From an uncultured Gemmatimonadales bacterium (GTDB lineage: Bacteria; Gemmatimonadota; Gemmatimonadetes; Gemmatimonadales; GWC2-71-9): 64,000 nucleotides of DNA. Below the pieces are notes generated by a model, which was given only the letters and a program-made list of their open reading frames with translations, had not been told where the DNA came from and searched no databases. Below are positions 1-64,000 of the stretch, piece by piece. Positions within the stretch are counted from its first letter, which is position 1. The number at the start of each line of letters is the position of its first letter. The stretch covers positions 86,092 to 150,091 of the forward strand of contig CAWCVB010000010.1 in assembly GCA_963798915.1 (NCBI GenBank), given 5' to 3'. The position numbers and the translations under genes are program-made.

Positions 1-621
1 CACGGCGAGTAACCTAAGCCAGCCATACACTTCGCTCAACGGACGATCCGCGAAGAGTCGTGCCGTCACCTGCACCGCGCCGATCAGTGGCGGAAGCATG
101 AACGGCAGCAGCAGCAGCGGCAGCATGAGTTCGGCGAACCGGGTGCGGACCGCCATGGCGCTGAACAAGGTGCCCACCGCGACGAACCCCACCGTGGCAA
201 GCACCGTCACCAGCGCGATCGGTCCCAGAATGTGCCAGACCGGGCGGTTGAAGAACACCACGAACAGCGGCAGCGCCACGAGCTCGACGGTAAAGACAAA
301 CGCAAGGTTGGCCAGCAGCTTGCCCGTGAAGATGGCCTCTCGCGCCACCGGAGCCAGCCGAAGCAGGTCGAGGGCCGCGTGCTCCTTCTCCATCCCGAAC
401 GCACGGTTCAGCGTGGTCATCGCCCCGAAGGCGAAGGTGATCCACAGCGCGCTTGGCGCCAGGTCCGCCAGGCCAAGGCGGGTCGGGTCCCGGGCAAAGT
501 TGAACACCACCAGCACGAGGGCCGCGAACACCAGTGCCGACGTGAGCGCCGTCCGATTCCGGAACTCGACGCGCATGTCGCGTCCGGCAAGCGCCAGCGC
601 CGCCCGCAGCGCCTCAACCAC
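1..621 (-). CDS. ccmB: Heme exporter permease CcmB (runs off window edge)
   Basis: Hand-translated minus frame from GTG 621: ...RDMRVEFRNRTALTSALVFAALVLVVFNFA...AVGTLFSAMAVRTRFAELMLPLLLLPF...; hydrophobic, overlaps ccmA stop. Not in ORF track because no stop lies in the window. Confidence 0.9.
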   Translation of the reverse strand, partial: MVEALRAALALAGRDMRVEFRNRTALTSALVFAALVLVVFNFARDPTRLGLADLAPSALWITFAFGAMTTLNRAFGMEKEHAALDLLRLAPVAREAIFTGKLLANLAFVFTVELVALPLFVVFFNRPVWHILGPIALVTVLATVGFVAVGTLFSAMAVRTRFAELMLPLLLLPFMLPPLIGAVQVTARLFADRPLSEVYGWLRLLAV

Positions 622-1330
622 TGCGCAGCGGCTCGAGCAGGAGATCCATGGTGGCAGCGCCGGCCGCACTGGGCTCGTCCAGCACGATCCTGCCCGCCCG
701 CAGGCCGACGACACGGGTCGCCACCGCCCAGGCTTCGGCGGGCTGGTGCGTCACGATGATCGTGATGCAGCCATCGGCCGCCGACGTGGTGATGAGGTCG
801 CGCAGCGCGCCGCCGGCCAGCGCATCGAGACCGGTGAACGGTTCATCCAGCAGCAGCAGTCGGGGACCATGCAGCAGGGACCGGGCGATCGCTGCGCGCT
901 GCTGCATGCCCCGGCTCAGCGCGGGGGGGCGGTCGTGCTGTCGGCCGGAGAGACCGGCGCGACCAATTGCCTCCTGCGCGACATCGCGTGGATGCGAAAG
1001 TCCGTGCAGGCGGGCGGCGAAAGTCAGGTTTTCGAGCAGGGTCAGGTCGTCGTGCAGCCAAGTCTGGTGCGCCACGAAGCCGATCGAACGGCGCGAGGCC
1101 GGGTCGCCGCTGCGCACCTTGCGTCCGTCCAGCAGCACTTGACCGCGGGTCGGGCGGGCCAGACCGGCGAGGCAGCGCAGGAGCGTCGTCTTGCCGGCGC
1201 CATTCGGTCCGACCAGCAGCAGCGTCTCGCCGGCTTCGGCCATAAGCGAAACGCCCGCCAATGCGCGGCGGGCGCCGAATGCACGCTCAAGGTCGGTGGC
1301 GGCGAGACGTGACCCCTCAGAGGGCCGCAT
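614..1330 (-). CDS. ccmA: Heme ABC exporter ATP-binding protein CcmA
   Basis: Walker A GPNGAGKTT, signature LSRGMQQR, Walker B LLLLDEPFTGLD; directly upstream of ccmB. Confidence 0.88.
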   Translation of the reverse strand: MRPSEGSRLAATDLERAFGARRALAGVSLMAEAGETLLLVGPNGAGKTTLLRCLAGLARPTRGQVLLDGRKVRSGDPASRRSIGFVAHQTWLHDDLTLLENLTFAARLHGLSHPRDVAQEAIGRAGLSGRQHDRPPALSRGMQQRAAIARSLLHGPRLLLLDEPFTGLDALAGGALRDLITTSAADGCITIIVTHQPAEAWAVATRVVGLRAGRIVLDEPSAAGAATMDLLLEPLRSG

Positions 1331-1685
1331 CAATGCGGGCGCCGAGCTCGTCGAGGCGGAAGGGCTTTACGATGTAGTCGGTATAGGGAACGTCGAGCAG
1401 CTGCAATTGGGGCTCGATGCTGAGGAACGCGGTCGCAATGATCACGGGCAATTCCGGCTGGGACTGATGGATCTCGCGAAGCAACGCCACACCGTCAGTG
1501 TCGGGGAGACGCATGTCCAGGACAGCAACATCTGGCGTCTCTTCGGCCAGGCACGCCAGCGCTTCGGCGCCCGAAGTGGCAAACGTCAGATCGTACCGTG
1601 AAGAGAAAAATCGCTTGTAATGATTACGGAGGGCGGGTTCATCCTCGACGATCAGGATGTGCCGCCGAACCGGACGCTCAGCCAT
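1317..1685 (-). CDS. Single-domain response regulator receiver
   Basis: ILIVEDE, VLDMRLPD (phospho-Asp), IIATA, YIVKPF; ATG 1685 preferred over the longer ORF. Confidence 0.85.
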   Translation of the reverse strand: MAERPVRRHILIVEDEPALRNHYKRFFSSRYDLTFATSGAEALACLAEETPDVAVLDMRLPDTDGVALLREIHQSQPELPVIIATAFLSIEPQLQLLDVPYTDYIVKPFRLDELGARIDAAL

Positions 1686-1793
1686 ATCGGGAACCCGGGA
1701 CCGGGCATATGCTCCACGTTCTGGACGCCGAGCGGATCGCAGCGGCGCCAGCCATCGTGCAACATTAATGGAAAGGATCGGCATCGTCCACCC

Positions 1794-1828
1794 GTTGTGG
1801 GTCGTGGGTCACGGGTCGTGGGACGTGG
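1794..1828. repeat. Degenerate heptamer array (GTCGTGG)x5
   Basis: gttgtgg gtcgtgg gtcacgg gtcgtgg gacgtgg. Confidence 0.75.
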
Positions 1829-1838
1829 GCCTCATGAC

Positions 1839-2153
1839 TCACGTCCGTCCCGGCTCCAGTTCGAAGAGATCGGCCAGCTTGGTCAGGGCCAGGAGAAACC
1901 GGAGCTCATCGTTAGGATTCCGGAGCACCACCGGCAGCCGTCGCCGGGCAGCATGGCGCTGCGCCAGCATGAGTGCTCCGAGTCCGGCCGAATCCACGGT
2001 CCGGGTCCCGGCAAGTTCAATTACGAGCGGCCCATCCCCCTCCGGAAGCGCATCCAGGGCTTCCACGGCGGCCCGCAGAAATTCGACGCGGGTATCGAGG
2101 CCCAGATTGACTGGGGCCGTAAGCGCACGCGCTTCCATCTGGCTGGCCTTCAC
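1839..2153 (-). CDS. STAS-domain anti-sigma-factor antagonist
   Basis: VDSAGLGAL motif, LLALTKLADLF C-terminus; GTG 2153 preceded by GGAGGT. Confidence 0.85.
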   Translation of the reverse strand: MKASQMEARALTAPVNLGLDTRVEFLRAAVEALDALPEGDGPLVIELAGTRTVDSAGLGALMLAQRHAARRRLPVVLRNPNDELRFLLALTKLADLFELEPGRT

Positions 2154-2206
2154 GCTACCTCCCAGGCCCGATGAAAGCATCGCGCTGATCCTGCAAGCGC
2201 GGCCGG

Positions 2207-2308
2207 TCTGCGTTCGGCACCGAGCTATCCTGCGGCATACTTCCTGTGCCGTCAGGACCTCTGGTTTTGCGGCCCCGGATTACTCCGGGTGTGCTCTTAT
2301 CGGGCAGA
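2207..2308 (-). ncRNA. GEMM-I (c-di-GMP-I family) riboswitch, A20 variant (candidate 3',3'-cGAMP sensor)
   Basis: Minus strand TCTGCCCGATAAGAGCACA-CCCGGA-GTAA-TCCGGG-GCCGCAAA-ACCAGAGGTCCTG...CAGGATAGCTCGGT-GCCGAACGCAGA: P1, P2 with GNRA loop, CGCAAA junction, P3 and GCCG 3' core all present; 5' of the STAS gene. Confidence 0.8.
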
Positions 2309-2499
2309 TCAGATTGTCTGCGTCCGCAAGTGCGGGCGCACCGACCCTGAAGGCGAGACCAGTGCCAGCATCGTAATCTATTGACAGGCAAGGGATTGCA
2401 AGCGGTCCATGCGAGAAGTTGCAGATCGCTCCGCCGCAGCGTGCGGCAGGAATTGGAGATTCGCACTAGTTTCCCTGCTTCCTCACCCCGACGCCGATC

Positions 2500-4446
<1,947 letters not shown>

Positions 4447-4454
4447 GGGGCCGC

Positions 4455-6401
4455 CTAGATCTGGATTTGCGCCCCCAGCTCGACCACCCGATTGGGCGGC
4501 AGCCCGAAGAAGGCCGTCGCCGAGCGGGCATTCCGCGTCATGACCACGAAGAGCCGCTTCCGCCAGTAGGTCATCCAGCGATCGCCGGCCGCGCCGCTGG
4601 CCCCGTGGCGGAAATGCGTGGCGATCAGCGTCTCCCGCCCAAGAAAGAACGAGGTCTGCATGATGCTGACCAGCCCCGGTGAGCCCTTGATGTCGCCGTC
4701 ATCAAGCCGTCGGAGGACGGCCGGCACATTGGGCGTTTCCATGAAGCCGGTGCGCACAATAACCTGGAAGAAGCCTGCGCCGAGATCCCGGCTCTCGATG
4801 CGGTCGCGCTCGTAGACCGTCGGTACTTCCTCGGTGATGACGGACATGAGAATGACGCGCTCGTGCAGCACCTTGTTGTGCTTCAGGTGGTGCAGCAGCA
4901 CCGGCGGCGCCACACCGGTGGCGCTGGTCATGAAGACCGCGATCCCGGGCACACGGGCGGGCTTGCGCCGCTCGATGTCCTGCAGGAAGAGCGAGAGCGG
5001 GAGGCTGTTCTGCTGCACGATGTCGCCCAGCTTGTCCCGGCCGCGTTTCCAGGTAGTCATCAGGGTATAGACCGCAGCCGCAACGGCCAGCGGGAACCAG
5101 CCACCTTCCTCGATCTTCACAATGTTTGCCGAGAAGAAGGCAACGTCCACGACCAGGAACAGCCCGGTCAGCAGCCCCGCATTGAGGCGGCTCCAGTGCC
5201 AGCGGTCCCGCGCCACCCGATGAAACAGCAGGGTGGTGATGATCATGGTGCCGGTCACGGCAATGCCGTATGCCGCGGCCAGATTGGACGTGTTCCGGAA
5301 GCCGAGCACCAGGAGGATGCAGGCCACGCCCAGGGCCGAGTTGACTTCGGGAATGTAGATCTGGCCAACCTCGGTATGCGAGGTGTGCACAATCGTGACC
5401 CGGGGACTGTAGCCGAGTTGCACGGCCTGCCGCGTGAGCGAGAAGGCGCCCGAGATGAGCGCCTGCGATGCGACGATCGCGGCGAACGTCGCGATGACAA
5501 TCATGGGGTACTGGAACCAGCCCGGCACCAGTTCGTAGAACGGGTTGACCGCCAGTGCCGGGGTTTCCAGCAGCATGCCCGCCTGGCCGAAGTAGTTGAG
5601 CAGCAGCGCCGGCAGCGCGAGGCCGAACCACGCCACCCGGATGGGGCGCTTGCCGAAGTGACCCATGTCGGCGTACAGCGCCTCACCACCGGTGACGACG
5701 AGCACCACCGCGCCAAGGATCAGGAAGCCCGCGAGGCGGTCCCGAATGAACAGGTCAATGGCGGCCCACGGGTTGAGGGCGGCCAGCACGCCCGGGTGCA
5801 TGGCGATGCCGCGCACGCCGAGGCACGCGATCGACACGAACCAGACGATCATGACCGGGCCGAAGAAGCGTCCGATCCGCGCCGTCCCGTGGCGCTGGAA
5901 CCAGAACAGAGCTCCCAGAATCATGGCGGCAATCGGGATGACCAGGTGCTGGAGCGCTGGCGCCTTGACCCGCAGGCCTTCCACCGCCCCCAGCACCGAG
6001 ATCGCGGGCGTGATGACGCCGTCACCGTAGAGCAACGCGGCGCCGAACAGGCCGATGCTGATCAGCACCCAGTGCCCCTTGCCCCGTCCGCCACGCGGGC
6101 GCACCAGTGCCAGCAGGGCAAGGATGCCACCCTCGCCCCGGTTGTCGGCCCGCATGACAAATCCGATGTACTTGAACGAGATGACGAAGGCGAGCGACCA
6201 GAACACCAATGAGAGCACGCCGAGGATGTTGTCGGGCGTCGGCGGAATGCTGTGATGTCCGGTGAACGCTTCCTGCAGCGCGTACAATGGACTGGTCCCG
6301 ATATCCCCGTACACGACGCCGAGCGCCCCGAGCGAAAGTCCGGCCAGGGCCTTGCCGGTAGGATGCTCCTTCTCGTGAGCGTGACTGACGGAGTGGCTCA
6401 C
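4455..6401 (-). CDS. kup: Potassium uptake protein Kup
   Basis: GVVYGDIGTSPLY, DNRGEGG, GDGVITPAISVL, TGGEALYADMGHFG; GTG 6401 overlaps the VKOR stop (GTGA). Confidence 0.95.
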   Translation of the reverse strand: MSHSVSHAHEKEHPTGKALAGLSLGALGVVYGDIGTSPLYALQEAFTGHHSIPPTPDNILGVLSLVFWSLAFVISFKYIGFVMRADNRGEGGILALLALVRPRGGRGKGHWVLISIGLFGAALLYGDGVITPAISVLGAVEGLRVKAPALQHLVIPIAAMILGALFWFQRHGTARIGRFFGPVMIVWFVSIACLGVRGIAMHPGVLAALNPWAAIDLFIRDRLAGFLILGAVVLVVTGGEALYADMGHFGKRPIRVAWFGLALPALLLNYFGQAGMLLETPALAVNPFYELVPGWFQYPMIVIATFAAIVASQALISGAFSLTRQAVQLGYSPRVTIVHTSHTEVGQIYIPEVNSALGVACILLVLGFRNTSNLAAAYGIAVTGTMIITTLLFHRVARDRWHWSRLNAGLLTGLFLVVDVAFFSANIVKIEEGGWFPLAVAAAVYTLMTTWKRGRDKLGDIVQQNSLPLSLFLQDIERRKPARVPGIAVFMTSATGVAPPVLLHHLKHNKVLHERVILMSVITEEVPTVYERDRIESRDLGAGFFQVIVRTGFMETPNVPAVLRRLDDGDIKGSPGLVSIMQTSFFLGRETLIATHFRHGASGAAGDRWMTYWRKRLFVVMTRNARSATAFFGLPPNRVVELGAQIQI

Positions 6402-6829
6402 GCCCGAGCGCCTGCCAGACGTCGCAAGTCCAGGATGGACACCAGGAAGATGAGAGTGATGAGCACCGCAGAGCCCACGCACCACCGGCAGATGGCGTGG
6501 ATGACAAAGAGTTCGAGCGCCGTCAGGTAGAGGGCAAACAGAGTGCCCGCTCCGGAGAGCCCGGCCAGCCAGCGACTCGGCCAGCGCGCGAACTCGAGCG
6601 CCGGGCGGGCGGCCGCGAGGGCCAGCGCCAGCAGCACCAGATAGCCCAGCAGGCCGATGAGTGAGACCTCGACGCCAAGAAACCGGCTCCATGGTGACAG
6701 CTGCACCGTCTCGCAACTCCCGGTACCGCAGACCATGGTGCCAATCCGGCCGATCTTGTACAGATAGAGGTAGGCGGCCAGGAAGACACCCCCGAGCGCC
6801 AGCACGGCCGCAGCCATGCGATACTTCAT
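6398..6829 (-). CDS. Vitamin K epoxide reductase (VKOR) family membrane protein
   Basis: Loop CGTGSC...S, several TM segments, active-site ICRWC. Confidence 0.88.
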   Translation of the reverse strand: MKYRMAAAVLALGGVFLAAYLYLYKIGRIGTMVCGTGSCETVQLSPWSRFLGVEVSLIGLLGYLVLLALALAAARPALEFARWPSRWLAGLSGAGTLFALYLTALELFVIHAICRWCVGSAVLITLIFLVSILDLRRLAGARA

Positions 6830-7509
6830 TGTGCGGACTTGGCCGCAGTCAGCGAATCCACCAGCTGCTTGAGCTGGTCATAGCTCATCGCGTTGTAGAG
6901 GCGGCCTCCGATGAGAAAGGTGGGCGTGCCGTTCACGCCCAGCGCCACTCCCTCCTGATAGCTCGCCTCGATCCGCCCGGCGAAGCGGGCCGAGGTCATG
7001 CAGGCGTCATACTTGTCCACGTCGAGCCCGATGATATCAGCATACTTCCGGAACTGCTTTTCGGCCCCGCCGCCCGACCAGTCGGTCTGGCCCTCGTACA
7101 GGAGCGTGTGCATGGGCCAGAACTTGCCTTGCTCATTGGCGCAGGCCGCGGCATGATCGGCCAGGCGCGCGAACGGATGAATGCTCGAGAGCGGAAAGTC
7201 GCGATACCGCCAGCGGACCTTGCCGGTCTGGATCAGTCGCGCGCGGACGTCTGGAAAGGTCACGATGTCGTAATTGGCGCAGCCGGGGCACTGGTAATCG
7301 GCGTATTGCGTGATCTCGACCGGCGCCGAGTCGGAGCCCAGCAGGTAGCCCCGGAATCCGGCTGTGTCCGACGGGAGCACCACCACGTTTGCCGGGATGC
7401 TGGTTGTTGATCGCCTGGACATCTGCCAGCCGAGAAAGCCGAGACCGATGACCCCCACCGCGCCGATCGTAAGATAGAAGCCCTTCATTCCGTTGGGCGC
7501 TGCCGCCAT
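6826..7509 (-). CDS. DsbA-family thiol-disulfide oxidoreductase
   Basis: N-terminal anchor, YADYQCPGC, RDFPL, GVNGTPTF. Confidence 0.88.
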   Translation of the reverse strand: MAAAPNGMKGFYLTIGAVGVIGLGFLGWQMSRRSTTSIPANVVVLPSDTAGFRGYLLGSDSAPVEITQYADYQCPGCANYDIVTFPDVRARLIQTGKVRWRYRDFPLSSIHPFARLADHAAACANEQGKFWPMHTLLYEGQTDWSGGGAEKQFRKYADIIGLDVDKYDACMTSARFAGRIEASYQEGVALGVNGTPTFLIGGRLYNAMSYDQLKQLVDSLTAAKSAQ

Positions 7510-7790
7510 GGTTCGTCATCCTCCGGCTCATCAGTGAGAAAATCCGGCTCTCGGGTCGCTTCATCGACGATCCGACGATTGTCCGCCGTCTCGGGCGTGT
7601 CGTAGGTCTGCCGCACTTCGTAATGAAACAACTCGCTGCGGAGCTCGCCCATCAATCGGAGCAATTCGGGAACTGCCGCGAGCAGTTGATCGTTCTTCTC
7701 AAGTTCGGTAATGCGTCCCGACAGCCGCCGCAGCAGTTCCTTCAGTCGTTCGGCCCGGTCCTTGCCATAGATTTCGTCGTGTTCGGTCAT
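7485..7790 (-). CDS. Hypothetical helical protein (101 aa)
   Basis: MTEHDEIYGKDRAERLKELLRRL...; coding-like composition, overlaps the dsbA start. Confidence 0.65.
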   Translation of the reverse strand: MTEHDEIYGKDRAERLKELLRRLSGRITELEKNDQLLAAVPELLRLMGELRSELFHYEVRQTYDTPETADNRRIVDEATREPDFLTDEPEDDEPWRQRPTE

Positions 7791-7925
7791 GGGATCTACC
7801 GCCTGATGGGCACCAAATGTAACCGAACCGGGCAGAAATCGCCGTTTCCCACTCGTTTGCACCAAAAGGTGCAACCTCACTATATTGCGGCCTCGAATCA
7901 TCAGTCTCAAAGAAAAGGAAGGTGC

Positions 7926-8192
7926 ATGAGCAAGAAGACGAATCGACGTGCAATGCCCTCGGCGTCCCCCTCGGTGTTCGAGCAGGCCCGGGACGAGTTA
8001 TTCAGCCATATCCTCCGCTGCGGCGTCATCGACGCGCTGCCGGAGCACCAGAAGGACTGGTTCGACGATACCATGGGGTATCTGACCGACCGGTACGAGG
8101 AGCTGACCGCCGAGGAATTGAACCAGCTGCGTGTGCTGGGTGAGCGCTACTGCCAGCCGGTGCGCCGGGCCGAGCCCGTCGGCACCGCCTGA
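7926..8192 (+). CDS. Hypothetical small protein (88 aa)
   Basis: AAGGAAGG upstream of ATG 7926; MSKKTNRRAMPSASPSVFEQARDELFSHILRCGV...; followed by a strong hairpin. Confidence 0.75.
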   Translation: MSKKTNRRAMPSASPSVFEQARDELFSHILRCGVIDALPEHQKDWFDDTMGYLTDRYEELTAEELNQLRVLGERYCQPVRRAEPVGTA

Positions 8193-8212
8193 CACTCGCC
8201 ACGATCGTCGAA

Positions 8213-8260
8213 GGCCGGTGAAGCCGGGGCGCGACCCGTTGCGCCCCGGCTTCACCGGCC
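8213..8260. terminator. Perfect 20-bp hairpin between convergent genes
   Basis: GGCCGGTGAAGCCGGGGCGC-gacccgtt-GCGCCCCGGCTTCACCGGCC. Confidence 0.7.
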
Positions 8261-8263
8261 GCT

Positions 8264-8704
8264 TCATTTCCGGCCCGGAAACCATCGCGTCCGCCATCCC
8301 ACGGCAAGGCGCACGCCTCCGCCCAGTCCCGCCTCCACTATCCAGCCGTGCGAGGCCCCCGGATTGGTCTCTGCCCCCACGATCAGTTCCAGATAACCGC
8401 GCGTGGCGTTCTGCTGCTCCACCGCCAGGCCACCGCCGCCATACATCCCCACGCCATGCAGCAGCCCCGGGTTGAGCAGAAAGTGTCCGGTCAGCTCCGC
8501 ACGAGCGCCGACACCTCCGGCCCGTCCACCGAGCGCGGCGGCCAGGTTCACGCGAGTTCGATGGGTGACGCGCAGCGCACCAACAATGGCGCCACCGACC
8601 AGCGACGAGTCGCGAAGCAGCGCGAGCGTCTCGATCCCGAACTCCCGCGGCGCCTGCGCGGAAAGCATCGCGGGGAGCATGAGCAGGGTAAGCCAGGGAA
8701 TCAC
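8264..8704 (-). CDS. Hypothetical exported, possibly small beta-barrel protein
   Basis: Signal-like WLTLLMLPAMLSAQ, Gly-rich alternating strands, aromatic residues near the C-terminus; start uncertain. Confidence 0.55.
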   Translation of the reverse strand: MIPWLTLLMLPAMLSAQAPREFGIETLALLRDSSLVGGAIVGALRVTHRTRVNLAAALGGRAGGVGARAELTGHFLLNPGLLHGVGMYGGGGLAVEQQNATRGYLELIVGAETNPGASHGWIVEAGLGGGVRLAVGWRTRWFPGRK

Positions 8705-8774
8705 GAAGAGACGAAGAACACGAAAGCACGAACGGTGGCCAATTCGTGTTTTCGTGCCCTTCGTGTATCCGTGC

Positions 8775-9182
8775 CTACACCAGCTGGATTTCATGCGTCA
8801 CGGCGATGTCCGGCGCGAGCGATGCCAGCACGGAACAATATTTTTCGACGGAGAGATTGACCGCGCGTTCAGCCTTGAGCATGTCCAGCCCCTCGCCGGC
8901 GATCTCGAAGACGTAGTGCATTTTTTCGAATCGGCGCGGCTCGCGTTCGCGGCGTTCCCCGTGGGCGAGCACCCGCAGCGACGTGAGCGTCACGCGCATT
9001 TTCTCCAGGATCAGCACGACATCGGTCGCGGCACACGCGGCACCGGCAAGCAACAGTGCCACCACGGGGCTGGGTGCCTCCTTGGCGTTGCCATCCAGCA
9101 GGATGGTCGGACGGTCAGGGGCGCCGCCGCGGAAGCGCAGCTCCCCTTCCCAGGCGATTTCAGCATCGCGTGTCAGGCTCAT
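8775..9182 (-). CDS. OsmC/Ohr-family protein
   Basis: PSPV..LL.AGAAC and SVEKYCSV conserved cysteines. Confidence 0.88.
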   Translation of the reverse strand: MSLTRDAEIAWEGELRFRGGAPDRPTILLDGNAKEAPSPVVALLLAGAACAATDVVLILEKMRVTLTSLRVLAHGERREREPRRFEKMHYVFEIAGEGLDMLKAERAVNLSVEKYCSVLASLAPDIAVTHEIQLV

Positions 9183-9204
9183 TGTCGGTTTCCCTGTGAC
9201 AGGA

Positions 9205-9762
9205 TCAGTGCCCAAGCGGGTGGCGCGCGCTGGGGGCAGCACGCTGGTAGTCCCAGATGGCGTAGAGCGCTACGGCCGTCGTGGCCCAGGCCATCGGCCT
9301 CAGGTAGCTCGAGTTCAGCAGAAAGGCGAGCAGCGTGAGGACCTGCGCCACGGTCACCGCCTTGCCCCCGGCGCGAGCGGGAATCGCCGCCGGCCGGCCA
9401 CCGGCCATGGTCATGACGAAGGCCACGGCCGCTACGATATCGCGCAGCAGGACACCGCCAATCTCGAACGGTTCCAGCCGGCCGGAGAGCGCCACCACGG
9501 CGAAGGCGCATCCCATGAACAGCTTGTCGGCGAGCGGGTCGATAAATGTCCCGAAACGCGAGGCTCCGAAGCGCCGCGCGATGAAGCCATCAAGCAAGTC
9601 ACTGGCAGCGGCACCCGCCAGAATGACCAGCCGCACTGCCTGACTGGGCACCAGCAGAAAGCCCAGCGCCATGGGAATCCGGAGGATACTGAGGATGTCC
9701 GCCACAGTGATGCGACGCTCTTGCTCGCCCTTCCGGGCCGGACTAGCTTCTGCCAACTTCAC
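9205..9762 (-). CDS. CDP-alcohol phosphatidyltransferase
   Basis: DLLDGFIARR...G..IDPLADK signature. Confidence 0.88.
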   Translation of the reverse strand: MKLAEASPARKGEQERRITVADILSILRIPMALGFLLVPSQAVRLVILAGAAASDLLDGFIARRFGASRFGTFIDPLADKLFMGCAFAVVALSGRLEPFEIGGVLLRDIVAAVAFVMTMAGGRPAAIPARAGGKAVTVAQVLTLLAFLLNSSYLRPMAWATTAVALYAIWDYQRAAPSARHPLGH

Positions 9763-9855
9763 CCTCGCGGGTCATGGAACGTCGCTCATGACGACCTGTC
9801 GTGAGCGTGCCGAGCGACAACGATACCCGTGTCCGGAAGTACTCTTCAAGGCGGG

Positions 9856-10173
9856 ATGCGCGCCGTGGCCTGGACACAGCATTTTGGCGAACTGAACGAC
9901 CTGCCGCCCCTGCGGCTCGGCGACGCAGACGCGCTCGGCGCGGTGCTTGTCGCCGCAGCCGGCGCCATGGGCATCTCTCCGCTGGGTGCGCCGGTGGTCC
10001 GGGCGGGCGGCGAGAACTGGGTCGGCGCGCTGGTCTGCACCGATGCGCACATCATCCTGCACGCGCTGCCCAATGACCGCCGCTGCATCGTCAGCATCGT
10101 GGGACGTGACGCCGCCATGGTGACCCGTGGCCTTGAGGTCATCAGCCGCCGGCTGACGACCGCCGCCCCGTAA
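9856..10173 (+). CDS. AdoMet-decarboxylase (SpeD)-like protein lacking the self-cleavage Ser
   Basis: Pattern L..AA.A.G......G..VGALVCTDAHIILHALP parallels class-1 SpeD G.T..LLAESHISIHTWPE. Confidence 0.5.
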   Translation: MRAVAWTQHFGELNDLPPLRLGDADALGAVLVAAAGAMGISPLGAPVVRAGGENWVGALVCTDAHIILHALPNDRRCIVSIVGRDAAMVTRGLEVISRRLTTAAP

Positions 10174-11203
10174 GCTCCCATACCACCGCCCGGACCAGCC
10201 CGCGCGCGGCCAGCAGCAGCGGCGAGCCTCCCGAGAATGCCCCGGCAATTGCATAGAGCATGGCTGGCGGAAACGGCGCCTCCCCGGCGATGGCATAGAC
10301 CGGGTCCCACCGACCCGGCCGAAGCCGCGCCTTGAAGCGGTCGAGTCCGGCAAAGTTATAGAACCGTCGGCCATGCAGTCGGACCCATCCGAGCGCAAAG
10401 CGAAGCCACAAGGGTTCGTGGCCTTCCACTCCTGCCGGAACATGGGCCGACAACGGTGCCAGACCCAGCGTGACAAACTCCGAATCCTCGCTCGCAAATG
10501 CCCGCATGGCGGCATCCACCAGTCGATCGGTCGTGCCATTGACCGCCCCGCTACCCCGAACGAACTGCTCCACCAGCCATCCACGTCGCGCGGGCACCGG
10601 CGAGGCAATAAGAAAGGCGATCATGCGTTGCGACCGCCGCGCCACGAAGACCCGGCGACCCGCGAGGCGCGAAAGCGTCTCGGGCTCGACCAGAAAGTGC
10701 AATGGCGGCAGGCCCCGCGTGGCGAGCCACTCGGTCAGGCAGCGCCGGAGTTCCGGATGCGCTTCGGCCAGCGCCACCGGCCATTCCTCCACCACCACGC
10801 CCTTGTTGCGCGCGCGATTGAGCTGTGCTCGTACCGACGCGTGCGACCGGCAGATCTCCCCCCAGCGCCGGGGATCCCAGACGGGCTGAGCACCAAGCAC
10901 GGCCATCGCATGACTTGGCGAGTCGCGATAAAGTGACTCGAGCCTGGCCTCGGCACCGAAATAGCAGACCCGCAAGCCCGCCTCGCGCGTGGCCTGCTCA
11001 AATTCCGCCGCCACACTTGCCAGCCGGAGCAGTGGCGCCACCGGCGACCCGGCCACCACGCGTACCCCCGCCGCCTCGACGTACCCGACGACAGCATCAC
11101 CCGATGCGCTGAACCAGTGGCTGATACCCGGATTCACGATCTGATACGCCGTGGCATTCCAGCCATGCTCGAGTACCAGGGCGCGAGCACGCTCGAGAGT
11201 CAT
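10142..11203 (-). CDS. DUF2156 / MprF synthase-domain-like protein
   Basis: [45 protein letters not shown]. Confidence 0.8.
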
Positions 11204-11625
11204 CCCCTGGGCGGCTCGGTGCTCGATGCGTCAAACTCGAGCGAAGCGGAGTTCAGGCAATAGCGCAGCCCGCCGGGCGCGGGGCCGTCGGGAAAGACAT
11301 GCCCCAAGTGAGCGGCGCAGCGGCTGCAGTGCACTTCGGTACGGGTCATCCCCAACTTGCGATCGGTGGCGGTCTCGATGGCCTCGCGGCTGACCGGGTC
11401 CGTGAAGCTCGGCCAACCCGTACCGGAATCGAACTTGGCGTCGGAGGCGAACAACGGCTGGCCACAGCCAATACACCGATACATTCCTTCCACCTGGTTG
11501 TCCCAGTACTTGCCAGTGAAGGCTGGCTCCGTGCCGGCTTGGCGGGTCACACGATATTGATCAGGCGTCAGTCGCGCTCGCCATTCGTCATCGCTCAGGT
11601 GCTTCCAGTCTGGACTGTCAGGCAT
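11200..11625 (-). CDS. msrB: Peptide-methionine (R)-S-oxide reductase
   Basis: [35 protein letters not shown]. Confidence 0.96.
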
Positions 11626-11664
11626 CAGGACCTCAGGGGTTCGTCGGGCATCCATGGCACACAT

Positions 11665-14316
11665 TCAGGTAGTGAGTTCCGTTCGGGCGTGTGATGCACT
11701 CACCGGCGCGCGCCTTCCGCGCACCATTCCCTCCGCTGCCACGCCAGAGCGAAGAGCATCAGCGGCCGTGGCCTGCACCTGCGCCGCGGTCACTTCCCGG
11801 AAATGCGACCCGGGATCATCCAGTTCCGCCAGCCCGTCGCCAATCATCCATGCCTCAAGGATCTCGCCCGCCACGGCGCCAGCACTCTGGCGGCGTACCC
11901 GCGTCTGCCCGTCGAGGTAGCGGATGGCACGCTGAAGCTCGTCCGCCTCCACCGGCTCAGTGGCAAATCGATCAAGTTCCTCGAGCATGGCGACCCTGGC
12001 CTCGTCCTCCCGCTCGGGAGAGGTGGCGATGTAGGTGACCAGTGCCCCGGCGCGTCCACGCTGCCAGGTGCTGAGCAGGACGGTGTAGGCCAGCGACCGC
12101 TTGTCCCGCAAGGCCTCAAAGAGACGGCCGCCGAGCCCACTCGCTATCGCGGCCAGCACGGTGGCAGCGTGTCGAGCCCTGTCCCGGCGCGCCGGCCCCG
12201 GGAACAGCATTGCAAACGCCGTCTGGGCGCGGTCGCGCTCGACGATGCGCTGGCCTCGAGTCTCAAGTAGCACGCCCGCATCGCCGCCGGCGCCAGCGTC
12301 CCGTGCCGGCAAGTCGGCGAAGACGGCGCTAAGTCGGTCGGCCAGCAGGCTTTCATCGCCATCCCCCACCGCGACGATTACCGGCCGGGACTGGCTGCGT
12401 GCATTCGCGAGCCATCGCCCGGCGTCGGCTGCCTCGAAGGTAGTCAGGGTCTCGACGGTGCCATGCAGCGGAAGACCGTAACCGGCATCGCCGAATCCGG
12501 CCCGAAACGCCAACTCGAACGGATAGGTGAACATGTCGTCAGTGGACTGCCGTACCTCCTCGATCAGCAGGTCGCGCTCCCGGCGGACCGCTTCCTCATC
12601 GAAGCGTGGCGCTTCCAGCACCAGCCTGAGGAGTTCGGCGCTGCCCTGCGCATGGCGACCCAGCACACCGGCGCCGAAGCCAAACCAGTCCGACGCGACC
12701 ACGGGTGACACCGACCCGCCCTGTGACTCAAAGGCATAGGCAAGCTGGCGCGCGTCCAGCAAACCGGCGCCGCGAACTGCCGAACGGACGGCGAGCGCAC
12801 CCAGGCCGGCCTCGCGCGGCGCATCGAACCGGGTCCGCGGATAGTAGAGACCCAGCGACACCAGTGGTACGCCCGGCTTCCGCCGCACCAGCAGGTCCGC
12901 CCCCTTCAGCGCGACGTGAAGCACACCATGCTCACGCTCGCGCGGCGCCGCCGGAGCGGCTGCGTGCAATGGGGGAGCCCAGCGCGGTACCAGCGTCGAC
13001 GGAATGCCGCTCCCGCGGAACGCCTGCGCCAGGCGATCGGTCGTCAGGTCCTCGCCATCCTCGGTCGGCAGGTAGACCACACCCGCCACTGCGCCGGGAT
13101 CGAGATAGCGCTCCGCCACGGCCCGGACTTCATCCACCGTGACCTGCTCGAGCCGCTGGTAGTCGCGGTCGAGCAGCGCCGTGTCTCCCAGGGCTTCGAC
13201 CGACGCCAGCGCCATGGCGTGGCCTTCCATCCCTTCCAGCCGGCGGGCCCACTGGTACTGCAGCAGTGCGCGCGCCCGATCAAGGTCCTCACTGGTCGGC
13301 CCGGTGCTGGCCAGGCGGCGCACCGCTCCACCGATGCCGTCGAGCGCCTGGCCCACCCGAGCCGGAGGCAAGTCGGCGCCGATCGAGAAGATCCCGATTT
13401 CTGTGGGTGAGTAGTGGTAGGCGCCGACCCCCATGGCAGCACCAGTTTCGCGCAGCTGCTGGTACAGCCAGGCACCGCGGCCGGATGCCAGCACCGCCGC
13501 CGCGAGATCGAGGGGCACATTGTCGTCGTGGAGTGCGGGGACACCACGCCAGCCCAGAACCAGCTCCGCCTGCGCCACGTCGCCGCGCAGGGTTCTCACT
13601 CGCAGCTCGTGATGGGGCGGCTCCTCGGGCGATTGGTCAATGGCACCCGGTGCTGCCACCCAATCGCCGTAGCAATCCATCGCCAGGGACAGCGCGCCCT
13701 CGACCTCGATGTCACCCACGATGGAGACGATCACCCGGCTCGGCACATATCGAGAACGGTAGTAGCCGACGACGTCGCTTCTGGTGTACCCGCGCAACTG
13801 CTCCTCGGTCCCGATCCGCCACCGGCGAATGCGGTGGCGGTCGAACATCACGCCGTTCAATGTTTCGGCCGCCACGGCCGACGGCGAGTCCAGTTTTCGC
13901 TTGGCTTCCTCAATGATGACCTGCAACTCACGGCGCAACTCGTCGGCATCGATTGCCGAGTTGCGGAGGGCGTCGCTCTGGATGGCTAATGCGCGGGCCA
14001 GACCCTCGGGCGGGAGTACGACGTAATAGGCGGTATGGTCGTAGGCCGTGTGGGCGTTGACGTAACCGCCCAGCGCCTTGGTCTCTCGCGCCACCACTCC
14101 GGGCCCGCGCGTCGCTGTTCCCTTGAAGAACATGTGCTCGAGGACATGCGAAATGCCGACCTGGTCGTCCGGCTCATCGAAGAAACCGGCGTTCACATGC
14201 GTGACCACCGCGACCGCGGGGGCCGAGGCGTCGCGCAGCGCCAGGATGGTCAAGCCATTGGGGAGAACAGTGCGCCGGAGACCGGCGGTCCAGCGAGGAG
14301 AGGGAGCGGTGGTCAT
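11665..14316 (-). CDS. M16 (pitrilysin-family) zinc protease
   Basis: GISHVLEHMFFKGT (HxxEH), SRLF-like GGRLFEALRDKRSLAY; 883 aa. Confidence 0.92.
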   Translation of the reverse strand: MTTAPSPRWTAGLRRTVLPNGLTILALRDASAPAVAVVTHVNAGFFDEPDDQVGISHVLEHMFFKGTATRGPGVVARETKALGGYVNAHTAYDHTAYYVVLPPEGLARALAIQSDALRNSAIDADELRRELQVIIEEAKRKLDSPSAVAAETLNGVMFDRHRIRRWRIGTEEQLRGYTRSDVVGYYRSRYVPSRVIVSIVGDIEVEGALSLAMDCYGDWVAAPGAIDQSPEEPPHHELRVRTLRGDVAQAELVLGWRGVPALHDDNVPLDLAAAVLASGRGAWLYQQLRETGAAMGVGAYHYSPTEIGIFSIGADLPPARVGQALDGIGGAVRRLASTGPTSEDLDRARALLQYQWARRLEGMEGHAMALASVEALGDTALLDRDYQRLEQVTVDEVRAVAERYLDPGAVAGVVYLPTEDGEDLTTDRLAQAFRGSGIPSTLVPRWAPPLHAAAPAAPREREHGVLHVALKGADLLVRRKPGVPLVSLGLYYPRTRFDAPREAGLGALAVRSAVRGAGLLDARQLAYAFESQGGSVSPVVASDWFGFGAGVLGRHAQGSAELLRLVLEAPRFDEEAVRRERDLLIEEVRQSTDDMFTYPFELAFRAGFGDAGYGLPLHGTVETLTTFEAADAGRWLANARSQSRPVIVAVGDGDESLLADRLSAVFADLPARDAGAGGDAGVLLETRGQRIVERDRAQTAFAMLFPGPARRDRARHAATVLAAIASGLGGRLFEALRDKRSLAYTVLLSTWQRGRAGALVTYIATSPEREDEARVAMLEELDRFATEPVEADELQRAIRYLDGQTRVRRQSAGAVAGEILEAWMIGDGLAELDDPGSHFREVTAAQVQATAADALRSGVAAEGMVRGRRAPVSASHARTELTT

Positions 14317-14411
14317 TCAGAAAGATAGGGGGGATGGGCGGATGCGGCGCGAGGACGACGATCGTCCGACGCGGTCATTGTGAGCGCCCATCCGCCTTCC
14401 CGCCTGCCCGG

Positions 14412-15527
14412 CTACGAAACGATTCTGATCACGCCGGCCGCGGCGCTGCCACGAACGAAGGCCTCCGGACTTGTGACTGGAATGACGACGCCGGTCTCGG
14501 TCTGGCCCCGACGCGCATGCCCCAGCATGAACTCGCTCAGCGACGCCGTCTGCCACTCACGCTCGGCATCCTTCATCTGCTGGAGAATCTCGTCCCAGGT
14601 TCCCCGCAGCAGGGTGCCGGCAAGGGTCATGACCTCGTGGACGCCACCATTGGGCGGGCGCCGCGGGGCATGCGGGTCCGTCAGCAATGCAGCGAAAAGT
14701 TCCAGCTGGGTCGGATCCCGCAGCGACCCATCAGGCTGCTGGGCTTCCACCTCCGCGAGGAGCATTTCCAGCGCATCGGGTTCGGCCGTGATCTGCTCCA
14801 GCCGGGACATCCAGGGTTCGAGCTCGGGATCGTCATCCGGCAGGCGGTACACACTCCGCTTCAGTTCAATGACACGCCAGAGCGCCAGCTCATCGAAGTG
14901 GTCCTCGGGGCGGGTGCGCTCCAGGTGATGCAGCGCGGCATCGCTCTCGCCGCGGTCGTACAGCATGTTCGCCAGGTAGATCCGCGCTTCAGCGAAGTCG
15001 GACTCCAGGGCCAGCGCGCGCCGAAGCCAGTACAGGGCATCGCCCTCCCGGCCCAGCCGGTGTGCCGCGTATCCGATCGACGCCGCCGCATCGGACGAGT
15101 CGGGATGCACCTGGCTGGCGAGCTCGAAGAACCGATGCGCCGGTCCGGTGAGTCCCTCCCGAAAAAGAGACCGGCCAACCTGGAGCATCAGGTCATGATC
15201 GTCCGAAAAACCGAGATCAAGGATTCGTTCGAAGGCACGGATCGCGCCGGCGCGATTGCCGAGTCGAAGCAAGGTCTCGCCCATGCCGGCCAGTCCATCC
15301 TCGTGATCCGGATCGAGCGCCAGCGCGGCTTCGAACGCACGCCGGGCCCACGCGATGTCCTCGCGCGCGAGGTAGGCATAGCCGAGACCGACCTGTAATT
15401 CGACCGCGTGGGGATAGAGCACGAGGCCTTCGCGAAGCACGGTCAAGGCGTCGTCGTAGCGTCCCTCGTTGTACAGCTGGTGGGCCTGCTCGTCAAAGTC
15501 GTCGGAGCTGCGAAAGGCATCCGACAT
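14412..15527 (-). CDS. Tetratricopeptide-repeat protein
   Basis: Repeated TPR motifs (LGYAYL...ALALDPDH; ALALESDFAEARIYLA). Confidence 0.85.
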   Translation of the reverse strand: MSDAFRSSDDFDEQAHQLYNEGRYDDALTVLREGLVLYPHAVELQVGLGYAYLAREDIAWARRAFEAALALDPDHEDGLAGMGETLLRLGNRAGAIRAFERILDLGFSDDHDLMLQVGRSLFREGLTGPAHRFFELASQVHPDSSDAAASIGYAAHRLGREGDALYWLRRALALESDFAEARIYLANMLYDRGESDAALHHLERTRPEDHFDELALWRVIELKRSVYRLPDDDPELEPWMSRLEQITAEPDALEMLLAEVEAQQPDGSLRDPTQLELFAALLTDPHAPRRPPNGGVHEVMTLAGTLLRGTWDEILQQMKDAEREWQTASLSEFMLGHARRGQTETGVVIPVTSPEAFVRGSAAAGVIRIVS

Positions 15528-15634
15528 CGGCGGGGCCTCCAAGGGTGGGAAGGCAGTGGGCTGTGAGGTATGGGCTGAAGGTAATGGGCTGAAGGCTACA
15601 AGCTGAAGGGAGCGGGTGGAAGGCTTCCCGGCCC

Positions 15635-15680
15635 TTGACGTGGAGCGCGACCCATTTAATTTACCGACCAGTCAGTTACT
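15635..15680 (+). promoter_or_regulatory. Putative sigma70 promoter with overlapping TetR-type operator
   Basis: TTGACG-16 nt-TAATTT followed by imperfect palindrome TACCGACC/AGTCAGTTA upstream of tetR. Confidence 0.5.
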
Positions 15681-15694
15681 TAGGACGTTTCTTG

Positions 15695-16366
15695 ATGGAA
15701 CCAAAACCCGATTCCCCAATCCCCTGCTCCCGTGAACCACGCTGGCAGCGCCGTCCCGAGGACCGCCCCGACGAAATCCTGGCCGCGGCACTCCGGATCT
15801 TTGGCGAACAGGGCTACGCCCGCGCCCGGATCGAGGACGTGGCCCAGCTCGCCGGCGTGAGCAAGGGCACGCTGTACTGCTATTTCGATTCCAAGGAAGC
15901 GCTGTTCCGCGCCATGGTCCGCAAGCATATCGTGAGCCGGCTGGCCGATTTCCAGGCCAAGCTCGACACCACCGATGCCTCATCGACTGACCTGGTGCGC
16001 AGCTTCATCGCCGCCATGTGGCATACCCTGATCGACGACCGCATGGTGGACATCACCCGGCTGGTGCACCACGAACTGGTGCAATTCCCCGAACTGGCCC
16101 GCTTCTATTCGGACGAAGTGATCCTGGCGACGCGCCGCACACTCGAGGGCGTCATTGCGCGGGGCGTCGAGCGGGGCGAATTCCGGCAGGTGAAGCACGG
16201 CTTCGGCAGCCGGGGCACCCAGATGCTGCTGGTGCACGCGGCGAAGCTGCAGAGCTTCTTCGCCATCCATGATCCGGACGCGCTGAATGACCAGGAAGTC
16301 GTGGAGGGCGTCACCGATCTCATTCTGAACGGGCTGGCGGCCCGCCCTACCATCCCAGCACCATGA
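15695..16366 (+). CDS. TetR/AcrR-family regulator
   Basis: ILAAALRIFGEQGY...VAQLAGVSKGTLYCYFDSKEALF HTH. Confidence 0.92.
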   Translation: MEPKPDSPIPCSREPRWQRRPEDRPDEILAAALRIFGEQGYARARIEDVAQLAGVSKGTLYCYFDSKEALFRAMVRKHIVSRLADFQAKLDTTDASSTDLVRSFIAAMWHTLIDDRMVDITRLVHHELVQFPELARFYSDEVILATRRTLEGVIARGVERGEFRQVKHGFGSRGTQMLLVHAAKLQSFFAIHDPDALNDQEVVEGVTDLILNGLAARPTIPAP

Positions 16367-17679
16367 CTCGACACTTCACGCTATTCGCGCTTGCGCTGCT
16401 TGCGGCGGTTTCACCGCTTGCGGCCCAGACCGCCGGCACCACGCTGCCGGTTCCCTTCACGCTCCAGGACGCCATGCAGCTCGGGCGGGACCACGGCGTG
16501 GCGGCGGCACTCGCCCGCCTCAACGCCCGGCTGGCCGAGTCACGCGTGGGTGAGCGGCGCGCTGACCTGCTGCCCAGCATCAACGGCGGGGCGACCTTCG
16601 CGCGCCAGACCACGAACCTCGACGAGTTCGGCATCAGCGAATTCACCGGCGTGACTGACCCGTTCAACATCTGGCGACTCACCCTGGGTGGCAGCCAGAC
16701 GATCTTCGATGCGGCCGCACTGACGCGTGTGAGTGCGGCGCGCGACAGCGCCACCGCCGCCGGACTCGACGCCCGCGCCGCCGGCAACCTGGCCGCCGCA
16801 TCCGCGGGCGTGGCCTACCTGCGCTACGCTGCGGCGCTCGAGACGGTGCAGGCGCGGGAAGCCGACAGCACCATCGCGGCCGCGCTCTACCAGCAGGCCC
16901 GGGATCTCCTCGAGGCCGGGGTCAGCGCCGCCATCGATGCCACCCGGAGCGAGGTCGCATTCGCCGCAGCCCGCACCGACCTCGAGCTCGCACGGAACCA
17001 GCGGGATCGCGCGCGGCTTGATCTGACCCGCGCGCTCTCGCTGCCTCCAACCATTGCCATCAGCATGCCTGACTCGCTGACGAGCATCGCCGCTGGACTG
17101 CCGAGCGATCCGGATTCGGCGGTGGCGCTGGCCTTTGCGCGTCGCGCTGAACTTGCGGCCGAAACGGCGCGCACACGCGCCATCTCCCGGAGCGCCACCG
17201 CCATACGACGCGAACAGCTGCCATCCCTCGCCGTGCAGGGTGCGGTGCAGGAAACCGGTCCGGACCTCGACCAGTTCTCCAGCGTGTGGCACGTGGAGGT
17301 CGGGGTCAAGGTCCCCCTGCTGGACGGGTTCCGGCGACAGCGGCGGATCGAAGAGCAGTCGTTGCGGCTGGATGCCCAGCGCCTGCGGCAATCGGATCTG
17401 GAAGTGCGCGTCGCCACTGAAGTGCGGAGCTCGTTGCTCGATCTGTTGTCGGCACGGCAGCAGGTCGGTCTCGCCCGCACCCGGCTCCAGCTGGCGCAGC
17501 AGGAACTGACGCAGGCACGGCAGCGTTTTGCCGCCGGCGTTGCCGGAACGGTCGAGACCTCGAACGCCCAGAGTTCGGTCGTGGCCGCTCGCAACGGACT
17601 GATTCAGGCTCACGCTGCGCTTGGTACCGCTGAAGTCGGCGCCATGCAGGCCATGGGCCTCCTGGACAATGCACAATGA
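16363..17679 (+). CDS. TolC-family outer membrane efflux protein
   Basis: Signal peptide, LLPSI and QLPSL motifs, VPLLDG; operon with MFP and MFS genes. Confidence 0.88.
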   Translation: MTRHFTLFALALLAAVSPLAAQTAGTTLPVPFTLQDAMQLGRDHGVAAALARLNARLAESRVGERRADLLPSINGGATFARQTTNLDEFGISEFTGVTDPFNIWRLTLGGSQTIFDAAALTRVSAARDSATAAGLDARAAGNLAAASAGVAYLRYAAALETVQAREADSTIAAALYQQARDLLEAGVSAAIDATRSEVAFAAARTDLELARNQRDRARLDLTRALSLPPTIAISMPDSLTSIAAGLPSDPDSAVALAFARRAELAAETARTRAISRSATAIRREQLPSLAVQGAVQETGPDLDQFSSVWHVEVGVKVPLLDGFRRQRRIEEQSLRLDAQRLRQSDLEVRVATEVRSSLLDLLSARQQVGLARTRLQLAQQELTQARQRFAAGVAGTVETSNAQSSVVAARNGLIQAHAALGTAEVGAMQAMGLLDNAQ

Positions 17680-17697
17680 ACTTTTCATGGAATCATC

Positions 17698-18810
17698 ATG
17701 GCAACTGACGTCCTGAACGGCTCCGACATCGAGCGCGAGTCGACCAGCACTCGAGAGCCGGCTGCGCCGCGGGCGCGCCGCCGCTTCAATCCATTGCTCA
17801 TCGTCGTGGTTATCGGCGCCCTGCTCCTGACCTTTGGCCTGAAGCGATACATCTACGGGCGAAGTCACGAATCCACCGACAACGCGCAGGTAGATGGCCA
17901 CATCACGCCCATTGCGCCCAAGCTGGCCGCCTTTGTGGCCCGGGTCATGGTCGAGGACAACGCGCGGGTACGCGAGGGCGATACCCTCGTGATCCTGGAC
18001 GACCGTGACGTGCGGCTCCGGCTGCAGCAGGCGCAGGCCGAGCTTGCCACGGCGCGTGCGGCAGCGGGCACCCGGGGCCTGGGCCAGGCCGAAGCACAGT
18101 TGAATTCCACGCGGGCCGCGGCGGCGGGCTCCAGGGCCAACGTGACGGCCGCCGAGGCCGCTGTGCGTCAGGCGGATGCCGACCTGGCCCGTTATCGCGG
18201 CCTCGCGGCCAAGCAGATCATCTCGGCCCAGCGACTCGATGCCGCCGAGGCCGCTGCGCAGGCCGCGCACGCCAACCTGGAGGCGGCTCGTCGCCAGGCT
18301 TCGGCGGGTGGCAGCAACGTGACGGCGGCCGCGGCCAATGTGCGGGCGGCGGATGCGCGTCTGGCCGCGGCGCAGGCGGCCGTGGACAACGCCGAACTGC
18401 AGCTCTCCTACACGGTGATCACGTCGCCGGCCGAAGGGGTCATTGCCCGCCGCAGCGTCGAGCCGGGTGAGCTGGTCCAGGTCGGGCAGCAATTGATGGC
18501 AGTGGTGCCCGATACGGGCATCTGGGTCACCGCAAACCTGAAGGAGACCCAGTTAAAGGACGTGACTCCCGGAGACTCGGCGGCGTTCTCGGTCGACGCC
18601 TATCCCGGCGTCGTCTTCCGCGGAGCGGTCCAGAGCCTCTCGCCGGCCACCGGAGCGCGCTTTGCCCTCCTGCCGCCGGACAACGCCACCGGCAACTTCA
18701 CCAAGGTGGTGCAGCGCGTGCCGGTCCGGATTGACGTCGAGAATCCGGGAGCGGCGGAGCACCCGCTCCGGCCGGGCATGAGCGTCGAAGTCACCATCTC
18801 GACGCACTGA
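17698..18810 (+). CDS. EmrA/HlyD-family membrane fusion protein
   Basis: STDNAQV, ANLKETQL, PPDNATGNFTKVVQRVPVRI. Confidence 0.93.
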   Translation: MATDVLNGSDIERESTSTREPAAPRARRRFNPLLIVVVIGALLLTFGLKRYIYGRSHESTDNAQVDGHITPIAPKLAAFVARVMVEDNARVREGDTLVILDDRDVRLRLQQAQAELATARAAAGTRGLGQAEAQLNSTRAAAAGSRANVTAAEAAVRQADADLARYRGLAAKQIISAQRLDAAEAAAQAAHANLEAARRQASAGGSNVTAAAANVRAADARLAAAQAAVDNAELQLSYTVITSPAEGVIARRSVEPGELVQVGQQLMAVVPDTGIWVTANLKETQLKDVTPGDSAAFSVDAYPGVVFRGAVQSLSPATGARFALLPPDNATGNFTKVVQRVPVRIDVENPGAAEHPLRPGMSVEVTISTH

Positions 18811-18812
18811 CC

Positions 18813-20399
18813 ATGGCGACCCTGGCACTGCCCGCCCGGCCCGCTCCACGGGACCGGGCGGAGATCTTCCGCTTCCGCTATGTGATCGCCTTTGCCGTGG
18901 TGCTGGCCAGCATGCTCGAGCTGGTGGACACCAGCATCGTCAACGTCGCGATTCCCCATATGATGGGCAATCTCGGCGCCACGATCGAAGAGATTGCCTG
19001 GGTGAGCACCGGCTACATCGTGGCCAACGTGATCATCCTTCCGCTCACTGGCTGGCTTTCGGACCGCTTCGGCCGGCGCAATTACTACACCGGCTCGATC
19101 ATCCTCTTCACCGGTGCGTCGTTCCTCTGCGGCAACGCCCATTCACTGGAGTGGCTGGTGGGCGCGCGAGTGCTGCAGGGCATCGGCGGCGGCGCGCTCA
19201 TTTCGACCGCACAGGCCATTCTCTTTGATGTCTTCCCGCTGCACGAGCGGGGCAAGGCGATGGCCATCTTCGGCATGGGCGTGATGGTGGGGCCCACACT
19301 GGGACCGACGCTGGGCGGCTGGATCACCGACAACTATTCGTGGCCCTGGATCTTCTACATCAACATCCCGCTCGGCATTCTGGCCGCCATCATGACGTGG
19401 CGCTACGTGCCCGAACCCGAACATGAGGTGGACACGAGCACGCCGGTTGACTGGGCCGGACTGGCGCTCCTGATCCTCGGCGTCGGCGCACTTCAGGTGC
19501 TGCTGGAACGCGGCGAGGCACATGCATGGTTCGAGTCACGCGAAATCGTGGCGGAAACCCTGGTCGCTGGCATCGCGATCATCGCCTTCTTCTGGCACGA
19601 ATGGACCACCGACCACCCGGTGGTGAACCTTCGCATTCTCCGGAACCGCCAGCTGTTCGCCGGAACAGCCTTCGGGCTGGTCCTTGGATTCGGGCTGTAT
19701 GCCAGCGTCTTTGCCCTTCCGGTCTTCCTGCAGACCCTGCTTGGCTATTCGGCCTGGGACACCGGCCTGGTCATTCTGCCGGGGGCCATCGCGAGCGCGC
19801 TCACGATGGCGATCGTGGGACGGCTGAGCAACAAGTTCGATGCCCGGGTCCTGATCCTGATCGGCGTGGCGCTCTTCATGTGGTCCATGTGGATGCACTA
19901 CCACTTCACGCTCGACATCGGCATGGGTGATCTCTTCTGGCCCATGGTCTTTCGCGGGGTGGGGCTGGGCTTCATCTTCGTCCCGCTGTCACAGCTGGCG
20001 GTAGCCGATCTCAGGCCCAGCCAGCTGGGGCAAGGCACCGGCTTGTTCAACCTCTCCCGGCAACTGGGCGGCAGCTTCGGGATTGCAGTTGCCGCGACCC
20101 TGCTCACCCGTTTTACCGAGCAGAGCCGGGAGGCCTTGCGGGCTCATCTCGACATCAGCGAGCCGGCAACCCGCTCCTGGCTGGGCGGGGTGACGGCACG
20201 CATGCAGGCCCTGGGCGGGTCCGCCTCGGAGGCGCGCGAGCGGGCCATGACGCTGATCGAAGCCACACTGCACCGGCACGCGAGCATGATCGCGTTCGAG
20301 AAGGTCTTCCTGACGATGGGCCTGGCGTTTCTGGTCACGCTTCCGCTGCTGTACCTCTTCCGGACCGGGAAGACGATGGGCGGCCCGCCGGCGCACTGA
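18813..20399 (+). CDS. DHA2 (EmrB/QacA) MFS efflux permease
   Basis: LVDTSIVNVAIP, GWLSDRFGRR, GPTLGGWI, WIFYINIP. Confidence 0.93.
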   Translation: MATLALPARPAPRDRAEIFRFRYVIAFAVVLASMLELVDTSIVNVAIPHMMGNLGATIEEIAWVSTGYIVANVIILPLTGWLSDRFGRRNYYTGSIILFTGASFLCGNAHSLEWLVGARVLQGIGGGALISTAQAILFDVFPLHERGKAMAIFGMGVMVGPTLGPTLGGWITDNYSWPWIFYINIPLGILAAIMTWRYVPEPEHEVDTSTPVDWAGLALLILGVGALQVLLERGEAHAWFESREIVAETLVAGIAIIAFFWHEWTTDHPVVNLRILRNRQLFAGTAFGLVLGFGLYASVFALPVFLQTLLGYSAWDTGLVILPGAIASALTMAIVGRLSNKFDARVLILIGVALFMWSMWMHYHFTLDIGMGDLFWPMVFRGVGLGFIFVPLSQLAVADLRPSQLGQGTGLFNLSRQLGGSFGIAVAATLLTRFTEQSREALRAHLDISEPATRSWLGGVTARMQALGGSASEARERAMTLIEATLHRHASMIAFEKVFLTMGLAFLVTLPLLYLFRTGKTMGGPPAH

Positions 20400-20402
20400 G
20401 GA

Positions 20403-20518
20403 GGTCAACGGTCAACGGTCAACGGTCAACGGTCAACGGTCAACGGTCAACGGTCAACGGTCAACGGTCAACGGTCAACGGTCAACGGTCAACGGTCAAC
20501 GGTCAACGGTCAACGGTC
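20403..20518. repeat. Perfect heptamer array (GGTCAAC)x16 plus GGTC
   Basis: Counted directly; begins 3 nt after the MFS stop codon. Confidence 0.97.
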
Positions 20519-20586
20519 GCGCGAATATGCTCCCGGATGCGATGATCCGGTACTGTAGCTCTCGCATGCACCTGCCACAGTAGGGC

Positions 20587-20946
20587 ATGGGGAACTACCG
20601 CGCGCTCGATGCCTGGCAGGCCAGTCGCACCTTGGCCGGGCTCACGTACCGGGCGACGGAGCGGTTCCCGCCTGCCGAGCGCTACGGCCTCACGGCCCAG
20701 ATGCGACGCGCCGCGGTCTCGATCATGTCGAATATCGCCGAGGGAGCGGGTCGAGGCAGCGACGCCCAATTCCGTCCCTTCCTGCAGATTGCTCGCGGCT
20801 CTCTCCATGAACTCGAAGCCCAGACCATCCTGGCGAGCGACCTGGCATTCGGCAGCGAGGCTTCACTCGCCGAACTGACTGAGGCGACCCGCCAGACAGC
20901 CCGACTCCTGCACGGCCTGCTCCGCTCACTAAAGAACGCCCCCTAG
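20587..20946 (+). CDS. Four-helix-bundle protein (23S rRNA IVS protein / Avd-like family)
   Basis: YRAL.AWQ, FPPAERYGLTAQMRRAAVSIMSNIAEGAGR, FLQIARGSLHELE. Confidence 0.92.
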   Translation: MGNYRALDAWQASRTLAGLTYRATERFPPAERYGLTAQMRRAAVSIMSNIAEGAGRGSDAQFRPFLQIARGSLHELEAQTILASDLAFGSEASLAELTEATRQTARLLHGLLRSLKNAP

Positions 20947-20985
20947 CGACCGTCGACCGTTGACCGTCGACCGTCGACCGTCGAC
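20947..20985. repeat. Heptamer array (YGACCGT)x5.5, reverse complement of the upstream array
   Basis: cgaccgt cgaccgt tgaccgt cgaccgt cgaccgt cgac immediately after the TAG. Confidence 0.92.
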
Positions 20986-20988
20986 TCA

Positions 20989-22617
20989 CTATGCCTCTCT
21001 CATGAACGAATACCGATAGTCCACTGGCGGTTCGAAGGTTTCCTTGATGCTGCGGGGCGACACCCAGCGCATCAGGTTGAGGATCGAGCCGGCCTTGTCG
21101 TTGGTGCCACTGGCACGGCTGCCGCCAAAGGGCTGCTGGCCGACTACCGCACCGGTGGGTTTGTCATTCACGTAGAAGTTGCCGGCCGCATGCATCAGGG
21201 CCATGCGCGCCTCCTCCACTGCGGCACGATCCTGCGAGAAGACCGAACCGGTGAGCGCATACGGGCTGGTTGCGTCCACCAGCGCCAAGGTCTCCTTCCA
21301 CTTGCGGTCAGCGTAGACGTGAACCGTCAGCACCGGCCCGAATATTTCCTCGCACATCAACCGATAGGATGGATCCGCCGCCTCGATGAGGGTGGGCTCG
21401 ATGAACCACCCCTCCCGGTCGTCGCTGCCTCCACCCGCCAGGACCGTCACGCCGTCATCCTTGCGCGCCTGCTTCAGGTAGCCGGTGATCTTCCGGAACG
21501 CCTTTTCGTCAATGACCGCGCCCATGAAATTGGTGAAGTCGGCCACGTCGCCCATGGAGATCGTATCCATCAACGCCACCAGCTGCTTTCGAACCCGGGG
21601 CCAGAGCGACTTGGGAACGTAGGCGCGCGACGCCGCGCTGCATTTCTGGCCCTGGTACTCGAACGCACCGCGCACCAGCGCCACACAGAGTGCATCCACG
21701 TCCGCACTGGCATGGGCCAGTACGAAATCCTTGCCGCCGGTCTCGCCCACGAGCCGGGGATACCCGCGGTAGTTCGCAATATTCTCGCCGACGGTCCGGA
21801 AGAAGCTCTGGAAGACCGGAGTGGAGCCAGTGAAGTGAATCCCGGCGAGGTCTCGATGCGCGAGGAGCGCCTCTGAAATCTCGGAGGCAGGACCGGGAAC
21901 GAAGTTGATCACGCCCGGCGGCAGGCCGCATTCCTCGAGCAGGCGGAAGAAGTGCCAGTTGCTGAGCGTCGCCGTGCCGGCCGGCTTCCACACCACCGTG
22001 TTGCCGAGGATTGCCGGGGCCGTTGGCAGGTTCCCGCCGATCGCCGTGAAGTTGAACGGCGTTATGGCGTAGACGAAGCCCTCGAGCGGACGATACTCCA
22101 TCCGGTTCCACACCCCTCGGGCACTCGTGGGCTGCTCGGCGTAGAGGCGCTCCGCGAAGTGCACATTGAAGCGCAGGAAATCGATCAGCTCGCAGGCGCT
22201 GTCGATTTCCGCCTGGAAGGCGGTCTTGCTCTGGCCCAGCATGGTCGCAGCGTTGAGTACCGGACGCCACGCACCCGCCAGACGATCCGCCGCCTTCAGG
22301 AACACCGCTGCGCGATCCTCGAATCGCCAGCTGGCCCACTCCCGCTGCGCCGACACTGCCGCGTCAGCCGCATCGGATGCCGTCCGCTTGTCGGCCCGGT
22401 GGACATTCGCCAGGACGTGGTCGTGGCGATGCGGACAGGTGACCTGGATCGTGGCGTCGCCGCGACGCTCTTCGCCGCCGACCACGACCGGGATATCGGC
22501 AACTTCGCCCGCCATCGCATGCAGCGCGTTCTTGAGTGTTGCACGCTCGGGCGAGCCGGGCGCGTAGCTCAAGACCGGCTCATTCTGGGGCTGTGGAATA
22601 TTCGGTACACTGGCCAT
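20989..22617 (-). CDS. pruA: 1-pyrroline-5-carboxylate dehydrogenase
   Basis: NEPV, PFNFTAI, FTGST, GETGGKDF, GQKCSA, EEIFGP, QPFGGSRASGTNDKAG. Confidence 0.92.
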   Translation of the reverse strand: MASVPNIPQPQNEPVLSYAPGSPERATLKNALHAMAGEVADIPVVVGGEERRGDATIQVTCPHRHDHVLANVHRADKRTASDAADAAVSAQREWASWRFEDRAAVFLKAADRLAGAWRPVLNAATMLGQSKTAFQAEIDSACELIDFLRFNVHFAERLYAEQPTSARGVWNRMEYRPLEGFVYAITPFNFTAIGGNLPTAPAILGNTVVWKPAGTATLSNWHFFRLLEECGLPPGVINFVPGPASEISEALLAHRDLAGIHFTGSTPVFQSFFRTVGENIANYRGYPRLVGETGGKDFVLAHASADVDALCVALVRGAFEYQGQKCSAASRAYVPKSLWPRVRKQLVALMDTISMGDVADFTNFMGAVIDEKAFRKITGYLKQARKDDGVTVLAGGGSDDREGWFIEPTLIEAADPSYRLMCEEIFGPVLTVHVYADRKWKETLALVDATSPYALTGSVFSQDRAAVEEARMALMHAAGNFYVNDKPTGAVVGQQPFGGSRASGTNDKAGSILNLMRWVSPRSIKETFEPPVDYRYSFMREA

Positions 22618-22736
22618 GAGGTCCTGTCCGGTGGGTGTGCCTGTGATGTCGGACGGGAATTATAGCAGGACGGGCAGGACGGGCAGGGGGTCGTCAGTCG
22701 TAGGTCGTCAGTCGTCGGTCGTCGGTCTGCGAGCTC

Positions 22737-22826
22737 TGTCATCCTGAGCGACGCGAAGGATCCACTCACCAGCGTCCGGACCCGGACCGGTAGATCCTTC
22801 GGCCGCTTCGCGGCCTCTGGATGACA
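22737..22826. repeat. REP-like palindromic element (TGTCATCCTGAG...GAAGGATC / GATCCTTC...CTCTGGATGACA)
   Basis: Complementary arms at 22737-22762 and 22793-22826, with inner hairpin GGCCGC-TTC-GCGGCC. Confidence 0.7.
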
Positions 22827-22946
22827 CCTGCCACGGGATCCACCTCAGGCATTGTCGCCGCAGGCGACACGCGCCGAGCAGCGGCCTTTAGTCGCGTGAG
22901 GACGAGTCACCTCGCCGTCTCGCCCGCCCTGCCCGCCCTGCCCGCC

Positions 22947-24002
22947 CTACCGATACGCCCGCACCGCCGTTGCCTTGAACGAGGCAAACACCACGGCGCC
23001 TGGCGCGAGTCCCAGCGCCTGGGCTCCGGCCGGCGTTACCTCCGCGACCAGTCGCGGCGCCGTCGCCAGTGCTACACGGATTCGCTCGCCGTGGGGCGGC
23101 TCGGGTGCCAGTTCCGTCACCTCACCGCGGAAGATGTTCCGGGCACTACCCTCCGGAGCAGCGCGGGACAGCACAATCGCGGTCGGCGGGACGACAGCAA
23201 ATACATCGCTCGCTCCGCCTGGGTCCACGACGGTCAGCCGGCCATCCCCGGCGTCCAGCTCAGCCAATCCTGATTCAGGCCGGCTGACGATGACGCCGCG
23301 GAAGAAATTGGCGCCCAGGAACGCCGCCACCGAGTGCGAGCGAGGACGGAGCAGCAGCTCGTCTCCCGTGCCGTGCTGGACCACCTTGCCCCGTTCCATC
23401 ACCGCAATCCTGCTTCCGAGTGCCAGGGCCTCGAGCGGACTATGGGTCACCAGGAGTGTCACGCCCTGACGCTCGGCAATGATCGCGGCAAGTGTCGAAC
23501 GCAGGGCCGTCCGATTCTCGGGATCCAGCGCACTGAGTGGTTCGTCGAGAAGCAGGAGCGCCGGCCCGACCGCGAGCGCCCGAGCCAGCGCGATCCGCTG
23601 GCGTTCGCCTCCCGAGAGGCCCGCAATTTCGCGACCGGCCAGGCCGCCCGCACCACAGCGCTCCAGCAGCTCGTCCGCCCGGCGCCTCCTGTCGCGACTG
23701 AGGCCGAAGGCGACATTGTCCCGCGCGTTGAGGTGCGGAAAGAGTGAGGCCTCCTGCGGGACCCAGCCCACCGATCGTTCGTTCGCGGCCCGGTGGATCG
23801 ACCTGGCCGTATCGGCCCAGCGCTGCCCGTCCACCAGGATGTGCCCCTCGTCCAGGGGATCGAGCCCGGCGAGTAGCCGCAGGACGCTGGTCTTGCCGGC
23901 ACCGCTGCCTCCGGCGAGCACCAGCGTGCCGCCAGGTGGCAGCTGCAGCTCGGCTTCGAGGTCGAGCGCCCCGTGACGCCTACACAGTCGCGCGTCGAGC
24001 AT
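22947..24002 (-). CDS. modC: Molybdate ABC transporter ATPase with TOBE domain
   Basis: GGSGAGKTS, LSGGERQR, LLLDEP, SARN...G.V TOBE; downstream of modAB. Confidence 0.82.
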   Translation of the reverse strand: MLDARLCRRHGALDLEAELQLPPGGTLVLAGGSGAGKTSVLRLLAGLDPLDEGHILVDGQRWADTARSIHRAANERSVGWVPQEASLFPHLNARDNVAFGLSRDRRRRADELLERCGAGGLAGREIAGLSGGERQRIALARALAVGPALLLLDEPLSALDPENRTALRSTLAAIIAERQGVTLLVTHSPLEALALGSRIAVMERGKVVQHGTGDELLLRPRSHSVAAFLGANFFRGVIVSRPESGLAELDAGDGRLTVVDPGGASDVFAVVPPTAIVLSRAAPEGSARNIFRGEVTELAPEPPHGERIRVALATAPRLVAEVTPAGAQALGLAPGAVVFASFKATAVRAYR

Positions 24003-24795
24003 TCGCACCGGACGAGAATGGAAGCCACGCGCGCACGGCCACCAGCACGCCACCGGAGATAGCCAGCAGGAGGACGCCTGCCGCCAGTGCTGAGCCGAGA
24101 TCCTGTTGCAGCGCCGTATAGACAGCGAGCGGCATGGTCTGGGTGCGGCCGGGAAGATTTCCCGCGAATGTGATGGTCGCGCCGAATTCCCCGAGAGCGC
24201 GGGCCCAGGCCATGACGGCACCGGCGATCAGCGACGGAGTGGCCAGCGGGAGCATCACGCGCCGGAACAGTGTGAAGACGCCGCAGCCCAGCGTCGCGCC
24301 AACCTCGAGCAGTTGGCGGTCCACGGCCCGCATCCCGCTGGCGGCGGCCAGCGCAAAGAACGGAAAGCCGACAAACACCTGGGCGATGATGACCGCGGCG
24401 GGCGTGAACGGAATGCTCCAGCCAAGGGCGGTGACGGTCCGCCCCAGAAGCCCGGCGCGTCCGAAAGCGAGCAGCAACCCGAGTCCTGCCACGGTCGGCG
24501 GCAGGATGAGCGGAAGCACCAGCAGCGATTCGAACCAGTGCGAGGCACGCGATTGTGCCGTCGCCAGCCACCAGGCCACGGGAAGGCCGATGAGAACCAC
24601 GATGCCAATGGCGGAGGTGCTCGTAGTCAGACTGAGTACCAGTGCCTGGCGCACCGTGGGCTCAAGCAGCTTCTGCAGCAGGAGCGACGGCTGGACCGCC
24701 AGCAGCAGCGCCAGCACCGGCAAGAGCATGAAGCCCGCCGCGAGACCAGCCAGGGCACCGCTGAACGCGCGCCAGCCTGGGCTCCGCCACGTCAC
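23980..24795 (-). CDS. modB: Molybdate ABC transporter permease
   Basis: LPLILPPTVAG, ARALGEFGATITFAGNLPGRTQTMPLAVY. Confidence 0.9.
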   Translation of the reverse strand: MTWRSPGWRAFSGALAGLAAGFMLLPVLALLLAVQPSLLLQKLLEPTVRQALVLSLTTSTSAIGIVVLIGLPVAWWLATAQSRASHWFESLLVLPLILPPTVAGLGLLLAFGRAGLLGRTVTALGWSIPFTPAAVIIAQVFVGFPFFALAAASGMRAVDRQLLEVGATLGCGVFTLFRRVMLPLATPSLIAGAVMAWARALGEFGATITFAGNLPGRTQTMPLAVYTALQQDLGSALAAGVLLLAISGGVLVAVRAWLPFSSGANARRATV

Positions 24796-25622
24796 GGCGC
24801 GGAGGGCTCGCTGGAGGCTGGCAGCTCAAACCCGTGACGCCGAAGAACCGCCGCGCCCTTCTCCGACCTGAGCAGGGCGAGAAAGGTTTGGGTGTTGCTG
24901 CTGTCGCCAGGAGTCGTAGTCCGGGCAATGAAATACTGTGTCTTCACCTCGTGGGCGAAGGGTACCGCAAGCTCACGCAACGCTCCCGATGTATCCTGCA
25001 GCAGCTGCGCCCGATACAGAATGCCGGCATCCGCCTCGCCGAGCCGTAGCTTGCTGGCGACCCCGGCGGCCGACAATTCCTGGGAGACAACACCAAGCTC
25101 CACCCGGGTGGCAAAATCCTCACCGTATCCGGGCAGGCGAGCCAGTCGCCGCAACAGCAGGCGCGAATAGCGGCCCAGCGGCACCTGCGGCGCAGCCAGC
25201 ACGATCTTGGCGCCCGGGGACGCCAGGTTGATCGGCGACTTGATGAAGCCGGCCGAACCCGACCGTGTGGACATCACCACCGCGAGGCTGGAGCCCGCGA
25301 AGGCATCCGCTGTTCTCGCCAGTCCCTTGTCCTGGGCCGTCTTCATCCACTGTTCATCGGCTGTGACAAGCAGGTCGGCCGTGCCACCCAGCTCCAGCTG
25401 GGACACCAGCGATGACGAGCCACCGCCATTGAGGCGGATGACCAGGGAGGAGTCCCGCGCTCGCATGGTATCGGCCAGATCCTGGAATGCGGGTACCAGC
25501 GAGGAAGCGACAAAGATCGTAAGCGCGTGACCTGACGGGCTGCCACGCGATTCACCGCGACGGCAGGCCGTTGCCAGTGTCAAGAACAGCATCAGGACAC
25601 GGGTCAAGCGGGAGGCATGCAT
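24792..25622 (-). CDS. modA: Molybdate-binding lipoprotein
   Basis: Lipobox LATAC, FVASSL, GGSSSL, VPLGRYS, GEADAGILY. Confidence 0.82.
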   Translation of the reverse strand: MHASRLTRVLMLFLTLATACRRGESRGSPSGHALTIFVASSLVPAFQDLADTMRARDSSLVIRLNGGGSSSLVSQLELGGTADLLVTADEQWMKTAQDKGLARTADAFAGSSLAVVMSTRSGSAGFIKSPINLASPGAKIVLAAPQVPLGRYSRLLLRRLARLPGYGEDFATRVELGVVSQELSAAGVASKLRLGEADAGILYRAQLLQDTSGALRELAVPFAHEVKTQYFIARTTTPGDSSNTQTFLALLRSEKGAAVLRRHGFELPASSEPSAP

Positions 25623-25800
25623 TGGGCACCTGCCGAGTGGGAGCGCCGGCGAGATGGCGGGGTCCGCGTCATCGGCCGGGAGCGGACCATGGGTCTGGGA
25701 AGCGGTGGCCAGCAGCACGGGCGCACGACCACGCTGCCCTACTGGCGGCAACCGCTGCCTCCAAGCTAACATCTACCCGACTCATGAACCGGGACCATCA

Positions 25801-26196
25801 ATGAACCGAGCTTTCCTGCCGCTGGCCCTCATCGCCCTGCTCGCCGCCTGCCCCACCTACGACGAGTATCCCAAGTTGAGCGACCAGCGCGGCCTGGTGG
25901 ACGCCGATACCTATGCGCGCTACGGCAAGGAACAGGCACAGGCCATGGCCATTGCCAGGGAATACGGACATTTCCATCAGGGCGATACCCGGGCCGACTT
26001 GCAGGCGGCCGCTGAAAGCACGGTGGCCTACGCCCGAACTCTTCCGGACGTCACCGACATCACGGCGGACTCGCTGGGACATCGGGTGACCATTCAGTTC
26101 CGGAGCGGCTGGCGGACCATGGTGAACCCCATCGACGATGGCAAGCGCGGCAGCGACACCCCCAATCTTCCGGGAGCGGGCTCGGCCGGGCCCTGA
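25801..26196 (+). CDS. Hypothetical lipoprotein
   Basis: MNRAFLPLALIALLAAC lipobox. Confidence 0.7.
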   Translation: MNRAFLPLALIALLAACPTYDEYPKLSDQRGLVDADTYARYGKEQAQAMAIAREYGHFHQGDTRADLQAAAESTVAYARTLPDVTDITADSLGHRVTIQFRSGWRTMVNPIDDGKRGSDTPNLPGAGSAGP

Positions 26197-26522
26197 TGCC
26201 GGCCGCCGAGGTTGTCGAGGTCCGCACCACGGTCGCACGTCGGGAGGACGCCGACCGGCTCGCGCGGGACGCCGTCGAGGCACGGCTCGCGGCTTGCGCC
26301 CAGGTGATCGGCCCGCTTACCAGCCATTATCACTGGAAGGGCGTTCTGGAGCGGACCGACGAGTGGCGCTGCAGCTTCAAGACGTCCCGACGTCGATGGC
26401 CGGACCTCGCGCAGTTCCTGCGCCAACGCCATCCATATGAATTGCCCGAAATCGTGATGCTGCCACTGACCGGCAGCGATGAATATCTCGGCTGGATCAC
26501 GGACGAGGTAGCGGGCTGGTAG
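26196..26522 (+). CDS. cutA: Divalent-cation tolerance protein CutA
   Basis: LAACAQ, S.Y.WKG, HPYELPEI, YLGWI. Confidence 0.93.
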   Translation: MPAAEVVEVRTTVARREDADRLARDAVEARLAACAQVIGPLTSHYHWKGVLERTDEWRCSFKTSRRRWPDLAQFLRQRHPYELPEIVMLPLTGSDEYLGWITDEVAGW

Positions 26523-26546
26523 GGGCACGGCACGCCGTGCCCCTGC
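26519..26546. repeat. GTAG-type REP palindrome
   Basis: GT-AGGGGCACGGC-AC-GCCGTGCCCCT-GC, overlapping the cutA stop. Confidence 0.7.
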
Positions 26547-26593
26547 GACCCTCGACCCGTGACCCACGGTCCGCGACCCGCGACCCGCGACCA
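26545..26593. repeat. Degenerate heptamer array (GCGACCC)x7
   Basis: gcgaccc tcgaccc gtgaccc acggtcc gcgaccc gcgaccc gcgacca. Confidence 0.8.
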
Positions 26594-26607
26594 CCCGGGG
26601 GCGTCCC

Positions 26608-27987
26608 ATGCATTCTCCCGCCACACCAGAACTGCTCTACCTGCTCTCGGGCGACGAGGAAGACTTCCTCGAGGCCTGTGCCGACCTGCGCCCGGCGGAC
26701 ATCGCTGACGCACTGAATGAGCTCCCGGAGGAGGCGGCCGCCCGCATCGTGGCGGCGCTTCCCTTTCACCGGGCGGTCGAGGTCTTTGACGAACCCGAGC
26801 TGGAACGCCGGGGCCGTATCATTGCCAAGCTGGCGCAGGAAACGGCGGTTGCGCTGCTGGAAGCCATGTCGGCTGACCAGCAGGTGGAAATCTTCCGGGA
26901 CCTGGACGATGATGCGCGAAGCCGCCTGGAGCACGTCCTTGCCGCTCCCACGCGGGACGCACTCCGGCTTCTGCTCCGCTACCCGGAGACGACGGCCGGG
27001 GGCATCATGACGACCGAGTTTCTCTCGGTCCCCTCCGGCTGGTCGGTCGGCCGCGTGCTGGAGCACATTCATGCCGTCGGCGACGCCAAGGAGACGGTCT
27101 ATGCCATCTACATCCTGGACGACCGCCAGCGCCTGGCCCACGTCGTTTCGCTGAGGCAGCTGATCACGGCGGAGCCGGAGGTCTCGGTGCTGAACGTGGG
27201 CGAGCGGCGCAAGCCGGTGACCTGCGGACCCTACACTGACCGGGAAGATGTGGCCCGGCTGATCTCCAAGTACAACCTGCTCGCCATTCCGGTACTCGAT
27301 GATGCCCAGCGGGTCCTCGGCATCGCCACGGTCGATGACATCATTGACGCACTGGTGACCGAGCAAACCGAAGACGTGCAGAAGTTCGGAGGCATGGAGG
27401 CGCTGGACCAGCCCTACATGCAGATCGGCCTCGGCTCGATGATCCGGAAACGGGCTGGCTGGCTCTGCGCCCTCTTTCTGGGTGAAATGCTCACGGCCAC
27501 CGCCATGGGCCACTTCCAGGGCGAGATCAACCGCGCCGTCGTCCTGGCGCTGTTCATCCCGCTCATCATCAGCTCCGGGGGCAACAGCGGCTCGCAGGCG
27601 ACCTCACTCATCATCCGGGCCCTTGCACTCCGGGAGGTCGAAGTGCGCGACTGGTGGCGGGTCGCGGTCCGGGAACTCCCCGCCGGGCTCGCGCTCGGGA
27701 CCATTCTCGGCTGCATCGGGCTTGTGCGCATCCTCGTCTGGCAGTATTTCGGTCTATACGACTACGGCATCCATTACGGCATCGTCGCGCTCACGGTCTC
27801 CCTGACGCTGGTCGGTGTGGTGCTCTTCGGCTCGCTGGTTGGCTCCATGCTGCCCTTCGTGTTGCGCCGGGTGGGCTTCGACCCGGCCAGCGCCTCGGCA
27901 CCGTTCGTGGCCACCGTGGTGGACGTCACCGGCCTCGTCATCTATTTCACCGTTGCATCGCTGCTGTTGAGTGGAACCCTGCTGTAA
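26608..27987 (+). CDS. mgtE: Magnesium transporter MgtE
   Basis: PADIAD N-domain, TAGGIMT, CBS pair, SSGGNSGSQ, DPASASAPFVATVVDVTG. Confidence 0.95.
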   Translation: MHSPATPELLYLLSGDEEDFLEACADLRPADIADALNELPEEAAARIVAALPFHRAVEVFDEPELERRGRIIAKLAQETAVALLEAMSADQQVEIFRDLDDDARSRLEHVLAAPTRDALRLLLRYPETTAGGIMTTEFLSVPSGWSVGRVLEHIHAVGDAKETVYAIYILDDRQRLAHVVSLRQLITAEPEVSVLNVGERRKPVTCGPYTDREDVARLISKYNLLAIPVLDDAQRVLGIATVDDIIDALVTEQTEDVQKFGGMEALDQPYMQIGLGSMIRKRAGWLCALFLGEMLTATAMGHFQGEINRAVVLALFIPLIISSGGNSGSQATSLIIRALALREVEVRDWWRVAVRELPAGLALGTILGCIGLVRILVWQYFGLYDYGIHYGIVALTVSLTLVGVVLFGSLVGSMLPFVLRRVGFDPASASAPFVATVVDVTGLVIYFTVASLLLSGTLL

Positions 27988-28005
27988 CCTCGACTGGAGA
28001 CACGC

Positions 28006-28725
28006 ATGACTGACGCGACCGCCGCGCCCATGGCCAGCCAGCCCGGCATCATGGACTGTGCCGAGATCTACTACGCTCCCAGCAGCGTCTTTGAACGCCG
28101 CCGCCAGGGCAAGTTCGGCATTCCGCTGCTGGTCTATGTGGTAGTCATGATTGTGGTCTTCTTCGCCACGCGCGACTTGATGAAGCCCCTCACCGACCTG
28201 CAGTTCAACAAGTCCATGGCGTCGACCATGGCCAAGAATCCTCAGATAACGGCCGAGAACCTCGAGAAGGGCCGGCAGTTCGCGACCAAGCTGGCGCCAG
28301 TGGGCGTCGTGGTCGGCTCGGCCGTCGTGCCCCTGATCGTCGGGCTCATCATCTGGCTGATTGCCAAGTTCGCCGGCGCCGGGCTGGGCCTCGCGCAAGG
28401 CATGGTGGTGGGCGTCTTCATGATGTTCCCTTCCATTGCGGAGTACATCCTCAATGCCATCCAGCTGGCGCTGATGGACGAGAGTTCGGTCACGACGACC
28501 TACAGTCTCAGCGTGGGACCCGCGCGATTCATGCACGACGCGTCACAGACCGTGCTGGCGCTGGTGGGACACATTGACCTGTTCACCATCTGGATGGCCT
28601 TCCTGGTCTACCTGGGGGTCAAGGTCATCGGCAAGACCTCCACCGGCACGGCGGCCACCGTTGCCATCGTAGCGTGGGTCCTCGGCGCGCTGCCGGCGCT
28701 CGCGGGCGCCATCCGCGCCGGCTGA
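28006..28725 (+). CDS. Yip1-family membrane protein
   Basis: YYAPSSVF N-motif, about 5 TM segments, IDLFTIW. Confidence 0.7.
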   Translation: MTDATAAPMASQPGIMDCAEIYYAPSSVFERRRQGKFGIPLLVYVVVMIVVFFATRDLMKPLTDLQFNKSMASTMAKNPQITAENLEKGRQFATKLAPVGVVVGSAVVPLIVGLIIWLIAKFAGAGLGLAQGMVVGVFMMFPSIAEYILNAIQLALMDESSVTTTYSLSVGPARFMHDASQTVLALVGHIDLFTIWMAFLVYLGVKVIGKTSTGTAATVAIVAWVLGALPALAGAIRAG

Positions 28726-28735
28726 GGGCAAGGCC

Positions 28736-29005
28736 ATGTCCAAGGCGACACTGATCACGGTGGCAGCCGCGGTTGCGCTCGGCGCGGTGCTCTACACGGG
28801 CACCATGTCGTCGCAGAAGGTCGAGTGCTTCGTGGTGGTGACCTATGCCGGCCGCACCGACAGCGCCACGGCTTCGGCTGCCGACCAGGGCGCCGCCGAG
28901 AACCAGGCGCGCACCACCGCCTGCGGCACGATATCGAGCGGGATGAACGATCGAATTGCGTGCTCCAACACTCCCCCGGCGCGAGTCCGCTGCCGGGAAC
29001 TGTGA
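28736..29005 (+). CDS. Small hypothetical exported Cys-containing protein
   Basis: N-terminal TM/signal, 4 Cys; stop overlaps the next GTG. Confidence 0.65.
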   Translation: MSKATLITVAAAVALGAVLYTGTMSSQKVECFVVVTYAGRTDSATASAADQGAAENQARTTACGTISSGMNDRIACSNTPPARVRCREL

Positions 29006-30339
29006 GGGTGCAGCTCCGCATCCCCCATCCGCTCGCGCTGCTGGTGGCGTGCATCCTGCTCGCGGGTGCTGCGACCTGGCTGCTTCCTCCAGGGCGATAC
29101 GCCCGCCATCACGACGACGTCACCGGCCGGGACATTGTCGTCGCAGGGACATATGCGCGGGTTGAGGCCGCGCCTGTCGGCCCCTTCGCTGCGCTGATCG
29201 CGATCCCCAAGGGTATCGGCGCGGCAGCGGATGTCGTGGCGTTCGTCTTTCTGGTCGGTGGTGCCTTCGCGGTCGTGGAACAGACCGGCGCGCTGCGACG
29301 CGCACTCCGGCGCCTCATCAGCGTGGTCGGCACCCGACAGGCGCTGGTCATTCCCATCATTTGTCTGGCCTTCGCCCTGGGCGGCGCGCTGGAGAACATG
29401 CAGGAGGAGATCGTTGCATTCGTGCCCTTGCTCCTGCTGCTGGTGCGAGGGCTCGGTTTCGATGCGTTGACCGCCTGCGCCATGAGCGTGGGCGCGGCGT
29501 CAGTTGGCTCCGCCTTCAGCCCCGTGAATCCGTTTCAGGTAATCATCGCCCAGAAGGTGGCGCAGCTCTCGCCTGGATCGGGCGGAACATTCCGGTTGAT
29601 CGTGCTGCTTCTTGCCCTCGGGCTCTGGATCTGGGGCACGTGGCGCTACACCCGCCGGAATCGCGTTGCCGCGGAGCCATTGGTGCTTCACCAGGAGAAT
29701 GACGCGACGGGGTGGCGGCTGGACCTGATTCTGGTCATGGTCATCGCCACCCTGGCGATGCTGCCCATCGGTTTCAATGTTCTGGGGTGGGGATTCGACG
29801 AGATCTCAGCCCTGTTCTTCATCATGGGCGCAGTGGCGGGGCTGGTTGCCGGCATGGGCATCAGCGGCACCAGCGAAGCATTCGGCGAAGGATTCCGACA
29901 GATGGCGGTGGCGGCACTGGTCATCGGGTTCGCCAAGGCCATCTCGGTGGTGCTGGACCAGGGACAGGTGCTGGACACCATCGTGCATGGCCTCGCCACG
30001 CCACTTCAAGGGCTGCCGCCCACTGCTTCGGCCATCGCCATGCAGGGTGTGCAGACGCTGATCCACATCCCGGTGCCCAGCGTGAGCAGTCAGGCCGTGC
30101 TGACAATGCCGGTTCTCGTCCCCGTGTCAGACCTGCTCGGCATTGCGCGGCAGGTCACCGTATTGGCGTACCAGTACGGCGCCGGCCTCTGCGAAATCGT
30201 CACCCCGACCAATGGCGCGCTGATGGCCATCCTCGCAGCCGCTGGGGTTCCGTTCGGGAAGTGGTTTCGCTTTGCCCTCCCGATGTACGGCTTGCTCATG
30301 CTGCTGGGCGCGTTGGCCATTGCGGTGTGGATGGTATGA
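29002..30339 (+). CDS. YfcC/DcuC-like membrane transporter
   Basis: IPHP, TWLLPPGRY, NPFQVIIAQ, PSVSSQA.LTMP, AYQYGAG...PT. Confidence 0.85.
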   Translation: MRVQLRIPHPLALLVACILLAGAATWLLPPGRYARHHDDVTGRDIVVAGTYARVEAAPVGPFAALIAIPKGIGAAADVVAFVFLVGGAFAVVEQTGALRRALRRLISVVGTRQALVIPIICLAFALGGALENMQEEIVAFVPLLLLLVRGLGFDALTACAMSVGAASVGSAFSPVNPFQVIIAQKVAQLSPGSGGTFRLIVLLLALGLWIWGTWRYTRRNRVAAEPLVLHQENDATGWRLDLILVMVIATLAMLPIGFNVLGWGFDEISALFFIMGAVAGLVAGMGISGTSEAFGEGFRQMAVAALVIGFAKAISVVLDQGQVLDTIVHGLATPLQGLPPTASAIAMQGVQTLIHIPVPSVSSQAVLTMPVLVPVSDLLGIARQVTVLAYQYGAGLCEIVTPTNGALMAILAAAGVPFGKWFRFALPMYGLLMLLGALAIAVWMV

Positions 30340-30342
30340 AGA

Positions 30343-30783
30343 CTATCTCACCAGCGCGTCGAGCACCCGTTCGTCGGCCAGTCCGGTATGCCGGCGCGAC
30401 TCGGCGCCATTCCGGAATGCGATGAGGGTGGGAATGCCTCGAATGCCGAACTTCCGGGCCGTGGCCGGGTTGGCTTCGGTATCGAGCTTGAGGACCAGAA
30501 CCATGCCTGATTGCCGTGCGGCAAAGGCGTCGAGTGCTGGCGCCATCATGCGGCAGGGGCCGCACCAGTCGGCATAGAAGTCGACGACCACTGGCACGGT
30601 CGTGCCGCTCACGACCTTGTCAAAGTCGCTGTCGGTCACCTTGATCGGCCGGTCCAGCCGAAGGGGCCGGTGGCACTCGGCACAGGTCGGATGCTCGCCG
30701 AGCCGGGCCATGTTGACCCGGTTCAGGCGACCGCAGAACGGGCAGCGGGCCACGGCGTGGCGTGTGTCTGTTGCGTCGCTCAT
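30343..30783 (-). CDS. trxC: Thioredoxin 2 with N-terminal zinc finger
   Basis: CPFC..NRV...CAEC and DFYADWCGPC. Confidence 0.88.
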   Translation of the reverse strand: MSDATDTRHAVARCPFCGRLNRVNMARLGEHPTCAECHRPLRLDRPIKVTDSDFDKVVSGTTVPVVVDFYADWCGPCRMMAPALDAFAARQSGMVLVLKLDTEANPATARKFGIRGIPTLIAFRNGAESRRHTGLADERVLDALVR

Positions 30784-30889
30784 CACATCTCCTGCGTACC
30801 TGTGGCCACCGCGGGCCGTCTGCCCGGCATCAATAATGCATCTGGACCTGGGGAGGAAACATTCAGACCGAAACGCGGGTTCCTGAATC

Positions 30890-31315
30890 ATGAGTGAACT
30901 GACCATCCGGGAAATCGGGCAGGACGACGACTTCGCGCACTGGTTCCATGAACTGCTCGAAGCCGGAGCGGACGACGCAGCGGTCGGGCCCGCTGACGAC
31001 CGTTATCTGGTGCTGTGCAACGAGATCGGGGACTGGATCGGAGGGCTGCGATTCTCCCTGCGTGGTGGCGTTGCGCAACTGATCGAGATTGGGATTGCCC
31101 CAGCGGCCCGGAGCCAGGGGCACGCCCACCGGCTGCTTGCGGCCTTCGAACGCCGCGCCACCGAGGACGGCGCCCATCTCGCTGAGTTCTGGACAGACGA
31201 CTTTGGGGCAGAGGGGCTGCTCTCCGCCCTGGGCTGGCGCCGGGTGATGCTGCGCGATGCCTACCTGGGCGGCCGCCAGTGGCTGCTGCTCGAAAAGCCG
31301 TTGAATCAGGCCTGA
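30890..31315 (+). CDS. GNAT-family acetyltransferase
   Basis: IAPAARSQGHAHRLL acetyl-CoA motif A. Confidence 0.75.
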   Translation: MSELTIREIGQDDDFAHWFHELLEAGADDAAVGPADDRYLVLCNEIGDWIGGLRFSLRGGVAQLIEIGIAPAARSQGHAHRLLAAFERRATEDGAHLAEFWTDDFGAEGLLSALGWRRVMLRDAYLGGRQWLLLEKPLNQA

Positions 31316-31317
31316 CC

Positions 31318-31344
31318 GCCAATCCGGCAGTCCGCCGGATTGGC
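31318..31344 (+). terminator. 11-bp hairpin after GNAT gene
   Basis: GCCAATCCGGC-agtcc-GCCGGATTGGC. Confidence 0.5.
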
Positions 31345-31424
31345 CCCTCCGTTCCGTTCCGTTAGTATTCGGGCTGTACCTTGGCCGGCAATTTTGCCGG
31401 CTTCTTCCCGTGCCCGGGCGAACC

Positions 31425-32399
31425 ATGGCATTGAGCGATTCCGCGCGTCAGCTGCTCTCCAAAGTCGAGGTCCTCAAGGACCTCGAGGCCAAGGTGCGGC
31501 AGCTCATGAGCGTGCACGAGGAGAAGCGGGAGCTGTGGTTTCCCAGCGAACTTATCGGCCCGGAACCAGATGAATCGCCCGACACACACCGGGCTGAGTT
31601 GCGGAAGCGTGCCGAGGGCATTCCGGACGCCGTGCGGGCCGCGCTGGCGCTCAACCTGCTCACGGAAGAGGGCCTGCCGCATTTTCATCGGCTGCTGGCG
31701 GTATATCTGGACGATGACAGCTACTGGCGTTCATGGAACAACCTCTGGACCGCTGAAGAGGACCGGCACGGCCAGGTCCTGCACGACTACACCCGCGAAG
31801 CGGCCATCTTCCAGCAGCGCCGCCTGGAGGAGATGCAGTTCGAGTACCTCAAGGCCGGTTTCCATCCGGCGTGGGACCACGATCCCTATCGGGTATTTGC
31901 CTACACCACGGTGCAGGAGCGGGCGACCCAGTTCTCGCACGCGGCCACTGGCCAGCTGATTGCCGAGTACGATGATCGGCTGTCGATGATCCTGGACCGG
32001 ATCGCGCGCGAGGAGGCCCGGCATTTCGCGTTTTACCGCACGATCATGCAGGAAATCCTGGAACGGGATCCGGACCAGGCGCTCCAGTCCATGGTGCAGG
32101 TGCTGCCCAGCATTGACATGCCGGGGCATTCGATGCCGGGATTCCGCGAGATGGCCGACGTGATCCGGCGTTCGGGCATCTACGGCCCGCGGGACTACCT
32201 CCGCATTGTGCAGGAGCAGATCAAGTACTGGAAGATCGAGACCCTGGACGGGTTGTCGGAACTGGGGCAGAAGGCGCAGGAGAAGATCCTGGCGATTCCC
32301 GACCGCCTCCGGCGAGTTGCCGACGCGATCGAGACTCGCAGCCGCGCCAAGACATTCAGCTTTGACGTGGTCTTCAACCGGGAATTTGCCCTGGAATGA
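31425..32399 (+). CDS. Soluble di-iron acyl-ACP desaturase
   Basis: TEEGLP.FH, WTAEEDRHG, QERAT..SH, EEARH di-iron ligands. Confidence 0.9.
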   Translation: MALSDSARQLLSKVEVLKDLEAKVRQLMSVHEEKRELWFPSELIGPEPDESPDTHRAELRKRAEGIPDAVRAALALNLLTEEGLPHFHRLLAVYLDDDSYWRSWNNLWTAEEDRHGQVLHDYTREAAIFQQRRLEEMQFEYLKAGFHPAWDHDPYRVFAYTTVQERATQFSHAATGQLIAEYDDRLSMILDRIAREEARHFAFYRTIMQEILERDPDQALQSMVQVLPSIDMPGHSMPGFREMADVIRRSGIYGPRDYLRIVQEQIKYWKIETLDGLSELGQKAQEKILAIPDRLRRVADAIETRSRAKTFSFDVVFNREFALE

Positions 32400-32836
32400 G
32401 GACTGCGCTTCTCGGGCTCGCCGTGGCACTTGCGGCCTGCGGCAAGCATGAGGCAGCCAGTGCCAGCGCCGGAGCACCACGAACCGCGGCCGATTCAGCC
32501 GAGGCCGACGCCACTGCACTGGGCCGCGAGATCTACCATCTTCTCGACCTGGCCGCCGACTATCGTGGTTCGCACCGCAATCGCCTGCCTCGCTCGCTTC
32601 GACAACTCGGCACTGACAGCCTCACCGGCACCATCGCGCGGCGGGTCGACGCCCGCGGCAGCGACTTTGTTGCTGGAGCGGCGTTCCGTGATCCGACTGG
32701 CCATTACTGGACGTCATGCGAAGGCGAACTCAAGGTGCTGGAAGATGCGGTGATCGGCGCCGGGCGCTATACGCTCACCTGCACCTCTCCGAGCGGAGAG
32801 TCGAGGGAAGTGCAGGCCGGTGGGGCGCTCGACTGA
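32396..32836 (+). CDS. Hypothetical lipoprotein
   Basis: LAVALAAC lipobox; ATGA overlap with the desaturase. Confidence 0.65.
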   Translation: MRTALLGLAVALAACGKHEAASASAGAPRTAADSAEADATALGREIYHLLDLAADYRGSHRNRLPRSLRQLGTDSLTGTIARRVDARGSDFVAGAAFRDPTGHYWTSCEGELKVLEDAVIGAGRYTLTCTSPSGESREVQAGGALD

Positions 32837-32837
32837 C

Positions 32838-33416
32838 ATGCTGCCATGGATCTACCTGGGTCTTCGCATTGCCATTGCCGCCGCCTTTCTCTTCACGCTG
32901 ATTGTCGCCGTCACCCATTGGCTGGTACGCGAGCGCAAGCTGGCCGCGTTCGGTGTCTGGGCCCGCACCGTCCGGCGGGTCAGCGATCCGGTCCTCCAGC
33001 CCATCGAACGGCGGCTGGTGCGCTCGGGCGGCAATCCTCAGCAGGCACCGGTCTGGCTGGCCGGGCTCACGCTGATCCTTGGACTGGTTGCGCTGTGGCT
33101 GTTCCGCTGGATTGTCGGGACATTCGTTTCGCTCGTCTACCTGTCCCGGGGTGAGCCGCGGTTCTGGATCGCACAGTTGGTTCACTGGGCATTCTCCATC
33201 CTCGAAATCGCGATCATCATCCGGGTCATCGGCAGCTGGATCGGTGCGGGCAGGTACACCCGCTGGATGCGGCCGTTCGTGGTCCTCACCGAGTGGCTGC
33301 TCGCCCCGCTGCGACGGGTGATTCCGCCCTTCGGCATGATCGACATCTCACCGCTGGTTGCCTATTTCCTCCTGGTGATTGCGGAACGCGGGGTGATGAG
33401 TCTGATACTGTCATGA
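32838..33416 (+). CDS. yggT: YggT-family membrane protein
   Basis: Duplicated SDPVLQP / TEWLLAPLRRVIPPFGMIDISPL motifs. Confidence 0.88.
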   Translation: MLPWIYLGLRIAIAAAFLFTLIVAVTHWLVRERKLAAFGVWARTVRRVSDPVLQPIERRLVRSGGNPQQAPVWLAGLTLILGLVALWLFRWIVGTFVSLVYLSRGEPRFWIAQLVHWAFSILEIAIIIRVIGSWIGAGRYTRWMRPFVVLTEWLLAPLRRVIPPFGMIDISPLVAYFLLVIAERGVMSLILS

Positions 33417-33417
33417 G

Positions 33418-33590
33418 TCGCGGGTCGTGGGTCGTGGGTCGTAGGAGCGGAAGGTGGCACTTTCCTTCGCTCGCTCTGCTCCCTCAGGATGAGGAGTGCG
33501 ATGGGTTCGACCCCGCGTCTCGTGACCCTCGACCGCCGAGCCGCCGAGCCGCCGAGCCGCCGAGCCGTCTACCACCCACGACCCACCGCC
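33418..33590. repeat. Composite intergenic repeats: (GGGTCGT)n, REP half-arm, (CCGCCGAG)x4 at 33533-33564, (CGACCC)-type units
   Basis: Read directly from the sequence. Confidence 0.7.
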
Positions 33591-33591
33591 C

Positions 33592-33867
33592 ATGGCCCAA
33601 TATCTTACCCTCCGAATCCTGGTCCAGCCTCGCGCCTCGCGCAGTGAGATCGTGGGTCCCCACGGCGACCATCTCAAGGTGCGACTCGCGGCGCCGCCAG
33701 TGGACGGCGCGGCCAATGAGGAGCTGGTGCGGCTGCTGGCCCGCGAACTGGGAGTCCCCCGCAGTGGGATCGAAATCGTGGGTGGGCTGTCCTCGCGCCG
33801 GAAGACGGTGAGGGTCAGCGGGGCACAACCGGATGCAGTGGAAAGAGCCCTCAGCCGTCCGCGCTGA
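33592..33867 (+). CDS. yggU: DUF167/YggU-family protein
   Basis: VQPRASR, APPVDGAAN, G..SRRK; next to yggT. Confidence 0.88.
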   Translation: MAQYLTLRILVQPRASRSEIVGPHGDHLKVRLAAPPVDGAANEELVRLLARELGVPRSGIEIVGGLSSRRKTVRVSGAQPDAVERALSRPR

Positions 33868-33874
33868 CCGTGCT

Positions 33875-33951
33875 TTCAGCCTTCAGCTTTCAGCCTTCAG
33901 CCTTCAGCTTTCACCCTTCAGCTTTCAGCCTTCAGCTCTCGGCCCTCAGCT
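33875..33951. repeat. Heptamer array (TTCAGCY)x11
   Basis: Counted 11 units; unit 6 and the last two are degenerate. Confidence 0.92.
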
Positions 33952-33963
33952 CTTCGCTGAAGC

Positions 33964-36921
33964 CTATTCCAGCGCCGCTACCTCCACCCTGATCCGATCC
34001 ACATCGGCTCGCAATGAAGGTTCGGGAGTGGCGCGGAGCGCCAGGTAATGGCCGTACGCCTGCCGCGCCTCCGCCTTATTGCCCGTGAGCTTGGCGAGCC
34101 GGCCCTCCTCGCGGAAGAGCGTAGACAGGGCCACCTGAATCCGCTGCGCCCCCGCATCCGCCACCGGCGCGCGGCGCCGGACGGCAGCGAGGGCCTTGTC
34201 GTATTCGCCGCGCCTGGAATAAAGATCCGCCAGTGTCAGATTGCCGAGCGTCACCGCCCATGAATTCCTGAAAGGATCCAGTACACTGGGCGAGTCCAGC
34301 TCGGCGATGAGCCGAGCGGCTTCCGGGCTCCGCCGCGCAACGGCCAGTCGGGCCGGCAGAACCAGCAGGCATACGTCGCCCAGTTCTTCACGTTGCGGCC
34401 CTGTCGTCAGGCGCAGCCGCGCGATGAGCGGTGGAAGCTGATCCCACTGGTTGCGCCCTGCCCGCCAGAGGCCCACCGCACAGATCGCGAGTTGCTCCGC
34501 CAGATCGGGCGGCGTGCGTGCGTCATCCAGATTTTCAATACGCGCGGTGAGGCGAGCTACGGTTTCTGCCGCCAAGGTGGTGTCGCCATCCCAGAACAGT
34601 GCGGCGAAGACCTGACTGAAATCGTGATAGAGTCCGGTGGCTTCCGCACCGGCGGCCATGCGCGCCACGCCGGCAGCTTCCAGTGGACGGCCACGATTGA
34701 GGGCGAGTTCTTCCCGGCGCTGGTAGGCCCGGACGAGATCGCCGGCAACCCCGGCCCGCCGCTGGAGCTCCGTGGTGGCATCCACCGCGTCCTCAATCCG
34801 GATCCCTTCCAACTGCGCGGCGGAGAGCAGGCGGTTGAGCGTCGCATCGGTCTGATCCGGAATTCTGGCATGGAACGCGGCCAGCTGGAGCGAGTCGCCG
34901 AGGGACGCCGCAATCAGCCAGCGATAGAACTCGGCAAGGTCACCATCAGTGTCCAGCGCCCGATACCGCGCGCCCAGCCGCCGCACAATTGCGGTGTCGC
35001 CAAGGCTGGCCTCGATGTCCAGCAGGTGGCCCAGCGCCGGCACATACGTCGAGTCTATCTCAAGCGCCTTGCGGTAGGACGCCGCTGCCCGGTCCCGCAC
35101 CCCAGGCAGGCCGGCCCACGACTGCTGGTTCAGTACCCAGCCCAGCTGGAACCAGATGTCCGGGCGGTCAGGCGCGCGCGCTGCCACCGCATCGCAGATT
35201 TCGTAGTCGGAGATGGAATCTGGCACCGGCGTCGCTGCCAGGCGTCGGTCGAGACATGCCCCGAACTGCCGATCCAACGGAGGCAGGGTTGCCGCGCGTG
35301 ATAGGAGCCAATCCGAAATCCGACTTCCCGCGGGGTCCTTCACCATCTCGCTCCCCATGATCAAGCCGACAGCCGCGAGCGTTAGCGAGGAGTCCTGGCT
35401 GAGTGCTTCCTTGTAATGCGCCAGCGCGACGCTGAACCTCCCGCTGGCAAAATCCTGCTCGCCCGCAATGAATGCGCGCGCCGCGGGGAGTGACGCATGC
35501 TGGATCATGGACAATCGCTCGTCAGGCTGACCGGCGAGCACTGCCATCAAGCCGGCTGCAACCCGGTCCGCGAGCGCCAGCAGACTGTCCCGGCTTCCGC
35601 TCACATTTGAAATTCGCGCCAGAACCCTTCCGTCGCTGGCGGCCTCGATCGTCGCCGTCACCGCCAACTGCTGGCCCGAGGTAAGCACCTGCCCGCGCAG
35701 CAGGCGCGGACTGCCGAGCGCACGGGCGAGGGTGCTCATGTCACGAGCCCCCAGGGTGGCTGGAGTGAGTTTCAATCGGTTGAGCGCGGCCCTCACTGCC
35801 GAGGGATCCATCGCCCGCGGCCCACCCAGGCCGGTGAAGCGGTCCGCCAGGAGATTCGACAGCGCCGACCCGGCTGAACTGGCGGCGGAATCGTCAGGGT
35901 CCGCCGCGGCGAGTGGAAGGATGGCGACGCGATTCATGTCAAGCGGGAGCCCGCGCGACCGGCGGGCCAGGACCTGCCACCCGATGAGCGTGCCAACCAC
36001 CAGCAGCACCAGCGCTGCCACCCACGGCCAGCGCTTGCGAGACGCAGGCAGTGCCGGGGCCATGAGCGAGGAACGGCTCCAGGCCTGGAATGACTCGCCT
36101 CGAAGCACGCGGGCAAGTTCGCCTGCGTCGGGAAACCGGTCGGCAGGATTCTTGGCCAGTGCCCGGTGCACCGCAGCCTCGATGATTTCCGGCACCGAGT
36201 CGCGGACGGCACGGATACTGGGCACCCGCTCGACGGCATGACGCGCGAAGACCTGTTGCACCGACGCGCCGGTGAACGGTGGCTCGCCCACCAGCATCTC
36301 GTAGATGACACATGCGAGACTGTACTGATCGGAGCGCCCATCCAAACGGGTCGAGCTTCCGATCTGCTCGGGGCTCATGTACATCGGCGTACCGACCACG
36401 AGTCCGGACGACGTCAGCACTGCCTGGTCCTGCTCCAGCGCGTGCGCCAGACCGAAATCCGCCACCAGCGCGTGGGCGCCGCTCAACAGAATGTTGCCGG
36501 GCTTGATGTCCCGGTGCACCACACCCTGATGGCCGGCGTACTCCAGTGCGTCGGCGACTTCCGCGCCAATCCGGAGCGCATCCTCGATGGCTAGCTGTCC
36601 TTCGCGCCTGATCCGGACCGCCAGCGATTCTCCCTCGACGACCGGCATGACATAGTACAACAGGCCATCCGCGTCACCGCTGTCATGCAGTGGCAGGATG
36701 TTGGGATGATTCAGCCGGGCGGCCACCCGGATTTCGCGCAGAAATCGTTCGTGACCCAGCGAGGCGGCCAGATCGGGTGAGAGAGCCTTGATGGCGACTT
36801 CGCGCCCATGACGCTCATCCCACGCCCGATACACGACCGCCATGCCGCCGCGTCCCAGCTCCCCCCTGACCGTATACCGACCGGCCAGGGCGGCGCCGAG
36901 CCGCGCTTCGAGTTCACTCAT
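33964..36921 (-). CDS. Membrane-anchored Hanks-type Ser/Thr kinase with TPR-like C-terminal region
   Basis: LGRGGMAVVY, VAIK, HRDIKPGN, DFG, GTPMYMSPEQ; TM WPWVAALVLLVVGTLIGW; helical repeats; ATG 36921 overlaps the upstream stop. Confidence 0.9.
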   Translation of the reverse strand: MSELEARLGAALAGRYTVRGELGRGGMAVVYRAWDERHGREVAIKALSPDLAASLGHERFLREIRVAARLNHPNILPLHDSGDADGLLYYVMPVVEGESLAVRIRREGQLAIEDALRIGAEVADALEYAGHQGVVHRDIKPGNILLSGAHALVADFGLAHALEQDQAVLTSSGLVVGTPMYMSPEQIGSSTRLDGRSDQYSLACVIYEMLVGEPPFTGASVQQVFARHAVERVPSIRAVRDSVPEIIEAAVHRALAKNPADRFPDAGELARVLRGESFQAWSRSSLMAPALPASRKRWPWVAALVLLVVGTLIGWQVLARRSRGLPLDMNRVAILPLAAADPDDSAASSAGSALSNLLADRFTGLGGPRAMDPSAVRAALNRLKLTPATLGARDMSTLARALGSPRLLRGQVLTSGQQLAVTATIEAASDGRVLARISNVSGSRDSLLALADRVAAGLMAVLAGQPDERLSMIQHASLPAARAFIAGEQDFASGRFSVALAHYKEALSQDSSLTLAAVGLIMGSEMVKDPAGSRISDWLLSRAATLPPLDRQFGACLDRRLAATPVPDSISDYEICDAVAARAPDRPDIWFQLGWVLNQQSWAGLPGVRDRAAASYRKALEIDSTYVPALGHLLDIEASLGDTAIVRRLGARYRALDTDGDLAEFYRWLIAASLGDSLQLAAFHARIPDQTDATLNRLLSAAQLEGIRIEDAVDATTELQRRAGVAGDLVRAYQRREELALNRGRPLEAAGVARMAAGAEATGLYHDFSQVFAALFWDGDTTLAAETVARLTARIENLDDARTPPDLAEQLAICAVGLWRAGRNQWDQLPPLIARLRLTTGPQREELGDVCLLVLPARLAVARRSPEAARLIAELDSPSVLDPFRNSWAVTLGNLTLADLYSRRGEYDKALAAVRRRAPVADAGAQRIQVALSTLFREEGRLAKLTGNKAEARQAYGHYLALRATPEPSLRADVDRIRVEVAALE

Positions 36922-39280
36922 GCGACTGATCTGCCACGATGGGCCAACCCTCGGATTCGAAGAACGGATGGCATGCGCGGCCCGGCCTCTCCAGATCCTG
37001 CTCCAGCAGAGCAACCCCCAACCTTCCCTTGTACAGCGACAAGTGCCCTGCCGCACTCCGCGCAAACGGCTTGGCATCGCGCTCCAACAGCAGGCGAGCG
37101 CGGTCCAGCCAGCGGGCATCGCCGGTCATCCGGTGAAGCGCGAGCAGGGCATAGCTGCGGCCTGCCAGTCCGCAGCACAAGTCGGGAAACCGGTCCGGTG
37201 CTTCCCATGCGCTCCACCCGCACCGTTCGGCCAGAACCGCATATCGGTCATTCCGAGTCAACTGAAAGGCAATATTCCAGAGATGTACCAGCCCGGCCGG
37301 CCCGTTGCACCACCCCGGAAGATCATGATGACTGCCAGTTCCGGGCACGTGGGGGAACTGGATGCCGCGGCCCCGAGGTTCCGCCAACCGTCCCAGCGTT
37401 GCCAGCGCCCGCGCGATGGCCTGAGAGGGTGCCTGCCGCGCAACCCGACACCAGCGGAGCATCGCGTAGAGCACTCCTCCCCAGCCATGGGCAATGCCGG
37501 CGTTGTCCAACGGGCCGCCCGCTGGAAAGGACACGAATTCCGCCAGCGTCGCACCCAGCCGGCGCATCAGCTCCTCTCCCAGGGCGCGCAGCAGCACGCG
37601 CGATGGAGCAAGCTCGGCCGGAGCCGCCTCCAGCAGCATCACAGCGCCCAACAGCACGCCCGCAATGCCATGGCCCAGTTCAACCCGCGTCTCGGCGGCA
37701 ATATCCAGTGCGCAGAAGCGCTTGATTGCAGCAGCCATCCGTGTGAGCTGGCCAGATGCCTGGGCGAGGTGCGCGTCCACCAGAATCAGGCCAGAACCAG
37801 TAAAATATGGCGTCACGCTGCCGGTGACATCCGCTTCCAGTCCTTGACGGGGACTCAGGAATGCGCCGGAGCCACGGCTTGCCTGCTTTGCGGTTTCGCA
37901 CCAGCCGGCCGCCGCCGAGAGCAGTTCCGGCTCGTTGCGCAGGACAGCCAACCGGTACAACCCGAACGCCGTACCGGCCATGCCATGCATCAGCGAGCAG
38001 CGCGGCGCCCCGATCATGCGAGCCCACTCCGGTGGAGAGCGCCGAGCCAATGTGCGCAGCCACGCGTCTGCCCGACTTTGGGACTGGATACGCACCGGCG
38101 TGCCAACCGGCGGAACTGTGCAACTCGCCAACGCATCGGCGAAGTGGCGCACCGAGCGAAATCGATCCGAGGCCTTCTGTGCCAGGGCCCGGCCGAGCAC
38201 CGCCTCGAGCCCGGGCCACGGTGCAGCACCGTGGGCGGCGAATGGCAGTGGCCGCGCTCTGGCCAGCGCCTGAAGCATCACCTCGCGGTCCTGGGAGTCT
38301 CCCACATGCGGGGTGCCTGCGGCCATGTGGTACAGGAGCGCTGCAAGCGCAGATTGCTCGCCCACGGCGGAGAGCGGCGGTGGGGAAGAGCCAGCCAGCA
38401 TGGCTTCGGCAAACTGGGGATCGGAGTACGGCAGCACCACGCCGCGATCCACCGGCCGTCGTCCCGGCGTCTTGCTGCACCCGAAATCGAGAATCGTAAT
38501 CCGGCCCTGAGCGCTCACCAGAAGGTTTCCGGCGTGCACATCCCCGTGCAACACGCCCCTCGCGTGGAGGCGCGCATAGGCGCGCGCGATGGAGACCAGC
38601 AGGTGGAACAGCGGCGCGCGACCTGCATGACCGGCGCTTCGAAGCTCGCGCGCCCGTACCAATGGAGAGACTCCGCTGCGCCAGCCCATCACCAGAAATG
38701 GGCGGCCTTCGAGAGTGCCGGCAGACCTGAGTGCGGGAGCGCCACGGCCGCCCAGCAGTTCCAGCACATGCTGTTCCTGACGCAGGGCCCGACGCAGCCG
38801 GCGCTCGGAGCCGAGGCGGGCGATCTTCATTGCCACGACCCGCCCGCGGGAATCCCGTGCCTGATAGAGTTCGGAGTCTTCGAGCACCATCACATGGCGG
38901 ACCACCACAAATCCGGCAATCCTCTCGCCCTTGTCCAGCGATGGCATGATACGGGAGGCATCGGGCGATCCCGCAGGCACCAGGAAGCGAGCCTCATAGC
39001 AATCGCGGAGCAGCGGGAATGAATCGGTCAGCGCCTGTTGCGGATCGCCATTGCTGCTGTGGGCGATGATCGCATCCGCGATGCGGGTAGGCGTCTGGAA
39101 GTGGCGAAGCAGTTCGGCAGCGTCCCGGCTGACCACTCTCGAAGACGCCCGGACCCGCGCCCGACCCAGCGCAAATCCGCCCTCCACGCGAGGCAGGCGC
39201 CGGCGCAGCCCGTCGGGAAGTTCGGCCAGCGGCGTCAGCAGGACGTCCCCGGGCAGGATCAGTGCGTCAGTGATCGCCAT
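36914..39280 (-). CDS. Lanthionine-synthetase-like fusion: putative RRE-like N-domain + Ser/Thr kinase + LanC-type zinc cyclase
   Basis: Kinase VAMK, HGDVHAGN, DFG; LanC GxxG repeats LMHGMAG, LGHGIAG, GIAHGWGG, GWCNGPAG, DLCCGLAG, LYKGRLG. Confidence 0.85.
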   Translation of the reverse strand: MAITDALILPGDVLLTPLAELPDGLRRRLPRVEGGFALGRARVRASSRVVSRDAAELLRHFQTPTRIADAIIAHSSNGDPQQALTDSFPLLRDCYEARFLVPAGSPDASRIMPSLDKGERIAGFVVVRHVMVLEDSELYQARDSRGRVVAMKIARLGSERRLRRALRQEQHVLELLGGRGAPALRSAGTLEGRPFLVMGWRSGVSPLVRARELRSAGHAGRAPLFHLLVSIARAYARLHARGVLHGDVHAGNLLVSAQGRITILDFGCSKTPGRRPVDRGVVLPYSDPQFAEAMLAGSSPPPLSAVGEQSALAALLYHMAAGTPHVGDSQDREVMLQALARARPLPFAAHGAAPWPGLEAVLGRALAQKASDRFRSVRHFADALASCTVPPVGTPVRIQSQSRADAWLRTLARRSPPEWARMIGAPRCSLMHGMAGTAFGLYRLAVLRNEPELLSAAAGWCETAKQASRGSGAFLSPRQGLEADVTGSVTPYFTGSGLILVDAHLAQASGQLTRMAAAIKRFCALDIAAETRVELGHGIAGVLLGAVMLLEAAPAELAPSRVLLRALGEELMRRLGATLAEFVSFPAGGPLDNAGIAHGWGGVLYAMLRWCRVARQAPSQAIARALATLGRLAEPRGRGIQFPHVPGTGSHHDLPGWCNGPAGLVHLWNIAFQLTRNDRYAVLAERCGWSAWEAPDRFPDLCCGLAGRSYALLALHRMTGDARWLDRARLLLERDAKPFARSAAGHLSLYKGRLGVALLEQDLERPGRACHPFFESEGWPIVADQSHE

Positions 39281-40373
39281 GCTGTCCCATCCCGCCGGCG
39301 GTGCCGACCACGACCGGGCTCCAGCTTTCAACATCGACAGCATCCAGCGACACGCGATCCATCGCGAATCGCCACGCCGGGACGATGCAGCCGCGGTCTC
39401 GAGCGGCCTGCGCGAGCGCACTCGCGAGGCGCTGGGTGAGCCAGGCGCGCCAGCTCTCGTCGCCAGCCCAGGGCGCTGCGCGGCCGCGGCCTGCCGGATC
39501 CACACCCCACGATATCAGCGCCGAGTCAAACAACTGTCCGGTGAACGGGACTCCCTGTGCTGCCACGCCGGCCAGATCACGGGAGAGTCTGCGGGCAGCC
39601 TGCAGCATGCCGCGCCGCGAACTGAAGTAGAGCACCAGTTTATCCGGCCGCAGAATGTTGTAGAGATCCCGTCCCACCTTCATCGAGATTGCACCGGCCA
39701 CACGCGCAGCTGCGTGCAGCGACGGTCGCACCAGCTCAGGCATCGGACTCAGGTACAGCTTCCAGATCCTGCGGCCCGGACGAGGCAGCGGTGTACGGTC
39801 CCATGAGAGCCATGCGCCACCGGCTTCAGGGTCCGACGCCTGAAGCCGTGACCCGTGCGGCATGTCGCGCAGCAGTTCGCGCCCCAGCGCTTCCGCGTCG
39901 GGATACCGCTCCCGCCAGGCCGGCGTGGCCGGCAGCGTGTTGAACGCGTAGAGCAGCCGTGCCGATGCTGACACGTCCGGCAACTCGAACGCGGCGGTCT
40001 GCCGCAACGCGTCCAGCGAAAGCGTGGCCAGCGCCGAGGAGGGAGCGGGTCCGTCAGCGTTGGGGAAAAAGATCCGGTGTGCCGCGCCTCCGCTCACGTA
40101 ACGCCGGCCCGCACGGATTTCGAGGACTCCATCCAGCACCAGCGCCTGAAGTGAGTGAATCGGAATCGAAGGGGGCGCCAGTCGTGGGTGCGCCAACTCG
40201 ACAAAGAGCCGGGCGGTCGAGCGGTTCACCACCCGCGGCGCCCGGAAGTCTCCTGCCTCGGGAGTGAGCAGCCCACCGAACGCAGCGTGTGCCGCCTGGC
40301 GCACCAGCCACGCCGGCATCGGCTCGGGCAAGGCCTCCGGCGCCAACAGGCGGTAACCTGGCGCGGCCCGCAT
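39267..40373 (-). CDS. HopA1-like (LanY/TvaD-type) phospho-Ser/Thr lyase candidate
   Basis: WKLYLSP, MKV, RPDKLVLYF, GVPFT, SWGVDP, ESWR pattern; overlaps the kinase-LanC gene. Confidence 0.65.
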   Translation of the reverse strand: MRAAPGYRLLAPEALPEPMPAWLVRQAAHAAFGGLLTPEAGDFRAPRVVNRSTARLFVELAHPRLAPPSIPIHSLQALVLDGVLEIRAGRRYVSGGAAHRIFFPNADGPAPSSALATLSLDALRQTAAFELPDVSASARLLYAFNTLPATPAWRERYPDAEALGRELLRDMPHGSRLQASDPEAGGAWLSWDRTPLPRPGRRIWKLYLSPMPELVRPSLHAAARVAGAISMKVGRDLYNILRPDKLVLYFSSRRGMLQAARRLSRDLAGVAAQGVPFTGQLFDSALISWGVDPAGRGRAAPWAGDESWRAWLTQRLASALAQAARDRGCIVPAWRFAMDRVSLDAVDVESWSPVVVGTAGGMGQHGDH

Positions 40374-40419
40374 TTTGGCTGAGTGACAGAATGATTTGGA
40401 CACAGCGATGAACGCGGCA

Positions 40420-40457
40420 CCACCCATCCGGCGCACCGGCGTGCGCCGGATGGGTGG
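40420..40457 (-). terminator. 17-bp perfect stem-loop between precursor and modification genes
   Basis: CCACCCATCCGGCGCAC-cggc-GTGCGCCGGATGGGTGG. Confidence 0.7.
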
Positions 40458-40475
40458 CTGAGCGTCGAGTGGTGG

Positions 40476-40688
40476 TCAGGCCAACGCGGCGTCGAGCTGG
40501 AGCCGCAGGTCCTTGAGACTTTCCGCGGCCAGGCCCTTGGGTTTGGGCTTCGCGGTGGTGTTGGTGCACGCGCCGCACTTGGTGGGCAGCTCGCAGTTAT
40601 CCGCGCCGGCTCCGTTCGCCCAGGCCAGTTCGCCATTTTCCATTGCCTGCACTGGCATCATTATGTCCCTGCTCTCGAACCTGCTCAT
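40476..40688 (-). CDS. Putative RiPP precursor peptide (70 aa)
   Basis: GGAGG 6 nt before ATG; central CELPTKCGACTNTT; first gene of the lyase/kinase-LanC operon. Confidence 0.8.
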   Translation of the reverse strand: MSRFESRDIMMPVQAMENGELAWANGAGADNCELPTKCGACTNTTAKPKPKGLAAESLKDLRLQLDAALA

Positions 40689-40872
40689 GGTCAGCCTCCG
40701 ATCGCGTAATACTGCCCGGGCCCGCCGAGATGGCTGGTCCGTTCAAGGTCCGTTCTATTGAGAAAGGTGTGCCCCTTGGATATACCGGGCGACTTGAACG
40801 CCGTCAATGCCACCCTTGCCCGCCGGCCAATCCGGCGGTAAGTCACCTGCCGCCAAGCCAAGGGAGCCTGAC

Positions 40873-42153
40873 GTGGCCGACACCGCCTTCGAGGTCCATA
40901 GCATCGCCTTTGCCTATCCCGGCAATCGCGAGGCAATCCCGCTGCGCGCTCCGGCAACCAATCACCTGGTCAGCGAACACCCCGAATGGATCCGGAACGA
41001 GCGCTCGGCTCCCGTGGCATATGTGCGGGGCGCCCGGCCTCACGTTCAGGTGGTTTTCCGGCGCCAGGCGGGGCCAAGGAGGATCACCTGCGTGGTCGGT
41101 GCCACGGCGCGAGGCGCCACCGCAGGGGTGCAGGCCCGCCGTGTCCGGCTGGAGTTTGACCGAAGCGGCCTGTCACGGCCGGTGCGATTCCAGCTCTCGC
41201 GCACTTTGCCGAAGGTGGTCGGGATCCGACGGATCCGCTGGGCCTGGTTCCGGCTGGTAGAGGGGAAGCGCCTTCCCGCCGGCGGCTCAGCACATGAGAT
41301 CTGCCTTGCGTGGAGGCGGCCACGACCGCCAGCCGACTGGGCCGGCCCCGATTCGTTTCCCCGCAGCCAACCGTGGGTCTATGTGCCACTCATGCAGTGG
41401 ACCTGCGCCTGGGCCGCGGGACGGAATGATCCCAAGGCCATCTGCGACACCATCCTGCGCAAGCTCCCGGCTTCCGGCCTGCGCTACGCTCGGCCAGCAT
41501 GGGACGTTCGGACCATGCTCACGGCGGGGGGCGGGTACTGTGGTGGCTGGTATCGCATGTTCCAGGCAATGGCCGGAGCCCAGGGTGTGGAGGTCAAGCG
41601 CCGTGCCTTCATGGTCCACTGGCAGAATGAGAGCCGGCAGCGGGCCCGATGGTGCGCCATCGTCGTGCAGCACGCAGGGATCAACCGCGACGCGGTGGTG
41701 GAGGCGCCAAGCACCTTCCATGACGTCCGCCAGCGGCCGGTGCGCGGCGCACCGGTGCGCGTCACCACGCGGGCGCGGTACCGCTTCTGGGGTGCGCCAG
41801 GCAAGGTGAACGACGGCCACTGCCTCAATTTCCTTCGGTACAAGGGCGCCTGGCACCTGTATGATGCCTGTTTCCTCTCGGAGTCGGTCCGCCTGCCCGG
41901 CTTCTCCTTGCCTCGCTCCAATTCGACCCGTGCCGTGCCGGTCGGCCGGCTCGGTGCCTTTCGGACGCGATACCTGGATCGGGCCGTGAATTACATGCTG
42001 GGGTCATTCCGGAATGATGGGAAGCTCTATCGCACCATCCACCCCGACCCGGCCACGAAGCAGTTCGGCAAGGCGACGGTCACCAATGGATTGAGTATTC
42101 GGACGACGCTCGTGCCCGACCCGGGACAACTCATCTCCTTCTACTGGATCTGA
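40873..42153 (+). CDS. Hypothetical protein with transglutaminase-like Cys-His-Asp triad
   Basis: AGGGAG before GTG 40873; GGYCGGW, DGHCLNF, HLYDAC in transglutaminase order. Confidence 0.6.
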   Translation: MADTAFEVHSIAFAYPGNREAIPLRAPATNHLVSEHPEWIRNERSAPVAYVRGARPHVQVVFRRQAGPRRITCVVGATARGATAGVQARRVRLEFDRSGLSRPVRFQLSRTLPKVVGIRRIRWAWFRLVEGKRLPAGGSAHEICLAWRRPRPPADWAGPDSFPRSQPWVYVPLMQWTCAWAAGRNDPKAICDTILRKLPASGLRYARPAWDVRTMLTAGGGYCGGWYRMFQAMAGAQGVEVKRRAFMVHWQNESRQRARWCAIVVQHAGINRDAVVEAPSTFHDVRQRPVRGAPVRVTTRARYRFWGAPGKVNDGHCLNFLRYKGAWHLYDACFLSESVRLPGFSLPRSNSTRAVPVGRLGAFRTRYLDRAVNYMLGSFRNDGKLYRTIHPDPATKQFGKATVTNGLSIRTTLVPDPGQLISFYWI

Positions 42154-42155
42154 CC

Positions 42156-42515
42156 ATGCCGCTAGCCCATCAGCACCTGCGACGCTGCCTGGCAGGCGGC
42201 CTGATCCAAGGCCGGCGCGCGACCTGGCAGCACGCGCTGGCGTTGTTGCACGCCGTCGCCGACGATCATTCCACCGAGTCCGAGAGCGTCCTGCGCGAGG
42301 TCGCGCTCTACGACGGCGTGCTCCAACTCGATACTACCGCCGGGCTGCCCCACGCCATGTCGCCGGAGGATGCAATGCGTTCCCTGGCGATCCAGGTGCT
42401 CGCGCAGTGGGACCGTAAGCGCCATGGCGACGTGATCCGGGCGGTGGGACGGAACGCGCGCAATGACGTGGTGGCAGCGATTGCGGGGGACAGGCGAAGC
42501 TGGGCTGAAGGCTGA
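42156..42515 (+). CDS. Hypothetical helical protein (119 aa)
   Basis: ATG 2 nt after the upstream stop; stop codon supplied by the heptamer array. Confidence 0.6.
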   Translation: MPLAHQHLRRCLAGGLIQGRRATWQHALALLHAVADDHSTESESVLREVALYDGVLQLDTTAGLPHAMSPEDAMRSLAIQVLAQWDRKRHGDVIRAVGRNARNDVVAAIAGDRRSWAEG

Positions 42516-42579
42516 AGGCTGAAGGCTGAAGGCTGAAGGCTGAAGGCTGAAGGCTGAAGGCTGAAGGCTGAAGGCTGAA
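42503..42579. repeat. Perfect heptamer array (GGCTGAA)x11
   Basis: Counted directly. Confidence 0.96.
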
Positions 42580-42636
42580 GGCGGCGCGAAGATACTCTGC
42601 GTTCAGCGCATCGCGCATTGCGCTTGGCGCAAAGCC

Positions 42637-42665
42637 TTCAGCTTTCCGCGCTTCCCCGCTATACT
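42637..42665 (+). promoter_or_regulatory. Putative metH promoter
   Basis: TTCAGC-17 nt-TATACT, just upstream of the SAM-II aptamer. Confidence 0.45.
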
Positions 42666-42678
42666 GCACTCCATACGA

Positions 42679-42729
42679 TTCCGTGGCGATTTGCGCAGCT
42701 TGCGGCCACGTTAAACAATCTGCTAAAAC
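42679..42729 (+). ncRNA. SAM-II riboswitch
   Basis: TTCCGTGGCGATTTG...GCTTGCGGCCACGTTAAACAATCTGCTAAAA fits the SAM-II pattern (P1 CGTGGC/GCCACG, GATTT, TTGC, TAAA, GCTAAA); upstream of metH. Confidence 0.85.
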
Positions 42730-42780
42730 GCGTCCGCTCGGACCGTTTTGGCTCCGGGCGTTTGTCTTGTGGAGTCTCGA

Positions 42781-46469
<3,689 letters not shown>

Positions 46470-46473
<4 letters not shown>

Positions 46474-48293
46474 GCCTCCGTGACCTGCTGCAGGACGGCC
46501 GGGTGCACGTGGTGGATGGCGCCATGGGAACCATGCTCTACGCCAGGGGCATCTTCCTCAATGTCTGCTACGACGAACTGAACCTCCGGCAGCCTGACGT
46601 CGTCCGCGACGTGCATCGCGACTACGTCAGGGCCGGCGCCGAACTGATCGAGACCAACACCTTCGGCGCCAATCCACTGAAGCTCGCCAGCTGCGGGCTC
46701 GCCAGCGACACCGAACTCATCAACCGGACCGCTGCGACGCTGGCACGCGAGGCAGCCGCCAGCCGCGCGCTCGTTCTCGGCGCCATCGGGCCCCTGGGGG
46801 TGCGGGTGGAGCCATTCGGTGAGTTGGGACTGGACGAGGCCAGCGAGGCATTTGCCCGGCAGGTTCTGGGGCTCATCGAAGGCGAAGTGGACGGCTTCAT
46901 CCTGGAGACGTTCAGCGACGTCTCCGAAATCGGGGCCGCCATGCGTGCAGTGCGCCGCCATTCCGACCTGCCGATCATCGCACAGATGACCATCGGCACC
47001 GACGGACAGACCCACTATGGCACCGGCCCGGCGGCCTTTGGCCCGCAGCTGGTTGAATCCGGCGCGGACGTCGTCGGCGTCAACTGCTCGGTTGGGCCCC
47101 ACGGGGTGCTGGAGGCAGTGGAACTGCTGGCGGCAGCCGTCAACGTACCGATCTCCGCCCAGCCCAATGCAGGGCTTCCCCGTGAAGTGGGCGACCGCAA
47201 GATCTACATGGCCAGCCCGGAGTACATGGCGGGGTATGCGCGGCGGATGGTTGAGGCAGGCGCCAAGCTGGTGGGCGGCTGCTGCGGCACCACGCCTGAG
47301 CATATCAAGTCCATTGCCAGCTTCGTCCAGAGCGTCTCGCCCCGGCATCGCTATGCTGCCCCAGCGGCGGTCGCGCACGACCAGGCCCACCAGCCCGTCC
47401 CCCTGGGAGAGCGGAGTGAGCTGGGCGCCAGGCTCGCCAGCGGGCAATTCGTGACGACCGTCGAGATCGTGCCGCCGAGGGGCATCGATCCGGCACCGAT
47501 GCTGGCGCAGGTGCGGGCTCTCAAGGCCGCCGGAGTGAACGCCGTCAATGTGCCTGATGGTCCCCGCGCCCAGAGCCGCATGGGCGCACTGTTGTCGGCC
47601 CTGCTCATCCAGCGCGAGGTCGGTCTCGAGGCGGTCGTCCATTACGCATGCCGCGACCGCAACCTCCTGGGCATGCTTTCGGATCTGCTCGGTGCGGCGG
47701 CGAGCGGGCTCAACAACCTGCTCATCATCACTGGCGATCCACCCAAGATGGGCCCGTACCCTGATGCGACCGCAGTGTTCGACATCGACTCGATTGGTCT
47801 GACCAACCTGGTGAGTCGCCTGAATGCCGGCCTCGACCCAGGCGGGAACGATCTGGGCAGCACGACGCGCTTCGTGATCGGCGTCGGGGTCAACCCGGCG
47901 GCTCCGGACCCGGAGCGCGAACTCAAGCGATTCGGCTGGAAGGTGGAGGCAGGAGCAGAGTTTGCCGTAACGCAGCCAGTCTTCGATGTGGAGCAGCTGG
48001 ACCGCTTCCTGGCCAGCGCCGCACCGTTCGGGCTGCCGATCATCGCCGGCATCTGGCCGCTCATCTCGCTCCGCAACGCGGAATTCCTGGCTAACGAGGT
48101 GCCTGGTGTGACGGTGCCTGATGCCATACTGGATCGGATGCGGCGAGCCAGCGAACTGGGCAAGGAGGCGGCGCTCGCGGAGGGTGTCGCCATAGCGCGG
48201 GAGATGCTGCAAGCGGCGCGGGAGCGCCTGGCGGGTGTCCAGGTCTCTGCCCCGCTCGGCCGGGTGCCGGTGGCGCTGGAAGTGCTTCGGTGA
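46470..48293 (+). CDS. Bifunctional homocysteine S-methyltransferase / methylenetetrahydrofolate reductase (YitJ-like)
   Basis: DGAMGT, GVNC, GGCCGT; C-terminal [20 protein letters not shown]. Confidence 0.92.
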
Positions 48294-48301
48294 CCGAATA
48301 C

Positions 48302-48367
48302 GCACGAAAGCACGAAAGCACGAAAGGGTGACACGCCTTTTCAGCTTTTAGCGTTCAGCCTTCAGCC
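48302..48367. repeat. (GCACGAAA)x3 followed by TTCAGC-type heptamers
   Basis: Read directly; related CACGAA units also at about 8702-8765. Confidence 0.7.
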
Positions 48368-48440
48368 TGTTGAGGGCAAGCGCCTCTCGCGGTAGCTTCC
48401 GCCCGGTGACGAACCCGTACCCGACTCCGGAGCCAACCCC

Positions 48441-49604
<1,164 letters not shown>

Positions 49605-49803
49605 CATGCGGTCAGGGTGCTGCGGCGGCGCCGCAGGTTCGCGAATGGAACGTCGTTGCGCTGGTTGAGTTTACGGCCGGTCGCCGACATTTTCCCGTGG
49701 TGCGTTGTTTGCACTCTGCAAGCTTGCCGGTTCCCCCCGCTCCCCCACCAAGGCACGGAACCGCTGGCGGACGCTTTCCGCGGCCGGGAGGTTTGATCGC
49801 ACC

Positions 49804-51324
49804 GTGAACAGTAGGCTTTCCACTGTCGTGACAACGAGTTACCGGGTCCGGGCAGCCCTCATGCTGACCGGGCTGCTTGCCTTTGCAGGCCGGGCACTGC
49901 CAGCACAGGAGCAGTATCAGGGCGTTCGCCAGAGCATCGCGACATGGTGGGAATCCGCCTCTCGACTTGCACCGGGCCACTGGGGAATCGCCGTGGCGGA
50001 TCGCTCCGGAAAAATGATCTGGAGCAACGACGCCGACGATGAGCTGATCCCTGCCTCCACTGTCAAGCTCTTCACCACCGGCTTTGCCCGAAGCGTGCTG
50101 GGCAGTGACGCGCGCCGCGCCACGAGGGTGGTGGGTGAGGGCTGGATCGACTCGACGACCGGAACCTGGATTGGCGATTGGCAGCTCGAACTCAACGGCG
50201 ACGTAACGCTGGAGCGCGGATCGGCGGCCGGACCGTCACTCTTCGACCTTGCCTCGCAGCTTCGCCGCCTGGGCATTCGCCGCCTGAGCGGTCCCCTCGA
50301 TGTCCGCAGCTCGACGGGCGAGGCGAACGCCATCTGGCCCGATGTCTGGCCCACGCGGCATCGCGGCCATCTCTTTGCCCCGCTCGTCGGTCCCATCACG
50401 CTCAACGAAAATCTCGTCACCTTCGCAGTTCGGCCCGGCAGCAAGTCGGGCCAGCGGGTGCGTCTCAACAGCGCCGAGCCTCTGGGCGCCGGAGCCTTGC
50501 TGCGGATCTCGGCCAAGACAGTCGCCGGCCGGCGGAACCGGCTGCACCTGTCTGCCCAGTCGGACGGCTCGTGGCTCCTCAGCGGGACGCTGGGTTCCCG
50601 CGCCGGCTCCCGCACATACGCCGTCACCGCACACAAGCCGGTCGCGGTTCTGCACGCCGTGTGGGCTGCCGCGCTCGACCGGGCCGGCATTGACTGGCAG
50701 GAAAAGGGCCTGCCCGGACCCAAGGTGAAGCCGGAGGAGCGGGTACTGGCCGAGGTGACCTCACCCACGCTCGACTCGGTTGCCAGTGAGGTGAATCGCC
50801 GCAGTCTCAATATTGGCGCGGAACTGCTGCTGCAGTGGGCCGCCGGGCGCGGGCCGCAGGCGTCGGCTGCCCTGGTGGATCATATCCGGAGCGTCGTTGG
50901 TTCCGATGCGGTGGTGCACCTGGTCGATGGCAGCGGCCTTTCAGGACAGGATCGGGTGTCGCCGTCCACGTTCGTTGAATACCTGGCGCACTTCCCCTTG
51001 ACGCAGGGCGGTCGGGATTTTGCCCAGTTGCTTCCGGCCAACGGAACCGGGACCCTTCGGCGGCTCAAGCAGGGCTTCCCCGATCAGGGGGTAGTCCGGG
51101 CCAAGACCGGCACCCTCAAGGACGTGGCGACGGTAACCGGGTATCTCGGCCGTCCGGAAGGCGTCCTGCTGATCTCGCTGATGTACAATGGCTCCAAGCC
51201 CTGGGTGGCCCGCCAGCAGCAATGGGAGCTCTTCCGCCAGCTGGGAGGCGACGGCGTGATCGTTCCGAGTGCCGGTGACATTGCCAGCGAGGATGCCCAG
51301 TATGGCGGCGAGGACGCGAAGTAG
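49804..51324 (+). CDS. dacB: D-Ala-D-Ala carboxypeptidase/endopeptidase (PBP4, S13)
   Basis: PASTVK (SxxK), SLN, DGSGLS, AKTGTL; start uncertain. Confidence 0.85.
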   Translation: MNSRLSTVVTTSYRVRAALMLTGLLAFAGRALPAQEQYQGVRQSIATWWESASRLAPGHWGIAVADRSGKMIWSNDADDELIPASTVKLFTTGFARSVLGSDARRATRVVGEGWIDSTTGTWIGDWQLELNGDVTLERGSAAGPSLFDLASQLRRLGIRRLSGPLDVRSSTGEANAIWPDVWPTRHRGHLFAPLVGPITLNENLVTFAVRPGSKSGQRVRLNSAEPLGAGALLRISAKTVAGRRNRLHLSAQSDGSWLLSGTLGSRAGSRTYAVTAHKPVAVLHAVWAAALDRAGIDWQEKGLPGPKVKPEERVLAEVTSPTLDSVASEVNRRSLNIGAELLLQWAAGRGPQASAALVDHIRSVVGSDAVVHLVDGSGLSGQDRVSPSTFVEYLAHFPLTQGGRDFAQLLPANGTGTLRRLKQGFPDQGVVRAKTGTLKDVATVTGYLGRPEGVLLISLMYNGSKPWVARQQQWELFRQLGGDGVIVPSAGDIASEDAQYGGEDAK

Positions 51325-51370
51325 GGGATAGGGGAGAGGGGAGAGGGGAGAGGGGATAGGGAATAGGGAA
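51324..51370. repeat. Heptamer array (GGGGAKA/GGGAATA)n
   Basis: ggggata ggggaga ggggaga ggggaga ggggata gggaata ggga right after the dacB stop. Confidence 0.85.
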
Positions 51371-51384
51371 CGAAAGACAAAAGA

Positions 51385-51420
51385 AACGACCCTGATCGGA
51401 GGTGTTCCGACAGGGTCGTT
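51385..51420. terminator. Hairpin between convergent genes
   Basis: AACGACCCTG-a-TCGGA-ggtgt-TCCGA-CAGGGTCGTT. Confidence 0.6.
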
Positions 51421-51456
51421 CTGATGTAAGCACCTCCCCGCCCCAAGCCCCATACC

Positions 51457-51684
51457 CTACCCCTTACTGCCCCTGCTCCCCGCCACGATCAGCACGATGC
51501 CGCCGACCACGGCCAGGCCGCTCAGGATGGGTGATAGCGGCACACGTTCCTGCGATTTGCCCTCAACCTTCAGGGGACCGGCGTCGATAACGGTCTTGTT
51601 TCTGGTGAAGGAAAATCCGCCCGCGACGAACCCGATGATGCCAAGGATCAGGAGCAGAATTCCCACCAGGGTTGCGACCTTCAT
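51457..51684 (-). CDS. Small two-TM membrane protein (DUF3185-like)
   Basis: TM-loop(IDAGPLKV)-TM. Confidence 0.7.
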   Translation of the reverse strand: MKVATLVGILLLILGIIGFVAGGFSFTRNKTVIDAGPLKVEGKSQERVPLSPILSGLAVVGGIVLIVAGSRGSKG

Positions 51685-51707
51685 GCGGCCTCCTCAGGCA
51701 GGCTGGT

Positions 51708-51857
51708 TCAGAGTGGTCGCCGCCCGGAAATGACCCGGATCAGCACCACGACAATCGCAATCACGAGCAGGATGTGGATAAAGCCGCCAAATGTATTTGC
51801 CGTCACTACACCGATCAGCCACAGAATGAGTAGAATGACGAAGATGGTCCAGAGCAT
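51708..51857 (-). CDS. lmo0937-family small membrane protein
   Basis: MLWTIFVILLILWLIG...GGFIHILLVIAIVVVLIRVISGRR; GGAGG SD. Confidence 0.85.
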   Translation of the reverse strand: MLWTIFVILLILWLIGVVTANTFGGFIHILLVIAIVVVLIRVISGRRPL

Positions 51858-52034
51858 TGGATTCCTCCGCGGAACAGATATTGTTCGGGCGCCCGGGCGC
51901 CTCGGTGAACTGTCCTGCTTTGCAAGGGTAGGCCCAGATCGGAACATTGGCCGTGAGCGCCGTCACGCGAATGTTGCGACGCTGGACGCTGCGGGCCCTC
52001 TGCCCTACTTTGCGGCTATCCTTGCCCACCTATT

Positions 52035-52466
52035 ATGCACCTGAAACGTTCTGAGGGCCAGCTGGCACCGGCCAAGACCGCCCGGCTCGTCCATCTGGCG
52101 CTGATTGGGGGCGTTGTCCTGTTCGCGGCAGTCGCCTGGGTTGTGCCTACGGCAGCGACCACCCCGGACGCCGTCCTGCGCACGGTTCTGCCCGCGGCGG
52201 CGCTGATCGGCCTGTCCGGTGCGCTGCTGTTTCGCCGGCGGCTTCCGGCCTCGTCCCCTGACGAAACGGACGACAGCTGGTGGGTCCGTGCCATGCCAGT
52301 TGCGATGGTCTCATGGGTCATGGTCGAGGCTGTGTGCCTGCTGGCAAGCGTCACCGTCTTTCTTGCCCATGACCCGATGGGGCTGCTCTGGACCGGCGTC
52401 GGACTGGGTGGGTTCCTTCTGCTGTCGCCCGGCCGCCTGCGCGAGTCTGCCCGGAGTGCACCATGA
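52035..52466 (+). CDS. Hypothetical membrane protein
   Basis: Four hydrophobic segments; ATGA overlap with the next gene. Confidence 0.65.
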   Translation: MHLKRSEGQLAPAKTARLVHLALIGGVVLFAAVAWVVPTAATTPDAVLRTVLPAAALIGLSGALLFRRRLPASSPDETDDSWWVRAMPVAMVSWVMVEAVCLLASVTVFLAHDPMGLLWTGVGLGGFLLLSPGRLRESARSAP

Positions 52467-52909
52467 ATCCGATGAAGGACCTGCCGGACCATCACGACGC
52501 CGACCTGGTCCTGCACCTCTATGAGCTGCGCCGGGAAGCGAGAATGCGGGAGGCGCGCGACGTCATGTACCGCGACTACTGGCCGTCGAACGCCGACGAA
52601 GCCTGTGCCCCGATCCCACGAAGCCATCCGCTCAACCCGGCCTGGCGCCAGACCACGACCTACTGGGAAATGGTCTTCGGCATGGGCGAGCACGGCATCG
52701 TGCATCCGGGGTACCTGATCGAGAACAGCGTGGAAGGACTGATGCTCTTCGCCCGGGTCGAGCCGTGGCTTTCAGCAGTCCGCGAAGCATCATCCCCGCG
52801 GGCCTTCCGCCATGCCGAATGGGCGGCGACCAGCACCGAAACCGGTCGCACGCTCATGAATGAACTCCGGACCCGAGTCAAGAAAGTGATGGCCAGCCGT
52901 GCGCCCTGA
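52463..52909 (+). CDS. Conserved hypothetical protein
   Basis: DADLVLHLYELRREARMREAR...YWEM; operon with the M42 peptidase. Confidence 0.7.
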   Translation: MNPMKDLPDHHDADLVLHLYELRREARMREARDVMYRDYWPSNADEACAPIPRSHPLNPAWRQTTTYWEMVFGMGEHGIVHPGYLIENSVEGLMLFARVEPWLSAVREASSPRAFRHAEWAATSTETGRTLMNELRTRVKKVMASRAP

Positions 52910-53966
52910 GTCCCTTGCTTTTCTCAAGCAGCTGCTCGACCTCCCGGGGCCGTCGGCGTTCGAGCGTGTTCCCGCCCGCCGCTGGCGCGAGGAGGCGGAG
53001 ACACTGGCCAGCGCTGTTGACGCCGACCCGACCGGCAACTCCTGGGCTACACTCGGCGGCCAGGGCCCCCAGCATGTCGTGCTGGCTGGTCACATGGACG
53101 AAATCGGCATCATGATTTCCTACGTGGATGAGTCTGGCTTCCTGAGCTTTGACACCATCGGCGGCTGGGATAGCCAGGTCTTCGTTGGCCAGCGGGTGCT
53201 GATCCTCGGGCGGAAGGAGCAGGTGGTCGGCGTGATCGGGAAAAAGGCAGTCCACCTGATGGACAAGGATGACCGCGAGAAAGTCTCCCGGGTGGAGGAC
53301 CTCTGGATCGACATCGGGGCGCAGGGCCGGGAGGAGGCTGTCGCCCGCGTCAGGATCGGCGATCCAGGTGTCCTGGCCTCCAGTGTGCTCGAATTCCCCA
53401 ATGGCCGGCTGGTGAGCCGCAGCATCGACAATCGGATCGGATCGTTTGTCGTGCTGGAGGCCTTGCGCCTGCTGGCGGCGGAACGGCCCCGCGCCACGGT
53501 GTCCGCGGTGGCCACGTCGCGCGAGGAAATCTCGGCCACCGGGGGCGGCGCCCGGCCACTGGCAACACGGCTCAACCCCACGGTGGCAGTGGTGGTGGAC
53601 GTCACCCACGCGACAGATTGTCCCGGCATGGACAAGCGCAAGCATGGCGAGTACGCCTTGGGCGGCGGGCCAGTGCTGTCGCGCGGCGCCGCGGTCAACG
53701 AAACGGTGTTCGAGATGCTGGTCGAGGCGGCGGAGGCGGAGCAGATCCCCTACTCGCTCGAGGCGGCGGGACGCGACACTCGCACCGACGCGGAATCCAT
53801 CTTCAATGCCGGCACCGGCATCGCGACGGCACTCGTGTCCGTGCCCAATCGCTATATGCACTCGCCCAATGAGATGGTCGCGCTGGAGGACCTTGAGCGG
53901 ACAGCGCGCCTGCTGGCGGCGTTTACCAGGAAGGTGGAGGACGGCACCGATTTCGTGGTGCGATAG
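52899..53966 (+). CDS. M42-family aminopeptidase
   Basis: GHMDEIG, IDNRIG, REEI, VDVTH, TDAE, RYMHSPNE. Confidence 0.92.
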   Translation: MRPESLAFLKQLLDLPGPSAFERVPARRWREEAETLASAVDADPTGNSWATLGGQGPQHVVLAGHMDEIGIMISYVDESGFLSFDTIGGWDSQVFVGQRVLILGRKEQVVGVIGKKAVHLMDKDDREKVSRVEDLWIDIGAQGREEAVARVRIGDPGVLASSVLEFPNGRLVSRSIDNRIGSFVVLEALRLLAAERPRATVSAVATSREEISATGGGARPLATRLNPTVAVVVDVTHATDCPGMDKRKHGEYALGGGPVLSRGAAVNETVFEMLVEAAEAEQIPYSLEAAGRDTRTDAESIFNAGTGIATALVSVPNRYMHSPNEMVALEDLERTARLLAAFTRKVEDGTDFVVR

Positions 53967-53987
53967 GGGCGTGACTTCCGGCCATTC

Positions 53988-54030
53988 TCTCAGCTTTCAG
54001 CACTCAGCTTTCAGCTTTCAGCTCTCAGCA
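53988..54030. repeat. Heptamer array (YTCAGCW)x6
   Basis: ctcagct ttcagca ctcagct ttcagct ttcagct ctcagca. Confidence 0.85.
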
Positions 54031-54038
54031 CCTCACGT

Positions 54039-55511
54039 TCAGCTCCCTCCCAGTGCTCTTGCCACCGCGTCACGCACGGTCGGATCGGCGTCGTCGCTCA
54101 GGGTCCGGAGTGCGGTCCGGGCGGCTGCACTACCCACCTGCGCCAGGGATTCTACGGCGGCCAGACGGGTGGCCAGTGGCTTCCGCCTGAAGATCTTGCC
54201 TCCCGGTTCGGCCGCCTTGGCCAACGCCTTCACTGCCTCACCCGACTTCATCCGTCCCAGCGCCAGGAGCAGCTCACGCACCAGTTCGGGTTTCGACTCG
54301 GTCTCGAGCGCGAGGACGACCGACATCGCGAGCCAGCGCAGGCGGTCATCCAGATTCTGCGCAACTGCCAGGCGCACCGCTGGCGAGGGGTCGCGCATGA
54401 GCGCGCGCAACGCCTCGGCCGATCCCGGCGCAGCGATCCGGGCGAGGGCCGCCGCAACCGACTTCCGCACCCGTTCATCGCCATGCTTGACGTGACGCCC
54501 CAATCGGGAGACAGCGGCCTCGATCCTGAGCTCGCCGCAGAGGTCGGCGACATTGCGGACGACGAACCACTCATCATGCGTCAGCATGTTGACCAGCAGG
54601 TCGGTGCCCTCGGTCATCTGGCGGAGCGAAGCATAATACGCCCGTCTGTCCTCCATCCGGTCGGCACTGGCGAGCAAACCCAGCAACGCCTCGGTCGCAT
54701 CGGCACCGACGCGCTGCAGCACTATCTGCGCATCAGCACGTGCCTCGGGCGTCGCCACCATGCGGGCAAGTTGCTCCACCACTGATCGCGGCATCATCCG
54801 GCGGATCGCAATGCCGTAGCTCCGGGCGTTCGCTGAGCTGCGTGCCCGCGCCTCAGCTCGCACCACCGCGGCCATTGCCCCGAGCGCCGCAGTCCACTCC
54901 TCCTGCGCCACCAGGTCGTCCAAGGTTCGCACCACCTCGTTGAGGTGTTCCGGCACATCTTCGGCGGCCGGGTCTCGGTCGATGGCCTGAAGATGATCGG
55001 GCAGGGACTCGAGCCGGAGGGCCACCGAAGGACGCGCGACTTCCGCCGCCTGGTCCATGACCGCGTGGGCCACATCACCGTAGGCATTCCAGTCGCCGCC
55101 TTGCGCCGGGCCCTCGGGCGCAGGTGGCGAGAGCACCAGGATTTCCCGGACCGACGCATCGAAAGACATCGCCATCTCATGCAGCGACCGGTACCGGCCG
55201 GGCGGTTCCGCGAGGGCCCTCAGAACATCGAGCATCTGGCCCGGCCGGACCGTCGATGCAAAGCGCAGCTCGCCCACGCCACGATCCAGGAGGTGGGTAC
55301 GGAGGCCCCCCACCAACGGCTGGGTATCGGCGAGTGGCACACCCCTCACACGAAGGGCATCGTCTCCGGCCCGCAGGTCGAGCCCTCGGCCACCAAGGGC
55401 GGCGAAGAGGAGCTTGTACCGCGCAGCCAATTCCTCCTTCGCGTCCGGGCGGTCGCGGAGGAGAAAGATCATGGAGGCCAGTTCGAAGGCAATCTGGGCG
55501 GGCGTGGTCAT
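54039..55511 (-). CDS. HEAT-repeat protein
   Basis: WFVVRNVADLCG, DERVRKSVAAAL, DPSPAVRLAVA, DPTVRDAVARAL. Confidence 0.82.
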   Translation of the reverse strand: MTTPAQIAFELASMIFLLRDRPDAKEELAARYKLLFAALGGRGLDLRAGDDALRVRGVPLADTQPLVGGLRTHLLDRGVGELRFASTVRPGQMLDVLRALAEPPGRYRSLHEMAMSFDASVREILVLSPPAPEGPAQGGDWNAYGDVAHAVMDQAAEVARPSVALRLESLPDHLQAIDRDPAAEDVPEHLNEVVRTLDDLVAQEEWTAALGAMAAVVRAEARARSSANARSYGIAIRRMMPRSVVEQLARMVATPEARADAQIVLQRVGADATEALLGLLASADRMEDRRAYYASLRQMTEGTDLLVNMLTHDEWFVVRNVADLCGELRIEAAVSRLGRHVKHGDERVRKSVAAALARIAAPGSAEALRALMRDPSPAVRLAVAQNLDDRLRWLAMSVVLALETESKPELVRELLLALGRMKSGEAVKALAKAAEPGGKIFRRKPLATRLAAVESLAQVGSAAARTALRTLSDDADPTVRDAVARALGGS

Positions 55512-55526
55512 GTCAGCTTCCAAAGA

Positions 55527-56342
55527 TTACGCATCCTCCCGTCTACGGCAACGCGAGGCGACAAACCCGACGGCGCCCTGAAAGCGCCACTCGCTGCTGG
55601 GAGCGCCCAGCGCAGCGGCAATTTGGGCCCAGGCAGGCAGGTCGGGCGCGCCACCGGTGCCAAGCAGCCCGGCCGGTTCGCCCTCCTGCGCTACGCGCCC
55701 CTGGGTCAGCATGAGGGCACGATCAGCCACCTCGAGAATGAATTCGCCATCGTGGGAGACCACCAATGCGGCGCCACCTGCAGCACGGTGCGCGGCGACC
55801 GCTTGCCGCACCAGGGCGCGTGAGTGCCGGTCCAGTCCTGCCGTCGGCTCATCCAGCAGCAATATGCGTGGCCTCAGCGCCAGCGCTCCAGCCAGCGCCA
55901 CCAGCCGGCGACGCGGCGCCGGGAGATCATAAGGATGCACCGCCGCGACATCCGCCAGCTCCAGCAGCGTCAGCACCTCCTGGACCACGCCCGGCCCATT
56001 GCCGAGCCCCAGCTGCCGCGGTCCGAAGGCCACATCGTCCTCGACCGTGCTGGCAAAGAGCTGGTGCTCAGGCCGCTGAAAGAGAAAGGCCGCGTCCCCG
56101 GCGAGGTCCTCCGGCATCCTTCCACGGGTGGAACGCCCCAGCATCCGGACCTCGCCTGTCGCCGGATGCAGCAACGCCATCGCCAGGCGAAGTGCGGTCG
56201 ACTTTCCTGCCCCGTTCGGCCCCAGCAGCGCCGCCACTTCGCCGGCCTGCACCGCGAGGCTGACGTCACTCAGCGCATTCACCTCCCGGCCCGGGTAAGC
56301 AAACGTCACCTGATCCAATTCGAGCAGGGCGGTCACCGCCAA
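55527..56342 (-). CDS. ECF transporter ATPase (A')
   Basis: GPNGAGKST, FQRPEHQLF, HPYDL, LDEPTAGLD. Confidence 0.85.
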   Translation of the reverse strand: MAVTALLELDQVTFAYPGREVNALSDVSLAVQAGEVAALLGPNGAGKSTALRLAMALLHPATGEVRMLGRSTRGRMPEDLAGDAAFLFQRPEHQLFASTVEDDVAFGPRQLGLGNGPGVVQEVLTLLELADVAAVHPYDLPAPRRRLVALAGALALRPRILLLDEPTAGLDRHSRALVRQAVAAHRAAGGAALVVSHDGEFILEVADRALMLTQGRVAQEGEPAGLLGTGGAPDLPAWAQIAAALGAPSSEWRFQGAVGFVASRCRRREDA

Positions 56343-57190
56343 CGCTCCACTGCGGCAGCAATGGTGGTCGGGTAAGTCTTGCTGCTGAACGAGGGATCTC
56401 GCCGGGCCAGCGCCTGTGCCATGGCCGCTGCAGCGGTGCTCCCTGCCCCGGTATCCGACAGCGTGGGATCTGCCAACAGTTCAACCGGCGTGCCGTCCCG
56501 CGCAATGTGCCCGTGCTGCATCACCACGAGCCGGGTAGCCCAACCGGCCAGCCAATCGGCATCCTCACTTGCCACCATCACCAGCGCACCGCGGCCCGCT
56601 TCGGCAATCAGCAGCTGGGCCAGCGATTCCTTCCCGCGCGCATCGAGTGCGCTGCCCGGCTCGTCCAGCAACCACGCGTCAGGAGACAAGGCGAGCATCG
56701 ACGCGATCACCACCCGCTGCTGCTCCCCACCGGATAGGGACGCGGGTCCGCGCGAGGCCAGGTGCGAAATCCCCACTCGCTCGAGCGCGCTCCGAACTGC
56801 GTCCTGGATGCGGTCGCGAGACCAGCCGAGATTGGCCGGCGCGAACGCGACTTCCTCGAACACCGTCTCGGCGATGCCTGAGAGCTGACTGCCGGGGTCA
56901 GCAGAGACGAACGCCACGCGGCCAAGAAGCCCGGCGCGCCCCTGCGGCGTGCCCGGATCCAGATCGAGCAGACGGCAGGATCCGCTCACCACTCCGCCGG
57001 TGTAGGTCGGCGCGAGCCCCGCGGCAACGAGCAGCAGCGTGCTCGTTCCCGCGCCCGGGGCACCGGTGAGCCAAGCCACAGCGCCATCATTGATTGCCAT
57101 CGTGATGTCACGCAGGGCTGGCTCGTCATGGTCCCCGTAGCGAAAGCCCAGCACGCTTGCCTGGAAACCGCTCACTGGCAAACTCGCCAC
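56333..57190 (-). CDS. ECF transporter ATPase (A) with degenerate Walker A
   Basis: GAPGAGTST, LSGGEQQR, LLDEP. Confidence 0.8.
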   Translation of the reverse strand: MASLPVSGFQASVLGFRYGDHDEPALRDITMAINDGAVAWLTGAPGAGTSTLLLVAAGLAPTYTGGVVSGSCRLLDLDPGTPQGRAGLLGRVAFVSADPGSQLSGIAETVFEEVAFAPANLGWSRDRIQDAVRSALERVGISHLASRGPASLSGGEQQRVVIASMLALSPDAWLLDEPGSALDARGKESLAQLLIAEAGRGALVMVASEDADWLAGWATRLVVMQHGHIARDGTPVELLADPTLSDTGAGSTAAAAMAQALARRDPSFSSKTYPTTIAAAVERWR

Positions 57191-57849
57191 ACGATGGCCG
57201 CAGCCAGGGCAGCGACCGCCACGCCGACCATGAGCCAGTCGAAGCGGCTCGCTCTCACCTCCGTGAGGGGCGTGCGATGGGCCGAGCCGGCAGCACGTGT
57301 ATCAAGCGCCATGGCCCGCGCGTCCACCTCGCCCAGGGTATGCAGGATAAGTGGCAGCGTCACCGGGACCAGTGCACCTAGCCGACCGAGCGGGCGCCCA
57401 CGGACGCGGAGCCCACGCGATCGTTGCGCTTCCAGGATCCTGGTGACCCTGCTGCGCAGCCTCGGCGCCGCCTGCAGGGTGGCCAGCACCAGCAGGGCCG
57501 CGCTCGACGACCAGCCGCGCGCCGCTGCAGCATCCAGAAAGCGCGAAGGGAGAAAGCCACGATATGCCAGCAACGATGCCAGGATGATGCCGGTGAGCCG
57601 AGCGCCTTGGGCCGAGGCGGCGAACCAGCCTTCGCCGCCACTCAGGACCCCATGCAGGAGGAGCAGGAAGATCCACAGCGGCAAGCTGAGCAGGACGGCA
57701 GCGCCTATGGTGCGGAACGCGCCCACGGCCAGCGCAACCAGCACCACCGCCACCAGCAGGGCCGCGGGCCCGATCGGTGCCGGCAGGATGAAGGCCAGCA
57801 GCGCGACCACGAACACCAGGCCGAACGGGGTGAATGGATGCAGACGCAT
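57172..57849 (-). CDS. ECF transporter T component
   Basis: EAQRSRG and ALDTRA coupling motifs. Confidence 0.82.
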   Translation of the reverse strand: MRLHPFTPFGLVFVVALLAFILPAPIGPAALLVAVVLVALAVGAFRTIGAAVLLSLPLWIFLLLLHGVLSGGEGWFAASAQGARLTGIILASLLAYRGFLPSRFLDAAAARGWSSSAALLVLATLQAAPRLRSRVTRILEAQRSRGLRVRGRPLGRLGALVPVTLPLILHTLGEVDARAMALDTRAAGSAHRTPLTEVRASRFDWLMVGVAVAALAAAIVWRVCQ

Positions 57850-57852
57850 GCC

Positions 57853-58428
57853 CTAGCGCCTGGTAGCGCGAGCGCCGAGCGCATAGCGAGCCATGATGCG
57901 GGAAGGCAGTCCCCGCAGCGCCATGCCGACGAGCAGGAACACGAGCAGCTTGTCGACCAGGTCGGTTCCGACACTCGCCGTCGTGACCGCACCCTGGCGC
58001 GAGAAGCCGAGGCCGGTGAGTGCCGTGGTCACCGCGGTGACGCCCGTTGCCGTGACGCCCTTGAAGACGACGTACGAGATAACGGAGGAGGCGAGTCCCG
58101 CCAGCAGGCCTGTCAGGAGGCCCCAGGCGGCCGAACGGGGTGCGCTGCGGAAACCACCATGCGTCGCGGCCACTGCCGCCAGCAGCGCGATCAGCAGCTG
58201 GATCAATCCGAAAGGCAGCCATACCAGCCCTTCATACAGCGAGCGCACCAGCTGGCTCAGCCCACCAGCCAGCATCCCCGCAGCCGGCCCGGCGAGCGCC
58301 GCCACCAGAACGGTGCCGGTCGAATCCAGATAGACCGGCAGCCCGAGCTGATTGACGATGAAGCCCATGGCCAGGTTCAAGGCCACCGCGGAGGGGATCA
58401 GCGCCAGCAGTCTTGGATTCACAGGCAT
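57853..58428 (-). CDS. ECF transporter S component (substrate unknown)
   Basis: IP.AVALN...LPVYLDSTGTVLVAALAGP...DLVDK. Confidence 0.82.
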   Translation of the reverse strand: MPVNPRLLALIPSAVALNLAMGFIVNQLGLPVYLDSTGTVLVAALAGPAAGMLAGGLSQLVRSLYEGLVWLPFGLIQLLIALLAAVAATHGGFRSAPRSAAWGLLTGLLAGLASSVISYVVFKGVTATGVTAVTTALTGLGFSRQGAVTTASVGTDLVDKLLVFLLVGMALRGLPSRIMARYALGARATRR

Positions 58429-58540
58429 GGCCCGGCGAAGGTGGACCTGTCTATATTCCGGCGATCGGGACGTCTGAAGTTTCTGTCCCGCGTCTCACTC
58501 CTGCAACCCTTGCCAGCTTTCCGTCCCGGATCTCTCTCTG

Positions 58541-59821
58541 ATGCTAACGCGTAGTGTTGTGTTGACCGGTCTCGCGCTGCTCACGGCGGCAGTCGCCCCA
58601 CTTTCGGCCCAGCGGACAGTCGTGGTGCCCGCCGGTCTGAAGGAGGATATCCGCTACCTCGCGTCCGACGAACTTGGCGGTCGGCTCACCGGCACGGCGG
58701 GCGCGGACAGCGCCGCCGAATATCTGGCCCGGCGATTCGCGGCGGTCGGCCTGCAGCCGGCCCGGGGTGGCTGGTTTCAGAACTTTGACGTCCTCGCCAC
58801 GGCACCGGGGGCGGCGTCGACCGATCCGGACCAGCGCCATGCACGCAACGTCATCGGTATCCTGCCGGGACGGGACCCGGAGCTCCGCCGCGAAGCGGTG
58901 ATTGTCGGCGCGCACTATGATCATCTGGGCGGCGGCGAATTCGGCAGCCTCGATCCCGACAGCACGGGCAGCGTGCACAACGGCGCGGACGATAATGCCT
59001 CCGGCGCGGCGGCGCTGGTGTACATCGCCCACGAGCTCGCCGCGGCGCCGCCGGCGCGCACCGTCATCTTCATCGCGTTCTCCGGCGAGGAGCTCGGCCT
59101 GCTCGGCTCGAGCTACTACGTCAAGCATGCGATCTATCCGCTGGATCGCACGACGGCGATGATCAACCTGGACATGGTGGGTCGCATGAGGAATCAGCGG
59201 CTCATCGTCTATGGCGCCGCGACGGCCACCCAGTTCCCGGCCCTGCTCGATTCACTCAACTGGTATCAGGGCTTCGACCTGCGCAAGCAGGGCGACGGCT
59301 ACGGCCCCAGCGACCAGTCTTCCTTCTACGCCGCGCACCTTCCGGTGCTGCACGTGTTTACGGACCTGCATGAAGACTATCACCGCAGCACCGACGACTG
59401 GGAAAAGCTGAACTTCGAGGGGCTGGCACGGGTGATCGACTTCACTGCCGGCATCGCCTCCGCACTGGGCAACCGCCGCGCGCCCCTGACCTTCGTGAAT
59501 GTGCCCGTCACGGCGCATGCCACCCAGCCGGGCGACTCCGTCGTCACCAGCGGCTATGGCGCCTATCTCGGGACCATTCCTGACATGAGCGGCACTCCAG
59601 GCGGGGTCCTCCTCAGCGGCGTCCGGGCCGGCAGCCCGGCGGATAAGGCAGGATTGCGGGCAGGGGATATCATCACGCGAATCGGGCCGCACCTGGTCCC
59701 CGATCTCCAGGGCATGACCGATGCACTCCGGAGTTACCGGGCGGGCGACGACGCGGACATTCTCGTGCTCCGCAGCGACAGCAGCGTCACGCTCCACGCC
59801 ACCTTCGGCACCAGGAACTGA
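58541..59821 (+). CDS. M28-family peptidase with C-terminal PDZ domain
   Basis: GAHYDHLG, GADDNASG, GEELGLLGS, NLDMVG, YH; YLGTIPD...GSPADKAGL. Confidence 0.92.
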   Translation: MLTRSVVLTGLALLTAAVAPLSAQRTVVVPAGLKEDIRYLASDELGGRLTGTAGADSAAEYLARRFAAVGLQPARGGWFQNFDVLATAPGAASTDPDQRHARNVIGILPGRDPELRREAVIVGAHYDHLGGGEFGSLDPDSTGSVHNGADDNASGAAALVYIAHELAAAPPARTVIFIAFSGEELGLLGSSYYVKHAIYPLDRTTAMINLDMVGRMRNQRLIVYGAATATQFPALLDSLNWYQGFDLRKQGDGYGPSDQSSFYAAHLPVLHVFTDLHEDYHRSTDDWEKLNFEGLARVIDFTAGIASALGNRRAPLTFVNVPVTAHATQPGDSVVTSGYGAYLGTIPDMSGTPGGVLLSGVRAGSPADKAGLRAGDIITRIGPHLVPDLQGMTDALRSYRAGDDADILVLRSDSSVTLHATFGTRN

Positions 59822-59824
59822 CCC

Positions 59825-60280
59825 ATGGCCATCCTGAAAGGTGACCGCATCGTTGCGGCGCTTCGGGGTGCCTTCGCGCGCGACATGCTTGGCGCCGACC
59901 TGCTCAAGTTCGCCGCCGAGAAGATCCGCGCCGCGGGGGCACCCTATACCTCGGTCTACATGTACATGGTGCACGACGATGAGCTGGTGCTCGAGGCGTT
60001 CGATGGCCGGGAGACCGACCACACCCGCATCGCCATCGGCAATGGTGTGTGCGGAACCGCAGTCGCGACCGGCGAGGACCAGAACGTGGGCGATGTCCGA
60101 GCCATCGAGAACTACATCGCGTGCAACCTCTGGACCCGGAGCGAGCTGGTGGTGCTGATCCGGCGGGGCGAGCGCATCCTGGGCCAGATCGACATCGACA
60201 GCGACGTGCCCGATCCTTTCACGGCCGAGGAAGAAGCGGAAGTCCGCAAGGTGGCGGACGCGCTCGCGGTTCTGCTCTGA
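59825..60280 (+). CDS. GAF-domain protein (free Met-R-sulfoxide reductase-like)
   Basis: RIAIGNGVCGTA, IAC...RSELVV, IDIDS. Confidence 0.78.
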   Translation: MAILKGDRIVAALRGAFARDMLGADLLKFAAEKIRAAGAPYTSVYMYMVHDDELVLEAFDGRETDHTRIAIGNGVCGTAVATGEDQNVGDVRAIENYIACNLWTRSELVVLIRRGERILGQIDIDSDVPDPFTAEEEAEVRKVADALAVLL

Positions 60281-60690
60281 ATGGAAGTGACGTTCACCCG
60301 ATCGGTGCGCGGAGTCGAGCTCTTCGAGCGGAGGGCCGGCACCGGCCCCGCCGTGGTGGTGCTCCATGGAGGGCCGGGCGCGGACCACGGCTATCTCCTC
60401 CCCGGCTTCGACCTGCTCGCTTCGGGCCGCACCCTCATCTACTACGACCAGCGTGGTGGCGGCCGTTCGCCAGTTGAACGCGACGTGCCGGTGGGTTGGC
60501 AGGAACAGGTCGCCGATCTCGAGGCGCTTCGACAGCTCTGGCAGCTCGAGACGCTCGCCATCGCCGGGTACTCGTGGGGCGGGCTCCTGGCCATGCTCTA
60601 CGCGGTGCATCATCCGGAACACGTGAACCGTCTGGCTCTCGTGTCGCCGGCACCGAGCTGGCGCGGCGCCCGCGAAGAATTCGAAGCGGG
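60281..60690 (+). pseudogene. Alpha/beta hydrolase (proline iminopeptidase-like), truncated at the junction
   Basis: LHGGPG, YDQRGGGRS, GYSWGG present; catalytic Asp/His half missing. Confidence 0.8.
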
Positions 60691-61412
60691 AGATGCCCCT
60701 GAAAATCGGCAGCTGAAACATTGAGGATATAATTCTTTCTATCGTTCGGAAAGTTCGTGTAGTTGGAGAGGGAACCGCTGAATCCGCATCCTGTCAAAGC
60801 CGGCACACAGGGTGGTTCATCGAGATTGGACTGATTGGCCCAGGAAACGGCATCCTGAGGTGCCCCATTATTGTCATAAAAAGCAAACCAACCGCCGGCA
60901 TTGGGAAACCATAGGCGCGAGCCGCCACCGAGGCATACACCGGTGCCATCCACTACGAGTTCCACGACATTTCCCCCGTTTTGAACGAGTCGATTTGCAG
61001 GAACGGCTGGTGCATTCAGCCCACGGATAAGCGCAAAGCCTGCCGGAGGAACAACGGTACCGGGAGGAATGGCATACCCACCGGGATAAGTCCCTCCGTC
61101 GTTGGTATTATTACCGAGATAAAAGCAGGAAATATCTATGGGTTCGCAGATATTCGGGTTGTAGAGCTCTATCCATTCTCCCCGCTGGCCGGTATTACTC
61201 CCCCAGAGCGAACCGTCATTGGAATTGGGCGACATCATCAACTCGTTGATGAGTATGCTGGGCCCGTTATAATCGCATGGAGATCCCGAGCAATTTGTAT
61301 TTTCTGTTGTAGTTAGAGTAGCATCGAGCTGTCCGTATAAAAGTCGGGGAAGAATTCCGAAAAGCACCAATATTACCACCCTGAAATAATGAAAAGTATA
61401 GCATTTCTCCAT
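60690..61412 (-). pseudogene. N-terminal part of a secreted lamin-tail-domain protein (Bacteroidota-like), truncated at the junction
   Basis: Signal peptide, ILINELM, GEWIELYNPN, DISCFYL; reading degenerates after ...AADFQG. Confidence 0.7.
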
Positions 61413-62158
61413 ATTTCAATGATTAATCCTCATAGTTTCATACGTTCTTTCGCGTAGTAAGTTTCGCAGTATCCCTTTGGGCGAAATGTGTGAATCAGGC
61501 TTTACTCTAAGGTTCAGAGACTTGTTTTGTGAAATTTAATCTTTGAGGAGTTTAGGGAAAGAGGTAGTTTCTAATTAGAACAAATCGTTCAAATGATTTT
61601 GTTAGTGCCAGTAGATTTCATCGGCCTTTATGTTCAATACTGACGAAGTTCGTTCCTCACTTGTCAGCACAAGTACTGACGATAAATGTCAGCACAAGTA
61701 GGTGAAAGGGTGGTGATTTTTGAATGGAATACATCCAAAATGAGTTTACTTCCGGTAGTGATTTGGGTTTTCTTTAACCGCGAGTTTCGCTGAGGTTTAC
61801 TTGCTTCGCTTCGTTTACGCGGAGGGCGCGGAGGGTTCTGTGGTAGTTTCGTTTGTGGTGGGTCTTTGGTTGGCTACCGTTGTTTTTTGAACCACATAGA
61901 AACAGTAGAAAAATGAGGGGGAAGACCAGAGCGTGAGAAGTACATCCCAATGCCGACTCCTGAAAGGGTTCAGTGGGGGTGCCTACGTTAGACAATTCCC
62001 GCAGGGGCTTCACCATGTTTTGATCCCTTCCCTCCCATTGGATAATAAATAGAAACATTTATATTTGGGAGGCCGGTGTCCGTGATTTAGATAGGTGAAA
62101 TAAACTCTTTTTGGGAGGTCGGAATTTAGATTTCCCAATTGTAAATACACTTTAAAAA

Positions 62159-62815
62159 ATGAAACAGAAATTAGCAGTACTATTCTTAAGTATCATTGTT
62201 ACTACAGGCTTATCTGCTCAGAAAACGACTTTTTTCAAGGATGAGAACCTGTCGAAAGAATCTTCAGAGAAGCAAGCAAAATTTAAAAAAACAGAATTCT
62301 ATAAGGGAGATACACTTCTGATCCAGACTCGCCGGATGTCGGATGAATTGCTACTCGCAGAATCTAAATGGATACAGGACAAGGCGGTGGGTGTTTGGAC
62401 AAAGTATGACTCGAGGGGAAACCTGATCTCAAGCAGAGACTTTAGCATTTTGGTGTATTCGAATGATTCGATTGTCGGAATGTATGATAACAAAACAGAA
62501 AATGAAGATTGTAAAGATTGTGAGGTTGCGTCCTACCCAACCGGAGAGAGTGGAATGTATCAATTTTTAGGAAAAACTATCAGGTACCCCTCAGAAGCTA
62601 TAGACAGGGGAAATTCCGGCGTGGTTTACCTTCGATTTACCATTGACGAGGAAGGAACCGTAAAACCGTATTCGATTGTAAGAGGAGTCGACCCATTTCT
62701 CGACATGGAAGCCTGGCGCATAATTGAAAAAATGCCGAACTGGAATCCTGCAACAAAAAATGGTGAACCAATTGCATCTTATTTTACCTTACCAATCAGG
62801 TTTTCACTCAGGTAA
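62159..62815 (+). CDS. TonB C-terminal domain protein
   Basis: Signal peptide; IRYPSEA...GVVYLRFTIDEEG...LDMEAWRII..MPNWNPA...LPIRF. Confidence 0.85.
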   Translation: MKQKLAVLFLSIIVTTGLSAQKTTFFKDENLSKESSEKQAKFKKTEFYKGDTLLIQTRRMSDELLLAESKWIQDKAVGVWTKYDSRGNLISSRDFSILVYSNDSIVGMYDNKTENEDCKDCEVASYPTGESGMYQFLGKTIRYPSEAIDRGNSGVVYLRFTIDEEGTVKPYSIVRGVDPFLDMEAWRIIEKMPNWNPATKNGEPIASYFTLPIRFSLR

Positions 62816-63021
62816 AAGAGAAAAAAAGCAAGCTGATTTTATACGTTATATGGAATCCTCTAAGTCGCATGGCTGTTGCCCCCTCTCATTAATAAATATC
62901 GAACAATGGTTATGGTGATTGTAGTCAATCTTACCCGGCAATTTACGACGACTTTCTTTCACCGACTCCTGACCGATTCAGTCAGGATGCGCCTCCAGTT
63001 AGTAAGAGAAAGGTACCTCTT

Positions 63022-63306
63022 GTGTACTCATGCGAAAATTGCGCTGGTTTAATAAGCTTTAGCAAAAGCGCTTTTAAAAAACATTGCAATTCTGAATTCA
63101 CCAATTTGAGTCGGGAAATTAACGAGCATTTTGAAAGATTTGCGAGAGTCACAAGGTTAACAGCTCTATCATCCTTAGATTTTTATTGTCCGGACTGTGG
63201 TATACCGACAAAATTCTTATTTCAATGTGGGCCATCAGGTTTTTGGGGGGAATTCTTTTTTGAAATAAAATATGCGCTCGTTTTAAAATCGGAGGAAAAC
63301 AGGTAA
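63022..63306 (+). CDS. Hypothetical protein with two CxxC motifs
   Basis: CENC and CPDC; start uncertain. Confidence 0.45.
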   Translation: MYSCENCAGLISFSKSAFKKHCNSEFTNLSREINEHFERFARVTRLTALSSLDFYCPDCGIPTKFLFQCGPSGFWGEFFFEIKYALVLKSEENR

Positions 63307-63427
63307 TATAAGCCTGCTTAGAATTTTCGGCGGCTTCACGCCCATTGATTAATGAAGGAAAAGTATATTTGAGAATTCGGAAAGGGACTGAACGACCAGA
63401 TCTTACAAAGTTTATAAACCGAGAACA

Positions 63428-63952
63428 ATGCCGAAAATTGAATTACAAACCGAAATAAAAGCGGACAAAGAAATCGTTTTTGACCTCTCGCGGAGTATTG
63501 ATTTGCATAAAATATCCACTGCAAACACAAACGAAGAGGCCATTGCGGGAAAAATGAGCGGATTAATCGGGCTGAATGAAACGGTGACGTGGAGGGCTAA
63601 GCATTTTGGGATCAATCAGGAGTTGACTTCAAAGATCACGGCATTTGATCGGCCCAATTTATTTGTGGATGAAATGGTTTCGGGAGCGTTCAAAAATTTC
63701 AAACACGAACATCGCTTTGCTGACCTCAACGGTGGAACATTAATGACCGACTTTTTTGAATACGAGTCTCCACTGGGTTTTTTAGGAAAAATAGCGGACA
63801 AATTGTTTTTGGAGAAATACATGACGGCCTTGTTGACGGAGCGAAATCGGGTTGTGAAAGAGTATGCTGAATCTGAGAAGTGGACAGGAGTGATTGGTAT
63901 AGAGAGAGAGAAGTTAATTCTTGGTGTTTGGTGGTTTTTAGTTTTTGGATAG
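63428..63952 (+). CDS. SRPBCC-family protein
   Basis: VFDLSRSIDLH, VTWRAKHFG, FVDEMVSGAFKNFKHEHRF. Confidence 0.85.
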   Translation: MPKIELQTEIKADKEIVFDLSRSIDLHKISTANTNEEAIAGKMSGLIGLNETVTWRAKHFGINQELTSKITAFDRPNLFVDEMVSGAFKNFKHEHRFADLNGGTLMTDFFEYESPLGFLGKIADKLFLEKYMTALLTERNRVVKEYAESEKWTGVIGIEREKLILGVWWFLVFG

Positions 63953-64000
63953 AATACATCCAAGGTGTATCGAGAGAAGTGGATTAACATGAAGAAATTC

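Follow-up and report, generated by a model that had tools for sequence, protein, structure and literature searches.

A predicted lanthipeptide-type gene cassette combining a stand-alone lyase with a kinase-LanC fusion in an uncultured Gemmatimonadales bacterium

Lanthipeptide synthetases of class IV (LanL, e.g., VenL and CuvL) comprise an N-terminal OspF-like lyase domain, a Hanks-type kinase, and a Zn-binding LanC cyclase within one chain, and act by phosphorylation, beta-elimination, and thiol addition. The canonical LanC zinc site has a histidine as third ligand, and the cyclase domains of ProcM-type LanM enzymes have a three-Cys “CCG” site. In LanM enzymes, dehydration is carried out by a lipid-kinase-like domain, and a separate lyase is not used. 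LanCL proteins occur on their own and add glutathione to dehydroamino acids, and the B1/B2 pair of lasso peptide biosynthesis consists of a RiPP recognition element (RRE) and a transglutaminase-like leader peptidase. In class III synthetases (LanKC), as in those of class VI (LanKCb), a kinase and a LanC-like domain also share one chain. For class III, PMC9486802 describes cyclase domains devoid of Zn ligands and an N-terminal lyase domain; for class VI, the review PMC10676316 describes a kinase as well as truncated lyase and cyclase domains in a single synthetase, reported from streptococci only. In class V (LanK-LanY, e.g., LxmKY and CaoKY), as in the TvaC-TvaD pair of thioamitide pathways, a stand-alone HopA1-fold lyase is accompanied by an adjacently encoded kinase. 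According to PMC10604976 and PMC11186320, class V relies on an APH-family kinase that forms a protein of its own, and the characterized pathways operate without a LanC-type cyclase.

The locus compared here with these systems lies in a 64,000-nucleotide stretch (hereafter, the window) of contig CAWCVB010000010.1 from an uncultured Gemmatimonadales bacterium. On the minus strand, the gene for a 70-aa Cys/Thr peptide is followed by an 18-bp hairpin and then by three genes, whose products are a lyase-like protein (368 aa), a kinase-LanC fusion (788 aa), and a membrane Hanks kinase (985 aa). These three genes are linked by overlapping reading frames, i.e., 14 nt between the stop of the lyase-like gene and the start of the kinase-LanC gene and 8 nt between the latter and the Hanks kinase gene. 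Opposite to this operon, a divergent plus-strand pair is encoded at 40807-42153 and 42156-42515. Every open reading frame depicted in an earlier note on this DNA was recovered, and both housekeeping flanks it had named, yggU and metH, were identified by a DUF167/YggU match (E 6.4e-27) and a five-domain MetH, respectively. Profile searches against Pfam and NCBIfam likewise agreed with its statement that LanD, YcaO, and an exporter are missing from the island; neither these nor LanB or LanM were found in or beside it.

Three points of this earlier picture required revision, the third of which, concerning overlooked parts of the fusion and the precursors, is taken up below. The island is not singular, as the gene set represents a widespread conserved cassette occurring in many other soil bacteria, with relatives of the lyase in 214 species genomes and the kinase-LanC gene following immediately after the lyase gene in all 80 fetched loci. 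Furthermore, of the five parts originally assigned to the system, the precursor, lyase, and kinase-LanC genes alone form the conserved core, a three-gene row seen without ambiguity in a Bacillus locus of low GC content, whereas a single Gemmatimonadota clade has gained the transglutaminase-like pair and the TPR kinase as accessories. The lyase and kinase-LanC genes are translationally coupled; among 78 junctions, 42 overlap, 35 are separated by 0-30 nt, and one by 70 nt.

The stand-alone lyase (39267-40373, minus strand, 368 aa when counted from the ATG adopted in the earlier note) had been proposed to be of HopA1 type. The window protein itself yielded no match in Pfam, NCBIfam, or PDB sequences, and only relatives showed resemblance on sequence level, with PF17914 (HopA1) matched by 8 and PF25816 (RamC_N) by 4 of 39 homologues, all of them weakly (best 7.6e-4). 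The proposal was borne out by structure: an AF2 (AlphaFold) model (pLDDT 89.2) gave 12 Foldseek matches in the PDB at E <= 0.001 and is consistent with a phosphoSer/phosphoThr lyase of the HopA1/LanY/OspF fold. Chain B of the LxmKY complex (E 1.1e-6) and HopA1 were leading, followed by the CuvL lyase domain, and all matches listed down to rank 29 were phosphothreonine lyases or lanthipeptide synthetases, namely LxmKY, HopA1, CuvL, SpvC, OspF, VirA, ThurKC, SalKC, or PneKC. Within the family alignment, residues K205, K232, R242, and Y249 are invariant. The spacing of the last three (10 and 7 residues) equals that of K219, R229, and Y236 of CaoY, which are mutated or discussed in PMC9486802, and Lys205, judged by spacing, appears to occupy the position of CaoY Arg187. 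From their spacing and invariance, the four residues are candidates for the catalytic set of the OspF/HopA1 phosphothreonine lyase superfamily, whose active site contains a Lys base, Arg/Lys residues that bind phosphate, and a Tyr.

The open reading frame of the fusion extends from 36914 to 39505 (minus strand). We placed its start at 39280 (M-A-I-T-D, 788 aa) because the N-terminus is conserved in homologues from there on, and obtained an AF2 model with a pLDDT of 88.0. The kinase domain (approximately residues 124-425, 38006-38911) matched Pkinase with 36.4 bits and APH with 42.2 bits; residues K152, E169, H245, D247, N252, and D265 are invariant throughout 46 sequences, and the PDB profile search retrieved StkP and PknB, both Hanks-type Ser/Thr kinases, with E-values between 1e-33 and 1e-30. 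The cyclase domain (approximately residues 428-788 including the stop codon, 36914-37999) covers positions 5-347 of the 350-position LANC_like profile (E 7.3e-21). Conservation of H598 (AHG), C658 (WCNG), and C702-C703 (LCCG) in at least 90% of the 46 sequences marks a Cys-Cys-Cys zinc site, complemented by the AHG histidine. With its L-C-C-G motif, this site would resemble that of ProcM-type LanM cyclases; reading C/CC, it differs from the canonical LanC site with its histidine.

As no lyase domain or remnant thereof was detected in the chain by Pfam/NCBIfam searches, matches of the N-terminal domain, or the AF2 model, the earlier reading of a Hanks-like kinase and a Zn-LanC in one chain with the lyase in trans stands, supported by domain matches and intact residues. 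What it had missed is an additional N-terminal domain (residues 1-123, 38912-39280). In the AF2 model, this region forms strands at 13-17, 36-40, and 48-50 and helices at 52-62, 67-74, and 80-96, an order of three strands followed by three helices that fits a PqqD-like RRE, a winged-helix domain by which leader peptides are bound. Of 45 homologous pieces, 10 matched PF22767 (ThcOx; best 5.7e-4) and two PqqD, all weakly, and none matched RamC_N. Based on these profile matches and the order of secondary structure elements, the domain is a candidate RRE.

The earlier note had seen no fit to any of classes I-V, and comparison of this architecture with classes III to VI showed a fit to none of these. 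In respect to class IV, the kinase and the Zn-LanC are present, while the N-terminal OspF-like lyase domain is absent; the lyase is a separate 368-aa protein, and its place in the chain is taken by the RRE-like domain. The LanL model NF038150 is the best-scoring NCBIfam model for the fusion, yet it reaches only 132.6 bits against a cutoff of 650 and aligns with model positions 191-798 of 851, leaving residues 1-123 outside the match. Likewise, CuvL (8cav_A) heads the structural matches of the fusion (E 5.6e-22 over 744 aligned columns at 20% identity), followed by the class III synthetases ThurKC, SalKC, and PneKC (E 1e-15 to 1e-11) and by LanCL1 and LanCL2, with TM-scores of 0.69-0.72 when normalized by target length. 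In a PDB sequence-profile search, neither LanL nor LanKC was among the best 60 matches. Assignment to class III is contradicted by the presence of Zn ligands, the missing lyase domain, and a score of 73.8 bits for NF038151 (cutoff 575), and assignment to class VI, as defined in the review PMC10676316, by a full-length LanC domain and the lack of any lyase remnant. In terms of class V, the fold of the lyase corresponds to LanY, but the kinase is of Hanks type and shares its chain with a Zn-LanC. No description of this enzyme layout was found in the literature searched, which lay outside subscription journals.

The order of lyase, kinase, and LanC along the operon equals the domain order of LanL, and both the structural and the NCBIfam ranking of the fusion are headed by class IV. 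One might thus regard the locus as a plain class IV cluster with a synthetase gene split between lyase and kinase domains and mechanistically nothing new. Mining rules requiring only LANC_like and Pkinase in one protein, as given in 10.1101/2020.03.13.990614, would file such clusters as class III or IV, and “Lanthipeptide class IV” regions from Acidobacteriota are reported in PMC11354219 and PMC13642348. We consider this explanation unlikely. Besides the LanL score far below its cutoff and the RRE-like domain where LanL carries its lyase, the stand-alone lyase matches LxmKY and HopA1 structurally ahead of the CuvL lyase domain, and PF17914 is matched by more of its relatives than RamC_N. The split is also constant, with both genes separate at 78 of 78 junctions. 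No fused lyase-kinase-LanC form was found, which is weak evidence. A further difference from class IV leaders is the layout of the precursors, which are conserved in both their N- and C-terminal parts.

The precursor gene of the window (40476-40688, minus strand) encodes a 70-aa peptide with the N-terminal motif MSRFESRDIMMPV, a core with three Cys and four Thr, and the C-terminal amphipathic helix motif L-K-D-L-R-L-Q-L-D-A-A-L-A. Orthologues were located by tblastn and aligned from four related loci (L001, L002, L003, and L018). The wider family of 55-280 aa peptides, encoded upstream in most loci, shows the same arrangement, in which a hypervariable Cys/Ser/Thr core separates a conserved N-terminal motif (consensus M-x-F-K-V-K-D-L-M-I-N-V-L-P) from a C-terminal helix (L-x-x-L-K-x-Q-L-x-x-A-L) that is also conserved and in many relatives is extended by a long coiled-coil-like tail. 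A small open reading frame beside the enzymes, conserved in its recognition parts and hypervariable in a core where the residues to be modified abound, agrees with a RiPP precursor, and hypervariable cores adjoining conserved recognition sequences would be a further likeness to the ProcM-type system. Upstream of the lyase gene and on its strand, a hidden Markov model (HMM) of the N-terminal motif found matches in 58 of 81 sources and one of the C-terminal motif in 50 of 81, counts that are partly circular since the HMMs were built from regex-picked peptides of the same loci. Elsewhere in the 1.19 Mb six-frame translation, there were only two matches and one match, respectively, representing second precursor genes. 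Sixteen of the 81 sources were devoid of any precursor HMM match; in some of these, the upstream DNA is too short or the precursors have visibly diverged. None of 42 precursors reached a Pfam or NCBIfam cutoff; the family is undescribed. The peptide recognized in the earlier note is retained beside homologous enzymes; the picture given there lacked the conserved C-terminal helix, which the precursors have in addition to the N-terminal motif.

With many of these peptides being long (up to 280 aa) and carrying coiled-coil-like tails, and with a few containing no or only one Cys, the upstream small ORFs could in principle have a regulatory role as leader peptides or a structural one as coiled-coil proteins, the enzyme substrate being encoded elsewhere. 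We deem this highly improbable, given that 54 of 56 collected peptides contain at least two Cys (median 8 Cys and 18 Ser+Thr), that variation is concentrated in the core between the two conserved motifs, and that in most loci, which are spread over six phyla and candidate division WPS-2, the ORFs lie closely upstream in the same orientation.

Between the precursor and the lyase genes, an RNA hairpin is predicted at 40411-40466 (minus strand) with a perfect 18-bp core stem at 40419-40458 enclosed by an outer stem. Its free energy of -54.4 kcal/mol corresponds to a z-score of -7.0, and none of 200 shuffled sequences was equally stable. Perfect inverted repeats of 11-14 nt were found at the corresponding place in L001, L003, and L018, and no such repeat in L020. 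The hairpin, being followed by no T-tract, is a candidate attenuator or mRNA-processing and stabilizing stem, and would probably determine how much precursor mRNA is present relative to enzyme mRNA.

Among solved structures, the sequence-profile search placed eukaryotic LanCL2 (E 3.5e-34) and LanCL1 (E 8.6e-32) closest to the LanC domain, which differs from them in being fused to a kinase and encoded beside a Cys-rich putative substrate. The relationship opens the reading of a protein-level modification or repair module, in which kinase and lyase make dehydroamino acids and the LanC domain adds a small thiol in the manner of LanCL1/2, wired to Hanks-kinase signaling. It is in line with the finding of no protease or exporter conserved across the loci, as well as with Hanks kinases adjoining the module in 30 of 80 loci; of the neighboring kinase matches, 39 of 46 are located on the strand of the module, 26 of the 29 upstream ones lie 2-4 kb away, and 9 of the 17 downstream ones within 1 kb. 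Nevertheless, this reading seems quite unlikely to us. The RRE-like domain points to peptide substrates. Moreover, most loci have, immediately upstream, a hypervariable Cys- and Ser/Thr-rich ORF with conserved flanks, as is characteristic of a dedicated substrate that carries its own nucleophiles.

We therefore favor, as the likely explanation, a lanthipeptide-type RiPP system with a two-protein synthetase composed of the stand-alone lyase and the RRE-like-kinase-LanC fusion. The chemistry predicted for it is that of class IV. The RRE-like domain would dock the conserved N-terminal precursor motif, Thr and Ser of the hypervariable core would be phosphorylated by the kinase, and the lyase would eliminate phosphate to give Dhb and Dha, probably while bound to the kinase by analogy to the LanK-LanY heterodimers reported in PMC9486802 and PMC12141560. 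Finally, the LanC domain would join core cysteines to these residues, forming (methyl)lanthionine rings, of which up to three are possible in the window peptide. The conserved C-terminal helix may serve as a second recognition element or for oligomerization. The gene set is predicted to make a ring-bridged lanthipeptide from a Cys/Thr-rich peptide by a layout outside the described classes.

More tentatively, and with somewhat less than even confidence, we suggest an undescribed lanthipeptide class defined by a trans-acting LanY-like lyase, an RRE-kinase-LanC(Cys3) fusion, and precursors of 55-280 aa recognized at both ends, i.e., by a strand motif at the N-terminus and an amphipathic helix at the C-terminus, the latter often coiled-coil-extended. 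In Acidobacteriota and Gemmatimonadota, it might yield “lanthi-proteins” with multiple bridges, connected to neighboring Hanks kinases of the membrane receptor type with TPR or PD40 sensor domains and acting as signals or structural elements rather than exported antibiotics.

In the window, the adjacent membrane Hanks Ser/Thr kinase occupies an ORF at 33964-37119 (minus strand), likely 33964-36921 (985 aa), since the homologues of L001 and L003 align from residue 1 of the shorter version. It matched Pkinase (E 3.5e-47) and weakly TPR. The kinase domain is accompanied by a single TM-like segment around residues 300-319 and, toward the C-terminus, by approximately 660 aa that include TPRs. Orthologues of full length follow immediately downstream in L001, L003, L018, L020, and L076 as well as in L002, where the contig end cuts the gene; apart from L002 (not in the tree), these loci form one clade of the kinase-LanC tree. 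The protein is an accessory specific to this clade and probably a sensor or regulator.

The first gene of the divergent pair (40807-42153, plus strand) encodes a 448-aa transglutaminase-like protein, syntenic in L001, L003, L018, and L020 and with an Atlas lead of 0.79. The Cys-His-Asp residues previously ascribed to it are conserved, with C245, H338, and D353 being invariant in 5 and in 44 sequences. The transglutaminase-like cysteine protease superfamily is marked by such a triad within a Transglut_core fold. Resemblance to Transglut_core (PF01841) is weak, as the family was matched below cutoff by 4 of 44 relatives (best 1.1e-4) and by the window protein at E 0.13. Candidate roles for it are those of a peptidase or of a cross-linking enzyme with the precursor as substrate. 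Only 2 nt downstream follows the gene of a small partner protein of 119 aa (42156-42515, plus strand), unassigned to any family in Pfam, NCBIfam, and PADLOC searches and by Atlas, which gave no usable lead. A transglutaminase-like protein with a small adjacent partner beside a RiPP precursor recalls the lasso peptide B1/B2 pair, and the two proteins are candidates for precursor trimming; in contrast to B1/B2, the transglutaminase-like protein has the far greater size of 448 aa and matches Transglut_core below cutoff, and the partner showed no PqqD/RRE match. Homologues of the partner are encoded in L001, L003, and L018.

Four minus-strand genes occupy positions 33964-40688 of the window, comprising a 70-aa Cys/Thr peptide (the precursor, 40476-40688), a 368-aa protein (39267-40373), a 788-aa protein joining kinase and LanC domains (36914-39280) and a 985-aa membrane kinase (the TPR Hanks kinase, 33964-36921). 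The first two were taken from the ORF listing, while the starts of the latter two (39280 and 36921) also draw on homologues, which in the former case share the N-terminus M-x-I-T-D-P-x-V-L-P. The kinase-LanC gene overlaps the gene before it by 14 nt and the gene after it by 8 nt. A hairpin with an 18-bp perfect stem (40419-40458) separates the precursor gene from its neighbor and is stable (-54.4 kcal/mol, z -7.0, equaled by 0 of 200 shuffles). Within a set of 80 fetched loci carrying relatives of the 368-aa protein (L001 and onward), L001, L003, and L018 have perfect inverted repeats at the equivalent position and L020 has none. A divergent pair on the plus strand encodes a 448-aa transglutaminase-like (TG-like) protein (40807-42153) and a 119-aa small partner (42156-42515). 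Housekeeping genes flank this island: a five-domain MetH is encoded at one end, and YggT, DUF167/YggU, and a fatty-acid desaturase are encoded at the other. Neither LanB, LanM, LanD, YcaO, nor a dedicated exporter is encoded in or beside it. ORFs, overlaps, and folding thus confirm the layout described in an earlier note on this DNA, including its yggU and metH flanks and the lack of LanD, YcaO, and an exporter. A promoter and terminator scan was uninformative (0 promoter-like sites; one terminator-like site inside the kinase-LanC gene, 5.4 expected).

The 368-aa protein, named 'hypothetical protein' by NCBI, had been proposed to be a HopA1-like lyase. It has no Pfam, NCBIfam, or PADLOC match, a profile of its family found nothing among PDB chain sequences at E <= 1, and the 152 relatives from a word-indexed search are all unnamed or 'hypothetical' and carry no precomputed Pfam domain. 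At the level of HMMs, PF17914 (HopA1) misses the window protein and weakly matches 8 of 39 aligned family members (best E 7.6e-4). Four of these 39 match PF25816 (RamC_N), which models the N-terminal domain of RamC, a class III synthetase; we take that domain to be the lyase domain of RamC. The fold supports the proposal. An AlphaFold2 model based on the family alignment (mean pLDDT 89.2, pTM 0.89) gave 12 Foldseek matches in the PDB at E <= 0.001, and all rows listed down to rank 29 are chain B of LxmKY, HopA1, CuvL, SpvC/OspF/VirA, or class III synthetases. Chain B of LxmKY, the lexapeptide dehydratase complex, matches at E 1.1e-6 and is presumably the LxmY subunit; the HopA1 effector structures are 4rsx and 4rsw; the class IV synthetase CuvL aligns over 145-152 columns, a stretch that we take to be its lyase domain; and SpvC, OspF, and VirA are phosphothreonine lyases. 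TM-scores are moderate (0.37-0.42 on the query), because only ~190-277 columns align. Five residues are invariant in the family (K205, K232, R242, D244, and Y249), and the spacing of K232, R242, and Y249 (10 and 7 residues) equals that of K219, R229, and Y236 in CaoY, given as counterparts of SpvC Lys136, Arg148, and Tyr158 in PMC9486802. K205 lies 27 residues upstream of K232, where by spacing CaoY has Arg187 and SpvC Lys104, so that K205, K232, R242, and Y249 would map onto the CaoY/SpvC active-site residues. Judged by its modeled fold, the 368-aa protein is a phosphoSer/Thr lyase.

The 788-aa protein, annotated by NCBI only as 'lanthionine synthetase LanC family protein', matches LANC_like (E 7.3e-21), Pkinase, and APH in Pfam. 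The class IV model NF038150 covers it at model positions 191-798 of 851 only and, with a cutoff of 650 bits, scores 132.6; the class III NCBIfam model reaches 73.8 bits (cutoff 575). Across an alignment of 46 family members, K152, E169, H245, D247, N252, and D265 of the kinase are invariant, and at least 90% retain H598 (AHG), C658 (WCNG), and C702-C703 (LCCG) of the LanC domain, a pattern that predicts that the kinase is active and that the Zn site is of the Cys-Cys-Cys type. The best structural match of the whole-fusion model (pLDDT 88.0) is CuvL (E 5.6e-22, 744 columns, 20% identity), followed by class III synthetases, human LanCL1/2, and PknB. The order differs by sequence profile, with LanCL2 (3.5e-34), StkP, LANCL1, and PknB leading and neither LanL nor LanKC among the best 60 matches. 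Kinase and LanC domains are fused in this protein, which has no lyase domain. Pfam matches, conserved residues, and the separate lyase gene accordingly bear out the arrangement of Hanks-like kinase and Zn-LanC in one chain with the lyase in trans.

Residues 1-123 of the fusion lie outside all kinase, LanC, and LanL matches. In the model of the fusion, strands at 13-17, 36-40, and 48-50 precede helices at 52-62, 67-74, and 80-96; a RiPP recognition element (RRE) is expected to show this order, three strands and then three helices. Among 45 homologous N-terminal pieces, 10 are weakly matched by PF22767 (best 5.7e-4), a domain from ThcOx, a cyanobactin oxidase, and two by PqqD. ThcOx carries RRE copies according to PMC8795117, and the part of it modeled by PF22767 may be a different one. 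An RRE-like nature of the first 123 residues is a good lead from these weak matches and the order of secondary structure.

Lanthipeptide classes are defined by the arrangement of kinase, lyase, and cyclase activities in proteins. In contrast to class IV, the fusion has no lyase domain in the chain and scores below the NF038150 cutoff; unlike class III, it retains the Zn ligands. Compared with class V, the kinase is neither separate nor of APH type and a LanC domain is present, and compared with class VI, as defined in reviews, there are no truncated domains. The defining features of classes III, IV, and V each fail here, as the earlier note had argued, and those of class VI fail too. The layout is a hybrid of class IV and class V logics with an RRE-like domain added.

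A scan of one genome per species located 214 stretches encoding lyase relatives, the best 80 of which were kept, a set biased toward close relatives of the query. According to record titles, these 80 loci belong to six phyla plus WPS-2, a candidate division. Most are from uncultured soil Acidobacteriota (61) and Gemmatimonadota (8), the remainder being Chloroflexota (3), Pseudomonadota including Amaricoccus macauensis DSM 101730 (3), Actinomycetota (2), Bacillus isolates (2), and WPS-2 (1). In every one of the 80, a kinase-LanC homologue starts directly after the lyase gene; the 78 measurable junctions comprise 42 overlaps, 35 gaps of 0-30 nt, and a single gap of 70 nt. Apparent read-through fusions of lyase and kinase in L026, L030, and L046 proved to be artefacts of tblastn running across a stop codon, and a search for longer or fused lyase forms, weak as evidence, found no lyase-kinase-LanC fusion. 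Directly downstream of the kinase-LanC gene in L013 (Acidobacteriaceae), an IS1595-family transposase is encoded (11833-12807). In a kinase-LanC tree (quick IQ-TREE search, 46 proteins, L002 left out), the two Bacillus copies form a clade of four with two Acidobacteriota copies, L014 joining those two ahead of L052. This clade and the transposase neighbor hint at horizontal transfer of the cassette of precursor, lyase, and kinase-LanC.

The small ORFs upstream of the lyase genes are built in three parts, namely an N-terminal motif (M-x-F-K-V-K-D-L-M-I-N-V-L-P), a hypervariable and often repetitive middle rich in Cys, Ser, and Thr, and a C-terminal motif (L-x-x-L-K-x-Q-L-x-x-A-L-x-E-V-E), followed in many relatives by a long tail of charged heptads. 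A regular expression found such ORFs in 55 of the 80 loci and in the window. After dropping four doubtful rows (L017, L027, L070, and L076), 56 peptides remained for statistics, with lengths of 55-280 aa (median 141.5), 0-32 Cys (median 8), and 5-62 Ser+Thr (median 18); 54 have at least two Cys. HMMs of the two motifs, built from the regex-picked peptides, were run on all six frames of 1.19 Mb from 81 sources. Upstream same-strand matches were obtained in 58 sources for the N-motif and in 50 for the C-motif, counts that are partly circular because these loci also supplied the HMMs. More telling is how rarely the motifs match elsewhere in the 1.19 Mb (two and one matches, respectively), and these few represent second precursor genes in L036 and L044. 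Both motifs share one frame segment in 41 sources. Neither matches in 16, some of which lack upstream DNA or have visibly divergent precursors. None of 42 precursors reached a Pfam or NCBIfam cutoff. The window peptide aligns with the precursors of L001, L003, L018, and L020, both ends and two Cys being conserved and the middle varying; together with the upstream HMM matches this shows the peptide to be conserved beside homologues. In the low-GC Bacillus locus L014, precursor, lyase, and kinase-LanC form a clean three-gene row. Repetitive cores occur in L006, L063, L064, L067, L026, L030, and L046, with units such as C-Y-A-S-G-G-G, C-T-P-S-P-P, and C-A-S-H-P, suggesting core expansion by tandem duplication.

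From the computed folds, conserved catalytic and Zn residues, gene coupling, and precursor family, we infer the following steps. The RRE-like domain of the fusion would bind the N-terminal motif of the precursor, and the kinase domain would phosphorylate Thr/Ser of the core. The lyase would then eliminate phosphate, probably as a complex with the kinase, and the LanC domain would close the thioether rings. Heterodimers of CaoK-CaoY and LxmK-LxmY are reported in PMC9486802 and PMC12141560. The Leu-rich C-terminal precursor helix with its conserved Gln is reminiscent of the amphipathic helix in class III and IV leaders, as described in PMC12328550 and PMC10604976, and may, speculatively, serve as a second docking site. 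Candidate roles for the accessory proteins would be trimming of the precursor by the TG-like protein and sensing or regulation by the membrane kinase.

Clustering of neighboring ORFs revealed no recurrent exporter or protease across the family. A same-strand ORF starts within 700 bp downstream in only 27 of the 80 loci, and the 22 of these that were scanned share no common family except three Trans_reg_C regulators. Beyond precursor, lyase, and kinase-LanC, nothing is conserved across the whole family. In L001, L002 (cut by the contig end), L003, L018, L020, and L076, the gene after the kinase-LanC one encodes a full-length orthologue of the TPR Hanks kinase, and in the quick tree the window forms one clade with L001, L003, L018, L076, and L020 (SH-aLRT 92). 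Synteny extends to the TG-like protein in L001, L003, L018, and L020 and to the small partner in L001, L003, and L018; a fifth TG-like match in L067 (E 1e-3) was discounted, as it falls inside the kinase-LanC gene of that locus. L001 and L003 share the yggU-metH context of the window and L018 and L020 do not, showing that the accessory linkage is kept across different genomic contexts. The TG-like family counts 381 representatives at E <= 1e-3 with C245, H338, and D353 invariant, in keeping with the Cys-His-Asp protein that the earlier note places in the divergent pair. Transglut_core weakly matches 4 of 44 members, an Atlas search returned the same domain as a lead only (0.79), and a PDB profile search gave no meaningful match. 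The Atlas search with the small partner found nothing. PADLOC, silent on the lyase, also returned nothing for these two proteins; a reading as a defence system was rejected, the only PADLOC matches being generic kinase-domain ones (e.g., PD-T4-6, mad6, and PglW).

At least one Hanks kinase outside the module is encoded in 30 of the 80 loci. Upstream, 26 of 29 matches lie at 2-4 kb and correspond to the kinase domain at the N-terminus of a protein whose gene ends immediately ahead of the precursor; downstream, 9 of 17 lie within 1 kb; and 39 of 46 are on the strand of the module, counts to which many related, hence not independent, loci contribute. Pkinase and/or PD40 beta-propeller repeats were found in 15 of 22 upstream ORFs, which had been picked with the tblastn kinase matches known. 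The sensor domain consequently varies by clade (TPR in that of the window, PD40 in Acidobacteriota), while the adjacency persists. In two Acidobacteriota loci, L036 (11602-13281, 15116-15460) and L044 (11592-13382, 15114-15374), one of them labeled Thermoanaerobaculia, the kinase-LanC gene is followed by two more Hanks kinases and then by the second precursor gene, which places receptor-type kinases inside the cluster.

As a variant of lanthipeptide machinery, the cassette is real and conserved, and apparently undescribed. No description of a HopA1-like lyase paired with a kinase-LanC fusion was found in open-access papers and bioRxiv; a 2012 PNAS paper on the evolution of lanthipeptide synthetases may mention kinase-LanC proteins without a lyase domain. 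As far as checked, the new elements are the architecture of the enzymes, the likely RRE, the family of precursors, and the receptor-kinase link, whereas the chemistry is expected to be known lanthipeptide chemistry, activity and product being predicted from sequences and models. An earlier genome mining study assigned any protein with LANC_like and Pkinase to class III or IV and discarded candidate precursor ORFs >120 aa (10.1101/2020.03.13.990614). Such a rule would file the cassette under class III/IV and miss the separate lyase, which, together with the length limit, leaves its products unexplored. The 'lanthipeptide class IV' regions reported in Acidobacteriota (PMC11354219 and PMC13642348) may include this split-lyase family. 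Unusually long, Cys-rich precursors with up to 32 Cys and conservation at both ends offer a test case of one synthetase acting on very large repetitive cores. The core of three genes is compact enough to be reconstituted directly in a heterologous host, and cultured carriers exist in A. macauensis DSM 101730 and the two Bacillus isolates.

Inverted arrays of a 7-nt tandem repeat bracket the island at 33875-33955 (TTCAGCC x11.4, 79% matches) and 42503-42582 (GGCTGAA x11.4, 100%). A 21-mer of the unit, allowing up to two mismatches, occurs in the 64-kb window only in these arrays and once at 48347, and in none of the 80 loci. A reading of the arrays as marks of a mobile element was rejected, since in L001 and L003 the island likewise lies between yggU and metH, and the intergenic regions there hold other 7-8-nt arrays; short tandem arrays look like a habit of these genomes. 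Directly upstream of metH lies a SAM_alpha riboswitch (RF00521, 42673-42743, plus strand; 51.6 bits against a gathering score of 36, E 1.8e-9), described by Rfam as an Alpha-proteobacteria SAM riboswitch aptamer, while the closest relatives of the window are Gemmatimonadales. About 20 kb from the island, which itself encodes no protease, an M16-family peptidase gene was noted (883 aa, 11668-14316, minus strand).

Follow-up and report, generated by a model that had tools for sequence, protein, structure and literature searches.

The window, by which we mean the whole stretch of 64,000 nucleotides analyzed, contains a short open reading frame (ORF) on the reverse strand that raises a specific question. 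Is it the gene of a lanthipeptide precursor in which a Cys/Thr core lies between an N-terminal leader and a C-terminal follower helix, and would the thioether rings of such a peptide run from each Cys toward a Thr further downstream, as the initial annotation proposed? The minus-strand translation of the ORF is identical to the peptide quoted in that annotation and is 70 residues long. It begins with MSRFESRDIMMPV, carries Cys at positions 32, 38 and 41 and Thr at positions 36, 42, 44 and 45, and after the KPKPKG linker closes with LAAESLKDLRLQLDAALA, the amphipathic segment of which ends in LRLQLDAALA. The features of the locus are collected in Table 1.

Table 1. Coordinates of the precursor gene, its parts and the neighboring features, in positions of the window.
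Feature	Position	Strand	Description and basis
Precursor gene	40476..40688	-	70 aa plus stop; from translation, homologue alignments, flank motifs and synonymous changes
Leader motif	40650-40688	-	Residues 1-13
Cys/Thr core	40554-40595	-	Residues 32-45
KPKPKG linker	40533-40550	-	Residues 47-52
Amphipathic follower helix	40479-40532	-	Residues 53-70
Ribosome binding site GGAGG	40695..40699	-	6 nt 5' of the precursor ATG; read directly from the sequence
Stem-loop	40419..40458	-	Perfect 18-bp GC-rich hairpin without a U-tract, between the precursor stop and X368
X368	39267..40373	-	368 aa; predicted N-terminal RRE-like domain, then predicted HopA1/LanY-type phospho-Ser/Thr lyase domain
KC788	36914..39280	-	788 aa; predicted RRE-like domain, Hanks-type Ser/Thr kinase and zinc-type LanC-like cyclase
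Kinase-TPR gene	33964..37119	-	Ser/Thr kinase with TPR repeats (Pfam Pkinase and TPR); ORF coordinates, start uncertain
Divergent pair p448 and p119	40807..42515	+	p448, 40807-42153; p119, 42156-42515

The probable precursor gene and its surroundings

Four close homologues of the precursor, at 66-77% identity, keep the reading frame and share 44 invariant columns. When the gene is compared with three Gemmatimonadales loci, different codons are used at 12-19 of the 45-47 identical residues, which indicates purifying selection at the protein level. Among 1.84 billion proteins searched with a profile, 11 matched at E ≤ 0.001. Eight of these, 60-78 aa long, share the layout of the precursor, and the remaining three are long repetitive proteins (609-1941 aa) in which multiple short stretches match. 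Within the 64-kb window the family pattern described below has a convincing fit in the precursor ORF only; three further matches all fall inside long unrelated ORFs. The possibility that the ORF is spurious is ruled out by the homologues that keep the frame, together with the synonymous codon changes. These comparisons strongly support a real, conserved gene. No Pfam or NCBIfam model matches the 70-aa precursor, and none matches ten diverse precursors of the family, for which only chance-level coiled-coil matches were returned. The peptide nevertheless has what is generally expected of a lanthipeptide precursor, namely three Cys and four Thr within residues 32-45, encoded by a gene that adjoins modifying enzymes.

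Judging from the gene order, the precursor gene heads an operon in which X368 and then KC788 follow on the same strand. The true start of X368 is the ATG at 40373. The X368 stop codon overlaps the ATG of KC788, an arrangement that we read as translational coupling. The hairpin that separates the precursor gene from X368 has a predicted folding energy of -54.4 kcal/mol (z -6.1), and 0 of 200 shuffled sequences were equally stable. Among the homologous loci described below, stems of at least eight consecutive pairs occur in the precursor-lyase gap of 40 of the 54 loci in which that gap is at least 25 nt long. A scan of positions 40200-41000 for promoters and terminators gave no sites, and no canonical terminator was scored. 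The hairpin is probably an mRNA-stabilizing or attenuating element.

Two sets of neighboring genes recur with the module. The kinase-TPR gene is the ORF that comes next after KC788 in the same direction, and its homologues lie directly 3' of the KC788 homologue in loci L001-L006, L009, L022, L024 and L028, a distribution that marks it as a likely accessory gene retained in Gemmatimonadota loci. A separate Hanks-type kinase is present in 31 of the 80 loci surveyed. The divergent pair p448 and p119 gave tblastn matches in L001, L003-L005, L009, L022, L024 and L064, and the pair is kept beside the module in Gemmatimonadota loci only. Neither protein has a Pfam match apart from a weak one to Transglut_core (E 0.13) in one of six homologues. 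Protein atlas rows for Transglut_core scored 0.78-0.79 with p448, which gives a weak lead, and a lead only, toward a transglutaminase-like peptidase. PADLOC returned generic kinase-domain matches only (PD-T4-6 and mad6) and none for the precursor, X368, p448 or p119, so the module is not classed as a known defense system. A thioredoxin gene is located about 10 kb from the precursor gene.

The two enzymes encoded downstream

X368 itself has no match in Pfam or NCBIfam, and its assignment comes from structure prediction and from its relatives. An AlphaFold2 model built from 27 family members reached a pLDDT of 87 and a pTM of 0.88. The top rows of a Foldseek search of this model against the PDB are all phospho-Ser/Thr lyases. 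The best is LxmY (9dk1_B, E 7.8e-7), HopA1 follows with an E-value of 5.9e-6, and SpvC, OspF, ThurKC and the lyase domain of CuvL are also near the top. The Pfam HopA1 model matches five of the 27 family members (best E 7.6e-4), X368 not among them, and RamC_N matches four of the 27. Residues K205, K232, R242 and K245 of X368 are invariant. A lookup of X368 in the protein atlas points independently to HopA1 clusters, with a score of 0.93. The prediction that X368 is a stand-alone phospho-Ser/Thr lyase of the HopA1/LanY fold is thus strongly supported.

KC788 is predicted to consist of an RRE-like domain (residues ~1-105), a kinase (~125-390) and a LanC-like domain (~430-780). Pfam detects Pkinase/APH and LANC_like (PF05147, 74.6 bits). 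The best NCBIfam match is to LanL (NF038150), at 132.6 bits against a cut-off of 650, and it starts at profile position 191, which indicates that the lyase part of LanL is missing from KC788. The LanY-like fold of X368 and the matches of its family suggest that this lyase is supplied in trans. The NCBIfam model for LanKC (NF038151) gave 73.8 bits against a cut-off of 575. Kinase residues K152, H245/D247 of the H-x-D loop and D265 of the DFG motif are each kept in 64 of 65 complete KC788 homologues. The same count holds for each of H598 and the zinc-ligand positions C658, C702 and C703 of the LanC part, which therefore has the catalytic His and the three zinc ligands generally expected of a lanthipeptide cyclase. 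The third zinc-ligand position is a Cys, in a CCG motif, instead of the usual His. ProcM-type enzymes of class II have the same CCG variant. In a sequence comparison with the PDB, eukaryotic LanCL1/2 come out closest to the cyclase part and PknA/PknB of mycobacteria closest to the kinase part, and neither CuvL nor ThurKC appears among the best 60 matches. This ranking places the fusion at a distance from the characterized class III and IV enzymes. Public databases name members of the family "lanthionine synthetase LanC family protein" or "serine/threonine-protein kinase", and nothing finer.

Conservation in the first ~105 residues of KC788 equals that of the remaining sequence. The model of this domain (pLDDT 82) consists of strands followed by three helices. 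Foldseek related it to TigE, TbiB1 with its leader, PqqD, MccB, TglHI, ThcOx, a second lasso B1 protein, PbtF, LynD and MibB, with modest E-values of 1.8e-3 to about 0.8. Nine of the best 12 rows are what we take to be RiPP enzymes with a RiPP recognition element (RRE); three Rickettsia methyltransferases are interspersed among the same 12. Pfam matches within the family of this domain are weak (ThcOx in 6 of 26 members, PqqD in 2 of 26). Homology to this domain extends to the N-terminal ~70 residues of X368 (hhalign 95%, E 3.6e-8). Based on these models, X368 and KC788 both probably carry a PqqD-like RRE. ThurKC is described as binding its leader without an RRE (PMC10604976). The literature searched yielded no example of a kinase-type lanthipeptide synthetase or a LanY-type lyase with an RRE attached.

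The initial annotation placed the peptide among the lanthipeptides. The neighboring genes support this, since a peptide encoded beside a kinase, a phospho-Ser/Thr lyase and a LanC cyclase is most naturally taken to undergo chemistry of the lanthipeptide type. We consider it somewhat probable that the precursor is a LanA-type substrate of X368 and KC788, encoded directly downstream, and that the three genes form a RiPP module. In such a pathway the N-terminal F-x-x-R-D-[LI]-M-x-x-V stretch would bind the RRE-like domains as a beta-strand. The KC788 kinase would phosphorylate the core residues T36, T42, T44 and T45, the X368 lyase would eliminate the phosphate to leave dehydrobutyrines, and the LanC zinc site (C658, C702 and C703, with H598) would add the three Cys thiols to give methyllanthionine rings. 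The C-terminal L-x-x-L-R-x-Q-L helix would serve as a second handle, most likely docking on the kinase or lyase in the manner of the LELQL-type leader helix of class III. We infer dehydration, thioether formation and ring direction alike from the genes and from the layout of the peptide.

Distribution of the module and layout of the precursors

Relatives of X368 numbered 152 matches at E ≤ 0.001. When one genome per species was scanned, over 185,579 species, 380 stretches matched the pattern and 342 of them encode an X368 relative; 80 loci were kept for comparison. Going by record titles, the hosts belong to the Gemmatimonadota, Acidobacteriota, Eremiobacterota, Chloroflexota, Armatimonadota, Actinomycetota, Alphaproteobacteria and Bacillota (Bacillus). 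Acidobacteriota loci are many and include Terriglobia, Thermoanaerobaculia, Vicinamibacteria and Bryobacterales. A KC788 homologue lies 3' of the lyase gene in all 80 loci, with a gap of at most 200 nt in 78 of them. A divergent copy on a Bacillus plasmid adjoins an S8 peptidase.

Precursors were sought with a loose pattern consisting of an N-terminal [RK]-D-L-M-V-like motif, at least one Cys, and then an L-x-x-L-[RK]-x-x-L-like helix. An ORF that fits lies directly upstream of the lyase gene, on the same strand, in 64 of the 80 loci. Elsewhere in the loci, counting both strands, the pattern has 43 matches, two of which are genuine extra copies. Eleven more precursors were recognized by eye (L002, L008, L025, L032, L047, L063, L066, L068, L071, L072 and L073). 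Those of L002 and L068 are cut by contig ends, that of L063 is split across two frames, and that of L025 is without Cys. L027 and L041 have less than 430 nt of upstream sequence, and no precursor was seen in L035, L039 and L049 despite full upstream sequence. The division into leader, core and follower made in the initial annotation thus holds well beyond this window, since both ends and a variable core recur upstream of the enzyme pair in the loci found by pattern and by eye.

The layout of the family is an FxxRDLMVxVLP-like head built around F-x-x-[RK]-D-[LIV]-M, a hypervariable core rich in Cys, Ser and Thr, and an LxxL[RK]xQLxxxL helix. Conservation extends to positions that the search pattern did not specify. 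In the head, F at -4 is kept in 42 of 65 precursors, V at +5 in 41 and P at +7 in 36, and in the helix L at +11 is kept in 51 of 65. The precursors range from 55 to 283 aa (median 154) and contain 2-32 Cys each, with 12.8% Thr and 11.3% Cys in the cores. Many cores carry internal repeats, for example of C-T-P-S-P-P, of C-T-x-C-T-D-G or of longer units. On a plasmid of Paenibacillus peoriae, an ORF upstream of the two enzyme genes is annotated as a "hypothetical protein" of 250 aa; after an initial helix it has three leader-core-helix units, all in frame. From this arrangement, each core would seem to be recognized or processed by way of both its flanks. With substrates that are protein-sized or multi-unit, that hold up to 32 Cys and that occur in many lineages, the products of the module could be thioether-stapled small proteins or multi-core libraries instead of short lantibiotics of the classical kind.

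By length, the helical tails form three groups (12-19, 26-33 and 53-80 residues), and many members are proteins of 150-280 aa with a tail in the longest group. Such long tails are more suggestive of a coiled-coil domain that is kept than of a follower that is discarded. This leads to a different view of the C-terminal helix, as an oligomerization domain that stays on a largely intact, cross-linked small protein, which might reside inside the cell or at its surface. Consistent with this, no conserved protease or exporter was found across eight diverse loci surveyed, so that the product may not be a processed, secreted peptide, and the Hanks-type kinases near many of the loci hint at a cellular role and not an antibiotic one. 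In the Gemmatimonadales subfamily, to which the precursor studied here belongs, the tail is however only about 13-18 residues long, too short for a stable coiled coil. The three units of the Paenibacillus protein imply cleavage between them, and the divergent plasmid copy does have a peptidase beside it. We regard a retained oligomerization helix as unlikely, though it deserves more weight than the two readings of the core discussed below.

Ring direction and relation to known lanthipeptide systems

We return to the reading of the precursor as a substrate of X368 and KC788 and to the direction in which its rings would close. An alignment of 20 Gemmatimonadota-type peptides showed C38, T42 and L65 to be invariant, and M1, F4, D8, M10, C41, N43, K49, L58 and L61 to be at least 90% conserved. 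The flank motifs singled out in the initial annotation, F-x-x-x-D-[IL]-M and L-x-x-L-R-x-Q-L, are conserved in these 20 peptides. Its three CxxxT motifs fared unevenly. C38-x3-T42 is invariant in 20 of 20, but the spacing of C32-x3-T36 is kept in only 8 of 20 (counted by eye), and T45 is not fixed. The conserved core unit is better described as CxxC[ST] or C-T-[ND], which in the subfamily takes the form C-x-x-C-T-N.

Counted from each Cys, Ser/Thr is over-represented in the 64 family cores at +1 (z 17.4), +4 (z 15.7), -2 (z 10.5) and +3 (z 8.6), statistics that count internal repeats and related sequences and whose observations are therefore not independent. For CxxC[ST] the count is 33 of 64 cores, where shuffled sequences give 13.9; CxxC by itself shows no enrichment (35 of 64, with 35.3 in shuffles). 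The supply of ring partners differs in the two directions. T36 is the sole Thr N-terminal to any Cys in the 70-aa peptide. An upstream partner is therefore available to no more than one of its three Cys, but a downstream partner to each of them. If a ring may span 2-10 residues, 15 of the 20 subfamily peptides and 55 of the 64 family cores cannot supply every Cys with an upstream Ser/Thr, against 1 of 20 and 9 of 64 that cannot supply every Cys with a downstream one. When spans of up to 25 are allowed, the counts for the subfamily and the family become 6 of 20 and 45 of 64 upstream, against 1 of 20 and 5 of 64 downstream. The precursor of L024 has no Thr upstream of any Cys. Cores of the family thus typically open with Cys and close with Ser/Thr, a layout that favors reverse-direction rings, from Cys to a downstream dehydro residue, provided that every Cys takes part. 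In the peptide studied here, where T36 alone precedes a Cys, any ring beyond the first would have to join a Cys to a downstream dehydrobutyrine, e.g., C38 to T42.

The layout also bears on whether the locus encodes an ordinary lanthipeptide of class IV type. Only the N-terminus would then be a leader, the rest, including the KP linker and the helix, would form the mature product, and rings would close in the usual direction, from dehydrobutyrine to a downstream Cys, with the other Cys free or in disulfides. Mining pipelines label a protein with Pkinase and LanC domains as class III/IV (Walker 2020, PMC7268733), and a kinase joined to a zinc-ligand LanC is what KC788 offers; LanL is its best NCBIfam match, and one usual-direction ring could form as T36-x-C38 or T36-x4-C41. 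That LanL match lies far below its cut-off, however, and KC788 is without a fused lyase. A single Thr upstream of any Cys, and none at all in L024, leaves little for usual-direction rings, and a helix conserved across phyla next to a hypervariable core is the signature of a recognition or structural element and not of the variable bioactive part. We therefore find this reading quite improbable. Far less credible still is a small metal-handling or redox protein in which C38-G-A-C41 would be a metal-binding CxxC with a third Cys nearby and the kinase-LanC would be a regulator or unrelated, given that it has the thioredoxin gene ~10 kb away in its favor but that CxxC alone is no commoner than in shuffles, while CxxC[ST] is, and that the tight linkage of the precursor gene to those of a lyase and a cyclase is left unexplained.

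The enzymes that would act on such a core combine traits of several classes. As in class IV LanL (CuvL, PDB 8CAR/8CAV), KC788 joins a Ser/Thr kinase and a zinc-ligand LanC in one polypeptide, and dehydration is predicted to proceed via phosphorylation and then a separate lyase activity. It differs from LanL in having an RRE-like domain at its N-terminus in place of a fused OspF-type lyase; lyase, kinase and cyclase are not in a single polypeptide, the lyase being a separate gene, and the NF038150 cut-off is not reached. As in class V LanK/LanY (LxmKY, PDB 9DK1; CaoK/CaoY), X368 is a stand-alone lyase of predicted HopA1 fold with a kinase encoded beside it. The LanY-type lyase family is described in PMC9486802, and class V has a separate kinase of APH type and a cyclase that is not LanC (PMC9486802, PMC10604976). 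The kinase here is instead Hanks-type and fused to LanC, and X368 has an extra RRE-like N-terminal domain. The present system shares with class V only the LanY-type lyase.

Class III LanKC (ThurKC, PDB 8SAM) follows the same logic of dehydration by kinase and lyase. ThurKC binds the N-terminal leader as an amphipathic helix, with LELQL critical, at the interface of the kinase N-lobe and the lyase (PMC10604976). The LELQL of ThurA1 resembles the LRLQL of our peptide, but the helix is N-terminal to the core there and C-terminal here, and the cyclase is without zinc ligands there and has them here. The weak score of KC788 against the LanKC model, noted above, sets it apart in the same way. A scheme of four subclasses within class III covers three-domain enzymes only (PMC13504147), and class VI is described as LanKCb of streptococci (PMC12328550).

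Other likenesses lie outside the kinase-type lanthipeptides. With RRE-dependent RiPP enzymes (lasso B1, PqqD, MccB, LynD and the class I dehydratase MibB) the module shares a predicted PqqD-like winged-helix fold, here at the N-terminus of both modifying enzymes, and its precursor has a short conserved N-terminal motif that is prone to form a beta-strand. In cyanobactin PatE-type precursors, recognition sequences flank the core on both sides. The present family resembles them in its conserved flanks around a variable core and in having multi-unit precursors, although the enzymes here are unrelated to the cyanobactin machinery. Cinnamycin is a lanthipeptide in which Cys is N-terminal to the dehydro residue, and the present peptides likewise place Cys before Thr, with a ring direction that we infer from layout.

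Beyond the three-gene module itself, we tentatively propose, at rather less than even confidence, that it represents a further architectural class, in which two RRE-bearing enzymes (a kinase-LanC and a LanY-type lyase acting in trans) would grip a leader strand and a follower helix and install arrays of reverse rings on C-T-x-x or CxxCT repeats. If so, the module would add a widespread, uncharacterized branch to lanthipeptide biosynthesis, one that combines parts from separate classes: a lyase of class V type, a kinase-cyclase of class IV type and RRE recognition of class I type. It would also be a natural case of a core between two conserved handles, which bears on substrate recognition in RiPPs and is relevant to engineering peptide cyclization guided by leader and follower. 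The residue layout of the precursor puts reverse-direction ring formation within direct test.

Full-text searches of openly available papers returned no description of the present architecture or of a two-handled precursor. The same pipelines that assign a kinase-LanC protein to class III/IV seek precursors of 30-120 aa with an N-terminal leader (Walker 2020, PMC7268733). Together, the labelling and these limits probably mean that clusters of the present type are counted while their precursors go unrecognized. A 2026 peatland survey lists 73 "class IV lanthipeptide" clusters, and Acidobacteriota are prominent in the community (PMC13642348).

Multi-unit, paired and atypical precursors

The 250-aa protein on a Paenibacillus peoriae plasmid is a multi-unit member of the precursor family. 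It consists of a helix followed by three in-frame tandem units, each with a leader motif, a Cys core and a follower helix, and genes for X368 (the HopA1/LanY-type lyase) and a LanC-family protein lie directly downstream of its ORF. Beside the divergent module copy on the Bacillus paramycoides plasmid, a gene of opposite orientation codes for an S8 serine peptidase. Downstream of this copy is a 595-aa protein built of repeats of ~45 residues that contain Cys. Its C-terminal end is a helix resembling the follower; no typical leader motif was seen.

Bacillus sp. Xin1 has two precursors, encoded before the lyase gene and after the kinase-cyclase gene. In the first of these, which lies upstream, a follower-like helix stands at the start, ahead of the leader motif. 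The precursor-like ORF of locus L025 combines leader motif and helix with a middle made up of (NP)n/(KP)n, and contains no Cys. This copy may be decaying, because the kinase-cyclase match in the locus spans only residues 4-408. In Amaricoccus macauensis the module is adjoined by DNA methylase and phage small-terminase genes, and its kinase-cyclase is apparently divided between two ORFs.

Coordinates of features in the window and in related loci
Feature	Location	Positions	Strand	Remark
Ser/Thr kinase with TPR repeats	window	33964-37119	-	directly after kinase-cyclase gene
p448 + p119 gene pair	window	40807-42515	+	divergent from module
Methionine synthase and homocysteine S-methyltransferase/MTHFR genes	window	42748-48293	+	
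Cys-less precursor-like ORF	L025	2813-3067		
Module beside DNA methylase and phage small-terminase genes	L032, Amaricoccus macauensis	2949-4932 and 7098-9562		
Two precursors	L059, Bacillus sp. Xin1	4580-5065 and 9601-9825		
Multi-unit precursor	L081, Paenibacillus peoriae plasmid NZ_CP011513.1	4912-5664		annotated hypothetical protein, 250 aa
Divergent module copy and downstream repeat protein	L082, Bacillus paramycoides conjugative plasmid NZ_CP152428.1	627-4262 and 8619-10406		

Neighbors of the module

The p448/p119 pair is retained beside the module in Gemmatimonadota loci only. Neither protein was assigned to a family, apart from a weak Transglut_core match of p448 (E 0.13); p448 also contains a G-Y-C-G-G-W segment. 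The genes for MetH, a cobalamin-dependent methionine synthase (1241-aa ORF), and then for a fused homocysteine S-methyltransferase/MTHFR appear to be ordinary housekeeping genes marking one border of the cluster. Separate Hanks-type kinases are present within 31/80 related loci, a hint of a link through regulation or additional phosphorylation.
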